From Candidatus Falkowbacteria bacterium (GTDB lineage: Bacteria; Patescibacteriota; Patescibacteriia; XYB2-FULL-38-15): a stretch of 64,000 nucleotides of DNA. Below are positions 1 to 64,000 of the stretch, one piece after another; the stretch's first letter is position 1; every line of letters starts with the position of its first letter. Location: NCBI GenBank assembly GCA_037440105.1, contig JBBIUS010000002.1:2685-66684 (forward strand), read 5' to 3'. The translations under genes were made by a program, and so were the position numbers. The notes beneath the pieces are model-generated. The model was given only the letters and a program-made list of their open reading frames with translations, did no database searches and was not told where the DNA came from.

Positions 1-18
1 TAAAAACATAAATTTTTA

Positions 19-146
19 AATTTCTAATTGCTCTAATGTCTAATAAAACTCCAACCCTCAAATCCCAATGATTAGAATTTTAGATATTTAGACATTGACC
101 ATTGGTCATTTATTAGGTTAATTAGAGATTAGGTCAATTAGAAATT
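19..146. repeat. Long imperfect intergenic hairpin built from 7-nt words
   Basis: AATTTCTAATTG (19-30) is the exact reverse complement of CAATTAGAAATT (135-146). Inner blocks CTCTAAT/ATTAGAG and TCTAATAAA/TTTATTAG also pair. The arms are runs of TTCTAAT-like heptamers. Confidence 0.7.
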
Positions 147-153
147 TTAATGT

Positions 154-1011
154 ATGTTTGACCCAGTTTGCGGAATGAAAATTGAAGAAAAGGAAAATAA
201 AAGTGAGTATGCTGGCCATACTTATTTTTTTTGTAGTTCAAGGTGCAGGGAAGAATTCAAAAAAGACCCACAGAAATTTATTTCAGAGCCGATCATTAAG
301 TTAGAAGAAGTTTGGAAAATTTATGAGTTAGGTAAAGTAAAAGTGCCGGTTTTGCGCGGTTTGAGTTTGCGAATTTATCGAGGGGACTTTGTAGCAATCA
401 TCGGTCCTTCTGGATCCGGCAAGACCACGGCTATGAACATGGTCGGTTGTCTTGATTGGCCAACGCGGGGCAAAATTTTTTTAGATGGACGCGACATCTC
501 AAAACTGCAAGAAAACCAATTAGCTGAAATTCGCGGTAAAAAAATAGGCTTTGTTTTTCAGCAGTTTAATTTGATTTCTTCCTTGTCAGCCCTGGATAAT
601 GTTTTATTGCCGCTTACATTTCAAAATGTGCCAAAAGATGAAGCTAACAAGAGGGCTTTGTCTTTATTAAAATTAGTGGGTCTTAGTGAGCGCGTCAAGC
701 ATAAACCGTCAGAGCTTTCTGGTGGTGAACAGCAAAGGGTGGCTATTGCAAGAGCTTTGGTTTCTAATCCAGAAGTTATTTTGGCTGACGAACCAACTGG
801 TAATCTTGATTCTGAGACTGGAAAAAAAGTTATGGATCTTTTGGTTAGTCTTTGGGAAAAAGAGAAAAAGACTTTAATTGTTGTAACTCATGACCCATAT
901 GTTGCTTCTTTTGCTAGGCGGCTTTTAAATTTGCGTGACGGAAGAATAATCGCGGATCATGGTTATGTGGAGCAGTTTTTATGGAAAAATAAGGTTCGGG
1001 GAGGTAAATGA
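154..1011 (+). CDS. ABC transporter ATP-binding protein (MacB/LolD/FtsE-like) with N-terminal YHS/TRASH-type Cys domain
   Basis: 285-aa ORF. N-terminus DPVCGM...YFFCSSRC (YHS-like), then Walker A GPSGSGKTT, signature LSGGEQQRVAIARAL and Walker B ILADEPTGNLD. Confidence 0.85.
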   Translation: MFDPVCGMKIEEKENKSEYAGHTYFFCSSRCREEFKKDPQKFISEPIIKLEEVWKIYELGKVKVPVLRGLSLRIYRGDFVAIIGPSGSGKTTAMNMVGCLDWPTRGKIFLDGRDISKLQENQLAEIRGKKIGFVFQQFNLISSLSALDNVLLPLTFQNVPKDEANKRALSLLKLVGLSERVKHKPSELSGGEQQRVAIARALVSNPEVILADEPTGNLDSETGKKVMDLLVSLWEKEKKTLIVVTHDPYVASFARRLLNLRDGRIIADHGYVEQFLWKNKVRGGK

Positions 1012-1130
1012 GGCTTAGAAGTATCTTGTGGCATTGTTATGGTGCGAATTGGGGCCTCTAAGGTGGTTGTCGCTCCAAAAATGCTACGAACCGAGCTGAT
1101 TTTCGCTAAATAAAATTGATAGATTTTTGT

Positions 1131-2327
1131 ATGTTATTAGATTTTTTTAAATTAAGTTTTCAAAGTTTAAGGCATCGTAAATTGCGGAGTTGGCTTACAA
1201 TCCTCGGCATTATTATTGGCGTAATGCTTGTGGTAACTATGATTTTTTTGGGCGAAGGAATGAAAATAGCTGTTTTACATCAAATGAAACTATTTGGGAC
1301 TGACCTTATTTTTATTTTGCCGGGTGAAGAGACAAATCCATTTTTAGGTTTTCTCGGCGGGGAAGAGTTTAAAAACAAAGACATCGAGATTGTCAAAAAA
1401 GTAAAAGGAGTTGAATTTGTTTTGCCTTTTGCGACAAGAGCGTTAAAGGCTGAGTTTAAGGGTGAAGAAAAGTTAATTACGCTTGCAGGCGGTCCTTGGA
1501 CAGAAACAAGAATAATTTTTGAACAATCTCAGGGTTTTGTGATGGAAAAAGGGGATTGGCCAAAAAGAGATGACACTGGTGAAGCGGTTTTGGGCTCGCT
1601 TGTGAGCAGCAAATTTAGAAATGAAATTGAAGTTGGTGACTCTTTAGTGATCCGCGGGAAAAAAATAAAAGTATCAGGCGTATTTGCTCCCACAGGCGAT
1701 CCAAGCAATGATTCATTAATTTATTTATCTTTGGAAAAATTTCGTGAAGTGACAGGAAAAAGAGAAGGAGTTCTCGAAATGATTGTCAAAACAGAGCCTG
1801 GCTATGATCCAGATTTAGTTGCAGAAGACATTAGATACGAATTAGGAAAAGAAAGAAAAGCAGAAAAATTTGCTGTTTTAACTATGGAGAAAACGCTTGA
1901 TGTTGTAGGCAATATTTTGGGGATAATGGAGCTAGTTTTAGGCGGCATCGCAGCAGTGGCGCTTGTGGTGGGCGGGGTTGGAATTATGAATACTATGTTT
2001 ACAGCTGTTTTGGAACGGACTCGTGAGATCGGGTTAATGAAAGCGATCGGTGCCAAAAATTTTCAAATCACAATTTTATTTTTAATTGAGTCTGGCATAG
2101 TCGGTTTAGTAGGTGGATTAATTGGTCTTGGTTTAGGTATGGCAGTGGCAAAAGCGACAGAACTAGTGGCTTTGGCATACAATTTTAAATTTTTAAAAAT
2201 AGAATTTTCTTTGCCAATAATTATTTTAATTTTATTTTTCGCTTTTCTTTTTGGTTCTTTAGCAGGATTATTGCCAGCCAGAAGAGCTGCACATTTTAAC
2301 CCAGCACAGGCGTTGAGGAAAAAATAA
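1131..2327 (+). CDS. ABC transporter permease, FtsX/MacB family
   Basis: ATG at 1131 is in frame with the track's TTG at 1116, and MLLDFFKLSFQSLRHRKLRSWLT parallels the N-terminus of the paralog at 2570. It has an N-terminal TM, a large extracytoplasmic loop and a C-terminal FtsX domain (GIMNTMFTAVLERTREIGLMKAIGA). Confidence 0.85.
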   Translation: MLLDFFKLSFQSLRHRKLRSWLTILGIIIGVMLVVTMIFLGEGMKIAVLHQMKLFGTDLIFILPGEETNPFLGFLGGEEFKNKDIEIVKKVKGVEFVLPFATRALKAEFKGEEKLITLAGGPWTETRIIFEQSQGFVMEKGDWPKRDDTGEAVLGSLVSSKFRNEIEVGDSLVIRGKKIKVSGVFAPTGDPSNDSLIYLSLEKFREVTGKREGVLEMIVKTEPGYDPDLVAEDIRYELGKERKAEKFAVLTMEKTLDVVGNILGIMELVLGGIAAVALVVGGVGIMNTMFTAVLERTREIGLMKAIGAKNFQITILFLIESGIVGLVGGLIGLGLGMAVAKATELVALAYNFKFLKIEFSLPIIILILFFAFLFGSLAGLLPARRAAHFNPAQALRKK

Positions 2328-2330
2328 ACA

Positions 2331-2499
2331 TCTACGAAATTACGAAATTTTTAGAAAGTACGAAAATATATTTTTAAAATATATTTAAAAATGAATAAAA
2401 CAATAAGTTTCTATAAGTCTCAGAAAACTCATAGAAAATGATAGAAGCCGGCAGAAATTTATTGCTTTCGTATTTTCGCACCATTTCGTATTTCGTAGA
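2331..2499. repeat. Long intergenic hairpin built from ACGAAAT words
   Basis: TCTACGAAATTACGAAAT (2331-2348) pairs with ATTTCGTATTTCGTAGA (2483-2499) with a 1-nt offset. Further TACGAAAAT / ATTTTCGCA blocks lie inside. It sits between the two permease genes. Confidence 0.6.
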
Positions 2500-2569
2500 A
2501 AATTGGTGTAGGAGTAAACAAAATTGATGATAGCAAGATTACAGATAAAATATCACGCACCACACAAAT

Positions 2570-3772
2570 ATGTTTAAGGATTTTTTGATTTTAAGTCTTA
2601 AAAATTTGAAATATCGCTGGCTGAGAAGTTTATTGACAATTGTTGGCGTTATCATTGGTATTGCTATTGTTATTGCTGTTCTTTTTTTGGGTAATGGATT
2701 GGAAAATTCAGTTAGAAAATTATTAAATAGATTTGGGGGAGATTTGGTTTTAATCATCCCAGGCGAAGTCACTGATCCAACTGCTAGATTATTTGGCGAA
2801 GCGAGATTTAAAGAAAAAGAGATTGAGTCAATAGAAGAAGTTTCTGGCGTTGATTTAGTTTTTCCTTCGGTTGAGTCAAAATTATCAATTGCTGAATTTT
2901 TAGGCGAAGAGAAATCCGTTTCTCTGCATATTGCGCCGTGGGAGGGAACCAGAAGAATTTTTGAAGAATCCCAAGGGTTTAAATTGGAAAAAGGGGGTTG
3001 GCCTACTAAAGAAAATGTAAGAGAAGTAATTTTAGGGAAAAAATTTGCTCAAAAAAAATTTAAAAATGAAATTCGCGTTGGCGATGAGATTACTATTAAG
3101 GGCAGGAAATTTGAGGTAGTTGGCATTTTTGCTGAAATGGGAGAACAAATGCATGACAATTCAATATTTATTTCTTCTGAAGCTTATAAAAATTTGACCG
3201 GCGAGAAGGTAGAATATTTGCTAATTACAGTAAAAATACTTTCCGGTTTTGATCCAGCACGCGTGGCTTCTGACATTGAATATACTTTAAAAAAACAAAA
3301 AGGCATCACTGAATTTTCTGTTTTAACAAGCGACAAAGCGATGCGGATTGTTGGCGATATTATTGGGATAATTGAGCTGGCTTTATTTTTGATTGCAAGT
3401 ATTGCTTTGGTTGTTGGAGGTATTGGAATTATGAATACTATGTATACCTCAGTTTTAGAGAGAACATCAGAGATTGGAATTATGAAGGCAGTTGGCGCTA
3501 AAGCAAAAAATATTTTGTTAATTTTTACGCTAGAAGCAGGAATGATTGGTATATTAGGCGGACTATTGGGGGTAATTTTTGGTGCTTTGCTTGCTAAATT
3601 AGTGGGACTCATTGCTCATGGCCAAGGTTTTCTTTTACTTCAAATTGATATCGCGCCAAAAATTGTTATTAGTATATTATTTTTTGCTTTTTTGGTCGGG
3701 GTTATTTCTGGGTTTTTGCCAGCTTTGGCTGCGGCTCGACTTAAACCAGTTGATGCCTTGAGGTACGAATAA
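2570..3772 (+). CDS. ABC transporter permease, FtsX/MacB family (second copy)
   Basis: 400-aa paralog of the 1131-2327 product with the same architecture. FtsX motif GIMNTMYTSVLERTSEIGIMKAVGA. Confidence 0.85.
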   Translation: MFKDFLILSLKNLKYRWLRSLLTIVGVIIGIAIVIAVLFLGNGLENSVRKLLNRFGGDLVLIIPGEVTDPTARLFGEARFKEKEIESIEEVSGVDLVFPSVESKLSIAEFLGEEKSVSLHIAPWEGTRRIFEESQGFKLEKGGWPTKENVREVILGKKFAQKKFKNEIRVGDEITIKGRKFEVVGIFAEMGEQMHDNSIFISSEAYKNLTGEKVEYLLITVKILSGFDPARVASDIEYTLKKQKGITEFSVLTSDKAMRIVGDIIGIIELALFLIASIALVVGGIGIMNTMYTSVLERTSEIGIMKAVGAKAKNILLIFTLEAGMIGILGGLLGVIFGALLAKLVGLIAHGQGFLLLQIDIAPKIVISILFFAFLVGVISGFLPALAAARLKPVDALRYE

Positions 3773-3823
3773 AAGTCAACTATTTACAATTAACTATTAA
3801 CGATTAACATTTAACTATTCACT

Positions 3824-4654
3824 ATGAAAGGAAAGTATTTAAACTTTATTTTTATTAATTTATTTTTTGTTGCCGCAGTGTTTTTTTGCATTTTTACTTT
3901 ACTTCAAGGGAAAGCAGCGCAGAATTTTTTAGTGATTTCAATTTTCACTCTTGTTATTTTTCTTTTTTCACTTTGGCACTCTTTAATTAAATTTGGTTTT
4001 AAAAATGCTTTTTTCTTTTTATTTATTGCTCTTTTTTTAAGTTTTGCGGCAGAAGTTATCGGCGTAAATTTGGGTTATGAATTGCAAGGGTATTACAAAT
4101 ATTCAGATTTTTTGGGGTTTAAAATTCTTGATGTTCCGGTTTTGGTAATTTTGATGTGGGTTTCCGTAATTTACATTTCTTACCAAGTTTCAGAGCATAT
4201 CACCGATTTTAGATTTGAAAAAAATACAACTTTTTTACAGAAATTTTGGGTTAGTATTTGGAGCGCTTTTTTAACTGCTTTAATCACTGTTGCTTGGGAT
4301 ATCGGTCTTGACCCATTGGCTGTAAATTTAGGCTGGTGGGTTTGGGAAAAGGGCGGAGAATATTTTGGCGTGCCAATAGGTAATTTTATTGGTTGGATGA
4401 TTATTTCTTTTATCATTGTTTTTATTTTTAAATTATTTTTTGAAAAAGAATATTTAGAGAAAGAAACAGTAGCGGATTACGCTCCTTTAATTTGTTATAC
4501 GCTTTTGTGTTTTTCAACAATTTTTTTAGCGCTTTCTCAAGGAAGTTCGCTTTTTGCTTTTATTGTTTTTGTTAGCATGTTTCCAATTATTTCTATAATG
4601 ATTGTAAGGCTTTTGGTTATTCAACTTAGATTGCCGAGGCAATATAAAAAATGA
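3824..4654 (+). CDS. Polytopic membrane protein, possibly carotenoid-biosynthesis-associated (DUF422-like) family
   Basis: 276-aa ORF with many hydrophobic segments. The W/G-rich block DPLAVNLGWWVWEKGGEYFGVPIGNFIGW resembles that family from memory. Function is uncertain. Confidence 0.5.
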   Translation: MKGKYLNFIFINLFFVAAVFFCIFTLLQGKAAQNFLVISIFTLVIFLFSLWHSLIKFGFKNAFFFLFIALFLSFAAEVIGVNLGYELQGYYKYSDFLGFKILDVPVLVILMWVSVIYISYQVSEHITDFRFEKNTTFLQKFWVSIWSAFLTALITVAWDIGLDPLAVNLGWWVWEKGGEYFGVPIGNFIGWMIISFIIVFIFKLFFEKEYLEKETVADYAPLICYTLLCFSTIFLALSQGSSLFAFIVFVSMFPIISIMIVRLLVIQLRLPRQYKK

Positions 4655-4927
4655 TTAAATTTTTTTATGTTATTTTGATGGTTCCGGGATAGAAAATATT
4701 GATTGAAAAACTTTAGAATAAAGATTTTTTCAAGTTATTTCAGCGCAAGACTACTTTATATTAGCATAAATCAACTTCTACGATTACAAATATAAATAGA
4801 TTTTCAAGACATCTTAGTGTGTTTATCAAATAAAGGGGTTGAATTTTATTTTAAAAATGGTTATATTATTTATTATATAAAATAATAAGAAGAAAGATCT
4901 TTTAAATTTTTTGAAAAAGGAGGAAGC

Positions 4928-5974
4928 TTGTTTAAAGGAAAAAAGCCGTATGTAGTACTTTATGCCAACCGTCGAGCTGGCTGGCGTCACGAAAGATGGT
5001 GGGCGCTTGATAAGTGGGCACTTGAGGAAGGCATCAAAACTTATGCTTTAACAGAAATTGAGGAAATTATACCGATCATTGAAAAATTCAGCGAACAGAT
5101 TCGGCTTTTGCTTGTTTACGGCGGGGACGGGACTTTGTTTCACATCACAAATAGTTTATTGAAACAAAGGAATTTTAAGAATTTGCCGATAATTGTTCCT
5201 GTTGGGGGAGGGACTATGAATCGGCTGAGGCAGTGGAGTCTTTGGATAGGAGAACCGATTCATAACGCAAAAATCGCTCTTGAACTTTTTGAAAGCAAGC
5301 GTTTGCCGCAGTTGCCGCTGCCTCTGCTTGAAGTGCGTTGGGGAGAAAATTGCTATCGAGCAATAACTTTTATGGCCGGCGTACCAGTTCGGGTAATGCA
5401 CAAGTATTCTAATTTCAAAACAACGCCTTTTATTGCCGGATTATTTGTTTTAGGTGCTCTTGCTTCGGGAATTTTAAGCTGGCCGAAATTTTTTACAGGC
5501 CTTTACGATCAAATTGACGTTGAAATAACGGTTGATGGCAAAAAGTTGCCGAACAATAAATATCTTGTTGTTATTAAAGATGTCCTAAGACAGTTGATCT
5601 TTTTCGCTGAGCCCTATCGAGGCGCTTGCTCTCCAGTTCAATCTTTCTCTTTAGCATACGCTATTGATTACAAAGAAACAGCACAGAAATTTTTAGGGAT
5701 TTTTTTTGGCCGAATTCCGCAAAATGATGAACGATATTTTAACCAACCGTCCGCAGAAATGAAAATTATGCCGCGCGAGGAAATTCCTTTCACACTTGAC
5801 GGCGAGTATTTTTCGGCAAAAAAAGACGAAATAATCACTATTTCGCCAGGTCCAATTGTGCCGGTGGCAGCAAATCCTATGGTTCACTTGCCATTTTTAA
5901 AGAGGCTTTTTGACCAAAAAGATCGTTTTAAGGAACTGCTAAGTTATGTATTGCCTACTAAAAAACAAGCATAG
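4928..5974 (+). CDS. DAG-kinase/YegS-like lipid kinase family protein
   Basis: 348 aa. TTG start preceded by AAGGAGG (4917-4923). GGDGT motif (LLLVYGGDGTLFH) of the diacylglycerol-kinase catalytic domain. Confidence 0.65.
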   Translation: MFKGKKPYVVLYANRRAGWRHERWWALDKWALEEGIKTYALTEIEEIIPIIEKFSEQIRLLLVYGGDGTLFHITNSLLKQRNFKNLPIIVPVGGGTMNRLRQWSLWIGEPIHNAKIALELFESKRLPQLPLPLLEVRWGENCYRAITFMAGVPVRVMHKYSNFKTTPFIAGLFVLGALASGILSWPKFFTGLYDQIDVEITVDGKKLPNNKYLVVIKDVLRQLIFFAEPYRGACSPVQSFSLAYAIDYKETAQKFLGIFFGRIPQNDERYFNQPSAEMKIMPREEIPFTLDGEYFSAKKDEIITISPGPIVPVAANPMVHLPFLKRLFDQKDRFKELLSYVLPTKKQA

Positions 5975-5997
5975 CCTTTAGGCTTAAAGATACAATG

Positions 5998-6022
5998 GCG
6001 GACCCCGAGAGGTTCGCTTTTT
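5998..6022 (+). terminator. Rho-independent terminator
   Basis: GCGGACC (5998-6004) pairs with GGTTCGC (6011-6017), including one G:U valid on the + strand. It is followed by TTTTT. Confidence 0.6.
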
Positions 6023-6057
6023 AATTTTTATTAATTATTCCATTGTTATCTTTTTTT

Positions 6058-6066
6058 TGCTATAAT
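6058..6066 (+). promoter_or_regulatory. Extended -10 promoter element (TGcTATAAT)
   Basis: TGC TATAAT lies 24 nt upstream of the ATG at 6090. Confidence 0.4.
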
Positions 6067-6089
6067 ATTAATATACCGCTATTAAATTT

Positions 6090-7478
6090 ATGATTACTAT
6101 TGATTTAAGCTATTTTGAAATATTAGGAACAATGTCGCCTCTTGTGATTATGTGGCGCCTTTTTATTGACGGCGGATGGATTCCGCTTTTAGCAGTTTTT
6201 CTCTGGGGTTTTTGGAATTTGTGGGTATTTTCTCGGCAAATTAAATATAGTGAAAAAAGGAGATTTGTCCTTTTAGCCGTTGATATTCCTAAAGGCTCTG
6301 AGCAGTCGCCAAAAGCCGTAGAAAATATTTTTGCTCATTTAGACGGAGCGCACGGCACAGAAACTCTTTGGGAAAAATATTGGGAGGGGAAGACTCAAGA
6401 TTGGTTTAGTTTTGAAATTGTGAGCATTGGGGGATATATTCAATTTTTAGTTTACACAAGGGATAAATTTCGTGATTTGGTTGAAGCAGCAATTTATGCG
6501 CAATATCCTGACGCAGAAATTACAGAGGTAACAGATTACACTGATGCGGCGCCAAAAAAATTCCCAGACCCTGAATATGAGATGTTTGGCGCAGAATTTA
6601 TAAATGCTAAACCGGAAGTTTATCCGATTAGAACTTATGTTCAGTTTGAACATTCTTTAACTCAAGAGTTAAAAGATCCAATGGCTGCTTTACTTGAGAA
6701 TATGGGCAAAATTGGCAAAGGAGAGCAGATTTGGTTTCAAATCGTTATAACTCCGATTAGCCAGAAAGAATGGAGGGCAGCCGGAGAAAAATTAGTTAAG
6801 AAATTAATCGGAGTAAAGGTTGAAGAGAAAAAAACTCTCTTAGGTAAAATAGTAGACTTGCCAGCAAAAATAGTGAGCCCAGCCTTAGAGCAAGTCCTTG
6901 GTCCAACAGCCACCCAAGGGAAAAAATCTGGAGCTGAAGTGCCGAGTTTAGTGCCCTATCTTTCTCCCGGTGAGCGCTCTACTATTGAAGCAATCCAAAA
7001 TAAAATCGCGAAAATTGGTTTTAAAACTAAAATTAGGTTTATTTACTTAGGCAGAAAAGAAGTTTTTCAAAAAACGCGGGGTGTTAATCCAATGGTTGGG
7101 GCAATCAAGCAGTTTAACACTCTTGATTGTCAAAGTTTAAAACCAGAATTAAAAAGAGTCGGCACAAGAGCGCACTATGTTTTTATTAAATGGAGGATTA
7201 AAAGAAGGCAAAATAAATTAATGCGGGCTTACCGGGCACGGAGTAATTGGCGGGGCGCCGGGAAAGGTTTTGTTTTAAATATTGAAGAATTAGCAACTCT
7301 TTGGCATTTTCCGGCTCCCTGGATTAAAGCGCCTCCTGTTAAAGTTGTTGAATCTAAGCGCGGAGTACCGCCAGTGAATTTACCAATTGAGAGGTCAAGT
7401 TTTATAAAACCAATTGCTGAGATAGAAAAGGAAAAACAAGAAATAGAAGGCCCGCCGACAGAGTTGCCGGTTGAATAG
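6090..7478 (+). CDS. Membrane protein of unknown function, upstream partner of the TraD-like ATPase
   Basis: 462 aa. Two N-terminal TM helices followed by a soluble domain with no recognisable catalytic motif. The stop lies 30 nt before the co-oriented ATPase gene. Confidence 0.75.
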   Translation: MITIDLSYFEILGTMSPLVIMWRLFIDGGWIPLLAVFLWGFWNLWVFSRQIKYSEKRRFVLLAVDIPKGSEQSPKAVENIFAHLDGAHGTETLWEKYWEGKTQDWFSFEIVSIGGYIQFLVYTRDKFRDLVEAAIYAQYPDAEITEVTDYTDAAPKKFPDPEYEMFGAEFINAKPEVYPIRTYVQFEHSLTQELKDPMAALLENMGKIGKGEQIWFQIVITPISQKEWRAAGEKLVKKLIGVKVEEKKTLLGKIVDLPAKIVSPALEQVLGPTATQGKKSGAEVPSLVPYLSPGERSTIEAIQNKIAKIGFKTKIRFIYLGRKEVFQKTRGVNPMVGAIKQFNTLDCQSLKPELKRVGTRAHYVFIKWRIKRRQNKLMRAYRARSNWRGAGKGFVLNIEELATLWHFPAPWIKAPPVKVVESKRGVPPVNLPIERSSFIKPIAEIEKEKQEIEGPPTELPVE

Positions 7479-7508
7479 GCTTATAGGTCATAAAGTTTAA
7501 TAAGTCTT

Positions 7509-9266
7509 ATGAACAACCAAGAAATAGCAATTTTTGGTGAAACAAATTTCCGTGGCCAGCGGAGGCGTTTTGGCATTAAAACCGACGATCGGCGTCGGCA
7601 TATGTATTTGATTGGTAAAACCGGCATGGGCAAAACGACGACTTTAGAAAACATGATCATCTCAGATATTAGAGCCGGCTACGGCGTTGGTGTTGTTGAC
7701 CCTCATGGCGATTTGGCTGAGAAAATTCTTGACTTTATTCCTTCAAATCGAATTAATGATGTTATTTATTTTAATCCAGCAGACTTAGATTATCCGATAG
7801 CTTTCAATATTTTAGAAGCGATTGACCACAAGTATAAACATTTAGTTGCTTCTGGTATGATGGGAGTTTTTAAAAAAATTTGGCCAGACGTTTGGTCAGC
7901 CCGAATGGAATACATTTTAAATAACACAGTTCTTGCTCTTCTAGATTATCCTGGCGCGACCATGCTTGGGATCAACAGAATGTTGGCTGACAGAAATTAC
8001 CGTAAAAAAGTCATCGCTAAGATTAAAGACCCGGTTGTTAAAGCTTTTTGGGTTGATGAGTTTGCCAGATATAATGAAAGATTTGCTACTGAGGCGATAG
8101 CCCCAATTCAAAATAAAGTTGGCCAATTTCTTTCTGCTTCAATTATTAGAAATATCGTTGGTCAAGTTAAATCAACCATTGACATGAGAAAAATAATGGA
8201 TGAAGGGAAGATATTCATTATGAATTTGGCCAAAGGAAGAATTGGAGAGGACGCGAGTGCTCTTTTAGGAGGGATGTTAATTACGCGTCTTCAACTCGCG
8301 GCTATGGGCAGAGTAGATATTCCTGAAGAAGAGCGCAGAGATTTTTATCTTTATGTTGATGAATTCCAAAATTTTGCAACTTTAAGCTTTGCTAATATTT
8401 TGTCAGAAGCAAGAAAATATCGTTTAAATTTAATTTTAGCCCATCAATATATTGAGCAGTTAGATGAAAAAGTAGCCGCCGCGATCTTTGGCAATGTTGG
8501 TACTATAATTTGTTTTAGGGTCGGAGCGGCTGATGCTGAAGAATTAGTCAAAGAATTTACGCCGTATTTTACAGAAGAAGATTTAGTTAATCTTACAAAA
8601 TATGACATGTATATAAAATTGATGATTGACGGCGTTGCCTCAAGTCCGTTTTCTGCTTCTGGCTTGCCGCCGGTCACCGGCGCAACGGGCAACAGAGAAA
8701 AAGTGATTAAAGTTTCAAGAGAACGATATGCCAAGCCAAGGGAATTAATCGAAGAGAAAATTATACGCTGGAGCGGCGTGGAAATTTTTGAAAAAGGCGA
8801 AGAAGCATTAGAAAAAGAAATTGAAGAAAAAATTTTGAAAAAGAAAGAAGAGTCAACTCTTGGGGAGGAGCCTTTAAAGGAAACTAGTCTGGAAGAAAAG
8901 GCTAGAGCCGTTAGAGAGGCAATATTAGAAAGGCCTAAAGCGAAATCAGTAGATTTCCTAAAGCAGATTGTTTTCGAAGAAGCGAAAGAGAAACAAGAAA
9001 AAGAAAAAGAAGTAAAGGTTGAATTACCAAAACCGGCATCACAAATTGTAACTCCTCCAGAAGGACCGCCAGAAAAGAAAAAAAAGACATACGAAGAGTT
9101 GTTTCCTTACGAAGTTAAATGTTCATTATGCGGCAAGGATACTCGGGTTTCATTTAAGCCCGATGGAAAGCGCCCGGTTTACTGCAAAGAGTGCTTGAGA
9201 AAAGTAAAAGAAAAAGAAAGGCAAGCGAAGAAGGCTCAAAAGAGCAGTCAGCCACAAACCAAATAA
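7509..9266 (+). CDS. VirD4/TraD/TraG-like P-loop NTPase (no TM) fused to a C-terminal CxxC-x17-CxxC zinc ribbon
   Basis: 585 aa. Walker A GKTGMGKTT, Walker B-like FYLYVDEFQNF and LILAHQYIEQL. A K/E-rich linker precedes C-terminal CSLC-x17-CKEC (nt 9120-9194). Confidence 0.8.
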   Translation: MNNQEIAIFGETNFRGQRRRFGIKTDDRRRHMYLIGKTGMGKTTTLENMIISDIRAGYGVGVVDPHGDLAEKILDFIPSNRINDVIYFNPADLDYPIAFNILEAIDHKYKHLVASGMMGVFKKIWPDVWSARMEYILNNTVLALLDYPGATMLGINRMLADRNYRKKVIAKIKDPVVKAFWVDEFARYNERFATEAIAPIQNKVGQFLSASIIRNIVGQVKSTIDMRKIMDEGKIFIMNLAKGRIGEDASALLGGMLITRLQLAAMGRVDIPEEERRDFYLYVDEFQNFATLSFANILSEARKYRLNLILAHQYIEQLDEKVAAAIFGNVGTIICFRVGAADAEELVKEFTPYFTEEDLVNLTKYDMYIKLMIDGVASSPFSASGLPPVTGATGNREKVIKVSRERYAKPRELIEEKIIRWSGVEIFEKGEEALEKEIEEKILKKKEESTLGEEPLKETSLEEKARAVREAILERPKAKSVDFLKQIVFEEAKEKQEKEKEVKVELPKPASQIVTPPEGPPEKKKKTYEELFPYEVKCSLCGKDTRVSFKPDGKRPVYCKECLRKVKEKERQAKKAQKSSQPQTK

Positions 9267-9465
9267 AGCACGCATTCAAAATTCTCTGGTTAGCTGATTT
9301 GCGGCGGAAAATTATGAGTCAGGAATTAAGAATTATGGTTTAATTTGATATCCCTTAATTCATGATTCATGCTGCATGCTTCAGAAAAATTTGAATGTGT
9401 TTTTTAAATCTCAGATTTGGGGTATAATGCAAGGTAAGAATTTAATCTAAATTGCGTCTATTTAT

Positions 9466-10035
9466 ATGAGTGCGCTTGAAGAACTTTTTAAAGAAGCCAA
9501 CTGGCTTAGAAAACTGAATAAGCGTGATATTGAGGCCTTTAGTCAATGTTATGATTTTTATGCGCCAAAAATTTATCGGCATGCTTTTTACAGGTTAGGC
9601 TCAAAAGAGGCAGCAGAAGACGTTACTTCAGAAGTATTTGTAAGAGTTTGGGAGTTTTTGACTGAACCGACAAATAAAATTCAAAATTTGAAAGCATTTT
9701 TATACAGAATTGCAAATAATTTAATCATTGATCAATATCGTAATAAAGGGAGACAGCCGATCTTGATTGACGAAGTGATGGAGCGGGGCCTGGGTGATGA
9801 GGGTAGGGAAATGGAAAAGTTGGATAGCAAATTTGAATTTGAAGCATTGCTTGACAGTTTAGAAAAATTAAATCAAGAAACGCGCGAAATTTTACTCTGG
9901 CGTTATGTTGATGGTCTAAGTATTAAAGAGATTGCCGAAATTACAGAAAAGACAAAAAACGCTGTTTATGTAACAATTCATCGGGGATTAAAAGAATTAA
10001 AAAAAATAATAAAAAATAATTATGAGGACCGGTAA
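9466..10035 (+). CDS. ECF-type RNA polymerase sigma-70 family factor
   Basis: 189 aa. Region 2 (RIANNLIIDQYR) and region 4 HTH (LSIKEIAEITEKTKNAVYVTIHRGLKELK). Confidence 0.85.
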   Translation: MSALEELFKEANWLRKLNKRDIEAFSQCYDFYAPKIYRHAFYRLGSKEAAEDVTSEVFVRVWEFLTEPTNKIQNLKAFLYRIANNLIIDQYRNKGRQPILIDEVMERGLGDEGREMEKLDSKFEFEALLDSLEKLNQETREILLWRYVDGLSIKEIAEITEKTKNAVYVTIHRGLKELKKIIKNNYEDR

Positions 10036-11173
10036 AATAATCAAAAGATTAAAAAATTTTGGAGAATTAAAAGTGGAGGATAAGAAATGGCTGTCCGAGA
10101 ATAAAACATTACTTTTTGAATTTGTTAAGAATAATCCAGCGAAAGAAGCGGCTGCGATTCGTCATTATATTTTGGAAAAACCATTTTTAAAATTAAAACC
10201 TATACCTATTGTTATCGGCGTCATTATCGCTGCTCTTTTGGCTGGCGGTGGCACAGTTTATGCTTCGCAGTTTTCCCTGCCAGGAGACGCGTTTTATCCG
10301 ATTAAGTTATTAAGCGAAAATGCTCAGACTGCTTTGACTTTTAATTCTGAAAAAAAAGTTGAATTGGAAACAAAATTTGCTAATCGGCGGTTAGAAGAAA
10401 TTCAGAAACTCCAGGAAAGGATTCAAAAGAAAAATGGAGGAATTCCGCCGGAGATTGTTGAAAAAGCAATGGAACGAGCGGAACAAAAATTAGAGAGAGC
10501 CCAAGAGAGAATTGCGCAAATGGAAGAAGGCCAGCGAAAAGATATGGCGCTAGGGGCAGCTTCTCGTCTTGAAGAGGCGCTTCAAACTCACCAGCAGATT
10601 TTGTCTGATTTGGCGGAAGAAGCACCAGAGCCAGCTTGGCAGGCTCTGCTTCACGCTCAAGAGATGGCAACAAAACACTCAACCCAAGCTTTTGAGAAAA
10701 TTTTGAGATTAGAAAAAGCAAAAAAAGCGGGTGAAAAAATCAAGGAAAAAATCGAAGAGCGCGAAGTGCCAAAAATTTTGGGAGCAGAAGAGCGGGCAGA
10801 AGGGAAATTAAAAGCGCTGGAAAACAGATTGAGAGCGTTGGAAAGTTATATAGAGAATTTAAAAGGGCGAGGTATTGAGGTTAGTAAAGAAGCGGAAATA
10901 AAATTTGAAGAAGCGAAAAAGAAAATGGAAGAAGTAAAAAATTTATTGAAAGAGGAAAAATATTTAGAAGCATTTGATGTGGCAGGAGAGGCGATGCGGC
11001 TTTTAATGGAAGCAAAATTGCTTCTGCGGTCAGTTTTGACTCATGAGGCGTTTCTTGAAAAACCAATGCAAGTGTTGCCTCAACCTGTGCCAATTGAACC
11101 AGGGTCGTTACCAGCTGAACCAATGATTTTGCCGGTTGGAGACTCGATAAACGAAGTGGAAGCAGAAGATTAG
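10022..11173 (+). CDS. Anti-sigma-like single-pass membrane protein with long coiled-coil domain (DUF5667-like)
   Basis: 383 aa. Overlaps the sigma gene by 14 nt. One TM (PIVIGVIIAALLAGGG) followed by an E/K/A-rich helical domain. Confidence 0.6.
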   Translation: MRTGKIIKRLKNFGELKVEDKKWLSENKTLLFEFVKNNPAKEAAAIRHYILEKPFLKLKPIPIVIGVIIAALLAGGGTVYASQFSLPGDAFYPIKLLSENAQTALTFNSEKKVELETKFANRRLEEIQKLQERIQKKNGGIPPEIVEKAMERAEQKLERAQERIAQMEEGQRKDMALGAASRLEEALQTHQQILSDLAEEAPEPAWQALLHAQEMATKHSTQAFEKILRLEKAKKAGEKIKEKIEEREVPKILGAEERAEGKLKALENRLRALESYIENLKGRGIEVSKEAEIKFEEAKKKMEEVKNLLKEEKYLEAFDVAGEAMRLLMEAKLLLRSVLTHEAFLEKPMQVLPQPVPIEPGSLPAEPMILPVGDSINEVEAED

Positions 11174-11227
11174 AGTTATCGCAGCAGAGACTAGGTAAGA
11201 GTAAGATGGAGCTGGGAGGAAGTAAAA

Positions 11228-11380
11228 ATGAAAAGAATACCGCGATATTTTATTTTTTGTAAGCTATGTCAGCGTCTTCAAGGGTGCGAGGTTAGCGGTT
11301 TTTTGAAGTCATGCTCTGAGTGTTCAATTTATGAACGCAATGAATGCCATAAAGAAGCAAATTATTTTAGAGAGCTTTAA
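11228..11380 (+). CDS. Small Cys-rich protein (50 aa), putative zinc ribbon
   Basis: Below the track cutoff. GGGAGG lies 8 nt upstream of the ATG. Sequence MKRIPRYFIFCKLCQRLQGCEVSGFLKSCSECSIYERNECHKEANYFREL, with Cys pattern CxxC-x5-C-x8-CxxC-x7-C. Confidence 0.4.
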   Translation: MKRIPRYFIFCKLCQRLQGCEVSGFLKSCSECSIYERNECHKEANYFREL

Positions 11381-11461
11381 AAGCAAAGTTTCTCGATAAT
11401 TTGCGATCCCAAAAGCAAAGAAACTGTTTGCGTGTTATGGTAGTCTGAATAGGAGGGAGAA

Positions 11462-11668
11462 ATGCCGCCAAAATCAAAAGTTTGGATTTGTAAGGTTTGT
11501 GGAAAACCCTTCAAATGTGAGGTCAACTGGAAAATTTTTGAATGTAAAAATTGCGACAAATCTTTTGATTTTTGTACGCAAAACATAGAACATGAAGCCA
11601 AAGAAGACGAGTGTCTGTCATGTTATGCCAAAAGAAGGTGGCAAGGGGGAAGAAAGGCGGGGATATAA
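11462..11668 (+). CDS. Small Cys-rich zinc-ribbon protein (68 aa)
   Basis: Strong SD AGGAGGG (11451-11457). Eight Cys including three CxxC pairs. Followed by a terminator. Confidence 0.55.
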   Translation: MPPKSKVWICKVCGKPFKCEVNWKIFECKNCDKSFDFCTQNIEHEAKEDECLSCYAKRRWQGGRKAGI

Positions 11669-11695
11669 AACTTTAAATCCGCCTTTTTATTTTTA
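11653..11695 (+). terminator. Rho-independent terminator
   Basis: AAAGGCGG pairs with CCGCCTTT, followed by TTTTTATTTTT. Confidence 0.6.
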
Positions 11696-11783
11696 AAACG
11701 GTTTACATTTAGATTTATAAGGAGTTTTAGGATACAATCGTCGTCTTGTTTTTGTTTGTAAATTGTTATAAAATTGATTAATT

Positions 11784-12944
11784 ATGGTTTTTAAAAAACA
11801 AAAAGTGATAGTTGCCATGTCCGGAGGGGTTGATTCATCTGTAGCCGCTGCGATGCTAAAAAAGCAGGGTTATAATATTATTGGGGTTTTTATGAGGTTT
11901 TGGGCAGAGGATGGTACTGCAAGGGGCCGGGATGCGAAGAACATGCAGATGAGTATGCGAATGGATGCGAATAGGTGTTGCTCGTTTGAAGCATACAACG
12001 ATGCGCGAAGGGTGGCGCAAAAATTGGGGATTCCGTTATACACGATGAATTTAAAAATTCCATTTAAAAAATGGGTAGTTGATTATTTTTTAAAAGAATA
12101 TAAAGCAGGCCGAACCCCAAATCCTTGCGTGGAGTGCAATCGCTTTATAAAATTTGGGGAATTGTTGCGAAAGGCAAAAGCAATGGGCTCGGATTATGTT
12201 GCAACAGGACATTATGCCCGCATTTCGCGGGAAATTCCAAATTCCAAATTCCAAATTCCAAAATTGAAATTATTGAAAGGGAGAGACAGCGGGAAGGATC
12301 AATCGTATTTTTTGTATACGCTGACGCAGGAAAAATTGAAGCATGTTTTGTTCCCAGTGGGTAATTACACGAAATCGCAAGTTCGGCAGACGGCAAAAAA
12401 GTGGAAGTTGCCTGTATACGCAAAAAGAGATAGTCAGGAGATATGTTTTGTCAGCAAACGCCTTCAGGATTTTTTAAAACGTTGGCTTAAAATAAAAAGT
12501 GGGGGAATAGTGGAAATAGAAACTGGTAAAATTTTAGGCAAGCACAATGGTTTGCCGTTTTATACGATTGGTCAAAGAAAAGGATTGGGTTTAGGCAGCG
12601 GGCCCTGGTATGTGGTTGCCATTGATGCAAAAAGTAACATACTTTTTGTCAGTCGAGACGAGAAAAAATTATTGTCAAAAGAATTGCTTGTCACGAAATT
12701 GAACTGGGTTTCTGGCAGCGAACCAAAGTTGCCAATTCATGTTATGGCGCGTATTAGATATAAGCACAAAGAAGCGTCATGTCGCGTAGAAAGCGTGAAA
12801 GATGTACTAAAGCGTGGTAGATATAAAAATGTTTATAAAGTTATTTTTGACAAACCGCAAAGAGCAATTACACCAGGGCAATCAGTGGTGTTTTATCGAG
12901 GTGAAGAAGTGTTGGGTGGGGGAATAATCAATAAAAATGTGTAA
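11784..12944 (+). CDS. mnmA: tRNA-specific 2-thiouridylase
   Basis: 386 aa. PP-loop VAMSGGVDSSV, NPCVECNRFIKF and KDQSYFL motifs. Contains an in-frame (AAATTCC)x4 run at 12232-12259. Confidence 0.9.
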   Translation: MVFKKQKVIVAMSGGVDSSVAAAMLKKQGYNIIGVFMRFWAEDGTARGRDAKNMQMSMRMDANRCCSFEAYNDARRVAQKLGIPLYTMNLKIPFKKWVVDYFLKEYKAGRTPNPCVECNRFIKFGELLRKAKAMGSDYVATGHYARISREIPNSKFQIPKLKLLKGRDSGKDQSYFLYTLTQEKLKHVLFPVGNYTKSQVRQTAKKWKLPVYAKRDSQEICFVSKRLQDFLKRWLKIKSGGIVEIETGKILGKHNGLPFYTIGQRKGLGLGSGPWYVVAIDAKSNILFVSRDEKKLLSKELLVTKLNWVSGSEPKLPIHVMARIRYKHKEASCRVESVKDVLKRGRYKNVYKVIFDKPQRAITPGQSVVFYRGEEVLGGGIINKNV

Positions 12945-12963
12945 CTCTACAGATTAAGACGTC

Positions 12964-13106
12964 AAAATTTCTAATTTCTAATGTCAAATTTCTAATAAAT
13001 GTCCAATGTCTAATGTTCAATGTTATTAAAAGTTTCAGATTATTATTTGGGATTTGAGAATTTGAAATTTTATTAGGAATTGGAAATTAGGAATTGGGCA
13101 TTTTAA
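12964..13106. repeat. Long intergenic hairpin of heptamer words (TTTCTAA.../...TTAGGAA)
   Basis: The left arm is a run of TTTCTAA/TGTCTAA/TGTTCAA heptamers. The right arm is a run of ATTAGGA/ATTGGAA heptamers. Many positions pair only as G:U on the + strand. Confidence 0.6.
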
Positions 13107-13115
13107 AACTAATTT

Positions 13116-14897
13116 ATGACAGCTGATCAATTAAGAATAAAGTTTCTAGAATATTTTAAATTGAAGGGGCATACTATCTTGCCTTCTGCTTCTTTAATTC
13201 CAGAACATGACCCGACCGTTCTTTTTACTACGGCTGGCATGCACCCGTTAGTTCCATTTTTATTAGGCGAAAAGCATCCAGGCGGAAAAAGATTAGCTAA
13301 TATCCAAAAATGCATAAGAACCGGAGATATTGATGAGGTCGGCGATAATTGGCATCTAACCTTTTTTGAAATGCTTGGCAATTGGTCGCTTGGCGATTAT
13401 TTTAAGAAGGAAGCAATAGAAATGTCTTGGGAGTTTTTAACGGACAGAAAATGGTTGGGTTTGAATCCTCAAAAAATAGCTGTTTCTGTTTTTGTTGGTG
13501 ATCAAGATGCGCCATTTGATGAGGAGGCGTACAATCACTGGCGTAAAATTGGAATACCTGAAGCGCGGATTGCCAAATTAGGCAAAGAAGACAATTGGTG
13601 GGGTCCGGCAGGGGAAACAGGTCCGTGCGGGCCAGATACAGAAATTTTTTATTGGTCAGGCAACGAGCCCGTTCCGGATAAATTTGACCCAAAAGATAAA
13701 AGATGGACAGAAATTTGGAACAATGTTTTTATGCAGTATAATAAGACAGCAGAAGGGAAGTACGTGCCGCTAAAACAGAAAAATATTGATACTGGTATGG
13801 GCCTTGAGCGGACTGTAGCAGCGCTTCAGGGTAAAGCCAGTGTTTATGGAACAGAACTTTTTCAACCAATTATTAAAAAAATAATTGAAATAGCGGGCGT
13901 GCCGACAAGTACGGCAGATGAATTTTATTCCGTCAATCAAAAGGCAATCAGAATAATTGCTGACCACCTTAAAGCCGCGACATTTATTTTAGGCGATCCG
14001 ATTGGTGTTACACCTTCTAATTTGCGCCAAGGTTATGTTTTGCGTCGGTTAATTAGAAGAGCTATCCGCTACGCTAAACTGATTGGCATTGATACAAAAA
14101 AAGATTTCGCTGCGCCCATTGCTAGCGCAGTGATAGAAATTTATAAAGAAGTTTATCCAGAACTCGCAAAAAACGAAAGGAGAATTTTTTCTGAATTAAA
14201 TCTTGAAGAGAAACGATTTGAAAAAACGCTGGAAGTAGGATTAAAAGAATTTAACAAAATGTTAAAAGACGGAATGATCAGCGGAAAAGAAGCATTTATT
14301 CTTTTTTCCACCTATGGCTTTCCTCTTGAAATGACGCGCGAGTTAGTCATTGAAAAAGGCCTTGAAATTAACGAGAAAGAATTTGTAGAAGAATTTAAAA
14401 AGCATCAAGAGCTTTCCCGGACTGCTTCGGCCGGCCAGTTTAAAGGTGGTCTGAGCGATGCGAGCGAAGAGACAAAAAAACTTCATACCGCGACCCATCT
14501 TTTGCACGCGGCTTTACGCGAGGTGCTTGGTCCGCATGTTAAACAGCGTGGGAGCAATATTACGCCTGAGCGGTTGCGTTTTGATTTTTCCCATCCGCAA
14601 AAGTTAAGCGAATCAGAGATTAAGCGGATTAGCGAATTAGTTAATCAAAAAATTAAAGAAGGTTTGTCAGTGAAATGCGAAGAAATGAGCGTTGAGGAAG
14701 CAAAAAAGGCCGGAGCGATTGGTCTTTTTGAGCAAAAATACGGTGAGAAGGTAAAAGTTTATTCAATTGGTGACTTTAGTAAGGAAATCTGTGGTGGGCC
14801 GCATGTAAAAAATACCAAAGAATTAGGCCAGTTTAAGATTCAAAAAGAAGAAGCTTCGAGCGCCGGCGTGCGAAGAATAAAAGCAGTGTTGACATAA
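13116..14897 (+). CDS. alaS: Alanyl-tRNA synthetase, short form lacking the C-Ala domain
   Basis: 593 aa. N-terminal core FLEYFKLKGHTILPSASLIP and DPTVLFTTAGM. Editing-domain motifs HTATHLLHAAL and CGGPH. The ORF ends just after the editing domain. Confidence 0.9.
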   Translation: MTADQLRIKFLEYFKLKGHTILPSASLIPEHDPTVLFTTAGMHPLVPFLLGEKHPGGKRLANIQKCIRTGDIDEVGDNWHLTFFEMLGNWSLGDYFKKEAIEMSWEFLTDRKWLGLNPQKIAVSVFVGDQDAPFDEEAYNHWRKIGIPEARIAKLGKEDNWWGPAGETGPCGPDTEIFYWSGNEPVPDKFDPKDKRWTEIWNNVFMQYNKTAEGKYVPLKQKNIDTGMGLERTVAALQGKASVYGTELFQPIIKKIIEIAGVPTSTADEFYSVNQKAIRIIADHLKAATFILGDPIGVTPSNLRQGYVLRRLIRRAIRYAKLIGIDTKKDFAAPIASAVIEIYKEVYPELAKNERRIFSELNLEEKRFEKTLEVGLKEFNKMLKDGMISGKEAFILFSTYGFPLEMTRELVIEKGLEINEKEFVEEFKKHQELSRTASAGQFKGGLSDASEETKKLHTATHLLHAALREVLGPHVKQRGSNITPERLRFDFSHPQKLSESEIKRISELVNQKIKEGLSVKCEEMSVEEAKKAGAIGLFEQKYGEKVKVYSIGDFSKEICGGPHVKNTKELGQFKIQKEEASSAGVRRIKAVLT

Positions 14898-15002
14898 AAA
14901 AATGATTTATATTATAATAAGAATTGACCGTGTTTTAAAATTGATTTGTCTTTAAATAAATTTGGTCATTTATTTGTCTAGGGATTGTTCTAATAAAAAG
15001 AA

Positions 15003-15031
15003 TTGACATAATTTTAAGTGAATAATATAAT
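15003..15031 (+). promoter_or_regulatory. Consensus sigma-70-type promoter (TTGACA-17-TATAAT)
   Basis: TTGACA at 15003-15008, a 17-nt spacer, TATAAT at 15026-15031. It lies ~115 nt upstream of infA. Confidence 0.55.
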
Positions 15032-15144
15032 AAAAATAGCCAAAATCACTAAAATAACCTAATAATTTAAGGACTGAGAACTCATGGAATCTCGGTTCTC
15101 GGTTCTTGTTTTAGTTATTTAAGTAAAATAATACAAAGCGATTT

Positions 15145-15369
15145 ATGGAGAAAAGCAAAAGTAAGGAGTTTATTGAAGCAGTTGGGGTTGTGGAAGAACT
15201 TTTGCCGTCTGCGACTTTTAAAGTTAAATTAGAAGATGGCCATTATATTTTGGCGCATCTTTCTGGCAAAATGAGATTGAATAAAATTAGAATTTTGTCT
15301 GGAGACAAAGTAAAAGTTGAAATGACTCCTTATGATTTAACCAAAGGTAGGATAGTTTATAGGTTTTGA
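15145..15369 (+). CDS. infA: Translation initiation factor IF-1
   Basis: 74 aa, S1-fold IF-1 sequence ([51 protein letters not shown]). Confidence 0.95.
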
Positions 15370-15382
15370 CTCGCGAAAAATT

Positions 15383-15496
15383 ATGAAAGTAAGAGCTTCG
15401 GTTAAAAAAATTTGTTCTGCATGTAAAACTGTAAAGCGTGGAAAACGCATTTTTATAATTTGCAAAAATCCAAAACATAAACAAAGACAAGGATAA
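15383..15496 (+). CDS. rpmJ: 50S ribosomal protein L36
   Basis: Not in the ORF track (37 aa). [37 protein letters not shown], found by manual translation. Canonical position between infA and rpsM. Confidence 0.9.
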
Positions 15497-15500
15497 AAAT

Positions 15501-15529
15501 AAATTAAAAATTAAAAATGAAAAATTAAA
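15501..15529 (+). repeat. Exact 29-nt repeat, copy 1 (AAATTAAAAATTAAAAATGAAAAATTAAA)
   Basis: Identical 29-mer to the one at 16476-16504. Located just after the rpmJ stop. Confidence 0.85.
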
Positions 15530-15576
15530 GACACAAACTTAAGAACTTAAAAACTTAAGAACTTAAAAACTTATCT

Positions 15577-15969
15577 ATGGTGGTGAGAATAGCAGGAGTA
15601 GTACTCCCGCAAAATAAAAGAATAGAAATTGCTTTAACTTATCTTTATGGTATTGGCCGGCCCTTGGCGAAGAAAATTTTAGAATTGACAAAAATTAACC
15701 CGGATATCAGAACGCAGAATCTAAAAGAAGAAGAAGTTCATAAATTAAGGGAGATTATTGAAAAAAATTATAAAGTTGAAGGCGACTTAAAAAGAGAAGT
15801 TTTGGGAAATATCAAAAGACTGAAAGAAATTAGCTGTTATCGCGGGATGCGCCACGCAAAAGGTTTGCCAGTTCGGGGGCAGAGGACTAAAACCAATTCA
15901 AGAACTGTCAGAGGGAATGTAAGGCGGACAATGGGCAGCGGCCGCAAACCGCCAGCGCAAAAAACATAA
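15577..15969 (+). CDS. rpsM: 30S ribosomal protein S13
   Basis: 130 aa. [24 protein letters not shown] and a basic C-terminus. Confidence 0.95.
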
Positions 15970-16025
15970 TTTAGAAGCGGATTTACGCGAATCACAACGC
16001 GGATTTACGCTAAATTCTACTATCT

Positions 16026-16472
16026 ATGGCAGAAGAACAAACAAAAATCGGAAAAGATGAAGAAAAAAGGCCAACAGAAAAAAAATTAGTTGCCCCTAAA
16101 TCAAAAAAGGGAAAAGTTTTAAAATTTATTCCACGCGGTCGAGCTTATATTCAGGCAACTTATAATAACACGATTGTAACATTAACAGATGAAAGAGGTA
16201 ATGTAATTGCCTGGTCAAGCGCGGGTAAAGTTGGATTTAAGGGGCCTAAAAAATCGACTCCTTTTGCGGCAAGCATTATCGCCAAAGACGCAACTGACAA
16301 GGCAAAAAATTTTGGATTGAAAGAAGTTAATGTATTTGTTAAAGGAGTTGGCTCCGGCCGAGAAGCGGCGGTTCGAGCTCTTCACGCTAATGGTTTAGAA
16401 GTTTTGTCTATAAAAGATATAACCCCGATTCCGCATAATGGCTGTCGACCTCCAAAACCAAGGAGAGTATAA
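16026..16472 (+). CDS. rpsK: 30S ribosomal protein S11
   Basis: 148 aa. [28 protein letters not shown]...[10 protein letters not shown]. It has a ~25-aa K/E-rich N-terminal extension. Confidence 0.95.
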
Positions 16473-16475
16473 ATT

Positions 16476-16504
16476 AAATTAAAAATTAAAAATGAAAAAT
16501 TAAA
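16476..16504 (+). repeat. Exact 29-nt repeat, copy 2
   Basis: Identical to 15501-15529. Located just after the rpsK stop. Confidence 0.85.
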
Positions 16505-16542
16505 ATTATTGAATTTAAAATACGGCTAGAAATTAATTTAAT

Positions 16543-17172
16543 ATGGCTAAAAATCTAAAATCAAAATGCAAGATTTGTCGGAGAGCAGGAGAAAAACTTT
16601 TCTTGCGAGCGGAACGCTGTTATACGTCCAAATGTGCCCTAGTTAAGAGGAAGTACCCGCCCGGCATGCATGGGGTAAAAATGGCGGCAAGACTAACGAG
16701 TTATGGAACGCAGCTTCGGGAAAAACAAAAAGCTAAGCAGATTTATGGAATTTCCGAAAGACAATTTAGAAATTATTTTAGAAATGCCTCAAAGAAAAAA
16801 GGGGATACGAGCGAATTTTTGCTTCAATTATTGGAGTCAAGGCTGGATAATGTCATTTACAAATTTGGTTTTGCAAAATCAAGAGGGCAGGCTCGTCAAG
16901 TCATCAGCCACGGTCACGTTTTAGTAAATAATAAAAAGGTAACTATCCCGTCTTTCCAAGTTAAACCTAAAGATATCGTGGCATTAGGAGAAAAGAGTTT
17001 GAAATTACCTTTGTTTGCTGATTTACCTAAAATTTTAGCGAAGCATGAATTGCCAAACTGGCTTTCGTTTGATATTAAAAAATTTGAGGGAAGAATTTTG
17101 AACAAACCAACAAAGGAAGAATTAAAGGTGCCTTTTGACATTAAGATGATTGTAGAATTTTATTCAAGATAG
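16543..17172 (+). CDS. rpsD: 30S ribosomal protein S4
   Basis: 209 aa. N-terminal Cys cluster CKICRR...CYTSKC and an S4 RNA-binding domain (LESRLDNVIYKFGFAKSRGQARQVISHGHVLVNNK). Confidence 0.95.
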   Translation: MAKNLKSKCKICRRAGEKLFLRAERCYTSKCALVKRKYPPGMHGVKMAARLTSYGTQLREKQKAKQIYGISERQFRNYFRNASKKKGDTSEFLLQLLESRLDNVIYKFGFAKSRGQARQVISHGHVLVNNKKVTIPSFQVKPKDIVALGEKSLKLPLFADLPKILAKHELPNWLSFDIKKFEGRILNKPTKEELKVPFDIKMIVEFYSR

Positions 17173-17235
17173 CAGGATAACAAAATAACAAAAATTGTTC
17201 TTAGTTATTTTGTTCTTGTGTTCTTGTAACTTAAT

Positions 17236-18051
17236 ATGGAACAAATTATTTTACCTTCAAAGATCGAAGTTCAAAAGACTGAAATTCCTAATAAGGAAGT
17301 CATTACTATTGAACCATGTTATTATGGCTATGGCACAACCTTGGGTAATGCTCTAAGGCGCGTTCTTCTTTCTTCGCTTCCTGGGGCAGCCGTCACAGCA
17401 GTAAAAATAAAAGGAGTTTCACATGAATTTTCCGTTGTTCCTCATGTTAGAGAGGATGTGATAGAAATTATTTTGAATTTAAAAAAATTAAGATTAAGGG
17501 TTTTTACTGATGAAGAAGTAAGACTTTTTTTGAAAGCAAAAGGCGAACGGGAGGTTAAGGCGGATGACATCGAAAAAAACGCAGATGTCCAAATAGTTAA
17601 TCCCGAATTACACATTGCTGACCTCACAAGTAAAGAAGCTGATTTAGAGATGGAAATATTTGTTAGCCGGGGGAGGGGATACGTGCCGACAGAAGCCAAA
17701 GAAGAAAAAAAATTGGAAATGGGAGTTATTGGAGTCGACTCAATTTTTACGCCGGTTAGAAATGTTGGTATAAAAGTAGAGCCGGTTCGCGTTGGGCGCA
17801 TTACTAATTATGATAAATTAATTTTAGATATTGAAACCGATGGCACTATCACTCCTTCTGAGGCATTAGTTCAATCTGTGCAAATTTTGATTGATCATTT
17901 TAGTTTGATAAAAGACCATTTATTAGGAAAGCCAGAAAAAAGAGAAGAAGAAGTACGAGAAATCGAGAAAGCAAAAGAAGAAATTTCAAAAGAAGAAGTC
18001 CCAGGAGAAAAACCAAAAAAGAAAAGGGGAAGACCGCCGAAGAAGAAATAA
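17236..18051 (+). CDS. rpoA: DNA-directed RNA polymerase alpha subunit, NTD only, with K/E-rich tail ending in an AT-hook
   Basis: 271 aa. The alpha-NTD is recognisable to ~residue 228 (TNYDKLILDIETDGTITPSEALVQSVQILIDHF). The remaining 43 aa are EKREEEVREIEKAKEE...KPKKKRGRPPKKK. No alpha-CTD is present. Confidence 0.9.
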   Translation: MEQIILPSKIEVQKTEIPNKEVITIEPCYYGYGTTLGNALRRVLLSSLPGAAVTAVKIKGVSHEFSVVPHVREDVIEIILNLKKLRLRVFTDEEVRLFLKAKGEREVKADDIEKNADVQIVNPELHIADLTSKEADLEMEIFVSRGRGYVPTEAKEEKKLEMGVIGVDSIFTPVRNVGIKVEPVRVGRITNYDKLILDIETDGTITPSEALVQSVQILIDHFSLIKDHLLGKPEKREEEVREIEKAKEEISKEEVPGEKPKKKRGRPPKKK

Positions 18052-18092
18052 GAAGCATGAATTAGAATTAAGAAAAACTATTAATTATAATT

Positions 18093-18443
18093 ATGCGGCA
18101 TAGAAAGAAAGGTAAAATTTTAGACAGAAAAGTTGGCCCGAGAAAAGCGCTAATTAAAAATTTAGCGACTAGTTTGATTATTTATGAAAAGATTAAAACT
18201 ACAGAGGCTAAGGCAAAAGTATTGCGCTCATTTGTTGAAAGATTAATTACAAAAGGGAAAGTAAATAATCTCCAAAGTCGAAGAGAAATTTTAAGGCGCC
18301 TTTTTTCAGAAAATGCGGTTCGAAAAATTTTAGATGAGTTAGGGCCGAGGTATAAAGATAGAGCCGGAGGGTATACAAGAATTATTAAAATTGGAAAGAG
18401 AAAGGGCGATGGAGGAGAGATAGCCCAGGTTGAGTTAGTATAA
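18093..18443 (+). CDS. rplQ: 50S ribosomal protein L17
   Basis: 116 aa. MRHRKKGKILDRKVGPRKALIKNLATSLI... is typical L17. Confidence 0.95.
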   Translation: MRHRKKGKILDRKVGPRKALIKNLATSLIIYEKIKTTEAKAKVLRSFVERLITKGKVNNLQSRREILRRLFSENAVRKILDELGPRYKDRAGGYTRIIKIGKRKGDGGEIAQVELV

Positions 18444-18499
18444 AGCACTATAAAATTACGGAAAACAAGAGGAAAGGTGTATAAATTAAAAAGAAAAAT

Positions 18500-18883
18500 A
18501 TGGCTTTAAAAATTGAAAGGAAAACACATACAGTTGACGCTCGAGGTAAAATTTTAGGCCGGTTAGCTTCAGAAATCGCCATACTTCTTCGTGGCAAACA
18601 TAAACCGAGTTTTCGGCCAAATCTCGATATGGGAGATTTTGTGGATGTAATAAATGTCTCGGGATTAAAATTCACTGGAAATAAATTATCTCAAAAAGAA
18701 TATTTTCATTATACCGGTTATCCTGGCGGAGAAAAATATGAAAAATTAGAAAGCCTTTTTAAGAAGAATCCGGCGATAGTTTTGTTTCGTACAGTTAAAA
18801 ACATGTTACCTAGAAATAAATTAAGAGCCAAAATGATAAAAAGATTAACAGTCAACGGGGAAAAACTTTCTTGGCGTCTGTAG
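18500..18883 (+). CDS. rplM: 50S ribosomal protein L13
   Basis: 127 aa. DARGKILGRLASEIAILLRGKHKPSFRPNLDMGDFV. Confidence 0.95.
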   Translation: MALKIERKTHTVDARGKILGRLASEIAILLRGKHKPSFRPNLDMGDFVDVINVSGLKFTGNKLSQKEYFHYTGYPGGEKYEKLESLFKKNPAIVLFRTVKNMLPRNKLRAKMIKRLTVNGEKLSWRL

Positions 18884-18963
18884 CATGTAAAAATGCGTTT
18901 CTAGATTATTGTTAAATTCCTCGCGTGTTTCGACAATGCGAACGCGCCTATACAAATTAATTT

Positions 18964-19524
18964 ATGGTAAAAAAGGGAACTAAAAAAACAAAAGTAAAAG
19001 CAAAAACAGCTGCAAAAAAAGCTGAGGTTATCGTTTTTAAAGAAAAACCAAAACCTAAAATTGGAGAAGAAAAAGTTAAGAAAGTAAAATCAATCAGCGG
19101 GGAGGAATTGGTAGAAAAAGTAGCGGCAAAAAAAAGAACATATCTTTTTGCGGTTGGGAGAAGAAAAAGCGGGATCGCTCAAGTGAAAATTTATAAAAAT
19201 GGCAAGGGTGTAATCACTGTGAACGGAAAAGATTATAGACAGTATTTCCCGTTTTTTGAATTTCAAGAAATAATTAATGCTCCTTTAAGATCAGTTGGCC
19301 AAAGCGATAAACTTGATGTTGAAGTAAAGATAAACGGCGGCGGGAAGCGAGGTCAAGCAGAAGCTATAAGATTGGGAATTAGTCGAGCTTTGATTAAATT
19401 AAACCAAAATTTTAAAAAGAATCTGCGTCGGGCTGGGTTTTTAACTAGAGATGCAAGAGTTAAAGAAAGAAAGAAATATGGTCTAAAACGCGCCAGGCGC
19501 GCCCCGCAGTGGCAAAAGCGTTAA
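18964..19524 (+). CDS. rpsI: 30S ribosomal protein S9 with Lys-rich N-terminal extension
   Basis: 186 aa. S9 core (AVGRRKSGIAQVKIYKNGKG...GGGKRGQAEAIRLGISRAL) and a C-terminal ...QWQKR. The first ~55 aa are a K-rich extension. Confidence 0.95.
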   Translation: MVKKGTKKTKVKAKTAAKKAEVIVFKEKPKPKIGEEKVKKVKSISGEELVEKVAAKKRTYLFAVGRRKSGIAQVKIYKNGKGVITVNGKDYRQYFPFFEFQEIINAPLRSVGQSDKLDVEVKINGGGKRGQAEAIRLGISRALIKLNQNFKKNLRRAGFLTRDARVKERKKYGLKRARRAPQWQKR

Positions 19525-19649
19525 GCTTTTGCCGCGAGGACAGGGAATGGTCGGAAACCATAAGGTTTCCGATTTGCGGAAACATTAAAACCGCAGGGTT
19601 TTAAGGAGTCCCAACCGAAGCGTTGGGACGACCCGTAAGTGGCAAAAGC
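19523..19649 (+). ncRNA. Candidate structured RNA / inserted element: three hairpins closed by a 9-bp stem
   Basis: Closing stem GCTTTTGCC (19523-19531) / GGCAAAAGC (19641-19649). Hairpins are TCGGAAACC-ataa-GGTTTCCGA (19551-19572), TGCGG...CCGCA (19575-19595) and GTCCCAAC-cgaagc-GTTGGGAC (19608-19629). It is GC-rich relative to its surroundings. The class is unknown. Confidence 0.35.
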
Positions 19650-19667
19650 GATAAGCCTTAGTTTATT

Positions 19668-19756
19668 AAATCAACCACGGATTTTATTGCACGGATAACA
19701 TGGGTATTTGATTTATTTGTGTAAATCCTAGTGTAGCAAAAATCCGTGGTTGATTT
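19668..19756. repeat. Intergenic hairpin with 18-bp perfect stem
   Basis: AAATCAACCACGGATTTT (19668-19685) is the exact reverse complement of AAAATCCGTGGTTGATTT (19739-19756). Confidence 0.8.
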
Positions 19757-19788
19757 GTATTCAAAATTAAGTTAAAATTAGGTAATGT

Positions 19789-21270
19789 ATGGAAACTTTG
19801 GCGCCACAAAAAATTGTTAGGAACACAATTTATTTAACTTTAGCCACAGTCGGACAAAAAGTTCTGGCTTTTTTATATTTTATTTTAATTGCAAGATTAG
19901 CTGGCGTTTCTGATACGGGCAGATATTTCTTTGTGGTTTCTTTCACAACTATTTTTTCTATCTTTATTGATCTTGGCTTGTCTTCAGTTTTGATTCGCGA
20001 ATCAGCAAAAAGCAGGGAAGTGGCCGGGAAATATTTAGCCAATATTTTAGGAGCGAAAACAGTTCTCGGATTTTTAACCTATTTGGCTGTAATTGTAACA
20101 ATCAATGTTCTTGGCTATCCACCGGCTGTAAAAATCATGGTTTACCTCTCTGGCCTTGTTATGATTTTTGATTCTTTCCACATGACTTTTTATGCTATTT
20201 TCAGGGGTTTCCAGAATTTAAAATACGAATCATTCGGAGTGGTTTTTGGACAATTAATGACTATTATTTTTGGCAGTTTTAGTTTATTCTTTGGAGCGCC
20301 TTTGTATTTTTTAATTTTAGCCCTTCTTTGCGGCAGCGTTTTTAATTTTCTTTTTTCATTTATTTTGATTTTTAAAAAAACCAATATTCGGCTGCACTTG
20401 TCTTTTGATAAAACTGTACTTTTTGCTTTATTTAAAATCGCTTATCCTTTCGCCTTGGCTGGAATTTTTGTCAAGGTTTATTCTTATCTTGATGCAGTTT
20501 TGCTTTCTAAAATGGTTGGAGATGCGGCAGTTGGTTTTTGGAGCGTGGCTTACAAAATAACCTATGCTTTTCAATTTATTCCTATGGCTTTTTCGGCAGC
20601 CATGTTTCCGGCCATGAGCGCTTATTTTGTTTCTGATAAAATTCTTCTGCGTAAAACTTTTGAGCGGGCGATTTTTTATTTGGCAATTTTAGCGGTTCCT
20701 ATTGCTTTTGGCATTTTTTCTCTAGCCGAACCAATTATTTTAAAACTCTATGGTTCATCTTATGCTGCTTCAGTTGCGCCGCTACAAGTTGCTATTTTTG
20801 CCTTGATTTTCATTTTTCTGAATTTTCCAGTCGGCTCGCTTTTGAACGCCTGCGACCGTCAAATGATAAATACTGCCGTTATGGGCGTGGCTATGGTAAT
20901 AAATGTTTTATTAAATGTTATCCTAATTCCATTTTATAGTTTTATAGGTGCGGCGGTGGCAGCTTTAGTTTCGCACGTCTTACTTTTTGTTTTGGGTTTA
21001 ATTTTTGCCAATCAAGTGGTGACTTTTAGTAAAAAATTTCTTTTTGGTTCGTTGGGTAAAATTATTTTATCGGCTGGGCTAATGAGTGCAGTAATAATTT
21101 ATTTGAGGCCGTACATCTCTTGGATTATTTTAATTCCGCTTGGCGCTTTGGTTTATTTTAGCGTTTTGTTTTTAATTCGCGGAGTTGAAAAAAGGGATGT
21201 AATAAATATTTTGAAAGTTTTGAAGAAAGAAGAAGCAGTCCAGATGATCGATGGCAAAGAAAGAGTGTAA
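19789..21270 (+). CDS. MOP-superfamily flippase (Wzx/MurJ-type polysaccharide or lipid-II flippase)
   Basis: 493 aa with ~14 predicted TM segments. N-terminus NTIYLTLATVGQKVLAFLYFILIARLAG is typical of polysaccharide-biosynthesis flippases. Confidence 0.75.
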   Translation: METLAPQKIVRNTIYLTLATVGQKVLAFLYFILIARLAGVSDTGRYFFVVSFTTIFSIFIDLGLSSVLIRESAKSREVAGKYLANILGAKTVLGFLTYLAVIVTINVLGYPPAVKIMVYLSGLVMIFDSFHMTFYAIFRGFQNLKYESFGVVFGQLMTIIFGSFSLFFGAPLYFLILALLCGSVFNFLFSFILIFKKTNIRLHLSFDKTVLFALFKIAYPFALAGIFVKVYSYLDAVLLSKMVGDAAVGFWSVAYKITYAFQFIPMAFSAAMFPAMSAYFVSDKILLRKTFERAIFYLAILAVPIAFGIFSLAEPIILKLYGSSYAASVAPLQVAIFALIFIFLNFPVGSLLNACDRQMINTAVMGVAMVINVLLNVILIPFYSFIGAAVAALVSHVLLFVLGLIFANQVVTFSKKFLFGSLGKIILSAGLMSAVIIYLRPYISWIILIPLGALVYFSVLFLIRGVEKRDVINILKVLKKEEAVQMIDGKERV

Positions 21271-21274
21271 AGTT

Positions 21275-22402
21275 ATGAAAAAAGTTTTAATTGCAACAAT
21301 TGAATTTTTACCGCAGAAAGGCGGAATTGCAAATTATTTAGCAGGGTGGGCTGGAGCGCTGCCAGCTGACAAGGTAGCGGTTTTGACTTTAAAACATAGC
21401 AATGCGTCAGATTTTGATAGTCATAGTGCATACAAAATTTATCGCAAAAATTTGATTATTAGATTGCCGTTGTTTTGGCCGAAGTGGCTTCCGTTGGTTT
21501 GGCGTCTTTGGCGCGTGGCTCGTCGCGAAAAAGTCGATGCTATTTTAGTTGGTCAGGTTTTGCCGGTGGGCACAGTCGCGTTTTTGGTGAAAAAAATTTC
21601 AGGCATTCCGTATTTTGTTTCCTGTCACGGCATGGATATTTTGATGCCGCAAAAATCATCGCGCAAGAAAAAATTATTGAATAAAATTTTGGAACAGGCT
21701 GGCGGAATAATTGCTAACAGTCAGTTTACAAAAAATGAACTGATAAAATTAGGCGTGCCAGAAAATAAAATTACTGTTGTTTATCCGAGTCTCGGTACTA
21801 ATTGTGAATCAACCATTCCAATCGATGAAATAAAAAGAAAATATCATTTGGGGGATAAGAAAATTTTGCTTACTGTTGGTAGATTAGTGAAACGTAAGGG
21901 GCATGATAAAGTGATTGAAGCATTGTCAAAAATTTTGGAGCATGTGCCAGAAGTGGTTTATGTTATTGTTGGTGATGGCCCTGAACGAGAAAAGCTACAA
22001 GCCACAAGCTACAAGTTACAAGTTCAGGATAATATTTTATTTACTGGAGAAATATCTGAAGAGGAAAAAATGGCATTTTACCAACTGTGTGATATTTTCG
22101 TCATGGTTCCGCGGCAGATTGGGCCAGATGTCGAAGGTTTTGGTACAGTTTTTCTTGAAGCAAACCAATACGGCAAACCGACTGTCGCTGGAAGAAGCGG
22201 GGGAGTGGCTGAAGCAGTGATTGACGGTGTGACTGGAATAGTTGTCAATCCGATTGACACACAGCAGATCGCTCGGGCAGTGATTAAATTATTAACTGAT
22301 CAAGACTTGGCTAAAAAATTAGGTGAGCAAGGCAGAAAACGCGTAAGAGAAGAATTTCAGTGGCAGACTCAAGTAGAGAAATTAAAAAGATTACTAAAAT
22401 AA
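21275..22402 (+). CDS. Glycosyltransferase family 4
   Basis: ATG at 21275 is in frame with the track start at 21251 and lies after the upstream stop. C-terminal GT-B motif GFGTVFLEANQYGKPTVAGRSGGVAEAV. Heptamer run GYYACAA x4 at 21994-22021. Confidence 0.85.
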   Translation: MKKVLIATIEFLPQKGGIANYLAGWAGALPADKVAVLTLKHSNASDFDSHSAYKIYRKNLIIRLPLFWPKWLPLVWRLWRVARREKVDAILVGQVLPVGTVAFLVKKISGIPYFVSCHGMDILMPQKSSRKKKLLNKILEQAGGIIANSQFTKNELIKLGVPENKITVVYPSLGTNCESTIPIDEIKRKYHLGDKKILLTVGRLVKRKGHDKVIEALSKILEHVPEVVYVIVGDGPEREKLQATSYKLQVQDNILFTGEISEEEKMAFYQLCDIFVMVPRQIGPDVEGFGTVFLEANQYGKPTVAGRSGGVAEAVIDGVTGIVVNPIDTQQIARAVIKLLTDQDLAKKLGEQGRKRVREEFQWQTQVEKLKRLLK

Positions 22403-22430
22403 AAATCACGCATAAAACGCGTGATTTTTT
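22401..22430 (+). terminator. Rho-independent terminator
   Basis: AAAATCACGC...GCGTGATTTTTT. A second hairpin, CCCCGCACAC...GTGTGGGG plus a T-run, follows at 22435-22477. Confidence 0.65.
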
Positions 22431-22482
22431 AATGCCCCGCACACCTTAACCGTAGAGCAAGTGTGGGGTAATTTTTTGATGT

Positions 22483-22956
22483 TTAACGAAGCGTTGCTAC
22501 CCAATCCCCAATATAATGAGTTATTACAATAACTACAACGGCTATAGTTAAATGCTCAGCAATCACTTTATATGGTTTTATATTTTGTTCTTTGGCCATA
22601 AAATAACTAAGCAGAATCAATAAGAATAGCCCCCACATAACGCAAACAACAATCGCAGCAAAAAGTTCTAGAAATAGGACAGGGACAATAAATGTCAAAG
22701 CAAAAATAAATTTGGATAAAAAAGTAGCAATTGTTGATTCCCAAATTTCTTTTGTTGAGTGTTTAGCTTCAAATTCTTCAGAAATGTGAATTCCTAAAGC
22801 ATCTGACATGGCATCGGCTATGGCTATAACAAAAATGCCGCTGGCGACAATAATAGAGGAATGAGTCCCAGAATGCAAACCAACGATTAGACCCAAAGTT
22901 GTGATTATTCCGGATGTTAAACCAAAACCAAACCCTTTTCTTATTGAAAGTTTCAT
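22483..22956 (-). CDS. VIT1/CCC1-like membrane protein (putative Fe/Mn transporter family)
   Basis: 157 aa. GFGLTSGIITTLGLIVGL...AIADAMSDALGIHISEE followed by three C-terminal TM segments. The family call is from memory of the VIT pattern. Confidence 0.5.
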   Translation of the reverse strand: MKLSIRKGFGFGLTSGIITTLGLIVGLHSGTHSSIIVASGIFVIAIADAMSDALGIHISEEFEAKHSTKEIWESTIATFLSKFIFALTFIVPVLFLELFAAIVVCVMWGLFLLILLSYFMAKEQNIKPYKVIAEHLTIAVVVIVITHYIGDWVATLR

Positions 22957-23105
22957 AGATTACTGTATTTAATTTTTGTTAAATCATTAGTAAGAATAAT
23001 CAGTTTCATTATTCCAATTTTATCAATATAGTTTATTCGCGGAATAGGGGATTAAATAAAATATTTTTTTATTTAATACATGAGCAAAGGATATACTCGC
23101 TTGTT

Positions 23106-23963
23106 TTATAGAGTTTTTATATGAATGCCAAACAATTCCCAGTTTCCTTGTTCGAAAATATAACTTAATTCAAAGGAAAGATTTATTTCTGTCGTTGTTG
23201 AAACGTCAAGGGCCTTGCCACGCAAAACCAAAAGGCCGTCTTCATCAAAAAACGGCGCTTCGGTCAATTCAATTGAGGCTGATGGCATTCTTTCTAAATT
23301 GACTTCATTAGTAATAAAAGATTCAAAAGCCGAATAAATTTCCTCTGAATTAGTCTGTTTTTGCCAGGCTGATGATATAGATTCGTAAAAAGTTGTAAAA
23401 TCTTTTTCTTTTACTGCTTCGGCGAAAATAATTAATGTTTCTCTTGCTATTTTTTTGGCCTCGGTTTCAACAGGAAGATATTGTTCAATTTCTTCCTCTT
23501 TTGCTTCTTCCTCTTTTAGTTCTTCAGTTTCTTCTTCTCTCGGTTCTTGGAAAGTCTCTTTTAAGCCGGCTTTAGGAATAGTAATTGAAAATATTTTCCA
23601 CGTGCCATTTTCTTTTATTAATTCGATTTTTAAAGGAATTGTTCTACCGTCTTTTAGGATAACAGTGCCTTCGAGCAAGCCGCGCCCGCCCTCAATACTG
23701 CGCGATGACCAAGAAGCGCTTGAAAAGTTAGAAAGATCGGTTTCTCCCAAAAATTCATTAAATGCGTCTTGATCCATCGCTGTCTGAAATCCTTTAGCAG
23801 TTGCTTTATAGGCTTCCAAAGTTTTACCTTGAGCAATTAATGAGAAAAAGGAATCAGCTGTTCGGGGGAGATTGCTTGTTAAATAAAAAGCCAAACCAAT
23901 GATAAGAGCAATAACAGCAATAATGACCCCAAGAATAATTAGAATTTTTTTTGCAGTGGACAT
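23106..23963 (-). CDS. Membrane-anchored hypothetical protein with two similar alpha+beta repeats separated by an acidic linker
   Basis: 285 aa. N-terminal TM (ILIILGVIIAVIALIIGLAFYL). Two modules each end in ...GTWKIFSITI / ...GNWELFGIHI, joined by an E-rich linker. Confidence 0.7.
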   Translation of the reverse strand: MSTAKKILIILGVIIAVIALIIGLAFYLTSNLPRTADSFFSLIAQGKTLEAYKATAKGFQTAMDQDAFNEFLGETDLSNFSSASWSSRSIEGGRGLLEGTVILKDGRTIPLKIELIKENGTWKIFSITIPKAGLKETFQEPREEETEELKEEEAKEEEIEQYLPVETEAKKIARETLIIFAEAVKEKDFTTFYESISSAWQKQTNSEEIYSAFESFITNEVNLERMPSASIELTEAPFFDEDGLLVLRGKALDVSTTTEINLSFELSYIFEQGNWELFGIHIKTL

Positions 23964-24012
23964 AAAGATTAATTAGTTTAGTTAATATTAATATATTATT
24001 ATATTATTATAA

Positions 24013-24307
24013 CGGCGCGCGGCTATCCGTAGTTTTGCGAAGGCAACCGCAGTTGCCGAAGCAAAATTACGGATAGCCGCTGTTCTGCGATGTCCGCGAG
24101 CGCTCCGAGCAAAGCGAGGACGCGCGAGCGGTGAGCAGAACAGCGGGAACCGCGGCGCATTAGGCAAAATCCAGTGAGCGAAGCGAGCGGATTTTGCCTA
24201 ACGTTTCTGCATAGCCGAAGTTGGCTGGCTGTATAATATCGCACGAAGTGCGGCACAGCCAGCCAATTTGGGCGAGTTCTTTGAAAAAGAGCGAGCCGGA
24301 TATGCAG
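24013..24307. other. GC-rich island of four to five consecutive strong hairpins (candidate structured RNA or recombination/mobile-element sequence)
   Basis: Stems are 24019-24038/24061-24080 (20 bp, with an inner 6-bp stem), 24079-24088/24135-24144 (10 bp), 24160-24172/24189-24201 (13 bp) and 24221-24232/24255-24266 (12 bp, inner CGCAC-gaa-GTGCG). An outer pair is 24207-24213/24301-24307. The motif GAGCGAGC recurs in the loops. Confidence 0.5.
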
Positions 24308-24308
24308 T

Positions 24309-24377
24309 GTTATGTGCTGTTCCATTTTTATTTGCGTCAGCAAATGTGAGCAACGCGAACAGAGAAATGCTTTTATT
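24309..24377. repeat. Left arm of a ~35-bp inverted repeat flanking ORF 24373-24786
   Basis: GTTATGTGC (24309-17), TCCATTTTT (24321-29) and AGAGAAATGCTTTTATT (24361-77) are reverse complements of 24831-39, 24819-27 and 24802-18. A 31-nt insert at 24330-60 contains the hairpin TTTGC-gtca-GCAAA. Confidence 0.8.
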
Positions 24378-24786
24378 TTGCTAATTGCTCTGCTCTGTCA
24401 ATGAATTTTTGTAAAGCCTTTTTATCTTGTTTCTGTATAATCCTTTTGATGTTAGCTTTAAACTCATCAATAAGTTGATCTAAGGCGGCGACCGCTTCAG
24501 GGTCACTGCGTTGTTTGATTATTTCATAAACTTCAGGAAGATTTTCGTATTCCTTTTGTGCGCGTTCCAGATAATGAGGAATTCGGCGAATCATGTCATC
24601 AAAATCTGGGTGACTACCTAAAGAGTAACTTGAGAGGAAAATCTGTTGGTAATTGAGAACTGCCGCATGATCAAGTTTATAACCTTTATTAAAATTTGCC
24701 TCCATCCACTTGTACTGTGATTCATGGCCGGTAATATTCTTAAAACTAAGACTTTCGTAGTCGCCGCCGCCTTTTTTTATACTCAT
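24373..24786 (-). CDS. Hypothetical protein (137 aa), helical, no recognisable family
   Basis: Intact ORF enclosed by the inverted repeat. Divergent from the recombinase gene. No motif recognised. Confidence 0.65.
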   Translation of the reverse strand: MSIKKGGGDYESLSFKNITGHESQYKWMEANFNKGYKLDHAAVLNYQQIFLSSYSLGSHPDFDDMIRRIPHYLERAQKEYENLPEVYEIIKQRSDPEAVAALDQLIDEFKANIKRIIQKQDKKALQKFIDRAEQLAK

Positions 24787-24801
24787 AATTTTGATGTTAA
24801 G

Positions 24802-24839
24802 AATAAAAGCATTTCTCTAAAAATGGATTGGCACATAAC
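24802..24839. repeat. Right arm of the inverted repeat flanking ORF 24373-24786
   Basis: AATAAAAGCATTTCTCT AAAAATGGA ttg GCACATAAC. See the left arm at 24309-24377. Confidence 0.8.
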
Positions 24840-24945
24840 TCGTTTCTAGGCGTGTTGATTACTTGTTAATAACTTTGAATTGATTGTTATGCGAACTCTT
24901 ATTATAATTAAATTAGCCTAATTTTAATATAACATATCAATAAAT

Positions 24946-25767
24946 ATGAGTCAATATTTGGAAAAAACCGAACAAGAATTGCGCCTGCGCAATTACAGCC
25001 AAAAGACGATTAAAAGTTATCTTGGATGTTTGGCTGATTACCTCGCCGTGGCACATCATAATTCAGAAAATATTGATCTAGAGTTGATAAAAAATTTTTT
25101 ATTAGGAAAGCAAAGCAAGGGTTATGCTCCGCAAACCGTGAATCTCTATTTGAACGCCATAAAATTTTTTTATCGCGACGTTTTAAAAATTTCCCAAAGA
25201 ATAGATTTGAAATTTGCCAAGCAGGGTCAACGCTTGCCGATCGTTCTCTCGCGGGAAGAAGTTGACAGGCTAATCGGAGTAATAAAAAATGCCAAACATC
25301 GGTTGATGCTAGCCCTAGCTTATGGCGCTGGTTTGCGCGTCAGCGAGGTAATAAACTTGCGCATCAGAGACATTGACTTGCAAGAACTTACCATCCATAT
25401 AAAACAAACTAAAGGCAAAAAAGACCGCCTGACCGTGTTTCCAAAAAAATTAAAATCCGAGGTAGCCGCGCTTATTGCGCTCCGTGACCCAAATGATTTT
25501 GTATTTAGAAGCGAACGCGGTGGAAAATTAACCGAACGCGCTGCGCAAGTTATTTTTGAACGAGCAAAAGAGGCGGCAAAAATCAAAAAAAAGGCGACCT
25601 TTCATTCTCTCCGCCACAGTTTTGCCACGCATCTTTTGGAAAACGGAGTTGATGTCCGCTATGTTCAGGAACTTTTGGGTCACCAAAACATTCGCACCAC
25701 GCAGATTTACACCCATGTTACAAATCCTGCCATCAAAAATATTAGAAGTCCGCTAGATAGAACATGA
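24946..25767 (+). CDS. Tyrosine site-specific recombinase (Xer / integron-integrase-like clade, without the IntI-specific insertion)
   Basis: 273 aa. LAYGAGLRVSEV, HSLRHSFATHLL and LLGHQNIRTTQIYTHV, with a C-terminal ...IRSPLD tail. Confidence 0.9.
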   Translation: MSQYLEKTEQELRLRNYSQKTIKSYLGCLADYLAVAHHNSENIDLELIKNFLLGKQSKGYAPQTVNLYLNAIKFFYRDVLKISQRIDLKFAKQGQRLPIVLSREEVDRLIGVIKNAKHRLMLALAYGAGLRVSEVINLRIRDIDLQELTIHIKQTKGKKDRLTVFPKKLKSEVAALIALRDPNDFVFRSERGGKLTERAAQVIFERAKEAAKIKKKATFHSLRHSFATHLLENGVDVRYVQELLGHQNIRTTQIYTHVTNPAIKNIRSPLDRT

Positions 25768-25841
25768 ATCAGGAATTATGAATTAGGAATCAGGCTATCA
25801 GAAGTAAAACCATGACTCATAATTCATGATTCATAATTCAT
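25765..25841. repeat. Intergenic hairpin of GAATCAG/GAATTAG versus ATTCATA/ATTCATG heptamers
   Basis: Left arm ATGAATCAGGAATTATGAATTAGGAATCAGG. Right arm CCATGACTCATAATTCATGATTCATAATTCAT. Pairing is imperfect. The same word family recurs at 9320-9375, 40487-40567, 53855-53925 and 61107-61140. Confidence 0.6.
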
Positions 25842-25843
25842 TT

Positions 25844-28800
25844 ATGGACGATTTACTTAAAGATTTAAATCAAGAGCAGCGACAGGCGGTCATGCATAGC
25901 GACGGACCTTTGCTTATAATTGCTGGCGCGGGGACCGGGAAAACCACTGTTATTACGAGGCGGATTGCTTGGCTCATTTTGGAAAAGAGGATAAAGCCGG
26001 ACGAAATTTTGGCTGTGACTTTTACAGAAAAGGCAGCAGGGGAGATGGAAGAAAGAGTGGACCAACTTCTGCCTTACGGCTATGTTGATTTATGGATTTC
26101 GACTTTTCATTCTTTTTGTGAGCGAGTTTTAAAAGATCACGCGATTGATATAGGTTTACCTGGCGATTTTAAATTGCTAAATCAGACCGAGCAGTGGCTC
26201 TTGGTTCGCCAAAATTTAGAGCGATTCAATTTGGATTATTATCGGCCGCTTGGCAATCCGACAAAATTTATTCACTCGCTTTTGAAACACTTTAGTCGGG
26301 CAAAGGACGAGGAAATTTGGCCGGAGGATTATCTCCAGTATGTGGAAGAATTGCGGCTGAATGAAGATAATACTTTAAAGCAGGGCAAATTTGTTAAAAA
26401 TTCTACTAAATCACAAATCGCAAATTACAAATTACAAACAAATCCTAAATCCGAAATAATAAATACTCAATACGAAATACAAGATACGAAACGCTTAGAA
26501 GAAGTAGCTAACGCCTATCATACCTACCAGCAGCTGCTTTTAGAAAACAATGCTTTGGATTTTGGCGATTTAATAAATTATACACTTAAACTTTTTCGTA
26601 CCCGGCCGGCAATTTTGGGAAAATACCGGCAGAAGTTTAAGTATATTTTAGTTGACGAATTTCAAGACACAAATTGGGCGCAGTATGAGTTGATAAAAAT
26701 GCTGGCCGCCCCCAAAAACAATCTGACAGTTGTTGGTGATGACGATCAGTCAATTTATAAGTTTCGCGGCGCATCTATCAGCAACATTTTGCAGTTTAAA
26801 AACGATTATCCAAAATGCCGGGAAATTGTTATTACTGACAATTACCGCACGAAACAAAATATTTTGGATTTGGCCTATAAGTTTATTAAACAAAACGATC
26901 CGAATCGGTTGGAGGCAAAATTGGGAATCGTGAAAAAACTAGCAGCCAAAAGAAATGGGGATGGGGTCATAGAGCACATCCATGCGCGCACAGCCGATGC
27001 CGAAGCCAGGGCTGTAGCAGAAAAAATTTTGGAGTTGAAAAACAAAGATAAAGCAATTAATTGGCAGGATTTTGCTATTTTAGTTAGAGCTAATAACCAA
27101 GCAGAAATGTTTATGCCCGTCCTAGATCAGTACGGCATTCCTTATCAATTTTTGGCGTCGAGTGGACTTTATTCAAAGCCAATTATTTTAGATATCATCG
27201 CTTATCTAAAACTACTTGATAATTATCATGAATCTGGGGCAGTTTATAGAATTTTAAACATGCCAATGGTTGATTTAGCTTACGATGATATTGTGAAATT
27301 GAATTATTTTTCTCGGAGGAAAAACTGGTCGCTTTATGAAACGATGAAAAACGCGGCAGCAGTTGGGGTTTCAGGTGAAGGTTTGCGAAAAATAAATAAA
27401 ATTCTAGGTTTTGTAGAAAAACACACCTCTTTGGCAAGGGGGAATGGGGTTGGCAAGGTAGTTTTTAAATTTTTGGAAGATTTTAAATATTTGGCAAATT
27501 TAACTCGTCGAGCAGAAAAAGGGGATTTGCGAGCCGTAGAAAATATTAGTTATATCAACCAGTTTTTAAAAAGAGTTGATGAATTTGAGCGAACTGATCC
27601 ATCGAGATCATTGAAGAATTTTATGGCTGAATTGGATATGGCTTTGGAGTCCGGCGAAGAAGGCTCTTTGGCTTCAAGTTTTGAAGAGGGCCCAGAGGCA
27701 GTGAAAATTTTGACGGTGCACGGAGCAAAAGGTTTAGAATTTAGATATGTTTTTATTGTTAATTTAGTTGATTTGCGTTTTCCTTCGACAGACCGCAAAG
27801 AGCCAATTGAACTGTCTGACGCTTTAGTAAAAGAGATCGTCCCAGAAGGCGATATTCATCTTGAGGAAGAGCGGCGGCTTTTTTATGTTGCCATGACCCG
27901 GGCGCGCGACGGGGTGTTTTTTACTTCCGCTTCTGACTACGGCGGCCAGAGAAAAAAGAAATTGTCGAGGTTTTTAGTGGAGTTAGGGTTTTCGGCGCCG
28001 GAAGTCAAAACCCCCACTGGTCAAGTTTATTTTAATGAGGAAAAACAGTCAGAGGAGCGCGGACCAAGTGTAAAGAAATACTGGCTGCCCAGCAGATTCA
28101 GTTTTACTCAACTTAAAGCTTTTGAAACCTGTCCTTTGCAGTACAAATTTGCCCATATTCTTGCTGTGCCGGTTCGCGGAAAATTTACTTTTAGTTTTGG
28201 CAAAACAATGCATGGCACGTTGTATAAATTTTTTCAAGGAATGATAGAACGCAGTAAAATAACGCAAAGCAATTTATTTGGAGCAATGGAGGCCGAAGAG
28301 CACCGCGGTCATTCTGGTTTTATGCTAAAAAACGCTAAATTAGAAGCAGCACCATCACTTGATGACCTTTTAAAAATTTATGAAGAGTCGTGGATTAATG
28401 ATTGGTATGAAAGCAAGGCGCATCATGACGAATATAAAAAGAAGGGGAAAGAAATTTTGCGTGAGTTCTATAAAATTCACGAAGGTAAATGGCCGAAAGT
28501 AAAATATTTAGAGAAGGGTTTTAATTTGAAAGTAGGGGATTATACTGTTCGCGGTGTGATTGATCGGGTAGACGAAGTGCCAGGCGGTCTTGAAATCATT
28601 GATTATAAAACCGGCAGCGTGCCGCGCGACGAGAGATATTTAGAAAAAGAACAATTATTAATTTATCAACTAGCAACTTGTGATGTTTTTGGCGAAAAGC
28701 CGGCTCTTTTGAGTTATTATTATTTAGACGAAAATAAAAAAATATCATTTTTAGGAAGTGATGAAGATTTAAAGGGGATTCGCGAAAAAATTATTACTAC

Positions 28801-28900
28801 TATAGAAGAGATTAAAAAAAGCAATTTTCCTCCAAAGCCGAGTTTGTACAATTGTAAAAATTGCGACTTTAAAGATATTTGCGAATACAGAGTTTTATAA
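25844..28900 (+). CDS. UvrD/PcrA-type helicase fused to a C-terminal PD-(D/E)XK (AddB/Cas4-like) nuclease with Cys cluster
   Basis: Walker A GAGTGKTT, ILVDEFQDT and VGDDDQSIYKFRGA. The C-terminus has TCPLQYKF ... IDYKTG ... CKNCDFKDIC. The track's start at 25826 lies inside the upstream hairpin, so the ATG at 25844 is preferred. Confidence 0.85.
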   Translation: MDDLLKDLNQEQRQAVMHSDGPLLIIAGAGTGKTTVITRRIAWLILEKRIKPDEILAVTFTEKAAGEMEERVDQLLPYGYVDLWISTFHSFCERVLKDHAIDIGLPGDFKLLNQTEQWLLVRQNLERFNLDYYRPLGNPTKFIHSLLKHFSRAKDEEIWPEDYLQYVEELRLNEDNTLKQGKFVKNSTKSQIANYKLQTNPKSEIINTQYEIQDTKRLEEVANAYHTYQQLLLENNALDFGDLINYTLKLFRTRPAILGKYRQKFKYILVDEFQDTNWAQYELIKMLAAPKNNLTVVGDDDQSIYKFRGASISNILQFKNDYPKCREIVITDNYRTKQNILDLAYKFIKQNDPNRLEAKLGIVKKLAAKRNGDGVIEHIHARTADAEARAVAEKILELKNKDKAINWQDFAILVRANNQAEMFMPVLDQYGIPYQFLASSGLYSKPIILDIIAYLKLLDNYHESGAVYRILNMPMVDLAYDDIVKLNYFSRRKNWSLYETMKNAAAVGVSGEGLRKINKILGFVEKHTSLARGNGVGKVVFKFLEDFKYLANLTRRAEKGDLRAVENISYINQFLKRVDEFERTDPSRSLKNFMAELDMALESGEEGSLASSFEEGPEAVKILTVHGAKGLEFRYVFIVNLVDLRFPSTDRKEPIELSDALVKEIVPEGDIHLEEERRLFYVAMTRARDGVFFTSASDYGGQRKKKLSRFLVELGFSAPEVKTPTGQVYFNEEKQSEERGPSVKKYWLPSRFSFTQLKAFETCPLQYKFAHILAVPVRGKFTFSFGKTMHGTLYKFFQGMIERSKITQSNLFGAMEAEEHRGHSGFMLKNAKLEAAPSLDDLLKIYEESWINDWYESKAHHDEYKKKGKEILREFYKIHEGKWPKVKYLEKGFNLKVGDYTVRGVIDRVDEVPGGLEIIDYKTGSVPRDERYLEKEQLLIYQLATCDVFGEKPALLSYYYLDENKKISFLGSDEDLKGIREKIITTIEEIKKSNFPPKPSLYNCKNCDFKDICEYRVL

Positions 28901-29026
28901 CTCAAATCTCAAAACGCAAAACTCAAAACCAAAACCTTATAACTTAAAATTTTTTGATGGTTTAGAAAAATAAAATTAGTTTTGGAGTTTTGAGATATAG
29001 TTTTGACATTTGACATTTGAGTTTTA
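28901..29026. repeat. Intergenic hairpin of CTCAAAA/CGCAAAA versus GTTTTGA heptamers
   Basis: CTCAAATCTCAAAACGCAAAACTCAAAACCAAAACC faces GTTTTGGAGTTTTGAGATATAGTTTTGACATTTGAC. Confidence 0.6.
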
Positions 29027-29036
29027 ACATATTATT

Positions 29037-29330
29037 GTGTTTATTCCCATTAAAAATCTTTTACCTAAGGTAGTCAAAAATTCCGGTTTTAGCCGGCAGA
29101 TTGAGGCTGCGCAGGTAGCGGAAAAATTTAATGAAATTATTGTTAAAATGTTTGGCAGAAGCGTTCTTAAAAAAGCAAGGGTTATGCATTTAAAAGACAA
29201 AGTTTTAGCAGTAAAATGTTTAAGTTCTGTTTTAGTTCAAGAAATTTATCTTAGGGAAAAAAAGATAATTAATGAATTAAATAAAAAGTTTGGGAAAGAA
29301 GTTGTTAGTAAAATAAAGTTTAGAATGTGA
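29037..29330 (+). CDS. DUF721 (DciA-like) family protein
   Basis: 97 aa with a GTG start. The pattern ...AAQVAEKFNEIIVKMFG...ARVMHLKDKVLAVKCLSSVLVQEIYLREKKIINELNKKFG resembles DUF721 from memory. Confidence 0.55.
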   Translation: MFIPIKNLLPKVVKNSGFSRQIEAAQVAEKFNEIIVKMFGRSVLKKARVMHLKDKVLAVKCLSSVLVQEIYLREKKIINELNKKFGKEVVSKIKFRM

Positions 29331-29384
29331 TGGTTGAAATTTTTTAAATGTGTGATATAATTGAAAAATTATTGTTGAGATAAT

Positions 29385-29762
29385 ATGACCCTCAAAAAGT
29401 ATCTAATTTTAATGAGTCTTTGCACGCTTTTTTGTTGGTTGGCTTTCGTTTTAGTAATAAACTATATTGACCCAACTGAGGCTAATTTCTTAGGATTTTT
29501 ATTTTTTTATTTTAGTTTATTTTTGGCTTGTTTGGGGACTATGTCAGTTTTAGGTTTTGCTATTAGAATGAAAATCTTTAGAGATGAAATTGTTTATAAG
29601 CAAGTTAGCGCTGCTTTTAGGCAGGCGATTATGTTTTCAATATTAGTTGTGGGGTCGCTTTTTTTGCAAAGTAAATCACTTTTAACTTGGTGGAATATAC
29701 TTTTATTTATTTTAGCTCTAACTGTTTTAGAATTCTTTTTTATTTCATATAAAAGAAAATAA
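29385..29762 (+). CDS. Small membrane protein (4 TM), unknown function
   Basis: 125-aa ORF with four hydrophobic segments. Confidence 0.6.
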   Translation: MTLKKYLILMSLCTLFCWLAFVLVINYIDPTEANFLGFLFFYFSLFLACLGTMSVLGFAIRMKIFRDEIVYKQVSAAFRQAIMFSILVVGSLFLQSKSLLTWWNILLFILALTVLEFFFISYKRK

Positions 29763-29764
29763 TA

Positions 29765-29849
29765 AAATTTACAATTTACTAATTTTCAATTTACAATGAA
29801 TTTTTAAATTTCAAATTGATTGAAAATTGTAAATTGAAAATCGGAAATT
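29765..29849. repeat. Intergenic hairpin of ATTTACA/AATTTTC versus TGTAAAT/GAAAATT heptamers
   Basis: AAATTTACAATTTACTAATTTTCAATTTACAATG faces ATTGATTGAAAATTGTAAATTGAAAATCGGAAATT. Confidence 0.65.
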
Positions 29850-29857
29850 ATAAGTAA

Positions 29858-31120
29858 ATGCTGCAATCAAAATTATTCTACAAAACATCGAAAGAGGTTT
29901 CTGTCGAAGAAAAGAGTGTTAATGCCCAACTTTTGACGCGGGCTGGTTTTATTGATAAATTAATGGCCGGCGTTTATACTTTTTTACCGCTTGGTTTTAA
30001 GGTTTATAAAAAAATAGAAAATATAATCAGAGAAGAAATAAATGCTGTCGGCGGGCAGGAAATTTTAATGCCAGCTCTTCATCCAAAAGAGCCTTGGGAA
30101 ACAACGGGGAGATGGGCAGCAGTCCGGGAAATGTTTAAAACAAAAAGCCAGACCGGAGGGGATTACGGCTTAGGGTGGACACATGAGGAAATTGTGACTC
30201 CTCTTGCGAAAAAATTTTTTAATTCTTACAAAGATTTTCCTTTTGCTTTATACCAGATACAAACCAAATTTAGAGATGAATTAAGAGTAAAATCTGGCCT
30301 TCTCCGCGGCCGAGAATTTGCGATGAAAGACCTTTACTCATTTCACACAAATGAAAAAGATCTAGATAACTATTATGAAAAAGTAAAAGAAGCTTATTTT
30401 AAGATATTTAATCGAGTTGGTTTAGGGCAAAGAACTTATTTGACTTTTGCAAGCGGCGGCGCTTTTAGTAAATATTCTCATGAATTTCAAACCGTGACGC
30501 CTGCCGGAGAAGACATAATTTATCTTTGCGATAAGTGTAAAATTGCGGTGAATAAAGAAATTATCGGCGAGAGCAAAGAAAGTTGTGTTCAGTGCGGGAA
30601 TAAAAATCTTAAAGAAGAAAAGGCGATCGAGGTTGGAAATATTTTTAAATTAAAAGATAAATTTACCAAGGCTTTTGGCTATAATTTTAAAGATAAGGAC
30701 GGCAAAGAAAAACAAGTTATTATGGGCTGCTACGGGATTGGTTTAGGGAGGGTTATGGGCGCAGTTGTTGAAGTTTACCACGACAAAGACGGCATTATTT
30801 GGCCGCCTGAGATAGCCCCTTATAATGTTCATTTGATTGCTCTTAAAAGCGGGGATGATTCTTTAGACAAAAAAATTGAAAAAAAGACTTTTGATTTGTA
30901 TGAGTCTTTACAAAAAAAAGGAATTGAGGTATTATACGATGACCGTCAGGAAGTAAGCGCTGGAGTTAAATTAAAAGAAAGCGATTTAATCGGCATTCCA
31001 GTTCGGCTTATAATCAGCGAAAAAACTGTTGTTAAAGATAGCGCAGAATTTAAGAAGAGGGATAGTAAAGATGCGGAGTTGGTTAAAATTAATAAAATTG
31101 CTAAATTGCTAAATGGCTAA
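29858..31120 (+). CDS. proS: Prolyl-tRNA synthetase, short form with a CxxC...CxxC mini-insert instead of the INS editing domain
   Basis: 420 aa. QLLTRAGFIDKLMAGVYTFLPLGFKV, FRDELRVKSGLLRGREF (motif 2) and GCYGIGLGRV (motif 3). The insert CDKCKIAVNKEIIGESKESCVQCGN is at nt 30527-30595. Confidence 0.9.
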   Translation: MLQSKLFYKTSKEVSVEEKSVNAQLLTRAGFIDKLMAGVYTFLPLGFKVYKKIENIIREEINAVGGQEILMPALHPKEPWETTGRWAAVREMFKTKSQTGGDYGLGWTHEEIVTPLAKKFFNSYKDFPFALYQIQTKFRDELRVKSGLLRGREFAMKDLYSFHTNEKDLDNYYEKVKEAYFKIFNRVGLGQRTYLTFASGGAFSKYSHEFQTVTPAGEDIIYLCDKCKIAVNKEIIGESKESCVQCGNKNLKEEKAIEVGNIFKLKDKFTKAFGYNFKDKDGKEKQVIMGCYGIGLGRVMGAVVEVYHDKDGIIWPPEIAPYNVHLIALKSGDDSLDKKIEKKTFDLYESLQKKGIEVLYDDRQEVSAGVKLKESDLIGIPVRLIISEKTVVKDSAEFKKRDSKDAELVKINKIAKLLNG

Positions 31121-31163
31121 ATTTTTTTCGTATTTTTGTACTATTTCGTAATTTCGTGAGTTT

Positions 31164-32219
31164 ATGTTTAATAAATTTTTAGGAAAATTTTCAAAAGATT
31201 TAGGAATTGATCTTGGGACGTCTAACACTCGAATTTATGTTAAAGATAAGGGCCTCGTCGTTAACGAGCCTTCAGTTATTGCTCTTAACATAAAGACAAA
31301 TCAGATTTTGGCTGTTGGAGAAGATGCTAAAAAAATGATAGGCAAAACACCTCCTTATCTTAATATTTCAAAACCAATAGTAAACGGCATTATTTCAGAT
31401 TTTGAAGTTACAGAAAAAATGTTAAAATATTTTTTTGAAAAAGTGCATCAGGATGGTTCTGTTATCGTGCCAAGGCCAAGGGTGGTGATGGGGATCCCTC
31501 TTAATACTACAGAGGTTGAAAGAAAGGCTGCTGAAGATGCAGCAATATCAGCTGGGGCAAGGGAAGTTTTTTTAATTGAAAATGTTATTGCTGCGGCAAT
31601 TGGAGCGCGGCTGCCTATTGAAGATGCAGTTGGCAATTTAGTTGTTGACATTGGTGGTGGCATAACTGAGATTGCGGTAATATCTTTAAATGGTGTGGTA
31701 ACATCAAAAGTACTTTCTGTGGCTGGCGATGAGATGAACAAAAATATTGTTCAATATGCAAGAGAAGTGTTTAATCTTCTTCTTGGCGAAAAAAACGCAG
31801 AGGATATTAAAATTAAAATAGGTTCTGCCTCAGAACTGCCGGAACCGCTTGAGGCGGAAATGCGGGGCAGAGATTTAATTTCTGGTTTGCCTAAGGAGAT
31901 TATTGTTAATGACAGCCAAATAAGAGAGGCGATTTCTAGATCAGTAAAACAAATTATTGAAGGCATTAAAACTGTTTTAGAAAATACGCCAGCTGAATTA
32001 GTCGCTGATATTTATGAAAGAGGTTTGATTTTAACTGGCGGTGGGGCGCTTCTTAAAGAAATAGATAAAGCGATCAATCAAGAAACCGAAATCCCGATTA
32101 GAGTGGCTGATGATCCATTTACTTGTGTTGTCAGGGGAACAAGCTTGCTTTTAGAAGATTTTAATTTGTTAAAACAAATAGCTATCCCTTCCACTCAAGA
32201 AGGTGAAAAAGTCCGATAA
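31164..32219 (+). CDS. mreB: Rod-shape-determining protein MreB
   Basis: 351 aa. DLGIDLGTSNTRIYV, VVDIGGGITEIAV and ILTGGGALLKEIDK. Confidence 0.95.
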   Translation: MFNKFLGKFSKDLGIDLGTSNTRIYVKDKGLVVNEPSVIALNIKTNQILAVGEDAKKMIGKTPPYLNISKPIVNGIISDFEVTEKMLKYFFEKVHQDGSVIVPRPRVVMGIPLNTTEVERKAAEDAAISAGAREVFLIENVIAAAIGARLPIEDAVGNLVVDIGGGITEIAVISLNGVVTSKVLSVAGDEMNKNIVQYAREVFNLLLGEKNAEDIKIKIGSASELPEPLEAEMRGRDLISGLPKEIIVNDSQIREAISRSVKQIIEGIKTVLENTPAELVADIYERGLILTGGGALLKEIDKAINQETEIPIRVADDPFTCVVRGTSLLLEDFNLLKQIAIPSTQEGEKVR

Positions 32220-32255
32220 AATAGAAAAGCTCTAAATTAAAATTATTAAGCAATT

Positions 32256-33074
32256 ATGGCCAAATCGCTTAAATTTTTTAATGGCGTTTTGTTAGCAGTG
32301 GTCGGGCTGCTTATTTTTTTTCATTATTTGCGTATTTTAACGCCGTTTGAGAGTTTTATTTTAAGTATTTTAAACCCAGTTCAAGAAAGAGTTTATAATT
32401 TCGGGGAAAAAATAAATAATTTTTGTTTAAAAGCCGATGATAAATCTTTGTACGATGAAATCAGCCGATTGACGATTGAAGTTGCAAAACTTAAAGTTTT
32501 GGAAGAAGAAAATCAAGTTTTAAAAAAAGAATTAAATTTCTTTGAAGAGAATCAGAATAAATATGTTGTTGCACGAGTGATTGGTCAAGATCCTTTAGAG
32601 CCAAACACATTGATTTTAAACAAAGGCGAGGAAAGCGGCATTAGGGTTGGTTTTCCAGTTGTTGCAAATGAAGGAATAATGATAGGAAAAATTATTAAGG
32701 TTGAAAAAAATATCTCAACTGTTCTTTTTTTAACTGACAGCAGGAGTAAAGTAGCAGCCCATATTTTAAGGCAGTCTGAAGAATCAGAAAGGCAAAATGT
32801 CAGAGAAGGGGAACAGTTTGTTCCAGGGGTTGTATCCGGCAAACACGGCTTGAGTATTAAAATGGAGTTAATCCCTCAAAATGAAAAAATAAACCGAGGC
32901 GATTTAGTCATCACCTCAGGGTTAGAAAAAGATATTCCTAAAGGTTTAGTTATTGGGAAAATAGACAGCGTAACAAATGAAGTTGAAGCAGTATTCCAGA
33001 GCGCCACGATAAAATCTCTTGTCTCATTTGATAGTCTTAGTATTGTTGCTGTAATTACTCCTGAATTGTTATGA
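32256..33074 (+). CDS. mreC: Rod-shape-determining protein MreC
   Basis: 272 aa. N-terminal TM, coiled coil (LKVLEEENQVLKKEL) and a C-terminal beta domain (GDLVITSGLEKDIPKGLVIGKI). Confidence 0.85.
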   Translation: MAKSLKFFNGVLLAVVGLLIFFHYLRILTPFESFILSILNPVQERVYNFGEKINNFCLKADDKSLYDEISRLTIEVAKLKVLEEENQVLKKELNFFEENQNKYVVARVIGQDPLEPNTLILNKGEESGIRVGFPVVANEGIMIGKIIKVEKNISTVLFLTDSRSKVAAHILRQSEESERQNVREGEQFVPGVVSGKHGLSIKMELIPQNEKINRGDLVITSGLEKDIPKGLVIGKIDSVTNEVEAVFQSATIKSLVSFDSLSIVAVITPELL

Positions 33075-33592
33075 AAATATTTTTAAATTTAATTTTAATA
33101 CTAATCATAACAATTTTGCAGATAAGTTTTTTTTCTTTTTTAGATTACCCTGCCAATAATTTAAATGTTGTTTTGGTCGCCATTATTTTTATAACTGTAA
33201 TTTTAAATTTTCGACTTGGATTATATTCTGCTATTTTGGCTGGAATTATTTTTGACCTTTTTTCATTAAGTGGCTTTGGGTTGATTATTTTGGCTTTTTT
33301 AGTTGTAGTTTTTAGCCTTAATTATCTTTCAAACAATTTTTTTACAAATCGATCTTTTTATTCTCTTTTGGTTCTTGGTTTTATTGGAGTAATTATTTAT
33401 AATCTTACATCTTTAGTTTTAAAATATGCTTTTTATTTTTTAAAATTTAATGAACTTAAGCCGAACTTAGATCATTTTTGGTTTTATAGTTTTTTCTGGC
33501 AGATTATTTTTAGTCTTGTTTTAATTTCGTTAATATTTTTAGTTTTTAATTCTTTGAGTAAAAAATTAAAATCTGTTTTTATAGTTAAATAA
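33071..33592 (+). CDS. mreD: Rod-shape-determining protein MreD (membrane)
   Basis: 173-aa polytopic ORF. It overlaps the mreC stop by 4 nt (ATGA) and sits at the canonical position. Confidence 0.65.
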   Translation: MKIFLNLILILIITILQISFFSFLDYPANNLNVVLVAIIFITVILNFRLGLYSAILAGIIFDLFSLSGFGLIILAFLVVVFSLNYLSNNFFTNRSFYSLLVLGFIGVIIYNLTSLVLKYAFYFLKFNELKPNLDHFWFYSFFWQIIFSLVLISLIFLVFNSLSKKLKSVFIVK

Positions 33593-33612
33593 TTGAGGCG
33601 CCTGATTTGGTT

Positions 33613-35610
33613 ATGCCAAAATTTAATGTTTTTAAAAAAAATAGAAAAGAAGAAGACAGCGAGCTATTTTTTGTTTGTGAGAAAAAAAATAAAAACTTTG
33701 TCATAAATTCAAGTGACAAATTTGACTTGCCTGAAGAATCGATGGCTTTAAATAGTGGTTTTTTAAAAAATAAGGGCGTTGATTCTTTAGGATGCGCGAT
33801 AAGCGACAAGAAATTAAATTTGTTTTTATTTTTAATTTTTATTGGTCTTTTTATTTTGGCGGGCAAGGTAAGCTATATGCAGGTTATTAAAGGAAAATAT
33901 TATCAGGAGATAGCGGATGGAAATAGGATTCGAATTGAAAGGATAAAAACTGAACGCGGCATTATTTATGATAGAACATTTAAACCACTAGTTAAAAATG
34001 TTCCCTATTTTGCTCTTTTTATAACTCCGGCTGATTTGCCAAAAAATGAAAGCGAAAGGAGAGAAGTTGTTAATAAATTATCTGAGATTATTAAAGTTAG
34101 CCCTGATGAAATTTTACAAACTATAGAAAAAAATTCTAAATCATACGAGCCATTATTGTTAAAAGAGAATTTGACCAATGACGAAGCTATCCAATCAGAA
34201 GTTGCGAGTGCTAGTATGCCTGGCGTAAGATTAGAAATCGATATGAGGCGTGAGTATTTAAATACAGGTGAGGAAAATCAAAAAATTTTAAGTTTATCGC
34301 ACATCTTAGGATATGAAGGGAAAATCACAAAAGAGGAAATTGAAATAAATAAAAATGAGAGCTACTTTTTGACTGATTATATCGGCAAGACCGGCCTTGA
34401 ATACTATTGGGAAGACTTCTTAAGGGGAAAGGATGGGAAAAAACAAATAGAAGTTGACGCCATGGGTAAAGAAAAGAAAATTCTTGCCACTTTAGACCCT
34501 CGAAAAGGGGATAATTTAGTGTTAACGATTGATCTTAAATTTCAAGAAAAGTTAGAAAAAATTTTAAACAAACATCTAAAAGTTAATAATAGATCTAGAG
34601 GGGCAGCTGTTGCCTTGGATCCTCAAACTGGAGAAATTTTGGCTTTAGTTAGCTTGCCAAGTTTTGATAATAATATTTTTATCAAAGGCATGTCAGAAAA
34701 CGAATACCAGTCATTAATTAATAACTCAGATAAACCTCTTTTTACTCGAGCAATTTCTGGCGCTTACCCATCTGGTTCAACAATAAAGCCAGTGATAGCC
34801 GCGGCAGCTCTTGAAGAAGGAATAATCAATCGAAATACAACATTTTTGAGTACTGGTGGTATTTATTTTGATAAATGGTTTTTTCCGGATTGGAAAAGCG
34901 GTGGCCACGGCCCAACAAATGTGATTCGCGCCATTGCAGAGTCTGTTAACACTTTTTTCTATATTATTGGCGGAGGTTACGAAAATTTTGATGGCCTAGG
35001 AGTAGAAAAGATGAAAAAGTATGCAGAACTTTTTGGCTTGGGCAATAAATTAAACATTGATCTTCCTTTTGAAGTTTCAGGGTTACTGCCAAATCGAGAA
35101 TGGAAAGAAAAAACAAAAGGTGAAGAATGGTATATTGGCGATACTTACCATTTCGCTATTGGCCAAGGTGATGTTTTAGTAACCCCACTTCAAATAACTT
35201 CTGCGATGTCAGTTTTTGCAAATGGGGGGACCCTTTATCGGCCTCACGTTGTTCGAGAGATTGTTTCAAAATTTGGGCAGCCTTCATTTGTAAAACCTCA
35301 AATAATACGTAAAGATTTTATAAGTGAACAAAATATAGATATTGTCCGCCAAGGTTTGCGCCAGGCTGTTATTTCAGGCAGCGCAATAAAATTGCAGAAT
35401 TTAAAAGTTTCAAGTGCTGGGAAAACAGGGACTGCCCAAGGTCAAACGGGTAAACTGCCCCATGCTTGGTTTACTGGTTTTGCACCTTTTTCAAATCCTG
35501 AAATAGTAATTACGGTTTTAGTGGAAGAGGGTGGGGAGGGAAGCGGGATTGCTCTTGATGTGGCCTATGAATTTTTAGATTGGTATTTTAATGGCAGGGG
35601 CCAGATTTAA
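33613..35610 (+). CDS. mrdA: Penicillin-binding protein 2 (class B transpeptidase)
   Basis: SxxK (GSTIKPV), SxN (ESVNT) and KTG (GKTGTA) motifs. It follows mreBCD. The exact start is uncertain (ATG 33613 or the track's TTG 33607). Confidence 0.85.
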   Translation: MPKFNVFKKNRKEEDSELFFVCEKKNKNFVINSSDKFDLPEESMALNSGFLKNKGVDSLGCAISDKKLNLFLFLIFIGLFILAGKVSYMQVIKGKYYQEIADGNRIRIERIKTERGIIYDRTFKPLVKNVPYFALFITPADLPKNESERREVVNKLSEIIKVSPDEILQTIEKNSKSYEPLLLKENLTNDEAIQSEVASASMPGVRLEIDMRREYLNTGEENQKILSLSHILGYEGKITKEEIEINKNESYFLTDYIGKTGLEYYWEDFLRGKDGKKQIEVDAMGKEKKILATLDPRKGDNLVLTIDLKFQEKLEKILNKHLKVNNRSRGAAVALDPQTGEILALVSLPSFDNNIFIKGMSENEYQSLINNSDKPLFTRAISGAYPSGSTIKPVIAAAALEEGIINRNTTFLSTGGIYFDKWFFPDWKSGGHGPTNVIRAIAESVNTFFYIIGGGYENFDGLGVEKMKKYAELFGLGNKLNIDLPFEVSGLLPNREWKEKTKGEEWYIGDTYHFAIGQGDVLVTPLQITSAMSVFANGGTLYRPHVVREIVSKFGQPSFVKPQIIRKDFISEQNIDIVRQGLRQAVISGSAIKLQNLKVSSAGKTGTAQGQTGKLPHAWFTGFAPFSNPEIVITVLVEEGGEGSGIALDVAYEFLDWYFNGRGQI

Positions 35611-35624
35611 TAAAATCATAATAT

Positions 35625-35653
35625 TTGACATTTATAATTATAGTAATTATAAT
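35625..35653 (+). promoter_or_regulatory. Consensus promoter TTGACA-17-TATAAT
   Basis: TTGACA at 35625-30 and TATAAT at 35648-53, ~100 nt upstream of greA. The leader contains the hairpin TAAGC...GCTTA followed by TTTT (35703-35726). Confidence 0.55.
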
Positions 35654-35751
35654 TCAGGTATCGTTTTTTAATATTAAAAAAATATTTTTAAAAAACAGCG
35701 TAAGCTAGTTAGCTAGCTTATTTTAATTAAATCGTAAAAAAATAAATATTT

Positions 35752-36219
35752 ATGTCTCCAGAAAAAAAAATCTACATTTCTCAAGATAAGTTAGAACAAT
35801 TTAAAAAGGAACTTGGGGAATTAAAGACGGTTAAACGTTGGGAAGTTATAGAAAAAATTGAAAAAGCAAAAGAAATGGGCGATTTATCTGAAAACGCAGA
35901 GTATGCGATTGCTAAAGATGAACAGGCATTTATTGAAGGAAGGATTTTGGAATTAGAAGATTTAATCAACAATGCAATTATTACTGATGGTCTTGAAAAA
36001 ACCGATTCAATTAACGTTGGTTCTAAAATAAAAGTTAAGTTTGATAACGAAGAAAGAACATTTGAAATAGTCGGCATAACTGAGTCTGATCCGGTCCATG
36101 GAAAAATTTCCAATGAATCACCTTTAGGCAAGGCTTTGTTAGGAAAAAGAAAAAACGATCAAGTTGAAGTTGAAACGCCGGCAGGGAAAAAAATCTATAC
36201 AGTTATAGAAGTTTTTTAA
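35752..36219 (+). CDS. greA: Transcription elongation factor GreA
   Basis: 155 aa. DLSENAEYAIAKDEQAFIEGRILELE coiled coil and a C-terminal FKBP-like domain. Confidence 0.9.
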   Translation: MSPEKKIYISQDKLEQFKKELGELKTVKRWEVIEKIEKAKEMGDLSENAEYAIAKDEQAFIEGRILELEDLINNAIITDGLEKTDSINVGSKIKVKFDNEERTFEIVGITESDPVHGKISNESPLGKALLGKRKNDQVEVETPAGKKIYTVIEVF

Positions 36220-36250
36220 TCTTTGAATAATTTAAATTTTAATATTAAGT

Positions 36251-36278
36251 AAGCCCTTTCAAACGGGCTTTTTGTTTT
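36251..36278 (+). terminator. Rho-independent terminator
   Basis: AAGCCC-tttcaaac-GGGCTT followed by TTTGTTTT. Confidence 0.7.
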
Positions 36279-36305
36279 GACATTACTTTTAAATTAAGGT
36301 AAAAT
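36277..36305 (+). promoter_or_regulatory. Promoter TTGACA-17-TAAAAT
   Basis: TTGACA at 36277-82 and TAAAAT at 36300-05, upstream of lysS. Confidence 0.5.
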
Positions 36306-36382
36306 TAAGAAAAAACTACTCTTGCAGAACGCTTATATAAACGCAGTAAAAAATAATAAAGTTATATAACTTTTGAATAAAT

Positions 36383-37855
36383 ATGGAAAAAACAATCGAT
36401 GAAATTCAATCTCGTTTGGCAAAACTCAAAGAGATTAAGGAGAGGAAAATAGATCCTTATCCAAGCAAGAATAAAAGAACGCATACCTGCGCGCGCGCAT
36501 TTTTGAATTTTGATATTTTAAGTCAAAAAAGAAAATTAATTTCTTTGGCCGGTAGGTTAAAAACAATAAGAATTCACGGCGGTTTAAGTTTTGCCCATTT
36601 GGAGGATGAAAGCGGCCTGCTTCAACTTTCTTTAAAAAGAAATATTTTGGGCGATAAACAATATAATTTTTTTAAAAACTTAGTTGATATAGGAGATTTC
36701 ATTCGGGCGAAAGGTGTGTTGTTTGTTACAAAAACCGGTGAAAAAACGCTTGAAGTCCAGTCAATAAAACTTTTGGCAAAAAGTCTTTTGCCCTTGCCGG
36801 AGAAGTGGCACGGTTTGTCTGACATTGAAATTCGCTATAGAAAAAGATATCTTGATTTAATTGCTAACCCTCAGGTTAGGTCAATTTTTAAAAAACGAAG
36901 TTTAGTTATAAAAGCGATTAGAGAATTTTTGGATAAAGAAGGTTTTGTTGAAGTAGAGACGCCTGTTCTGCAGCCGATTCCTGGCGGAGCCGCGGCTAGA
37001 CCATTTGTGACGCACCATAATGCCCTTGATATTGATTTGTATCTTCGCATCGCTCCAGAACTTTATTTAAAAAGATTAATTGTTGGAGGTTTTGAAAAAG
37101 TTTATGAAATTGCCCGTTGTTTTAGGAATGAAGGAATTGACTGGGCTCATAATCCAGAATTTACTCAAGTAGAATTTTATCAAGCATACGCTGATTACAA
37201 TGATTTAATGAAATTGACGGAAAAATTTTTTGTTTATTTGATGAAAAAAATAAACGGCGGCGGGACAAAGATTGTTTATGAAAAAAATGAAATTGATTTT
37301 GCGCCGCCTTACGAGCGGATAACATTCCGAGATATTTTGATGAAATTTGCGAACTGCGATATCGAGCAATATCCTGATCGTGAAAGCATAGCTAAAAAAG
37401 CGCAAGAGCTCGGTTTAGAAATTTTGCCGTCCGATAATCGAGGAAAGATCATGGATGAAATTTTTAAAAAAATTGTTAGGCCAAAAATTATTAAACCAAC
37501 TTTTGTTATCAATCATCCGATAGAGCTTTCTCCTTTGGCTAAAAAAAATCCGGAAGATCCGCGGTATACAGAAAGATTTCAATTAATTGTAGGCGGCGTT
37601 GAACTTGTAAACGCGTTTTCTGAATTAAATGATCCAGTTGACCAGAAAGAAAGGTTTATTGCCCAGCAAAAAATGCGCGAGGCAGGGGATATGGAAGCAA
37701 TGCGCGTTGATGAAGATTTTGTTGAGGCGCTAGAACACGGTATGCCTCCAACTGCCGGACTTGGTATGGGCATTGATCGGCTAACCGCGCTTTTGACTAA
37801 TTCTCACAATATTAAAGAAGTTATCTTATTTCCAACTTTAAAACCTGAAAAATAA
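36383..37855 (+). CDS. lysS: Lysyl-tRNA synthetase, class II
   Basis: 490 aa. OB-fold N-domain, FRNEGIDWAHNPEFTQVEFY (motif 2) and GMGIDRLTALL (motif 3). Confidence 0.95.
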   Translation: MEKTIDEIQSRLAKLKEIKERKIDPYPSKNKRTHTCARAFLNFDILSQKRKLISLAGRLKTIRIHGGLSFAHLEDESGLLQLSLKRNILGDKQYNFFKNLVDIGDFIRAKGVLFVTKTGEKTLEVQSIKLLAKSLLPLPEKWHGLSDIEIRYRKRYLDLIANPQVRSIFKKRSLVIKAIREFLDKEGFVEVETPVLQPIPGGAAARPFVTHHNALDIDLYLRIAPELYLKRLIVGGFEKVYEIARCFRNEGIDWAHNPEFTQVEFYQAYADYNDLMKLTEKFFVYLMKKINGGGTKIVYEKNEIDFAPPYERITFRDILMKFANCDIEQYPDRESIAKKAQELGLEILPSDNRGKIMDEIFKKIVRPKIIKPTFVINHPIELSPLAKKNPEDPRYTERFQLIVGGVELVNAFSELNDPVDQKERFIAQQKMREAGDMEAMRVDEDFVEALEHGMPPTAGLGMGIDRLTALLTNSHNIKEVILFPTLKPEK

Positions 37856-37973
37856 AAACACATTAATGAAATAATTTTCAGGGCGTTTTTAATTTTGAGT
37901 TCCGGTTTTTCTTTTTGTTAAGTAAAAATTTTTAATTTATAATTTTTCTTCACAAATATTTTTTCATTTCAAT

Positions 37974-39242
37974 ATGCTCGATATAAAATTTATCAGACAA
38001 AATCCAAAACTTGTTCAGGAGGCAATTCAAAAAAAACAAGTGCGCATTGAAATTGGTCGGCTTTTAGATTTAGATAAAAGAAGAAGGGATCTTTTAGGTG
38101 AAGTTGAAACTCTGCGCGCTGAACAAAATCAAGTCACAGAAAAAATCGCGAAATTAAAAGGCAAAGAAAAAGATCAGCTAATCGAAAAAATGAAATCTTT
38201 GAAAGAACGATTGAAAAGTTTAGAAGCAGAATTAGAAAATGTGGAACAAGCATTTAATAAAATGATGCTTTTAGTACCTAATTTACCAGCTCCGGATGTA
38301 AAAGAAGGAAAAGATGAGAGCGAAAATGAAGTGATTAGAAAATGGGGTGAACCTCCAAAATTTGATTTCCGGCCGCTTGATTATATGGAGTTGGGCAAAA
38401 AGTTGGATTTAATTGACACTGAACGAGCGGGCAAAGTTTCAGGCACACGTTTTGGTTATTTAAAGAATGAAGCAGTTCTTTTGGAGTTTGCGATTGTCCA
38501 GTGGGTTTTCGATTTTTTAATTAAAGAAGGTTTTGCACCAATTGTTCCGCCGGTAATGATCGGAGAGCGAGCAATGCGGGCGATGGGTTATTTAGATCGG
38601 GGAGCGGATGAAATTTATCAAACTAAACTTGATGATTTATATTTAATCGGCACTTCAGAGCAAGCGATTGGCCCAATGCATATGGATGAAATTTTTGAGG
38701 AAAGGGATTTGCCAAAACGATATGCAGCGTTTTCTACTTGCTTTAGGCGTGAAGCCGGTTCATATGGCAAAGACACAAAAGGAATTTTGCGGGTTCATCA
38801 ATTTGATAAAGTGGAAATGTTTTCATTTACCCGGCCAGAGGATTCTGACAATGAACATGAATATTTGTTATCGCTTGAAGAAAAAATGGTTCAAGCGCTT
38901 GAGCTGCCTTACCAAGTCATTAAAATGTGCACTGGCGATCTTGGCGATCCAGCGGCTAGAAAGTATGACATTGAATGCTGGATTCCATCGCAAAATAAAT
39001 ACCGTGAGACGCATTCAACTTCAACTTGTACGGATTTTCAAGCAAGAAGGTTAAACTGTCGTTTTAGAAGAGCAAAGGATAAAAAATTAGAATTTGTCCA
39101 CACTTTAAATGGTACAGCTTTTGCTATCGGCAGAATTTTAATTGCTATCTTGGAAAATTATCAGCAGAAAGATGGCAGTGTCAAAGTTCCAAAAGTTTTA
39201 CAAAGATATTGCGGGACAAAAGTGATAAAAGCAAAGAAATAG
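37974..39242 (+). CDS. serS: Seryl-tRNA synthetase
   Basis: 422 aa. N-terminal coiled-coil arm, FRREAGSYGKDTKGILRVHQFDKVE and TLNGTAFAIGRILIAILENYQ. Confidence 0.95.
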   Translation: MLDIKFIRQNPKLVQEAIQKKQVRIEIGRLLDLDKRRRDLLGEVETLRAEQNQVTEKIAKLKGKEKDQLIEKMKSLKERLKSLEAELENVEQAFNKMMLLVPNLPAPDVKEGKDESENEVIRKWGEPPKFDFRPLDYMELGKKLDLIDTERAGKVSGTRFGYLKNEAVLLEFAIVQWVFDFLIKEGFAPIVPPVMIGERAMRAMGYLDRGADEIYQTKLDDLYLIGTSEQAIGPMHMDEIFEERDLPKRYAAFSTCFRREAGSYGKDTKGILRVHQFDKVEMFSFTRPEDSDNEHEYLLSLEEKMVQALELPYQVIKMCTGDLGDPAARKYDIECWIPSQNKYRETHSTSTCTDFQARRLNCRFRRAKDKKLEFVHTLNGTAFAIGRILIAILENYQQKDGSVKVPKVLQRYCGTKVIKAKK

Positions 39243-39246
39243 ATTT

Positions 39247-39341
39247 CCCCTCTTAAGTTAAGAGGGGATTAGGGGGATTTATGAGCCGTTGTTTTAAAAT
39301 CCACGACTCATAACCTCTTCTAACTTCCCCTTATTTTAAGG
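39247..39341 (+). repeat. Intercistronic ~95-nt palindromic element, copy A (serS-alr)
   Basis: Starts with the hairpin CCCCTCTTAA-gt-TTAAGAGGGG and has a central hairpin TTATGAG...CTCATAA. It shares identical blocks of 17, 15 and 13 nt with the reverse complement of 47553-47651. Its 3' end carries the AAGGAG upstream of alr. Confidence 0.8.
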
Positions 39342-39357
39342 AGAAGAAAAATGAAGT

Positions 39358-40488
39358 ATGAAAACATGGGTTGAAATAAATAAAAATAATTTGCTCCATA
39401 ATTTGGAGCAATTTAAAAAATTAGTTGGCGATAATGTAAAAATCATGGGCGTGGTTAAGGCTAATGCTTACGGCCACGGCTTGCTTGAAGTAGCCGGCGT
39501 TATTTCCGATAAAGTTGATTGGTTTGGGGTAGATTCACTATCAGAAGCCTTGAAATTGCGGCAAGCCGCCATTAAAGAGCCGATTTTGGTTTTGGGCTAT
39601 GTGGAATTGAGAGATTTGCGCGAGGCCGTAAAAAATAATATTTCTCTTACAGTTTATAATAAAGAAACGATTGAAAAACTCGGGAAAATTCCGATTCAAA
39701 ATCCAAATTTAAGTCCTAAAGTGCATATTAAACTTGAGACCGGCACCTCACGACAAGGAGTTTTAGAAAGTGACTTAATTGATTTTGTAAAATTTATTAA
39801 ACAGTACCCTTCAATTCAGATAGAAGGACTTTCTACGCATTACGCCAATATTGAAGACACGACTGATTCAAGTTATGCTATGGAGCAGTTAGCAACTTTT
39901 TCCCGCGTGGCGTCTATGTTGGAAGAGAATGGCACTACGATTCCACTGAAGCACACAGCTTGTTCAGCAGCGACAATCTTATTTCCAGAAACGTATTTTG
40001 ATATGGTGCGGCTGGGAATAAGCATGTATGGCCTTTGGTCATCAAAAGAAACAAAAGCTGTTGCAAAAAATAAAGGTGTAGATTTAAGTTTTAAACCAGT
40101 GTTATCATGGAAAACAATTGTGGCACAAATTAAAAATGTGAAAGCCGGCACGTCCATTGGGTATGGTTTAACCGAGCGCGTTACTCGTAATTCAAAAATT
40201 GCCGTTTTGCCAGTTGGTTATTGGGACGGTTATGATCGAAAACTTTCAAGCGTTGGTAATGTCTTAATCCACGGCAAGCGCTGCAAAGTTTTAGGTCGCG
40301 TTTGCATGAATATGATTGTTGTTGACGTGACTGATCTGAAAAAAATTGAATTGGAAGATGAGACGGTACTCTTAGGTCGGCAGGGGAGAGAAGAAATTAG
40401 CGCTGACGAGTTAGCACAAAAAATTGGAACAATAAGTTATGAAATCATAACAAGAGTCAATCCATTAATTCCGCGATTAATTGTGTGA
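39358..40488 (+). CDS. alr: Alanine racemase
   Basis: 376 aa. PLP-lysine motif VVKANAYGHG and C-terminal ...YEIITRV. Confidence 0.9.
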   Translation: MKTWVEINKNNLLHNLEQFKKLVGDNVKIMGVVKANAYGHGLLEVAGVISDKVDWFGVDSLSEALKLRQAAIKEPILVLGYVELRDLREAVKNNISLTVYNKETIEKLGKIPIQNPNLSPKVHIKLETGTSRQGVLESDLIDFVKFIKQYPSIQIEGLSTHYANIEDTTDSSYAMEQLATFSRVASMLEENGTTIPLKHTACSAATILFPETYFDMVRLGISMYGLWSSKETKAVAKNKGVDLSFKPVLSWKTIVAQIKNVKAGTSIGYGLTERVTRNSKIAVLPVGYWDGYDRKLSSVGNVLIHGKRCKVLGRVCMNMIVVDVTDLKKIELEDETVLLGRQGREEISADELAQKIGTISYEIITRVNPLIPRLIV

Positions 40489-40567
40489 ATTATGAATCAG
40501 GAATTAGGAATCAGGGTTTTTAAAAGATCTAATCCATGATTCATAATTCATGATTCCTGATTCATAA
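40487..40567. repeat. Intergenic hairpin of the GAATCAG/GAATTAG word family
   Basis: GAATTATGAATCAGGAATTAGGAATCAGGG faces TCCATGATTCATAATTCATGATTCCTGATTCATAA. Confidence 0.65.
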
Positions 40568-40575
40568 ATAAAATT

Positions 40576-41742
40576 ATGCCAATAAAAAAAACTAAAGGTG
40601 GGAGAAAGATTCGCGTAGGGATCATATTCGGTGGCCGGTCCGGCGAACACGAGGTTTCTTTGGTTTCGGCAGAATCAGTGATGAGGGCTTTAGATAAGAA
40701 AAAATATCAAGTGATTCCAATAGGGATTACTAAAGCGGGGGAGTGGGCGGTAGATAAATCAAAAATCAAAAATCAAAAATCAAAATTGTTGGAATTGTTC
40801 AAGAAAGAAAAAATTAAAAAAGGATCGTGGCTGCCGCCGGAGATTTTGACAAAAGTTGATGTTGTGTTTCCGGTCTTGCACGGAACCTACGGCGAGGATG
40901 GGACAATTCAAGGGCTGTTTGAAATGATTAACGTTCCATATGTTGGAGCCGGTGTTTTGGGTTCAGCCGTTGGAATGGACAAGGTGGTGCAAAAACAGTT
41001 GTGCGAGCAAGCCAGATTGCCGGTTGTAAAATATGTTTGGTTCTATAGCAATGTTTTGCGACAACTGAAAGGTGTTCGTAAAACATTGCGCGATAAAGCG
41101 ACGCTCGCAAAATGTAGCCTTATCGATATTGTGCGACACATAGAAAAGGCGCTGGGTTATCCGTGTTTTATAAAACCGGCGAATTTAGGATCCAGTGTAG
41201 GTATCTCTAGAGCTAAAAACAGGCGAGAATTGATTGCAGGCATTAATTTAGCCGCAAAATACGATCGAAAAATTTTAGTTGAAAAAATTTGTCCAAATGT
41301 GCGGGAAATTGAATGCAGTGTTTTAGGTAATGATAAACCTATCGCGTCTCTGCCGGGCGAAGTAGTTCCATCTGGGGAATTCTATGATTATGACGCAAAA
41401 TATGTCGACGGGAAATCAAAAACTATAATTCCGGCGAAACTGCCGTCGAAATTAGTACGGCGAGTCCAAAATCTGGCCTGTTGCGTCTTTCAAATCACGG
41501 ATTGCGCCGGTATGGCCCGCGTGGATTTTTTACTGGATAATAAGCGGGGAAAAGTATACATCAACGAAATAAATACAATTCCAGGCTTCACTTCAATTTC
41601 AATGTATCCAAAACTCTGGCAGGCCTCGGGACTATCGTACAGCGATCTGCTCGACATCCTTATTAATCTTGCCATTCAAAGATTTAAAGAAAAACAAAAA
41701 CTTTTGATTTCTTACAAGCCCAAGAAAAAGTGGTATAGATAA
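40576..41742 (+). CDS. ddl: D-alanine--D-alanine ligase
   Basis: 388 aa. [36 protein letters not shown] and an ATP-grasp C-domain (ARVDFLLD...[12 protein letters not shown]). In-frame (AAATCAA)x4 at 40756-40783. Confidence 0.9.
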
Positions 41743-41787
41743 AAACAAACTTAAGAACTTATAAACTTATAAACTTAAGAACTGAAA

Positions 41788-42660
41788 ATGGCTGGACGTC
41801 GATTCTTAGATTTTCATAAAAAAAATTATCGCAACCCATTTTTTAGAAGGTCAAAACGTGGGTTTCATTTTTTTAAAAAAAGCCGAAAAGAGAAATTATA
41901 TTTATGGCGAAGAAGAGTTGTCTTGTTTTTTATTTTGATAACTGCCGTTGGATGGGTTTGGCTCTTTTTTTATTCTCCTTATTTTAAAATTGAAAAAATA
42001 GAAATTTTAGGATTGGAGCAAATAGATAAAAATGAAATAAAAGCAATCGTTGATTCTCAACTTTTTAATCGGCGTTTTTTAATTTTCCGGCAAAGCAATA
42101 TTTTTATATTTGATGAGAAATCTCTTTCAAAAAATATAAATGCTAAGTATTTTCTTAACAATTTAGCTATTAACAAAGATTTACCATCTACTTTAATAAT
42201 TCAAATAAAAGAAAAAACTTCAAAATTGATTTGGGTAACCAATAATAAAAATTATTATCTTGATTTGAGCGGAACCGTTATTGGCGAGGTAGCTGCGTTA
42301 CCAACCGCAGAAACAGAAGGGGTGTCTTCGGCAAAAAATCTGCCAATAATCTATGATGAGAGTAATAAAGAAGTAAATATTGGAGAAAAAGTTTTGGAAG
42401 AAAGCCGTGTTTTGGCAGTCATTGAATTAACTGAAAGAATTTTACAATTTACGGGAGTAGAAATTGATTTTTATAAATTGATAAATGGAATCGAATTGAG
42501 AGCGATTACAAAAGAAGGCTGGTATATTTTATTTGCTGATGATAACATCGAAAATCAATTAAAGAAGTTGGATTTGATTTTAAAAGAAAAAATTAAAGAG
42601 AAACGAAAAAATTTAGAATATATTGATTTGAGATTTGAAGACAGGGTTTATTATAAATAA
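41788..42660 (+). CDS. ftsQ: FtsQ-type cell-division protein (TM + POTRA)
   Basis: 290 aa. Basic N-terminus, one TM (VVLFFILITAVGWVWLFF) and a POTRA-like FKIEKIEILGLEQIDKNEIKAIV. It follows ddl. Confidence 0.7.
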   Translation: MAGRRFLDFHKKNYRNPFFRRSKRGFHFFKKSRKEKLYLWRRRVVLFFILITAVGWVWLFFYSPYFKIEKIEILGLEQIDKNEIKAIVDSQLFNRRFLIFRQSNIFIFDEKSLSKNINAKYFLNNLAINKDLPSTLIIQIKEKTSKLIWVTNNKNYYLDLSGTVIGEVAALPTAETEGVSSAKNLPIIYDESNKEVNIGEKVLEESRVLAVIELTERILQFTGVEIDFYKLINGIELRAITKEGWYILFADDNIENQLKKLDLILKEKIKEKRKNLEYIDLRFEDRVYYK

Positions 42661-42754
42661 TTTTTTCAATTGTTAACATTTTTTAAGAATTTGTCCTAGA
42701 TTTAAAACTGATAGGCTTAATTGTGTATTGGCGCATATTCTCATAAACTTCAAA

Positions 42755-42805
42755 GCAGATTTTGCGAACCTGATTGTGAAGCCTAAACAGGGTCGTAAAA
42801 TCTGC
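42755..42805 (+). other. 13-bp hairpin with a plus-strand-only G:U pair (ftsQ 3' region)
   Basis: GCAGATTTTGCGA (42755-67) pairs with TCGTAAAATCTGC (42793-805). The single non-Watson-Crick position is G:U on the + strand and A:C on the - strand. Confidence 0.5.
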
Positions 42806-42910
42806 GTAATCTTATGTAGCTCAGTTGTATTGAGTCGCATAAGATATATTGTCCGACGCAATGCATAACACTTTTTATATTCTCCCCTAATGACCAGTGC
42901 TTTTATTTTA

Positions 42911-42939
42911 GGTAAAAACAAAATGCTCCCATGGGAGCA
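42911..42939 (-). terminator. Palindromic terminator (TGCTCCC-at-GGGAGCA) with U-run on the minus strand
   Basis: Palindrome at 42924-42939. On the minus strand it is followed by UUUUGUUUUUACC. On the plus strand only CTTTGTT follows. Confidence 0.55.
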
Positions 42940-42996
42940 CTTTGTTAGCAAATATTAAATATTTTGATTATTTTTGGCATAAGAATTTAAAAGGCA

Positions 42997-43042
42997 AATA
43001 AAAACCGACCCAAAGATGTTTAAAATTTAATCCTTGGATCGG
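42997..43042 (-). terminator. Rho-independent terminator of the structured-RNA locus
   Basis: Minus-strand CCGAUCCAAGG (43042-43032) pairs with CUUUGGGUCGG (43015-43005). The stem is 11 bp including two G:U pairs that would be A:C on the plus strand. UUUUUAUUU follows. Confidence 0.7.
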
Positions 43043-43176
43043 GAGGCTCTGCTTCCTCAGGCTCACCACAACCCAGGTGACTGGTTTGGGATTACCAGAA
43101 TGCGCTCGTATGTGCCTAGCAGTTGTAGGTTACTTACAAGAAAATTTCCTCCTTTCCGGTCATCCCCCTGCCATCC

Positions 43177-43389
43177 TCAAACGATATCCAGTTCTTCGAA
43201 GCGTTGCTTATCAATCATAGCGATCAAGGCATCTTCGACGTAGTTCCCTCGCCGACTCCATTCTCGCGGTGCAGCTTCGACCTCGTCGTAGTTGTGGGTT
43301 CTTCCGGCGACCCTTCTTTCCTCTTCCATCTCTTCGGGAAAATTTTCACGGGGATACAGCCCATAAGCCATCATTTTGAATGTTATCAT
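43177..43389 (-). CDS. Small protein (70 aa) of unknown function inside the structured transcript
   Basis: AAGGAGGG lies 3 nt upstream of the ATG. The sequence MITFKMMAYGLYPRENFPEEMEEERRVAGRTHNYDEVEAAPREWSRRGNYVEDALIAMIDKQRFEELDIV is R/E/G/A-rich, unlike the K/I/N-rich neighbours. Coding status is unproven. Confidence 0.45.
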   Translation of the reverse strand: MITFKMMAYGLYPRENFPEEMEEERRVAGRTHNYDEVEAAPREWSRRGNYVEDALIAMIDKQRFEELDIV

Positions 43390-43716
43390 TTTCCCTCCTT
43401 CTATATTTTAAGGTTAAGGGTAAGGGCAAAGGAATCTGGAGGTGAATTCTGTTCCGATAAAATCGGAACAGTTTGATGTTTCGGAAAGTTTAAACTCAGT
43501 CGAAACCGTGTTTAAACTTTGCCTCACACCGATCCGGCGGGTTTTCCAAGAAGGATATGCCGCAGGACTTCCTCCCCCAAGTTCCTCTGCCCTATCAATA
43601 TTTAGTATTGATTTAAACAGCGCAATTTTTCTTTAAGCTGGTTTGAATAATTTTTAAAAGATCTTTTTTATTTTTTTCAGACACCCAAGCACGGGGTTTT
43701 TAATTTTTAACACTTT

Positions 43717-43745
43717 ACTATAACATACATTTAAAATTTTGTCAA
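43717..43745 (-). promoter_or_regulatory. Consensus promoter TTGACA-17-TATAGT on the minus strand
   Basis: The reverse complement of 43740-43745 is TTGACA and of 43717-43722 is TATAGT, with a 17-nt spacer. Confidence 0.6.
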
Positions 43746-43854
43746 GACCCTTTGACAAAATATAGTTAAAATTCTTATTTTTTGGCTAATTTAAGCCAAA
43801 ATAAAGTGTTATAATAAATACAATTTTAAGTGAACATTACAAATAAGATGCAAA

Positions 43855-43886
43855 TAATAAAACCGCCCTTTTGGGCGGTTTTATTT
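43855..43886. terminator. Bidirectional terminator
   Basis: AACCGCCC-tttt-GGGCGGTT (43861-43880) with A/T runs on both sides. It ends the gltX-M23 operon on the minus strand. Confidence 0.75.
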
Positions 43887-43904
43887 AATGTTGTTTTTAA
43901 TTTT

Positions 43905-45152
43905 TTATGGCAAGTAGTCCAATGGATTTACTGGAATTCCATTTAAGCGTACTTCAAAATGCAAATGGGGCCCGGTAGATAATCTTCCAGCCCCAGGAGT
44001 ACCAGGCATGCCGCCTGAAAGGCCTATTGTTTGTCCTCTTATGACATAGGTGTCTTCTTGAACTAATATTTTTGACACATGACCATAAACAGTTGAAATT
44101 CCACTATTATGAATAATCATAATATAACTATAACCCATACCTGCATCTTTAGCTCGGGCAACATAACCAGGGGCTGAAGCAAGAATAGGTGTGCCTTGTG
44201 GTGCCCGAATATCAATAGCCGGATGTTCAAAAATATACCTAAAAGGATAATCAGGGTCGTGGAAATATGCGGTTATTCCTCGCGAAGGGTCAACTGGCCA
44301 AGATAAAATTACGTTTCCGCTTATCCCTTCAAAGAAAGCCCTATCGCTTTCTGCTAATTTTTCTCTAATTTTTCTTTCCAAATAAGCAATTTCAGAATCA
44401 ATTTTTTCTTGCTCGTAGCGTAACTCAATAAGTAGATTTTGAAATTCTTTTTCAGAAGAAAGAGTTTGTTCTAAAAGAGCTGCTTTCGCGACCATCTTTT
44501 CTTCCAAAGAACTTTTTTCTTGTTCTAATTCTTTTTTAGCATTTTCTTCTTCTTGTTTTTTAGCCTCTTTTTTAATTTTCTTTTCATTTAACTCTGCTTT
44601 TAATTCTTTGACTTGATTTAAAAGTGATTGAAGTTCTATTTGCAGTTCTTCGAGATATTGGATTTGATCAAAAAATTCTGAAAAGGAATTATTTAAAATT
44701 AAAATTTCAAGGTAATTTTTTTGACTGCTTCGATAAAGAATGCTTAAAAGGTCTGCCAATTTTGTTTTGTAATCTGCGATTTTATCTTCTTTTTCTTTAA
44801 TTTGAAATTCTAAGGATTTAATTTCCAAACCTATCTGTTCTATTCTTTTTTCCGTTGCTTCAATATCAAGACCAATTTTTACTATTTGATTGTCTAAAAT
44901 AGCTATTTGATTACCTAGGCTTAAAGCTTCTAATTTTTTTTGTTCAATATTTTTTTTGTAGACTTCAGCTTTTTTTTGCAAATTTTCGATCTCTTTCTTT
45001 TTCAAATCTATCTGCTTATCTAGGTCTGAAATCTCATTAACGACATCTCCTGATTCAACAGCTTTAATTTTTTTGGAATTTTGAAAAGTAAAAGAAGCAA
45101 TTAAAAAGATTGCTAAAAATATAATCAATATCTTCTTTCTTCCTTTTATCAT
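43905..45152 (-). CDS. M23-family metallopeptidase with N-terminal coiled coil (EnvC-like)
   Basis: 415 aa. Signal/TM, a long coiled coil and a C-terminal LytM domain with HPAIDI and GPHLHFEVR. Confidence 0.85.
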   Translation of the reverse strand: MIKGRKKILIIFLAIFLIASFTFQNSKKIKAVESGDVVNEISDLDKQIDLKKKEIENLQKKAEVYKKNIEQKKLEALSLGNQIAILDNQIVKIGLDIEATEKRIEQIGLEIKSLEFQIKEKEDKIADYKTKLADLLSILYRSSQKNYLEILILNNSFSEFFDQIQYLEELQIELQSLLNQVKELKAELNEKKIKKEAKKQEEENAKKELEQEKSSLEEKMVAKAALLEQTLSSEKEFQNLLIELRYEQEKIDSEIAYLERKIREKLAESDRAFFEGISGNVILSWPVDPSRGITAYFHDPDYPFRYIFEHPAIDIRAPQGTPILASAPGYVARAKDAGMGYSYIMIIHNSGISTVYGHVSKILVQEDTYVIRGQTIGLSGGMPGTPGAGRLSTGPHLHFEVRLNGIPVNPLDYLP

Positions 45153-46651
45153 ATTAATAAATTTATTGCTTTTTTAATTCTTTGGAGTACTTTCTTTTTG
45201 CCCAAGACTTCTGCTACATCGAAAGGCGGTGGAGACGCAGAAAGCCCTGTCAGAGCGACGCGAAATGGCCAAAGAGTCTCCCCTACTCCGAGTTTTTTAT
45301 TTTCAATTAATTTTTTGATTTTCTTTTCTAGGAAAGATTTGTTGAAATTTTTTGTTTCAATATTTTTAAGTAAATTTTCTAGAAGTTTAAGATTTTCTAT
45401 TACTTTTTCCGGTTTCATTTTTTTCCAGACTAGTAATTCTTTATCATAAGATAATTCTTTTTCAAAAAAGAAATGGGAAAACTCGGGCAAATCAGTTAAT
45501 TTTGTTATGCGGTCTTGTTCTAACGCAACGATTTTTTTTAATTGGTCAAAGATTATTGACTCTCCTGTTTTAATTATTTTCCACTTTCTTTCTTCTATTT
45601 TATTTATTAAGTCAGATTTTTCAAGATGCGGAATACATTTCTCAGTAAGGTCAGTTAGATCCATTTTTCGGATGTAATGTCCATTTAGCCAGTTTAATTT
45701 TTCGATATTAAATATAGCGCCAGATGGATTGATATTTTTAAGTGAAAAGATTTTAATCAGTTCCTCTTTGCTAAAAATTTCCTGGTCGGTTTTAGGATTC
45801 CAGCCTAAAAAAACCATAAAATTTAACATTGCTTCAGGAAGATAACCCTGTTCGCGGTATTCTCTTATTGAAGTTGCGCCGTGGCGTTTTGAGAGTTTGC
45901 TTCTGTCAGGCCCCAAAATTAGTGGCAGATGCGCGTATTTTGGTTTTGGAAAACCAAGGGCTTCGATTAAAGCAATTTGTTTTGGGGTATTCGAAATATG
46001 ATCTTCGCCTCGAATAACGTGGCTGATTTCCATTGTATAATCATCGACAATTACAGCAAAATTGTAAAGAGGTGTTTCTAAATTTTTAGCAATAGCAATA
46101 TCGCCGATTAATTTTGTGTCAAATTCTAAAATTCCGCGAATCAGGTCTTCAAAAACTATTTTTTTAGCCGGCATTCTAAAGCGAATGATAGGTTTTCTGC
46201 CCTCTTCAAAAAATTTTTTGATCTGTCTTTCATTCAAATCTGCGCAACGACCTGAGTAAATTGGTGGTTCGCCCTTTTTTAACATTGCCTCGCGTTTTTT
46301 TTCTAGTTCTTCTTCAGTACAAAAACAATAATAAGCTCTATCTTCATCTAGTAACTGCTTTAAATATTTTTTATAAATTTCTAACCTTTCGCTTTGTCTG
46401 TATGGTCCATATCCTCCACCGATATCTGGCCCCTCATCGTAATCAATGCCAAGCCAATCCAAACTTTCAATAATTTCTTTTGTAAATTTTTCGTCTGAGC
46501 GTTCCAAATCAGTGTCTTCAATTCGTAAAATAAATTTTCCACTTTGATTTTTAGCAAATAAATAATTGAACAAAGCGGTTCTCGCAGTTCCAATGTGCAA
46601 ATAGCCAGTTGGTGATGGCGCGATACGAACACGGATTTTATCATTATTCAT
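45149..46651 (-). CDS. gltX: Glutamyl-tRNA synthetase
   Basis: 500 aa. RIAPSPTGYLHIGTARTALFNY (HIGH) and KLSKRHG (KMSKS). Confidence 0.95.
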   Translation of the reverse strand: MNNDKIRVRIAPSPTGYLHIGTARTALFNYLFAKNQSGKFILRIEDTDLERSDEKFTKEIIESLDWLGIDYDEGPDIGGGYGPYRQSERLEIYKKYLKQLLDEDRAYYCFCTEEELEKKREAMLKKGEPPIYSGRCADLNERQIKKFFEEGRKPIIRFRMPAKKIVFEDLIRGILEFDTKLIGDIAIAKNLETPLYNFAVIVDDYTMEISHVIRGEDHISNTPKQIALIEALGFPKPKYAHLPLILGPDRSKLSKRHGATSIREYREQGYLPEAMLNFMVFLGWNPKTDQEIFSKEELIKIFSLKNINPSGAIFNIEKLNWLNGHYIRKMDLTDLTEKCIPHLEKSDLINKIEERKWKIIKTGESIIFDQLKKIVALEQDRITKLTDLPEFSHFFFEKELSYDKELLVWKKMKPEKVIENLKLLENLLKNIETKNFNKSFLEKKIKKLIENKKLGVGETLWPFRVALTGLSASPPPFDVAEVLGKKKVLQRIKKAINLLI

Positions 46652-46746
46652 AGTGTTAATATTTTATCTAAAAAGTTACGAAAATCGGGAATGCATGTAT
46701 AGATTACGCATTCAGAAAAATACAATTTCTTATCTCGATTTCATAA

Positions 46747-47544
46747 TCATTTTTTTCCTTTTGTTATTACTTCCCAACTAAATTTCACAGTAGCTGTTAA
46801 AATTCTTTTCCATCGCCATGGTTGCATAAAAAGTCGCCAGAGCCACTCTAAGCCGATTTTTTGCATCCACCGTGGCGCTCGTTTTACTTTTCCTGCAATG
46901 AAGTCAAACGCTCCGCCAACACCCATAGCAATCTTAACTGATGGGATATTTTTTAAATTGTTAGCAATGAACTTTTCTTGAAAGCTAACGCCTAAAGCAA
47001 CAAATAAAATGTCTGGTTTTGCAGTGTTTATTTCTTTTAATATTTTTGATAAATTGTCTTTTTCTTCACTAAGTTGCTTTTGATCTAATTGGCTCAAAAG
47101 TGGTTTATGCGTTTTGTTTATAAGATAAAATTTTTCAATTGCTCTTCCCTTTATTTTAAGATTGGGGTAACGCTTATTTAAGGCAACAATTACTTCATTT
47201 GGTTTAGATAATCCCCAAGCAGCGCCGAGTAAATATACTGAATAATTTTTTTGTTCAGCAAATTTACAGATATCAAGCATTAAATCTACGCCAGTTATTC
47301 GTTCTGACAGCCGCTTTTTTAAATATCGCGAGGCAAAAATTAATCCTATACCGTCAGGAACGGCAATGTCTGCTCGGTTTAAAATTTCCAATAGTTCTTT
47401 ATCTTTTTGCCCAGCTATTACTATTTCCGGATTTGGCGTGACAATGTAGTGCTGGCGATTGTCTGATAAAAACTGTTCTACTCTTTTTAGAACTTCGGGT
47501 TTTGTTAAATTATCAATTTGGACTCCCAGGATGTTGATTTTCAT
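46747..47544 (-). CDS. WecB/TagA/CpsF-family glycosyltransferase
   Basis: 265 aa. ILGVQIDNLTKPEVLKRVEQFL...YIVTPNPEIV and C-terminal ...APRWMQKIGLEWLWRL. Confidence 0.85.
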   Translation of the reverse strand: MKINILGVQIDNLTKPEVLKRVEQFLSDNRQHYIVTPNPEIVIAGQKDKELLEILNRADIAVPDGIGLIFASRYLKKRLSERITGVDLMLDICKFAEQKNYSVYLLGAAWGLSKPNEVIVALNKRYPNLKIKGRAIEKFYLINKTHKPLLSQLDQKQLSEEKDNLSKILKEINTAKPDILFVALGVSFQEKFIANNLKNIPSVKIAMGVGGAFDFIAGKVKRAPRWMQKIGLEWLWRLFMQPWRWKRILTATVKFSWEVITKGKK

Positions 47545-47552
47545 TTCTATTT

Positions 47553-47651
47553 CCTCCCATTAAGTTAAGGGGAGATTATGAGGGGTTATGAGTCGTTGAT
47601 TTTAAAACAACGATTCATAACTCTCCCAGCCCTTCTTAACTTAAGAGGGGG
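47553..47651 (-). repeat. Intercistronic ~95-nt palindromic element, copy B (thpR-wecB/tagA)
   Basis: The reverse complement aligns with 39247-39341. Its 3' end (minus strand) supplies GGGAGG 7 nt before the ATG at 47544. Confidence 0.8.
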
Positions 47652-47652
47652 A

Positions 47653-48204
47653 TTATTTCAGTGGGAATGATTTAATTATCGAGTACACCGACCCCTCCCG
47701 TGTCAGTTGGCTTTCCATCAGCTCTACGCTTTTAACGTTAAAGGCAATTGGCTCAATTTTTATGTCATCGGTTTTACATTTAGTATGATTTTTAACTCTG
47801 CCCAAAGTAATGTGCGCCTGCCAAGGTCGAGTATCTACTTTGAATTTTAAATTTTGCAGCATTACTTCGAGTTCTCCTATTAAAGTATGGACAGTTTTTG
47901 TGTTTTTTACTTCAATAAAAATTACTCTCGGCCTTTTTTCATTTGGAAAGCAGCCGAACTTACCAGTGTTCATTTTAAATGATTTACTGCGTTTTGTAAT
48001 CTCCTCAATTCCTTCTTCCACTTGAGCAATTTGCTTTTCATTTAAATCACCAAAAAAGTGTAAAGTTAAATGTAAATTCTCTGGCTTTACCCACTTGATA
48101 GCATAGTCAGGATTTATTTTTTTGAGTTTTGCAATTACTTCGCCTAATTTCTGCTTAACTTTTGATGGTAAATTAATGGCAATAAAAGCGCGTTTGGTCA
48201 TCAT
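47653..48204 (-). CDS. thpR: RNA 2',3'-cyclic phosphodiesterase (2H family, LigT/ThpR)
   Basis: 183 aa with two HxT/SxL motifs (LHLTLHF, AHITLGR). Confidence 0.8.
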   Translation of the reverse strand: MMTKRAFIAINLPSKVKQKLGEVIAKLKKINPDYAIKWVKPENLHLTLHFFGDLNEKQIAQVEEGIEEITKRSKSFKMNTGKFGCFPNEKRPRVIFIEVKNTKTVHTLIGELEVMLQNLKFKVDTRPWQAHITLGRVKNHTKCKTDDIKIEPIAFNVKSVELMESQLTREGSVYSIIKSFPLK

Positions 48205-48341
48205 ATAAAATGCTGAACTTTAAATTTTAATTTTTAATCACCATGAAATTTTTTGCTTGCTAATGTTGATTTACTATGTTAATTTAGCCGAGCAAATTTA
48301 TTTTATTTTCCCTCTAAATCACAATAAAATTATACCATTTT

Positions 48342-48370
48342 TTGAAATTTTTGGCAAAATTCGATATAAT
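48342..48370 (+). promoter_or_regulatory. Promoter TTGAAA-17-TATAAT, very close to the start codon
   Basis: TTGAAA at 48342-47 and TATAAT at 48365-70. The ATG at 48382 is only 11 nt after the -10, and there is no SD. Confidence 0.45.
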
Positions 48371-48381
48371 TTATAAAAGAT

Positions 48382-49410
48382 ATGAAGGAAGCACTGCTTT
48401 ACAAAAAATTAAAAAATAAAAAGGTTCAATGTTTAGCTTGTAATCATTATTGTAATATCGTAGAAAATGGACGGGGCATCTGTGGTGTGCGTGAAAATCA
48501 TAGCGGTAAACTTTACTCGTTAGTTTATGGTAAAGTTATTGCTAAACATATTGATCCAATTGAGAAAAAACCGCTTTTTCATTTCCTGCCAGGTACTCAG
48601 AGTTTATCTATTGCTACAGTAGGTTGCAATTTTCGCTGTCTTTATTGTCAGAACGCTGACATTGCTCAGGCATCCAAGGAAGGTTATTTTTTTGAGAAAA
48701 AAGAAATCCCGGGCGAAGATTTAACGCCGCAGGAGATTGTTGACGAAACGTTAGCACTTGGTTTGCCAAGCATTTCTTATACTTACACTGAGCCAACCAT
48801 TTTTGTTGAGTTTGCTTTAGATGTGATGAAATTGGCGCGGAAGAAAAAAATAAAAAATGTTTGGGTAACAAACGGCTACACAAGCAAAGAAGGATTAAAA
48901 TTAGTACTCCCCCACCTTGATGCTGCAAATGTCGACTTAAAGGGTTTCACTGAAAAATTTTATAACAAAGTTTGCGGGGCGCGCTTAAAACCTGTTTTGG
49001 AAACCTTAAAAGCAATAAAGGGAGCCGGGGTTTGGGTTGAGGTGACAACGCTTATTGTTCCCAATCAAAATGATACAAAAGAACACTTTGAAGGAATTGC
49101 AAATTTTATTGCCGAAGAATTAGGAAGGGAAACGCCTTGGCATATTTCAAGATTTTTTCCGGCTTATAAAATGTACGATGTCCCTCCCACCCCCCTTGCT
49201 TCATTAGAGCAGGCTTATAAAATTGGCAAAAAAGCAGGGTTAAAGTATGTTTATCTAGGGAATGTCCCGGCTGAAGAGATGGAAGACACTTTTTGTCCTA
49301 ATTGTGGCGAAAAAATGATTAATCGTGCTGGCTATCGGATTTTGCGTTACGACAAGCATGGTAAATGCGCAAAATGTAACGAGGATTTAAATTTGATATT
49401 AATAGAGTAA
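48382..49410 (+). CDS. AmmeMemoRadiSam-system-type radical SAM enzyme
   Basis: 342 aa. CNFRCLYCQN cluster motif, N-terminal CLACNHYC...C and C-terminal CPNCG...CAKC. The architecture matches the PflA-like family that accompanies AMMECR1/Memo genes. Confidence 0.75.
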   Translation: MKEALLYKKLKNKKVQCLACNHYCNIVENGRGICGVRENHSGKLYSLVYGKVIAKHIDPIEKKPLFHFLPGTQSLSIATVGCNFRCLYCQNADIAQASKEGYFFEKKEIPGEDLTPQEIVDETLALGLPSISYTYTEPTIFVEFALDVMKLARKKKIKNVWVTNGYTSKEGLKLVLPHLDAANVDLKGFTEKFYNKVCGARLKPVLETLKAIKGAGVWVEVTTLIVPNQNDTKEHFEGIANFIAEELGRETPWHISRFFPAYKMYDVPPTPLASLEQAYKIGKKAGLKYVYLGNVPAEEMEDTFCPNCGEKMINRAGYRILRYDKHGKCAKCNEDLNLILIE

Positions 49411-49437
49411 CTGAGGTTAATTTGATGTTTTCTTTAC

Positions 49438-49470
49438 AGTCCCCCGCTCTATGCGGGGGACTGACTTTTT
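49438..49470 (+). terminator. Rho-independent terminator
   Basis: AGTCCCCCGC-tctat-GCGGGGGACT, followed by gacTTTTT. Confidence 0.75.
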
Positions 49471-49482
49471 AGATAAGTAGGA

Positions 49483-49510
49483 TTGACAAGATTTCTAGTT
49501 GTTGTAAAAT
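49483..49510 (+). promoter_or_regulatory. Promoter TTGACA-16-TAAAAT
   Basis: TTGACA at 49483-88 and TGTAAAAT at 49503-10. It lies immediately upstream of the CIRCE element. Confidence 0.5.
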
Positions 49511-49517
49511 ATTATAA

Positions 49518-49544
49518 TTAGCACTCTAATTATTTGACTGCTAA
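49518..49544 (+). promoter_or_regulatory. CIRCE (HrcA operator) inverted repeat
   Basis: TTAGCACTC-N9-GACTGCTAA against the consensus TTAGCACTC-N9-GAGTGCTAA, one mismatch. It lies 130 nt upstream of clpB. Confidence 0.75.
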
Positions 49545-49674
49545 TTAACTAAAATATTTAGAGTCTTTAGGCGTTACTTATAGCGTAAAGCGACTTCTAT
49601 TGTCGCTATGTCATAAGACGCGCTACGAGCTATGCTAATTTACGCCGAAAACGTAAAAATCTTAATTTTTAAAT

Positions 49675-52296
49675 ATGCTTCCACAAAATTTTACAACTAA
49701 ATCACAGGAAGCCCTGCAGACTGCTCAGGGATTGGTTTTTGAATATAATCATCAATATTTGGATCCACTTCACCTTCTTTTGGCGCTCCTTGAGCAGGAA
49801 GGCGGGATTGTCACTTCCCTACTCCAAAAATTAGGGGTTAATTTTTCTGCAATTAAAAAACAAACTGAATCGGCTTTGCAGAAATTACCGCGCAGCGGTG
49901 GAAGACGGGCTGGCGGAATTGCCCAAATGCATGTTGGGCAAGAAATGATTCAAGTTTTTTACAAGGCAGAAAAAGAGGCAAAAAAATTAAAAGATGAATA
50001 TATCAGTACTGAGCACTTGTTTTTAGGTTTAGTGGATGTGAAGAGCAGAACTAGTGAAATTCTAAATAGCGCTGGCGTGACTTATGAACAGGCCTTAAAA
50101 GTTTTGGCTGAAGTTCGAGGTACGCAAAAGGTTGACTCCCCTGACCCAGAAGCCAAGTACCAAGTTTTGGAAAAATATACAGTAAATTTAACTGAACTTG
50201 CCCGACAGAAAAAACTTGATCCGGTTATTGGCCGTGATGAAGAAATCAGACGAGTAATGCAAGTACTGTCACGCCGGACAAAAAATAATCCAGTTTTAAT
50301 CGGCGAAGCAGGCACAGGCAAAACAGCTATTGTTGAGGGTTTAGCCCAGAGAATTGTCACTGGAGATGTGCCAGAAAGTTTAAAGGATAAAGAATTAATT
50401 TCCCTTGATCTGGGAGCACTTTTGGCTGGGACCAAATTTCGCGGTGAATTCGAAGATCGATTAAAGGCCGTGATAAAAGAAATAAAACAGGCCAGCGGAA
50501 AAATAATTTTGTTTATTGACGAGTTGCATACAATTGTTGGAGCAGGAGCGATTGAAGGAGCTATGGATGCTTCAAATATGTTAAAACCTGCTTTAGCTCG
50601 TGGCGAATTACATACAATTGGCGCGACGACCATTAAAGAGTATCATAAATATGTTGAAAAAGATGCGGCCCTAGAGCGTCGTTTTCAGCCGGTCTACGTT
50701 GGCGAACCTTCGGTTGAAGACACCATCGCCATTTTGCGAGGCATTAAAGAAAAATATGAAGTCCATCACGGCGTAAAAATCACTGATGCGGCAATTATAG
50801 CTGCAGCCACTTTATCGCATCGTTATATTTCAGATAGATTCCTGCCTGACAAAGCGGTGGATTTAATTGACGAAGCAACATCAGCTCTCAGAATGGAAAT
50901 TGATTCTATGCCCACTGAGCTGGATCAGTTGAAACGGCAAATGATGAAATTAGAAATTGAGAGACAAGCGCTTCTAAAAGAGCCAACGGCAAAAGATGAA
51001 TTAAAGAAAATAGTTAAGGAATTAGCTGAACTTCAGGAAAAGTCTAAAGAATTAGAAATTGGTTGGCGTTATGAAAAAGATTTAATCAGCCAAATTCGGA
51101 AAGCGCAGAAACAAATCGACATGGCAAAACAGCAGGCGGATATCGCCGAAAGAAAAAGTGAACTGGAAAAAGTTGCCGAAATCCGTTATGGCAAAATTCC
51201 TGAGTTGGAAAAAAATATCAAAGATTTAGAAAAGAAATTAAAGAAAATTCCTGATGATAAACGCGTTCTCCGCGAAGAAGTGACAGATGAAGATATTGCT
51301 CGAGTTGTTTCTCGCTGGACTGGCATTCCAGTTGCTAAAATGTTGCAAGGAGAAATAGAAAAATTAGCCCAGGCTGAAAATGAACTTGAAAAAAGAGTTA
51401 TTGGTCAAAAAGATGCTATTAAAACTATTGCTAATGCCCTGCGTCGTTCACGGGCTGGGATATCCGAAGAGAAAAAACCAATCGGTTCGTTCATTTTTGT
51501 CGGACCAACAGGTGTTGGTAAAACAGAATTATCTAAAGCCTTAGCTGAATTTATATTTAATGATGAAAATGCTCTTGTGCGAGTTGATATGTCTGAGTAC
51601 ATGGAAAAACACTCAGTAGCGCGGCTCGTTGGCTCTCCTCCTGGTTATGTCGGCCATGAGGAAGGCGGCCAATTAACTGAGGCAATTCGTCGACGGCCGT
51701 ATTCAGTTGTCCTTTTTGATGAGATTGAAAAAGCTCATCCTGAAGTGTTTAATATTTTACTTCAGATTTTGGATGACGGTCGTTTAACTGACGGCCGCGG
51801 TCGGACTGTGAATTTTAAGAACACGATTATTATTATGACTTCTAATCTCGGCAATCAAGTTATTCGCGATTATTCGATTGGTTTCCAAGACGGGGAAAAC
51901 AAAGAAGCTAGCCGCGACAGCGAAATGCGTAACAAGATAATGGAAATTTTACGCGAAACATTTAAATTGGAATTTCTAAATAGAATCGATGAAATTGTTA
52001 TTTTTAAAAGTTTAGGCAAAGCAGAGATTAGTCGGATTATTGATTTACAATTGGCTGAAGTGCAAAAAAGATTGGATGCTAAAAAAATTAAATTGGATGT
52101 AACCGAGGCAGTGCGTAAAATATTGGCAGAAAAAGGCTTTGATCCAATTTTTGGCGCTCGGCCATTAAAGCGCGTAATTCAAAATTTGATTTTAGATGAA
52201 TTGGCTTTAAAAATTATTGAAGGGAAAATTAACGAAGGGGCCAAAGTAATAGTTGGGCTGAATAAAGACAAAAAGATCGCGTTTACCGTAAAATAA
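49675..52296 (+). CDS. clpB: ATP-dependent chaperone ClpB
   Basis: 873 aa. Clp N-domain, two AAA+ modules ([16 protein letters not shown]) and a long coiled-coil middle domain. Confidence 0.95.
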
Positions 52297-52436
52297 AGAT
52301 GAGATAATTTTTCTATATTTTTAAGTTCAAATTATATTTCTGAGCCCATGTTTTATTTAATCTTCGTTTGCTCTTAAAGGCAAAATGTGTTAAACTAAAA
52401 ATAAGAAACAGACATAATTTATGATTTAAAATTGCA

Positions 52437-53837
52437 ATGGAAAGGTTAAAATTTAAAAAAATTATAAACTTGGTACTGTTGAGCGTTTTATTGTTGCCGA
52501 ATTTTGCTTTTGCTGAATTTAATCCTAATTATATTATTTCTGATCAAGAATTAGTCGATTACAATTCGATGTCTCTTTATCAAATACAGCGTTTTTTAGA
52601 AAATAAAGGCGGAGGCATAGCTTGGTATGTAGCAAGCGATACTGATGGGATAACTCGACAAGCGGCAGAAATTATTTGGCGAGCAGCCCAAATTTATAAA
52701 ATTAATCCCAAAGTACTGCTTGTAACTTTGCAAAAAGAACAAAGTTTAATAACTACTCGTTACCCAACAGAATTTCAGTACGATTGGGCCACTGGGTACG
52801 GGGTTTGTGACGGCTGCAGTATTTCTGATCCATCTATTCAAAAATACAAAGGCTTTGCCAAACAAGTTGAAAGCACGGCAGCCTGGAAAAGGTGGTATCT
52901 AGATAATATCGGAGAACTATCTTGGCTCAAGCAGCCAGGTTATACTTATTTAATAGATAATTACGAAATTACGCCGGCAAATTTAGCGACTGCTAGTTTT
53001 TACACTTACACGCCGCACTATCATGGAAATTATAACTTTTGGAATATTTGGCAAAATTGGTTTGGAAAATTTTATCCCGATGGTTCTGTCTTAAAAGAAA
53101 AAGATGGGGACGGTATCTGGTTAATTCAACGGGGGCAAAAAAGAAAATTTTTAACTTACTCAGCTTTTATTTCTAGATATTCTCCAGAAAAATTAATTTT
53201 GGTTTCGCGAAGCGATTTAGACAATTATGAAATAGGGCCGCCAATAAAATTTCCTGATTATTCTTTGCTCCGTTCGCCGCGCGGCACAGTATATCTTTTA
53301 GTCGGTGATTTAAGGAGAGGCTTTGCTTCGTCTGAGGTTTTTAAAACCATTGGTATTAATCCGGAAGAAATCGTTGATGTAACATGGGAAGAATTGGATA
53401 ATTATGTCGAGGGCGAACCAATCACTTTGGAAAGTGTTTATCCTCTAGGTGCATTGTTACAAAATAAAATAACAGGCGGAGTTTATTTTGTTGAGAATGG
53501 AATTAAAAAACCGCTTTGGGGCAAAGAACTTTTGACATTGTATTTTAAAGGTAAATCTATTATTTCTGTTTCTCCTTCAGAACTTGAAAAATATCCCAAC
53601 GGTGAACCAGTCAGATTTGAAGACGGCGAGTTAGTAATGTCGCAGAGTTCGTCAACTGTTTATGTAATTTCAAATGGCGAGCGCCGGCCAATTCCAACAG
53701 AAGAAATCTTTAATGAATTGGGTTATAAATGGGAAAATATAATCAAAACCACAGATAAAATTTTATCATTACATCCGCTCGGTTCGCCGATTTATCTAAA
53801 TGGAGAAACTGAAATTACTAATGAAAACTCTGAATAA
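52437..53837 (+). CDS. Secreted protein with N-terminal enzyme-like domain and four ~45-aa C-terminal repeats
   Basis: 466 aa with a signal peptide (LVLLSVLLLPNFAFA). The repeats start at DGIWLIQRGQKRKF, GTVYLLVGDLRRGF, GGVYFVENGIKKPL and STVYVISNGERRPI, and each ends ...Y..G.PI. Confidence 0.7.
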   Translation: MERLKFKKIINLVLLSVLLLPNFAFAEFNPNYIISDQELVDYNSMSLYQIQRFLENKGGGIAWYVASDTDGITRQAAEIIWRAAQIYKINPKVLLVTLQKEQSLITTRYPTEFQYDWATGYGVCDGCSISDPSIQKYKGFAKQVESTAAWKRWYLDNIGELSWLKQPGYTYLIDNYEITPANLATASFYTYTPHYHGNYNFWNIWQNWFGKFYPDGSVLKEKDGDGIWLIQRGQKRKFLTYSAFISRYSPEKLILVSRSDLDNYEIGPPIKFPDYSLLRSPRGTVYLLVGDLRRGFASSEVFKTIGINPEEIVDVTWEELDNYVEGEPITLESVYPLGALLQNKITGGVYFVENGIKKPLWGKELLTLYFKGKSIISVSPSELEKYPNGEPVRFEDGELVMSQSSSTVYVISNGERRPIPTEEIFNELGYKWENIIKTTDKILSLHPLGSPIYLNGETEITNENSE

Positions 53838-53930
53838 TTACTTATATTGGATTACGGCTTATGAATCACAAATAACATATTTCTAGCACCATTTCCTGAT
53901 TCATAATTCCTAATTCTTGATTCTAAAACT

Positions 53931-54722
53931 ATGCTTACTTTTGCCGCTATTACTCCGCATCCCCCGGTTCTCATCCCAACAATTGGTAAAGAAAATATAA
54001 AGCAAATCAAAGAAACTGTAGAGACAATGGAAGAGTTGGAGAAAAAAATTTACGAAGCGCGCCCTGAAACGGTTATTATTATTTCACCGCACGGCTCAAT
54101 TTTACCTGATGCATTCTCAATTAATTTGAATCCAACATATTATGGTAGTTTGGAAGAATTTGGCGATTTCACAACAAAATTTGAATTTAAAACGGATACC
54201 GCCTTGGCTTATCGCATCAAAGAATTGATGGAAGATAAAAATATTCCTCTTATTTTAACAAGTGAACCGCATCTTGATCATGGAGTAACGGTGCCTCTTT
54301 ATTTCTTGACAAAACGGTTGAATAATATCAAACTTTTGCCTGTTGGTTACTCTCTTTTGGATTTTAAAACACATTTTAATTTTGGAGACTACTTAAAAGA
54401 AATTATCCTAAATGAAGAGAAAAAGATCGCAGTTGTTGCTTCCGGCGATTTGTCTCACAGATTGACAGAAGAAGCTCCGGCTGGTTTTTCGGTACGAGGC
54501 AAAGAATTCGATCAAAAATTGGTCGAATTAATAAACAATAAAAATACCGCTGGTATTTTAAATTTAGACCCTGCTTTAATTGAGGAAGCCGGTGAATGTG
54601 GTTTTAGGTCAATTATTATCCTTTTAGGACTTTTAGAAAGAATAAATTATACTCCTGAAATTTTATCTTACGAAGGTCCGTTCGGAATCGGCTATTTAGT
54701 AACGAATTTTAAATTGGGATAA
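53931..54722 (+). CDS. LigB/Memo-superfamily (class III extradiol dioxygenase subunit B-like) protein
   Basis: 263 aa. AAITPHPPVLIP, IIISPHGS, LDHGVTVPLYFL and VASGDLSHRL. It lies directly upstream of the AMMECR1 gene. Confidence 0.65.
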   Translation: MLTFAAITPHPPVLIPTIGKENIKQIKETVETMEELEKKIYEARPETVIIISPHGSILPDAFSINLNPTYYGSLEEFGDFTTKFEFKTDTALAYRIKELMEDKNIPLILTSEPHLDHGVTVPLYFLTKRLNNIKLLPVGYSLLDFKTHFNFGDYLKEIILNEEKKIAVVASGDLSHRLTEEAPAGFSVRGKEFDQKLVELINNKNTAGILNLDPALIEEAGECGFRSIIILLGLLERINYTPEILSYEGPFGIGYLVTNFKLG

Positions 54723-54774
54723 AGCCCAAGTGTTTATTAATGCGCCCCTTAATTAATAAAAATTTATCTTTAAA

Positions 54775-55290
54775 ATGAATTCTTATACCAAGCTTGCGAA
54801 AGATACGGTTGAATCATATATAAAAACTGGCAAAATTCCTCCCCTACCCCTTAACCTGCCTCTTAAAATGTTAAGAAAAAAGGCAGGCGTTTTTGTGAGT
54901 ATTTATAGAGGTAAAGAACTGCGCGGTTGCGTTGGTACTTATTTGCCGACTGAACCGAATATTGCTGAAGAAATTATTTCTAATGCTATCGCAGCTGCAA
55001 CTCGCGACTATCGATTTTCTCGAATTACTCCAGATGAATTAGTTGAACTTTCTTATTCTGTTTATATTTTAGAGGAGCCGCGACAAATTAAAAATTTGAA
55101 AGAACTAGATCCCCAGAAGTATGGCATTTTAATTAAATCTGAGACAGGGAAAACTGGTTTGCTTTTGCCTGATTTAGAAGGGATTGATACAGTAGAAAAA
55201 CAACTTTCAGCTGTTTGCCATAAATGCGGAATAAATTTAAGTGAAGAAAAAGTAATTATTTGTAAATTCGGTGTTCAGAAATACGATTAA
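54775..55290 (+). CDS. AMMECR1-domain protein (AmmeMemoRadiSam system protein A type)
   Basis: 171 aa. GVFVSIYRGKELRGCVGTYLP with the conserved LRGC(I/V)G motif. Confidence 0.85.
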   Translation: MNSYTKLAKDTVESYIKTGKIPPLPLNLPLKMLRKKAGVFVSIYRGKELRGCVGTYLPTEPNIAEEIISNAIAAATRDYRFSRITPDELVELSYSVYILEEPRQIKNLKELDPQKYGILIKSETGKTGLLLPDLEGIDTVEKQLSAVCHKCGINLSEEKVIICKFGVQKYD

Positions 55291-55303
55291 AAATTTAAAT
55301 GAT

Positions 55304-57247
55304 ATGATTGTTGAGGTTATTCCATTTGTACATTTGCCAAAATCTTTATCGTATTTTGATTACGAGGTTCCTCGAGATCTTGAAGAACAAATTAAAATTG
55401 GACAGTTAGTCAAAATTCCTTTTAAAGGAAGGCAAATAAGCGGATTAGTCATTAAAATAAAATCTAAACCCGAAATTAAAAAAAATTTAAAGCAGATTAT
55501 AAAAATTTTAGATTTAGAACCCCAAATTAACCTTGGCCGCCTTAAACTATTGCATTGGTTAAGCAATTATTATCTTGTCTCTCCTTCTCTAATCGCTAAA
55601 ATTTTTTTTCCTGAGCCACCAAAGCGTATTGGGAAATTTAAGACTAAACAAATATTTATCCCTGCGCCGCTTGGTATCCCAAGATCAAATGTTTCTGCAA
55701 TTCAGAAGGACTTGAAAAATTTTTCAAAAAGTCAAAAAAAACGTTTTTTATTTTATTATCAAAGTCAAAAATATAAAGTTGCGTTCTATTTAAAAGTCGC
55801 TGAATATCTTTTAAAACAAAATAAACAAGTTTTAATTTTAGAGTCGCAAATTTCTAATATTGACTTAATTTTGCCTTATTTCTTTTATCTATTTTCTAAA
55901 AAAATCGCAGTTTTACACAGCGGACTTAGCAAAACAGATTACTGGGAAGAATGGAAAAAAATTCAGACAGGAAAAGCGAAAATTGTGATAGGCACGCGAG
56001 GTGCGATTTTCGCGCCTCTTGATAATTTAGGTTTGATTATTATTGACGATGAGGAGATGCCTGATTTTAAACAGTCAGATCAATATCCGTATTATGATGC
56101 GCGAATTGCGGCATTAAAATTAGCTAAAATTGTTAATGCAAAAATAATTTTAGGAAGTCAGGCGCCGCGTACTGAGACTTACTATGGTGCTAAAAACAAA
56201 AGATTTGAACTGTTGTCAAGTTCGTTTGGAATCATTGACCGACCCAAGACTTTGCTTATTGACATGAGGCAAGAAACAAAAAGGGGTAACTTTCTGTCTT
56301 TAAGTGACGAACTCCAAAGGCACATTAAACGAGCATTGGATAAAAAACAAAAAGTTGTGCTTTTACTTAATCGTCGCGGCGCTTCAACGTTAGCACTTTG
56401 TCGAGATTGCGGCTATGTTTTTAGATGTAATAGTTGCGAATCATCTCTTATCTGCCATGAGGACGAAAAAGGTAAATGTGATAGATTGGTTTGCCACCAC
56501 TGCGGATATGAAGAAGAAGTCCCGGCTATTTGTCCAAAATGTCATGGCCCTTCAATAAAATTTTTTGGTATAGGCACACAAAAAGTGGAACGAGAGGTGA
56601 AAAATTTTTTTCCCAACGCAAGGGTGGCAAGAATTGATAAAGACGTTCAAGTTAAGGATTTAAAATTTAAAATCGCAGATTTGGATATTTTTGTAGGTAC
56701 GCAGTTCTTTATAAAGAGTTATTTACCTCAAGTGGAAAACATTGGTTTAATCGGCGTTATTTCTGCTGATACATTGCTTTTTAGACCAGATTTTCGTTCT
56801 GGAGAAAGAGCATTTGGATGGCTGACTAAAATTATAAATTTTGGCGGTCAATTTAAATGTCCAGTTTTAATTCAGACTTTTTTAATAGATAATTTTTTTA
56901 TACGATCAGCCGTAAATCAAAATTATGAGGCCTTTTATAATCATGAAATTGAAGAGAGGAGAGGATTTCATTACCCACCTTTTGGCGAAATAATAAAATT
57001 AATTTATCAACATAAAAATGAAAAAAAATGTATTTTTGAAACTAATAATCTTTTTAAGAATTTAATCGATTTATTCAGTAAAGAAGCGGAAATTTTTAAA
57101 AACGAAAAACCAAAAATAGGTAAACAAAAATTCATTTCAACAATTACTATAAAATCTTCAGCTTCAATTATTCAAAAAATTATAAATTATCTCAAAAAAA
57201 TGCCAGAAAGTTGGGCTATTGACGTTAATCCTGAAGATGTGTTATAG
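55304..57247 (+). CDS. priA: Primosomal protein N' (PriA) homolog with degenerate helicase motifs I and II
   Basis: N-terminal 3'-DNA-binding domain, HSGLSKTDYWEEWKKIQTGKAKIVIGTRGAIF and Cys-rich region CRDCGYVFRCNSCESSLICH...CHHCGY...CPKC. YYQSQKYKV replaces GxTGSGKT (55754-55780) and DDEEM replaces DEEH (56045-56059). The ATG at 55304 is preferred over the track's GTG at 55271. Confidence 0.8.
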   Translation: MIVEVIPFVHLPKSLSYFDYEVPRDLEEQIKIGQLVKIPFKGRQISGLVIKIKSKPEIKKNLKQIIKILDLEPQINLGRLKLLHWLSNYYLVSPSLIAKIFFPEPPKRIGKFKTKQIFIPAPLGIPRSNVSAIQKDLKNFSKSQKKRFLFYYQSQKYKVAFYLKVAEYLLKQNKQVLILESQISNIDLILPYFFYLFSKKIAVLHSGLSKTDYWEEWKKIQTGKAKIVIGTRGAIFAPLDNLGLIIIDDEEMPDFKQSDQYPYYDARIAALKLAKIVNAKIILGSQAPRTETYYGAKNKRFELLSSSFGIIDRPKTLLIDMRQETKRGNFLSLSDELQRHIKRALDKKQKVVLLLNRRGASTLALCRDCGYVFRCNSCESSLICHEDEKGKCDRLVCHHCGYEEEVPAICPKCHGPSIKFFGIGTQKVEREVKNFFPNARVARIDKDVQVKDLKFKIADLDIFVGTQFFIKSYLPQVENIGLIGVISADTLLFRPDFRSGERAFGWLTKIINFGGQFKCPVLIQTFLIDNFFIRSAVNQNYEAFYNHEIEERRGFHYPPFGEIIKLIYQHKNEKKCIFETNNLFKNLIDLFSKEAEIFKNEKPKIGKQKFISTITIKSSASIIQKIINYLKKMPESWAIDVNPEDVL

Positions 57248-57288
57248 TTAAATTTCAAATTTAAATTTTTAAAAAATGTCTATTTATT

Positions 57289-57765
57289 ATGATTTTGCCA
57301 ATAGTAATTCATCCAAATTCAATTCTTCGCCAAAAAGCAAAAGAAGTAGAATTTAAAGAAATAAAAAGTTATGAGGTTAAAAAGTTGATTTTGAATATGA
57401 AGGAAACGGTTGAATTCTCAAATGGCATTGGTTTAGCCGCTCCTCAGGTTGGTCATTCATTGCGGATTGTCGTAATTTTTTTAGAAGATAAAAAAATTGC
57501 TTTAATTAACCCTCGAATTATCTCTTTTTCGTGGAGAAAAAAGAAAGACGAAGAAGGGTGTCTTTCTATTCCTGGAAAATTTGGCTTAGTTAAAAGATCA
57601 AAAATAATAAAAGTAAAAGCTTTAGATGAAAATGGTAAAGAAATAAAATTTAAAGCGAAAGACATTTTCGCTCGCGTCATCCAACATGAAGTTGATCATT
57701 TGGACGGAGTGCTTTTTATTGATAAAGCAGAAAAAATTCTTGAAGACAATGCACAAAAAATTTAG
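57289..57765 (+). CDS. def: Peptide deformylase
   Basis: 158 aa with GIGLAAPQ, EGCLS and QHEVDH motifs. Confidence 0.95.
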   Translation: MILPIVIHPNSILRQKAKEVEFKEIKSYEVKKLILNMKETVEFSNGIGLAAPQVGHSLRIVVIFLEDKKIALINPRIISFSWRKKKDEEGCLSIPGKFGLVKRSKIIKVKALDENGKEIKFKAKDIFARVIQHEVDHLDGVLFIDKAEKILEDNAQKI

Positions 57766-57767
57766 TT

Positions 57768-58796
57768 ATGGATTCTAAAATAAAAGCAGATAAACTGTGT
57801 TCTATTTTTAAAGAACATCGCACCAGGCAACAAAGCGAGGTGCGTGTTCTTTTTATTGGCAGTGGTGAATTCGCCGCGACAATATTAAAGAAAATAATGT
57901 ACTCAAATCTCAGACCAATAGCGATTATCACTCAGCCATCTAAATTAGCAGGCAGGCATCAAGTCATTTCTCCAACCTCAGTTAAGAAAATTGCAGAAAA
58001 ATACAATATCAATGTTTATGAACCTAAAGATCTAAAAGATGAAAAAACTGAAAAATTAATCAATTTACTTAAACCGGATTTAATTATTGTGACTGACTAT
58101 GGAAAAATTATTCCTAAAAATATTTTAGATGTCCCAAGGTTTAATTCTGTAAATATTCATCCATCGCTTTTGCCAAAATACCGCGGGCCTTCCCCTATTC
58201 AATATACAATTTTAAACGGCGAAAAAGAAACCGGGGTAACAATTATTTTAATGGACGAAAAAGTGGATCACGGCCCGATTTTGGCAAATTACAAATTACA
58301 AATTACAAATTACAAAATTACTTATACTGAGCTGTTAAAAAATTTAGCGGAATTAGGTGGCGATTTATTAATAAAAATAATACCGCAATGGTTAGCTGGT
58401 GAAATCAAGCCGACACCGCAAGATGATTCGCGGGCAATTTACACTAAAATTTTGACACGTAAAGATGGAAAAATAAATTGGCACAAATCAGCGGAAGAGA
58501 TCGAGCGGCAAATTCGCGCTTTTGAAAAGTGGCCTGGCAGTTGGAGCGAATGGTCAGTAGACAACAAAAAGTTTCGATTGAAAATTTTAAAAGCGAGAAT
58601 TTTACATCAGACAGTAGGTTGCGCGGAAAATCAAACGCCCGGATTTGTTTTTTTAACTGAACAAAAAGAAATGGCAATAAATTGTAATCCTGGAAGTTTA
58701 ATTATGGAAGAATTACAATTGGAGGGCAGGAAAAAAATGACTAGTGGAGAATTTTTAAGAGGTTACCCAAAAATCATTGGTTCGGTTTTAATGTAA
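57768..58796 (+). CDS. fmt: Methionyl-tRNA formyltransferase
   Basis: 342 aa. VLFIGSGEFA, NIHPSLLPKYRGPSPIQ and a C-terminal beta-barrel. There is a ~25-aa N-terminal extension. In-frame (CAAATTA)x4 at 58285-58312. Confidence 0.9.
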   Translation: MDSKIKADKLCSIFKEHRTRQQSEVRVLFIGSGEFAATILKKIMYSNLRPIAIITQPSKLAGRHQVISPTSVKKIAEKYNINVYEPKDLKDEKTEKLINLLKPDLIIVTDYGKIIPKNILDVPRFNSVNIHPSLLPKYRGPSPIQYTILNGEKETGVTIILMDEKVDHGPILANYKLQITNYKITYTELLKNLAELGGDLLIKIIPQWLAGEIKPTPQDDSRAIYTKILTRKDGKINWHKSAEEIERQIRAFEKWPGSWSEWSVDNKKFRLKILKARILHQTVGCAENQTPGFVFLTEQKEMAINCNPGSLIMEELQLEGRKKMTSGEFLRGYPKIIGSVLM

Positions 58797-58830
58797 TTAG
58801 AAAAGAATATTAGTCTGTATTAAAAAATTA

Positions 58831-58868
58831 TTATAACATTTTTGGACGGCCGCATCAAAATGTTATAA
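58831..58868. repeat. AT-rich 12-bp inverted repeat around a CGGCCGC-containing centre
   Basis: TTATAACATTTT (58831-42) and AAAATGTTATAA (58857-68) flank tggaCGGCCGCatc. Confidence 0.7.
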
Positions 58869-58886
58869 ACATTTTTTCTAAATAAT

Positions 58887-58916
58887 AAAAAATCCGCCAA
58901 ATTTAGCGGATTTTTT
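58887..58916. terminator. Bidirectional terminator (fmt / small zinc-ribbon gene)
   Basis: AAAAAATCCGC-caaattta-GCGGATTTTTT. Confidence 0.75.
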
Positions 58917-58934
58917 ATTATTTATCAGTTGATT

Positions 58935-59120
58935 TTATCTTTGAAAGCTAGCTCTTCGCTTTTTATTGCATTCAAAGCAATAAACTGGTCGATCAGGAGA
59001 TGGTTTGAAAGGCAACTCCGTGATCGGCGTGCCACAGTCAGCGCATTTCAAATTCATGTCAGAGACATTGAACATTTGGCGCTGCGGTCTTGGGCCAAAA
59101 CCTTGATTGTTGAAGGCCAT
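58935..59120 (-). CDS. Small CxxC-x18-CxxC zinc-ribbon protein (61 aa)
   Basis: KCADCGTPITELPFKPSPDRPVYCFECNKK parallels the C-terminus of the TraD-like protein (KCSLCGKDTRVSFKPDGKRPVYCKECLRK). It has its own promoter (59244-59271) and terminator. No obvious SD. Confidence 0.6.
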   Translation of the reverse strand: MAFNNQGFGPRPQRQMFNVSDMNLKCADCGTPITELPFKPSPDRPVYCFECNKKRRASFQR

Positions 59121-59243
59121 AAGTTTTTGAAGTTTCGGTCATTTTAACTTATGACCTTTTTTGATGCTATCTCTAAGATCTATCGTTAAAATTGTCCTAC
59201 TCTTCTTTTCCCCTGCTGTAGGGAGATTACTAATTATGTTTAT

Positions 59244-59271
59244 ATTATACATTATTCGTAAAATTTGTCAA
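59244..59271 (-). promoter_or_regulatory. Promoter TTGACA-16-TATAAT on the minus strand
   Basis: The reverse complement of 59266-71 is TTGACA and of 59244-49 is TATAAT. Confidence 0.5.
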
Positions 59272-59399
59272 ATAAATTACTCGCCTTACAGCGAAACATT
59301 AAACCTTGCATTTATCCCATCGCAAGCAAAAAATATTCTGGCAAGGTGATAGATAAATAAAAGCGGCGAATGATTTGATTCAAACACCGCGGTTAGCTT

Positions 59400-59633
59400 T
59401 CAATTGTTAGTTTTTCGTGTTCTCAAAAGACTACAGGTTCCGCGCCAGATGATTTTGAAGACCTGTTTTATAAATTCCCAAAGCACCTGAAAAATTTTCT
59501 TCGTAACCCATGAAATCAACTCGTTGAACTTTCTTGCTAGCCATCGAATCAGCGGTCGAGATAGCGGAACGAATTCGTAAACAACGAAAAGTGCCAAAAG
59601 AAGGCTAATAATGCCAATCAAGAATCTTTCCAT
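59400..59633 (-). CDS. Small single-TM membrane protein (77 aa)
   Basis: AGGAGG lies 6 nt upstream of the ATG. N-terminal TM LIGIISLLLALFVVY. Confidence 0.55.
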   Translation of the reverse strand: MERFLIGIISLLLALFVVYEFVPLSRPLIRWLARKFNELISWVTKKIFQVLWEFIKQVFKIIWRGTCSLLRTRKTNN

Positions 59634-59658
59634 TTTAATCCTCCTATTTTGATTTTAA

Positions 59659-59686
59659 ATCATACTAAATTTTTAATTTTTGTCAA
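59659..59686 (-). promoter_or_regulatory. Promoter TTGACA-16-TATGAT on the minus strand
   Basis: The reverse complement of 59681-86 is TTGACA and of 59659-64 is TATGAT. It lies directly upstream of the 77-aa ORF. Confidence 0.5.
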
Positions 59687-59709
59687 GGACCACATTTAGA
59701 AAATAAAAA

Positions 59710-59935
59710 GGAGCGGCAAGGACTTGTGTCAATACCGCTCAGAGAGCAACCGCGCGAGGTGCCGAATCGGCACCCGTTGCGGATTATTTTCTGCCCTCGC
59801 TGTTTTTTCTTCCAGCGAGGTCAGCCGAGTGTGCCGGTTTACTGTCGAGCCTAGACTCGGGGCAGGCCCGCGAAAGGAGTCTCGCTCAGAGTGACAGGCA
59901 ACTTGAGCGAGAGCCGAGCCGGCTACGGCTTTCTA
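59710..59935. ncRNA. Candidate structured RNA (~225 nt, unknown class, strand unresolved)
   Basis: GC-rich island. Stems are 59711-16/59735-40, 59746-50/59776-80 enclosing 59758-59774 (7 bp), the three-way junction 59791-94/59862-65 with 59795-802/59813-20 and 59825-30/59855-60, and 59880-88/59904-12 (9 bp). All stems are perfect Watson-Crick. Confidence 0.4.
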
Positions 59936-59992
59936 TGATTAATTTTATGATCGCTAAAAAAAATATATCGAATTAAACTATTTTCGTCAAGA

Positions 59993-61492
59993 TTAACATT
60001 TCTTGGTAAAAAATATGCTGCATAAAATTATATAGCCAATTCCTAAGGGGTGATTTAAATATGGGCTAAAGAAATTTGTTGCTAAAAGAGCTAGAATTCC
60101 GAGGAGCAAACCAAGGGGGAGAAAGTCTCCTGCTTGCCATAAACGCCACCCAGAACGCCAAATTTTAGTGATTAAAAGGAGATAAACGACCAGCCCGGCC
60201 AAGCCGATTTTAAGCATAATGTCCAAATATCCCCATTCAAAGGCATAGGTAGTGAATTGCCCAGTTGGATTAAACTGCAAGGCGCGAGGATCGCTACTTT
60301 TGTAAGTGACAGTTGTGCCAAAGCCAGAGCCAATAACCGGGTGTTTTATAACTGCTTTGCCAAGCGGTGGAAGTAAATCCCAGCGGCTTCTGACCGCGGC
60401 TTCATTCAAATCAGTTAATCTTTCTTCTAACATTGAACCCCAAGAGATTTTGCTTGGCGTTGGGTACGGAAATTTGACGGTGATAAAAATCGCGGCGGCT
60501 GAGGTAACAAGTATGACTAGACCACAGAGTCCTATCTTTAAAATTTTTCTAAAGGGAAATTTTAGAAAGATTAAGAATATTAAAAGTGTCAAAAGCCCTA
60601 AAGCCAAGCCGACCCAGAAACTGCGGGAAAAGCTAATGAGAATAGATGAAAGACATCCAGTAACCAATAACGAGTAACGAGCAATAAGTACTTTGCTTTT
60701 GTCTTTTTGCCAGACCAAGAAGGCAATAAAAATAAATAGGGCGATTAACACATAAATTTGCGACTGAAAAAATATTCGGTAAAAACCGCTGCCCATCAAG
60801 GTTATCTCCCCTATTAAAAATTGCCGTAGCCACCGGTAAAGCGGATACATTGCCACTTCCAGATTGTGAGAAAAAATGTAAAGAAGAAAAAATGTTTTAA
60901 TGACAATAATAGTAACCGCGGCTGTTAAAATTTGCAGGATGTTTTCAATTTGCTCGCGCGATTTTACGACATCCACGATCGGAAAAATTAAACCAAAATA
61001 TAGCCAACCGTTGAAATCAAAAAATATATTTTGGAAAGAATTCCCGCGAATTAGCCCCCAAACAAAACCCCAGGCAATAAAGATAAACAGAATCCAATAG
61101 ATACGAGGAATCAGGAATTTAGAATCATGAATTATGGTTTTTGAATTTTGAATTTGTGATTTGGAATTTATTTGGAATTTAGAATTTGACATTTGAATTT
61201 TTCTGAACAACCATACACCAAACACAACTATGAAAAATGCTATGCGTAAAGAAATCGATACACTACCCGTGTCAAAGTAGAAAAGGTACCCTTTCGAACC
61301 AATAAACAATTCCGCTAGCAGAATATAAAGTCCGTATTCCAATTTTTCCAAAGTCAAAATCAGTGTCAGGGTCAAAATTACAAAAAAGGCCACTTTGTTA
61401 AAAAGCGGAAAAAGATATGCGACAAAAGACAAAATCAAAGCAAAAGAGATGAAAAGCAGTGATGTTTTAAAATATTTACCAAATAAATCCAT
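59993..61492 (-). CDS. O-antigen ligase/polymerase-like (Wzy-type) polytopic membrane protein
   Basis: 499 aa with >10 TM segments and a central loop region typical of O-antigen-ligase-like proteins. It contains ~13 in-frame heptamer words at 61107-61201. Confidence 0.65.
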   Translation of the reverse strand: MDLFGKYFKTSLLFISFALILSFVAYLFPLFNKVAFFVILTLTLILTLEKLEYGLYILLAELFIGSKGYLFYFDTGSVSISLRIAFFIVVFGVWLFRKIQMSNSKFQINSKSQIQNSKTIIHDSKFLIPRIYWILFIFIAWGFVWGLIRGNSFQNIFFDFNGWLYFGLIFPIVDVVKSREQIENILQILTAAVTIIVIKTFFLLYIFSHNLEVAMYPLYRWLRQFLIGEITLMGSGFYRIFFQSQIYVLIALFIFIAFLVWQKDKSKVLIARYSLLVTGCLSSILISFSRSFWVGLALGLLTLLIFLIFLKFPFRKILKIGLCGLVILVTSAAAIFITVKFPYPTPSKISWGSMLEERLTDLNEAAVRSRWDLLPPLGKAVIKHPVIGSGFGTTVTYKSSDPRALQFNPTGQFTTYAFEWGYLDIMLKIGLAGLVVYLLLITKIWRSGWRLWQAGDFLPLGLLLGILALLATNFFSPYLNHPLGIGYIILCSIFFTKKC

Positions 61493-61516
61493 AACTCATG
61501 ATTCGTAATTCATAAT

Positions 61517-62365
61517 TCACTTTTTCAAAATTTGCACTAACCATGCTAATGCAAGACTAATGGGTCTTAATAATTGAATGACTATCCACTCCCCTATCGT
61601 CCCGTGCTTTTTAAAATAATATGACAAACTGCGATTGAAATCCTTTTGTTTTTTAATATTTAATATTTGCTTAAAACTTTGTCCAAAATGATGAATAATT
61701 TTTGCTTCTGGCGTATACAAAATTTTCCAGCCAGAAGCTTTAGCCCGCTTGCAAAAATCAACTTCTTCAAACCAGATCCAGAAATTTTCATCCAAAAGCC
61801 CGATTTTTTCTATGACTTCACGGCGAATTATCATAAAGGCGCCCATAATCTGATCAACTTCTTGCGTTTTTTCATAGTCAAAGTCTTGAACTAAATATTT
61901 ATACATCGCTTTGGAATACGGAAAAAGATGATGCAGTTTTAATAAAATCATGACTTGCGAGGCAAGAGTCGGGAAAGAGCGGACCGAAGGTTGGAGCGAC
62001 AAATCAGCATTTAATAGTTTACATCCGGCAATTCCACATTCGGGGTGGGCATCCATAAACCGAACCATTTTTTCCAAAGCATTTTCTAAAATCTCCGTGT
62101 CGGGATTCAGGAGTAAAATATATCTGCCTCGCGTTTTTTTTATTGCCAAATTATTCCCCTTGGCAAAACCTAAATTTTCCGCACTGGCGGTGAGGTCCAC
62201 TCGCGGGAATCGTGATCGCACCATCTCCACGCTGCCGTCGCCTGAATTATTATCAACCACAAAAACTTCAAAAAAAATATTTTTTGTCTCGTCAAAAATA
62301 GACCTCAAACATTTTTTCAGAAGATCTTTCACTCTCCAATTAACAATAACTATTGATAGATCCAT
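61517..62365 (-). CDS. Glycosyltransferase family 2
   Basis: 282 aa. LSIVIVNWRVKDLLKKCLRSI...VVDNNSGDGS and LLNPDTE (DxD-like). Confidence 0.85.
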   Translation of the reverse strand: MDLSIVIVNWRVKDLLKKCLRSIFDETKNIFFEVFVVDNNSGDGSVEMVRSRFPRVDLTASAENLGFAKGNNLAIKKTRGRYILLLNPDTEILENALEKMVRFMDAHPECGIAGCKLLNADLSLQPSVRSFPTLASQVMILLKLHHLFPYSKAMYKYLVQDFDYEKTQEVDQIMGAFMIIRREVIEKIGLLDENFWIWFEEVDFCKRAKASGWKILYTPEAKIIHHFGQSFKQILNIKKQKDFNRSLSYYFKKHGTIGEWIVIQLLRPISLALAWLVQILKK

Positions 62366-62430
62366 ACTTTTCCAATCCTATAAATATTGCGATCGCAATA
62401 TTTATGGGACAAGTTGAATTAATTATTATT

Positions 62431-62468
62431 ACTTTACAATTTTTCGCGGCCGCAAAAAATTGTAAAGT
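62431..62468. repeat. 38-nt near-perfect palindrome centred on GCGGCCGC
   Basis: ACTTTACAATTTTTCGCGG | CCGCAAAAAATTGTAAAGT, with one mismatch. Confidence 0.8.
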
Positions 62469-62525
62469 AGGTTTATATAAACATAACCCAATATTATGGT
62501 TCTAAATAAATTTTTCTAAAATACA

Positions 62526-64000
62526 CTAAAGTTCAACTAATAAGTGTTCTTTAATAATATAACATCGATCGCAAATCTTTTTTAGTTCTTCGCGGTGAGA
62601 AACAATAATGGCCGTTTTGTTTGAAAGATACTTGGCCAAAAAATCAATCACCCTGCTTTCGGTGGCAAAATCTAAGTGAGAAGTTGGTTCGTCTAACAAA
62701 AGTATTTCACGATTGAGTAAAATTCCCCGAATTAAGTTGATTCTTTGTTTCTGGCCAGCGGAGAGTTTTACTCCTTTTTCACCCACGATTGTTTCTAACC
62801 CATCATCTATATTTTGAACCCAAGTCAAAAGGTCAAGTTTATCAAAAATATCGAAAATATTTTTTTCTTCGATTTTTTGACCAAGAGTAATATTCTCTCG
62901 TAAAGAAACATTGAAAAGTTCTGTCTCTTGCGAAATTATAGTTATATGATTTTGGAAAAATTTTTCATTCACTACTTCGTACAATTGTCCGTCAATTAGC
63001 CGTTTTCCTTGATCTGGTTTAAGAAAATTAGCAAACAAATTCAAAAAGGTCGTTTTACCCTCGCCGGACTTACCAATAACACAAATCTTTTCGCCCTTTT
63101 TGATGGTAAAATCCGGTATACTAATTTTCTTTTCACTTCCTAGATGTTGAAAGAATACTCCACTAAACTTTATTTCTCGCCATGTTTGAATTTCTTGACC
63201 CTCACGTATTAACTCTTTTGGGGAAATTATTTTCTCTAAGCTATTGATATATGCTTTCATTTCCATTAGCGCTTTGAAATTTTCCGACAAACGCTCGATG
63301 TTTCCTCTGACTATGGTATAGGCGACAATAAAAAGGATTAAAATTGAGGCGGAAATATTGTTTTTTGAAACCTGAAATAGCAAAAATCCAATGGTTGACA
63401 AAAAAGCGATGCCAAAAAGTGCGTGCAGAAAAAACCAGCGGTTGGCATGAAAGTTTTGAAGTCTTTTGATTTGATTATAATTCTCGTCAGTTTTACGGAA
63501 AAGTTTATCTTCAACAAAAGAATAAATACCTAACTTTTTAACAGTGAGAATGTTGGACATAAAGTCAGCATACGATTCTAAAAGCGAAGCTCGTTTTTTA
63601 TTCAATTCGTCTGCAATGGGCACCATTTTTTTTGAAAGCAAAGTGCTGATTGACGTAAAGACACTTAAAACGATCAAATTAATGACAGCAATAAGAACTG
63701 ATTCTCTAGCTGTAAAATAGAAAAATAAAGTAATGTTAGATATACCTTTAGCAAAAGTCCAAAAGATATCAAACATTATCGGTGCAAGACCGTCAGAAAC
63801 TTTGTTTATTAGCGAAAGAATGTAGCCTGAATGGTAATTGATTAAATTTTTTATAGGAAGTTTTTCTAGAGATTTGAAATATTTGATCCGGATATAATTA
63901 CTGAATTGAGGTCCTAACGCTTCGCCGTATTTTCTGATGATCCATTGTAACAAAAGTGAGCTTACATAAAAAATAATTATCCATTGAATGAGGTTTTTAA
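62526..64000 (-). CDS. ABC exporter, fused permease/ATPase (MsbA-like); 5' end beyond the window
   Basis: Walker A GKSGEGKTT, signature LSAGQKQRINLIRG and Walker B LLLDEPTSHLD. The reading frame stays open upstream of the track's TTG (63953) to the window edge. Confidence 0.85.
   Translation of the reverse strand, partial: KNLIQWIIIFYVSSLLLQWIIRKYGEALGPQFSNYIRIKYFKSLEKLPIKNLINYHSGYILSLINKVSDGLAPIMFDIFWTFAKGISNITLFFYFTARESVLIAVINLIVLSVFTSISTLLSKKMVPIADELNKKRASLLESYADFMSNILTVKKLGIYSFVEDKLFRKTDENYNQIKRLQNFHANRWFFLHALFGIAFLSTIGFLLFQVSKNNISASILILFIVAYTIVRGNIERLSENFKALMEMKAYINSLEKIISPKELIREGQEIQTWREIKFSGVFFQHLGSEKKISIPDFTIKKGEKICVIGKSGEGKTTFLNLFANFLKPDQGKRLIDGQLYEVVNEKFFQNHITIISQETELFNVSLRENITLGQKIEEKNIFDIFDKLDLLTWVQNIDDGLETIVGEKGVKLSAGQKQRINLIRGILLNREILLLDEPTSHLDFATESRVIDFLAKYLSNKTAIIVSHREELKKICDRCYIIKEHLLVEL

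Follow-up and report, generated by a model that had tools for sequence, protein, structure and literature searches.

What kind of element is encoded by the GC-rich island that lies between the O-antigen-ligase-like gene and a small membrane-protein gene in the stretch of Candidatus Falkowbacteria DNA analyzed here (64,000 nt, hereafter the window)? The initial annotation had described a GC-rich, multi-helix island, and that description holds. The GC fraction across 59700-59955 is 0.57 (200-nt windows over 59700-59899) compared with 0.31-0.41 in the flanks and 37% genome-wide, and the segment 59700-59945 folds better than its dinucleotide shuffles on either strand, with minimum free energies of -107 kcal/mol (plus strand, z = -4.4) and -99 kcal/mol (minus strand, z = -4.5). 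From comparison with related loci, we consider it most likely, with a probability of roughly 0.7, that the island is an independent minus-strand gene for a compact structured ncRNA of an uncatalogued family, the best candidate role being that of a trans-acting accessory RNA. The signals that would delimit this gene, and the adjacent small membrane-protein unit (smp), are as follows.

59962-59990, minus strand: promoter of the RNA gene, TTGACG-17-TATATT, with 10 of 12 matches in the promoter scan.
59700-59955, minus strand: the putative RNA gene as a whole, from its predicted start to the end of the U-run, ~250-255 nt.
59929-59748, minus strand: conserved folded body of the RNA.
59700-59740, minus strand: intrinsic terminator, hairpin GAGCGGUAUUGAC...GUCCUUGCCGCUC followed by CUUUUUAUUUU.
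59400-59686, minus strand: smp unit, with the promoter TTGACA-16-TATGAT at 59686-59659 and the gene for a 77-aa small membrane protein at 59633-59400.

The RNA promoter is of the sigma-70 type and begins immediately downstream of the O-antigen-ligase-like stop codon; transcription would start near 59955. A promoter of the same type, TTGACA-17-TATATT, heads the smp-tRNA-RNA unit of the relatives described below, and the intrinsic terminator, hairpin and U-run together, is kept in all full-length homologues. As the initial annotation had argued, the island is not the leader of smp, which has its own promoter at 59686-59659. The plus-strand promoter that it had tentatively proposed did not survive inspection: its TTGTCA is the reverse complement of the −35 box in the promoter of that downstream gene.

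Homologues of the RNA were found in the genomes G009, G001 and G008, on the metagenome contig L137, and at L162, L172, L176, L177/L178 and L179/L180, all of them within one CPR order (Falkowbacteria-type) or on matching metagenome contigs. An RNA model built without the G001 sequence retrieved it at 3e-18. The homologue locus always lies between an O-antigen-ligase-like gene and zinc-ribbon/fmt/def genes, and this conserved synteny shows that the island is not foreign DNA. A scan of 596 Gb of genomes with an 18-nt core pattern gave 111 matches, and among the 80 loci examined the model confirmed two, the rest having the appearance of chance; the same scan of metagenomes contributed one new homologue. 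The RNA is missing from five of the ten genomes of its own order (ten being all that the order comprises, the same set as in the family-level search), including a one-contig genome, and G004 gave a match at the level of the terminator only. Because the syntenic loci of the sister genomes and contigs G002, G006, L164, the L166-type contigs and L181 are without the RNA, and because in L172 it is split by an inversion, the RNA is dispensable.

The predicted fold of the RNA consists of five local helices, P1-P5, together with the conserved long-range pairings PK1, PK3 and, in the relatives only, P0. In the window copy its elements are, from 5' to 3':

59913-59929, minus strand: P1 hairpin, GCCG/CGGC closing a conserved 9-nt loop UAGCCGGCU (consensus UAGCYGGYU).
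59880-59912, minus strand: P2 hairpin, UCUCGCUCA/UGAGCGAGA, 9 bp with a 15-nt loop.
59870-59879, minus strand: J2/3, a pyrimidine-rich joiner CUCCUUUCGC with a CCUCC-like, anti-Shine-Dalgarno-like run.
59847-59869, minus strand: P3, GGGCCU/AGGCUC, 6 bp including one G.U, with an 11-nt loop GCCCCGAGUCU.
59825-59860, minus strand: pseudoknot PK3, the P3-loop CCGAGU (59860-59855) with ACUCGG (59830-59825).
59833-59923, minus strand: long-range pairing PK1, the P1-loop GCCGG (59923-59919) with CCGGC of J3/4 (59837-59833).
59791-59824, minus strand: P4 hairpin, CUG-A-CCUCGCUG/CAGCGAGG-G-CAG, with a variable apical part.
59748-59785, minus strand: P5 and P5a, P5 (AAUCCGC/GCGGUU) enclosing the covarying hairpin P5a.

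The 9-bp hairpin of the initial annotation is P2, and its remaining stems are likewise present. The three-way junction that had been drawn at 59791-59865 is better described as the hairpin P4 beside an H-type pseudoknot, in which P3 is joined by pairing of its loop with 59825-59830, the downstream PK3 strand, which sits just before P4.

That the island encodes a structured RNA is borne out by a covarying fold conserved at nine other loci, far beyond chance. The analysis used the core models R1 and R2 and, for the 5' domain, a hand-made table; full-length MAFFT/RNAalifold alignment misaligned the variable hairpins. In the core structure 99.3% of the cells of ten sequences are paired and 13 of the 32 pairs have changed on both sides, compared with only 24-46% paired in slid controls. 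The covariation score of 0.386 (0.218 in shuffles) was reached by none of 500 shuffles, a statistic that overstates independence because the alignment holds few sequences, nine distinct ones plus one strain variant, all close kin. For the strain pair, G008 and L162, none of the five differing positions breaks a predicted helix, and the two that fall in helices keep or improve pairing.

The individual helices follow the same pattern. P1 is paired in 43 of 50 cells and its stem covaries over the homologues (GCCG/CGGC, AGAG/CUCU, GAUG/CAUC, CCCG/CGGG), while P2 is paired throughout (77/77 cells), with changes on both sides at 8 of 10 positions. Pairing in P3 reaches 96.7%, with four of its six pairs changed on both sides; P4 is 100% paired and, like P5a, whose loops are GAAA or AUU/GUU, has four of seven pairs so changed. 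P5 is invariant in all ten sequences, so that covariation speaks neither for nor against it. Among the long-range pairings, P0, in which the P2 loop pairs with the RNA 5' end, is formed in 86 of 86 cells in the nine relatives and is lacking from the window copy. PK3 is 100% paired, its first pair being C-G in seven sequences, U-A in two and U.G in one. The predicted PK1 pairing is supported by one compensatory event, a C-G in the window copy where all other sequences have U-A, and by one wobble, a G.U at another position in L179.

The same alignment bears on the strand. The initial annotation had held that no G:U pairs were available to fix it; however, P3 and P5a of this copy both contain G.U pairs when the minus strand is read, and the alignment as a whole contains 25 G.U or U.G cells, which would become A.C mismatches if read on the plus strand. 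These wobble cells, together with the minus-strand promoter and the conserved terminator, place the putative RNA on the minus strand. Although the tiny genomes of CPR bacteria offer hardly any space for spare parts, the lineage has kept a GC content of 57-61% and dozens of compensatory base pairs in this 250-nt RNA within a 37% GC genome, which argues for selection on the fold.

In the relatives two genes directly precede the RNA: a degenerate tRNA-Glu-like gene, which is an extra one, and the smp homologue, which encodes a small Trp/Arg-rich membrane protein. The tRNA-shaped element abuts the RNA at nine of the ten loci, P0 starting 3-5 nt past its discriminator base with no promoter between; it is absent from the window copy, which has a promoter instead. 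The element is a cloverleaf for tRNA models (Rfam tRNA, 47.7-61.8 bits) and is labeled Glu(UUC), Gln(UUG) or "SeC" by ARAGORN, but its anticodon loops lack the decoding features U33 and purine 37 (most have C33; G001 combines G33 with C37), it has no encoded CCA, and it carries a 33-nt insertion in G009 and a 9-nt loop in L176. A normal tRNA-Glu(UUC), 92-94% identical to that of this genome, is found elsewhere in all five genomes tested. By these features the tRNA-like gene is both degenerate and redundant.

Its fusion to the RNA points to excision of the adjacent ncRNA by tRNA-processing enzymes. The ancestral transcript would have run from a promoter through the small W/R-rich membrane-protein gene (preceded by a CxxC ORF), the tRNA-Glu-like element and the RNA to the terminator. 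Because the tRNA-like element abuts the RNA without an intervening promoter, cleavage by RNase P/Z would define the ncRNA end. RNase Z or a similar enzyme, in maturing the tRNA 3' end, would generate the 5' end of the RNA, and the P0 helix would then tuck this processed end away. In the genome studied here the tRNA-like element and P0 would have been lost, leaving the RNA as a primary transcript made directly from the operon promoter. The existence and strand of the transcript, the positions of its ends and its maturation from the tRNA-like element are all predictions from the DNA. To our knowledge, release of ncRNAs by tRNA-processing enzymes, though well known in eukaryotes and viruses, has rarely been described in bacteria.

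The mature RNA would most likely act in trans, as a stably folded accessory that serves as a protein- or ligand-binding scaffold and is possibly catalytic. Leads to a partner are limited to the Trp/Arg-rich product of the neighboring smp gene and to the CCUCC-like loops, which are exposed. A CCUCC-like run occurs in J2/3 and/or the P4 loop of every homologue; because 35-55% of shuffled sequences also carry one, and enrichment of the motif is not significant per sequence, these anti-Shine-Dalgarno-like runs are a weak hint to function. A more elaborate reading, which we hold to be unlikely, is that the RNA would be the first member of a new functional class of CPR RNAs, a triple-pseudoknotted ribozyme or ribonucleoprotein core released from a tRNA-like handle. 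It would work with the Trp/Arg-rich smp product, for example as a membrane-held RNA, in bacteria whose lineage yielded no SRP.

The surroundings of the gene weigh on whether the RNA acts in cis. Downstream of it lies smp in this genome, and elsewhere a gene for a 128-aa protein X or one for a ~200-aa PDZ-like protein, each behind a TTGACA-16/17-TAAAAT-type promoter; the gene that follows in L179 is encoded on the other strand. In a cis riboswitch or attenuator the body would be the aptamer and the terminator (59740-59700) the expression platform for read-through into the downstream gene. Such an arrangement would suit the size and pseudoknots of the RNA, which are typical of large aptamers, and the fact that in every genome a gene follows directly on the terminator. 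It would also suit the L172 inversion, in which the core and the beginning of gene X moved as one piece. By eye, AAUCCGC, the invariant 5' strand of P5, has a possible alternative partner in the GCGG..UU with which the terminator begins, and a riboswitch would use an exchange of this sort. However, the downstream genes are unrelated and share no common gene class, a near-consensus promoter intervenes between terminator and next gene in every case, and no riboswitch in Rfam matches. In addition, the terminator's GCGG is not peculiar to this RNA, since other, unrelated loci of the relatives use the same terminator sequence. Since the downstream genes differ and each has its own promoter, we conclude from gene order and promoter positions that the RNA is probably not the cis leader of a neighboring gene, and we regard regulation in cis as improbable.

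Returning to an RNA that acts in trans, the smp product is its most conspicuous neighbor. Homologues of smp, which encode proteins of 77-112 aa with a single transmembrane helix and a W/R-rich, basic tail, occur within a few hundred bases of the RNA at all ten loci, despite the different gene order in this genome, and the presence or absence of the pair varies among close relatives. Pfam searches of the neighbors recognized only Wzy_C and a treble-clef zinc finger, with no domain match for smp or protein X. These observations would fit a toxin-antitoxin-like or membrane-tethered pair, in which the RNA neutralizes, or is bound by, the Trp/Arg-rich tail. Such a partnership is hardly likely, however: smp homologues stand without the RNA on the L174/L175/L166-type contigs and in L181, the co-occurrence may merely reflect shared ancestry of a syntenic locus, and a 250-nt pseudoknotted RNA resembles no known type I antitoxin and carries no type III tandem repeats. 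RNAduplex comparison of the RNA with the smp initiation regions likewise revealed no conserved complementarity, four of five values falling within the shuffle range.

The patchy distribution of the RNA and its position against a redundant tRNA-like gene could also mark a remnant or accessory RNA of a mobile element that came in with that extra gene, such as a guide or omega-type RNA, a retron ncRNA or an intron fragment. This origin is very improbable, given that the RNA is present in a single copy in this genome and always at the same chromosomal locus, with no integrase, transposase, TnpB/IscB, reverse transcriptase or repeats nearby; no intron or retron family matched, and none of the six viral contigs that contain the core pattern matched the model.

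Still less credible is that the island is anything other than a minus-strand RNA gene, be it a plus-strand RNA, a small protein gene or decaying foreign DNA. The plus strand in isolation folds equally well and has open frames of 42-56 codons, such as the 56-codon ORF at 59724-59894. Against this, the 25 wobble cells turn into A.C mismatches on the plus strand, promoter and terminator both belong to the minus strand, indels of 1, 2, 4, 5 and 8 nt among the homologues break every reading frame, and substitutions are compensatory in stems instead of clustering at third codon positions. The fallback of the initial annotation, a decayed or foreign DNA fragment, is excluded by the conserved synteny and the compensatory changes.

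There remains the question of known RNA families. The initial annotation had suggested a search of Rfam, and with Rfam 15 (4227 models) no family matched the island even at E<=10; applied at the gathering threshold to the whole window, at E<=10 to 59500-60100 and at E<=1 to four relatives, the models returned only tRNAs and noise. In particular, neither RNase P RNA model (RF00010/RF00011) matched 59500-60100 at E<=10 or the window at the gathering threshold, and a full-length RNase P RNA lies elsewhere, at G000:C7:15647-16114 (145.5 bits). For tmRNA (RF00023), present on contig C9 (164.8 bits), ARAGORN found none in the window, and the only match near the island was to the permuted form, at 10.3 bits and E=9.1. 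SRP RNA (RF00169 and RF01854) was found neither in this genome nor in its family or class, and a domain IV hairpin with its GNAR loop and AGCA/AGG internal loops is absent from the island and the aligned homologues. A regular-expression scan gave one attractive domain-IV-like hairpin on C25, which Rfam does not recognize as SRP RNA. Neither an Ffh M domain/SRP_SPB, nor an SRP54-type GTPase, nor a DTAGR motif in any frame was found in this genome; with no SRP proteins found, no SRP RNA is expected, and the island is not SRP RNA. Models of 6S RNA (RF00013) matched neither island nor genome, and the rod with a large central bubble was not seen, the conserved fold being one of local hairpins and pseudoknots. 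The initial view that the RNase P RNA and SRP RNA cores are absent is thus upheld. A highly divergent universal RNA (SRP RNA, 6S RNA or RNase P RNA) is effectively refuted, although neither SRP RNA nor 6S RNA is detectable anywhere in the genome and short strings had been seen to resemble E. coli 4.5S and M1 RNA, by the presence of RNase P RNA (C7) and tmRNA (C9) elsewhere, the lack of SRP proteins, of a GNAR/AGCA domain-IV hairpin and of a 6S rod, and the absence of the island RNA from five of ten genomes of the order. Taken as a whole, the initial interpretation stands where it described a structured island that is neither the smp leader nor RNase P or SRP RNA, and falls where it hinted at plus-strand transcription and held that no G:U pairs could fix the strand.

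The preferred reading, an uncatalogued minus-strand ncRNA that probably acts in trans, would place this RNA, as a well-defined and experimentally tractable family, among the few complex bacterial RNAs without an assigned function. Its value is limited by its narrow distribution and its dispensability; even so, its small size puts probing, crystallography or cryo-EM within reach, and it comes with natural variants that are promoter-driven (the window copy), fused to the tRNA-like element or split by inversion.

Comparison with known systems sets the RNA apart from each while relating it to several. Like SRP RNA and RNase P RNA it is GC-rich, structured and a few hundred nucleotides long, and it has a few short strings in common with them, but no model of either matches, RNase P RNA is encoded elsewhere, SRP proteins were not found, and the island RNA is absent from sister genomes. 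As in type I toxin-antitoxin systems, the gene for a small single-pass membrane protein adjoins an ncRNA gene and presence or absence varies among relatives; here, however, the two lie in same-strand tandem, not antisense or divergent, the duplexes predicted between the RNA and the smp start regions are long, loopy and not conserved, known antitoxins are far smaller and less structured than the RNA, and the protein, at 77-112 aa, exceeds the typical length of type I toxins. The tmRNA likewise combines a tRNA-like module with a pseudoknot-rich body, but in the present family a whole cloverleaf stands 5' of the body instead of being assembled from both ends, and there is no tag reading frame. 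The direct abutment of a tRNA-shaped element on an ncRNA recalls the dicistronic tRNA-ncRNA genes (plant tRNA-snoRNA, MHV68 tRNA-miRNA, MALAT1-mascRNA), although these are eukaryotic or viral, processing in the CPR relatives is a prediction, and the window copy is promoter-driven without a tRNA-like element. The catalogued orphan large RNAs (OLE, ROOL, GOLLD, raiA, LOOT and HEARO) gave no covariance-model match in the island at E<=10 or in the four relatives at E<=1. What separates the island RNA from raiA, OLE, ROOL, GOLLD and LOOT is that it occurs only in part of one CPR order and, in the relatives, is fused to a degenerate tRNA-like element that precedes it, and at ~250 nt it is much smaller than OLE, ROOL and GOLLD; with all five it shares the character of a GC-rich intergenic island in an AT-rich genome, with many covarying helices and pseudoknots, and ROOL and GOLLD often adjoin tRNA genes, as the island RNA does in the relatives.

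The segment at 59700-59955 of the window (the island) has a GC content of 0.57 in 200-nt windows over 59700-59899, compared with 0.31-0.41 on its flanks and 37% for the source genome (G000) overall, and the compositional island spans 59700-59945. Either strand folds far more stably than its dinucleotide shuffles (plus, z = -4.4; minus, z = -4.5). The stems listed in the initial annotation are all present, and the 9-bp hairpin described there at 59880-59912 corresponds to helix P2 of the structure below. Inside the island, the minus strand has no open reading frame of at least 30 codons and the plus strand carries only chance-looking frames of 42-56 codons; moreover, homologues differ by indels of 1, 2, 4, 5 and 8 nt, which rules out a conserved reading frame. 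When ten sequences are aligned under guidance of the covariance model (A11), 25 cells of the core structure are G.U or U.G, all of which would be A.C mismatches on the plus strand; thus, the RNA lies on the minus strand. The plus-strand TTGTCA previously taken as a promoter-like box is instead the -35 box of the downstream gene in reverse complement.

Features of the RNA gene and its flanks, in the sense of the RNA (P, helices; J, joiners; PK, pseudoknots)
59990-59962, minus strand: promoter of the RNA gene, TTGACG-17-TATATT, directly upstream of the island
59929-59913, minus strand: P1, GCCG/CGGC around the loop UAGCCGGCU
59912-59880, minus strand: P2, 9 bp
59879-59870, minus strand: J2/3, CUCCUUUCGC
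59869-59847, minus strand: P3, 6 bp, loop GCCCCGAGUCU; four covarying pairs
59846-59831, minus strand: J3/4, GACAGUAAACCGGCAC
59830-59825, minus strand: 3' strand of PK3, ACUCGG, partner of CCGAGU in the P3 loop; one covarying pair (types C-G, U-A and U.G)
59824-59791, minus strand: P4; four covarying pairs
59790-59786, minus strand: J4/5
59785-59748, minus strand: P5 and P5a; P5 invariant, P5a with four covarying pairs
59740-59700, minus strand: terminator, a hairpin followed by CUUUUUAUUUU, at the low-coordinate end of the island
59686-59659, minus strand: second promoter, TTGACA-16-TATGAT, separating the island from the small membrane-protein gene

Among relatives of the same order (G001-G009), BLAST found homologues in G009 and G001, a first covariance model added that of G008, and scanning metagenomes with a degenerate pattern yielded a further locus, L137. 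Additional loci were collected from NCBI, JGI, ENA and Logan assemblies using as anchors the neighboring zinc-ribbon protein and smp, the gene for a small Trp/Arg-rich membrane protein beside the RNA, and the core covariance model R2 located the RNA in L162 (99% identical to G008), L172, L176, L177/L178 and L179/L180. In total, nine distinct sequences and one strain variant were obtained. R2, which was built without G001, recovered the G001 copy at 3e-18. The same model had no match in a further 148 genomes of the class and none at E<0.6 in G002, G003, G005, G006 and G007; in G004, the last genome of the order, a scan with the core model R1 gave a 22-bit match confined to the terminator. Six viral contigs carry the core pattern, none of which matches the model, and G000 itself contains a single copy.

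Comparison of the homologues revealed a conserved, covarying fold. In A11, with PK3 included in the core, 99.3% of 307 cells are paired (91.3% in column shuffles) and the covariation score is 0.386 (0.218 in shuffles), a value reached by 0 of 500 shuffles, though these counts are not probabilities, given only nine closely related sequences and an alignment made to fit the model. Both sides have changed in 13 of the 32 core pairs, and pairing falls to 24-46% when the 3' partners are shifted by 1-3 columns. P2 is paired in 77 of 77 cells, with 8 of its 10 positions altered on both sides. The comparison also brought out a long-range pairing, PK1, between GCYGG of the P1 loop and CCRGC of J3/4; here G000 has C-G where all others show U-A, and L179 has G.U at the adjoining position. 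A further helix, P0, forms in all relatives between the P2 loop and the opening 7-11 nt of the RNA (GGUGCG...), with 86 of 86 cells paired and three positions altered on both sides; the window copy lacks it. None of the five differences between the strain pair G008 and L162 disrupts a predicted helix: A-U becomes G.U in P0, U.G becomes C-G in PK3, and the remaining three fall in loops or joiners. We are confident that the RNA gene and its fold are real, and much less so of the maturation and role proposed for it below from sequence comparison.

The terminator is kept in all full-length homologues. In relatives, terminators of the form GCGGCGUUGAC-GAAA-GUC..CGCCGC plus a U-run also close other genes, indicating a general terminator rather than a component of a specialized switch. 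Near-identical GCGGCGUUGAC-GMAA-GUC..CGCCGC plus U-run terminators occur at several unrelated genes (L019:1501-1583, L017:1501-1571, L018:1486-1592 and L016:2127-2213), and the only terminator of the GCGGCGUUGAC type in G000 is the one ending the RNA.

The order in G008 and L177 is the ligase terminator, a promoter (TTGACA-17-TATATT), a small ORF with a CxxC motif, smp, then 20 nt further on a tRNA-shaped gene with the RNA immediately behind it, and finally the terminator of the RNA. As the next promoter lies only beyond this terminator, the unit would most simply be one transcript. The tRNA-shaped gene scores 48-62 bits as a tRNA with Rfam; tRNA-Glu-like copies lie at L016:1347-1420, L137:4697-4770, L014:1796-1868, L013:1773-1877, L172:2784-2858, L176:2291-2368, L177:1925-1998 and L179:2767-2840. 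It keeps the acceptor, D and T arms while the anticodon arm drifts, and it looks unfit for decoding: most copies have C33 in place of the universal U33, that of G001 has G33 and C37 with an anticodon read as Gln, that of L176 has a 9-nt loop (labeled SeC by ARAGORN), and that of G009 carries a 33-nt insertion. No copy encodes CCA, which is encoded in the real tRNA-Glu and tRNA-Gln genes of G000. An ordinary tRNA-Glu(UUC), 92-94% identical to the G000 copy, is present at a separate locus in all five relatives tested; G002 and G006 lack the module-type tRNA. Given the aberrant anticodon loops and the ordinary tRNA-Glu(UUC) elsewhere, we read the element as a redundant tRNA-like handle. P0 starts 3-5 nt past its discriminator base, and tRNA 3' processing by RNase Z or an equivalent would make the 5' end of the RNA, which P0 would then sequester. 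In the window, the handle and P0 are missing, the RNA stands directly behind a promoter resembling that of the operon, and smp is now behind the promoter downstream of the RNA. This arrangement fits a handle that serves maturation and does not belong to the functional core.

One copy is split by an inversion of ~530 nt (L172:2859-3480, GCA_964649075.1, and L173), leaving the RNA in two oppositely oriented halves. The 5' part (2859-2950, on one strand) holds the tRNA-like element, P0, P1, the P2 5' strand and the P0 partner; the remainder, inverted ~500 nt away, runs from the P2 3' strand through the terminator into the start of gene X, which encodes a 128-aa protein. The breakpoints lie in the P2 loop, at a GGAUCC palindrome, and inside gene X, and the left junction is backed by the independent Logan contig L173. 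The halves are nearly intact and the P2 strands still complementary. The split may mean that the gene was recently inactivated or that the RNA is made of two pieces.

The RNA locus is constant, with a glycosyltransferase, an O-antigen-ligase-like gene, a variable segment, a 61-70-aa treble-clef zinc-ribbon protein, fmt, def and priA. The same neighborhood occurs without the RNA in the syntenic loci of G002 (a one-contig genome), L164, L166-type contigs and L181. Together, the constant locus and its RNA-free counterparts indicate that the RNA is old there yet dispensable. The zinc-ribbon protein that anchors this synteny (58935-59120, minus strand, 61 aa in the window; PF23477, CxxC-x17-CxxC) is 75-90% identical across the order and is represented by only 11 clusters among 5.8 billion proteins.

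The genes downstream of the RNA are unrelated (smp in G000, X in four genomes, a PDZ-like protein in two and an opposite-strand gene in one) and each has its own strong promoter, which argues against a cis-regulatory role. A universal housekeeping role is opposed by the absence of the RNA from sister genomes. The smp gene adjoins the RNA in 10 of 10 loci carrying it and is also present without it at some loci; no specific base-pairing between the RNA and smp mRNA was found. The smp proteins are 77-112 aa long, with a single transmembrane helix and a basic tail rich in Trp and Arg (W..WRK.WR..RW). This family (59400-59633, minus strand, and homologues P0012-P0025) matches nothing in Pfam, numbers only 14 known clusters, and always lies beside the O-antigen-ligase-like gene.

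The weakest alternative, that the island is a divergent SRP RNA, was worth testing because no SRP RNA of the small or large type (RF00169, RF01854) is detectable in G000, searched whole (0.96 Mb, 85 contigs, no N runs); 6S RNA is likewise undetectable, and RNase P RNA (contig C7, 145.5 bits) and tmRNA (contig C9, 164.8 bits) were found. It was rejected, as G000 lacks an Ffh M domain (PF02978), matches the SRP54 GTPase domain (PF00448) at P-loop level only, and shows no DTAGR motif when translated in all six frames; the RNA is also missing from half its order. Among relatives, SRP RNA was found in 0 of 81 class genomes and the Ffh M domain in 0 of 81 phylum genomes, and a convincing SRP54 domain is absent from 61 class genomes, with search controls positive in 12-14 of 14 reference genomes; this may reflect a genuine property of Patescibacteria or a search blind spot, and a literature search found no paper stating SRP absence in the group. 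A hairpin at C25:5751-5916 of G000 (minus strand; apex AGG-CGG-GAAA-CCG-GAGCA) superficially resembles SRP RNA domain IV; no Rfam model recognizes it, and it probably reflects coding sequence or chance resemblance.

The RNA is best read as a trans-acting, stably folded accessory RNA, with a putative scaffold, ligand-binding or catalytic function. Two features point to tertiary or protein contacts: a P5 helix that never varies, and a P5a capped by a GAAA tetraloop in four homologues. In addition, a CCUCC-like run is exposed in all homologues, in J2/3, the P4 loop or both; it could pair with Shine-Dalgarno sequences, though such runs are common by chance. Rfam 15 returned nothing for the island at gathering thresholds across the window and no relevant match at E<=10 over 59500-60100, and ARAGORN found neither a tRNA nor a tmRNA in the window. 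The partial likeness to RNase P and SRP RNAs remarked on in the initial annotation, which found their diagnostic cores absent, is thus not borne out as membership, and the RNA falls outside all catalogued families. It is of the same kind as the orphan structured RNAs raiA, OLE, ROOL, GOLLD and LOOT, which were found as GC-rich intergenic regions, and the gene organization in its relatives is like that of tRNA-ncRNA dicistrons processed by RNase P and RNase Z.
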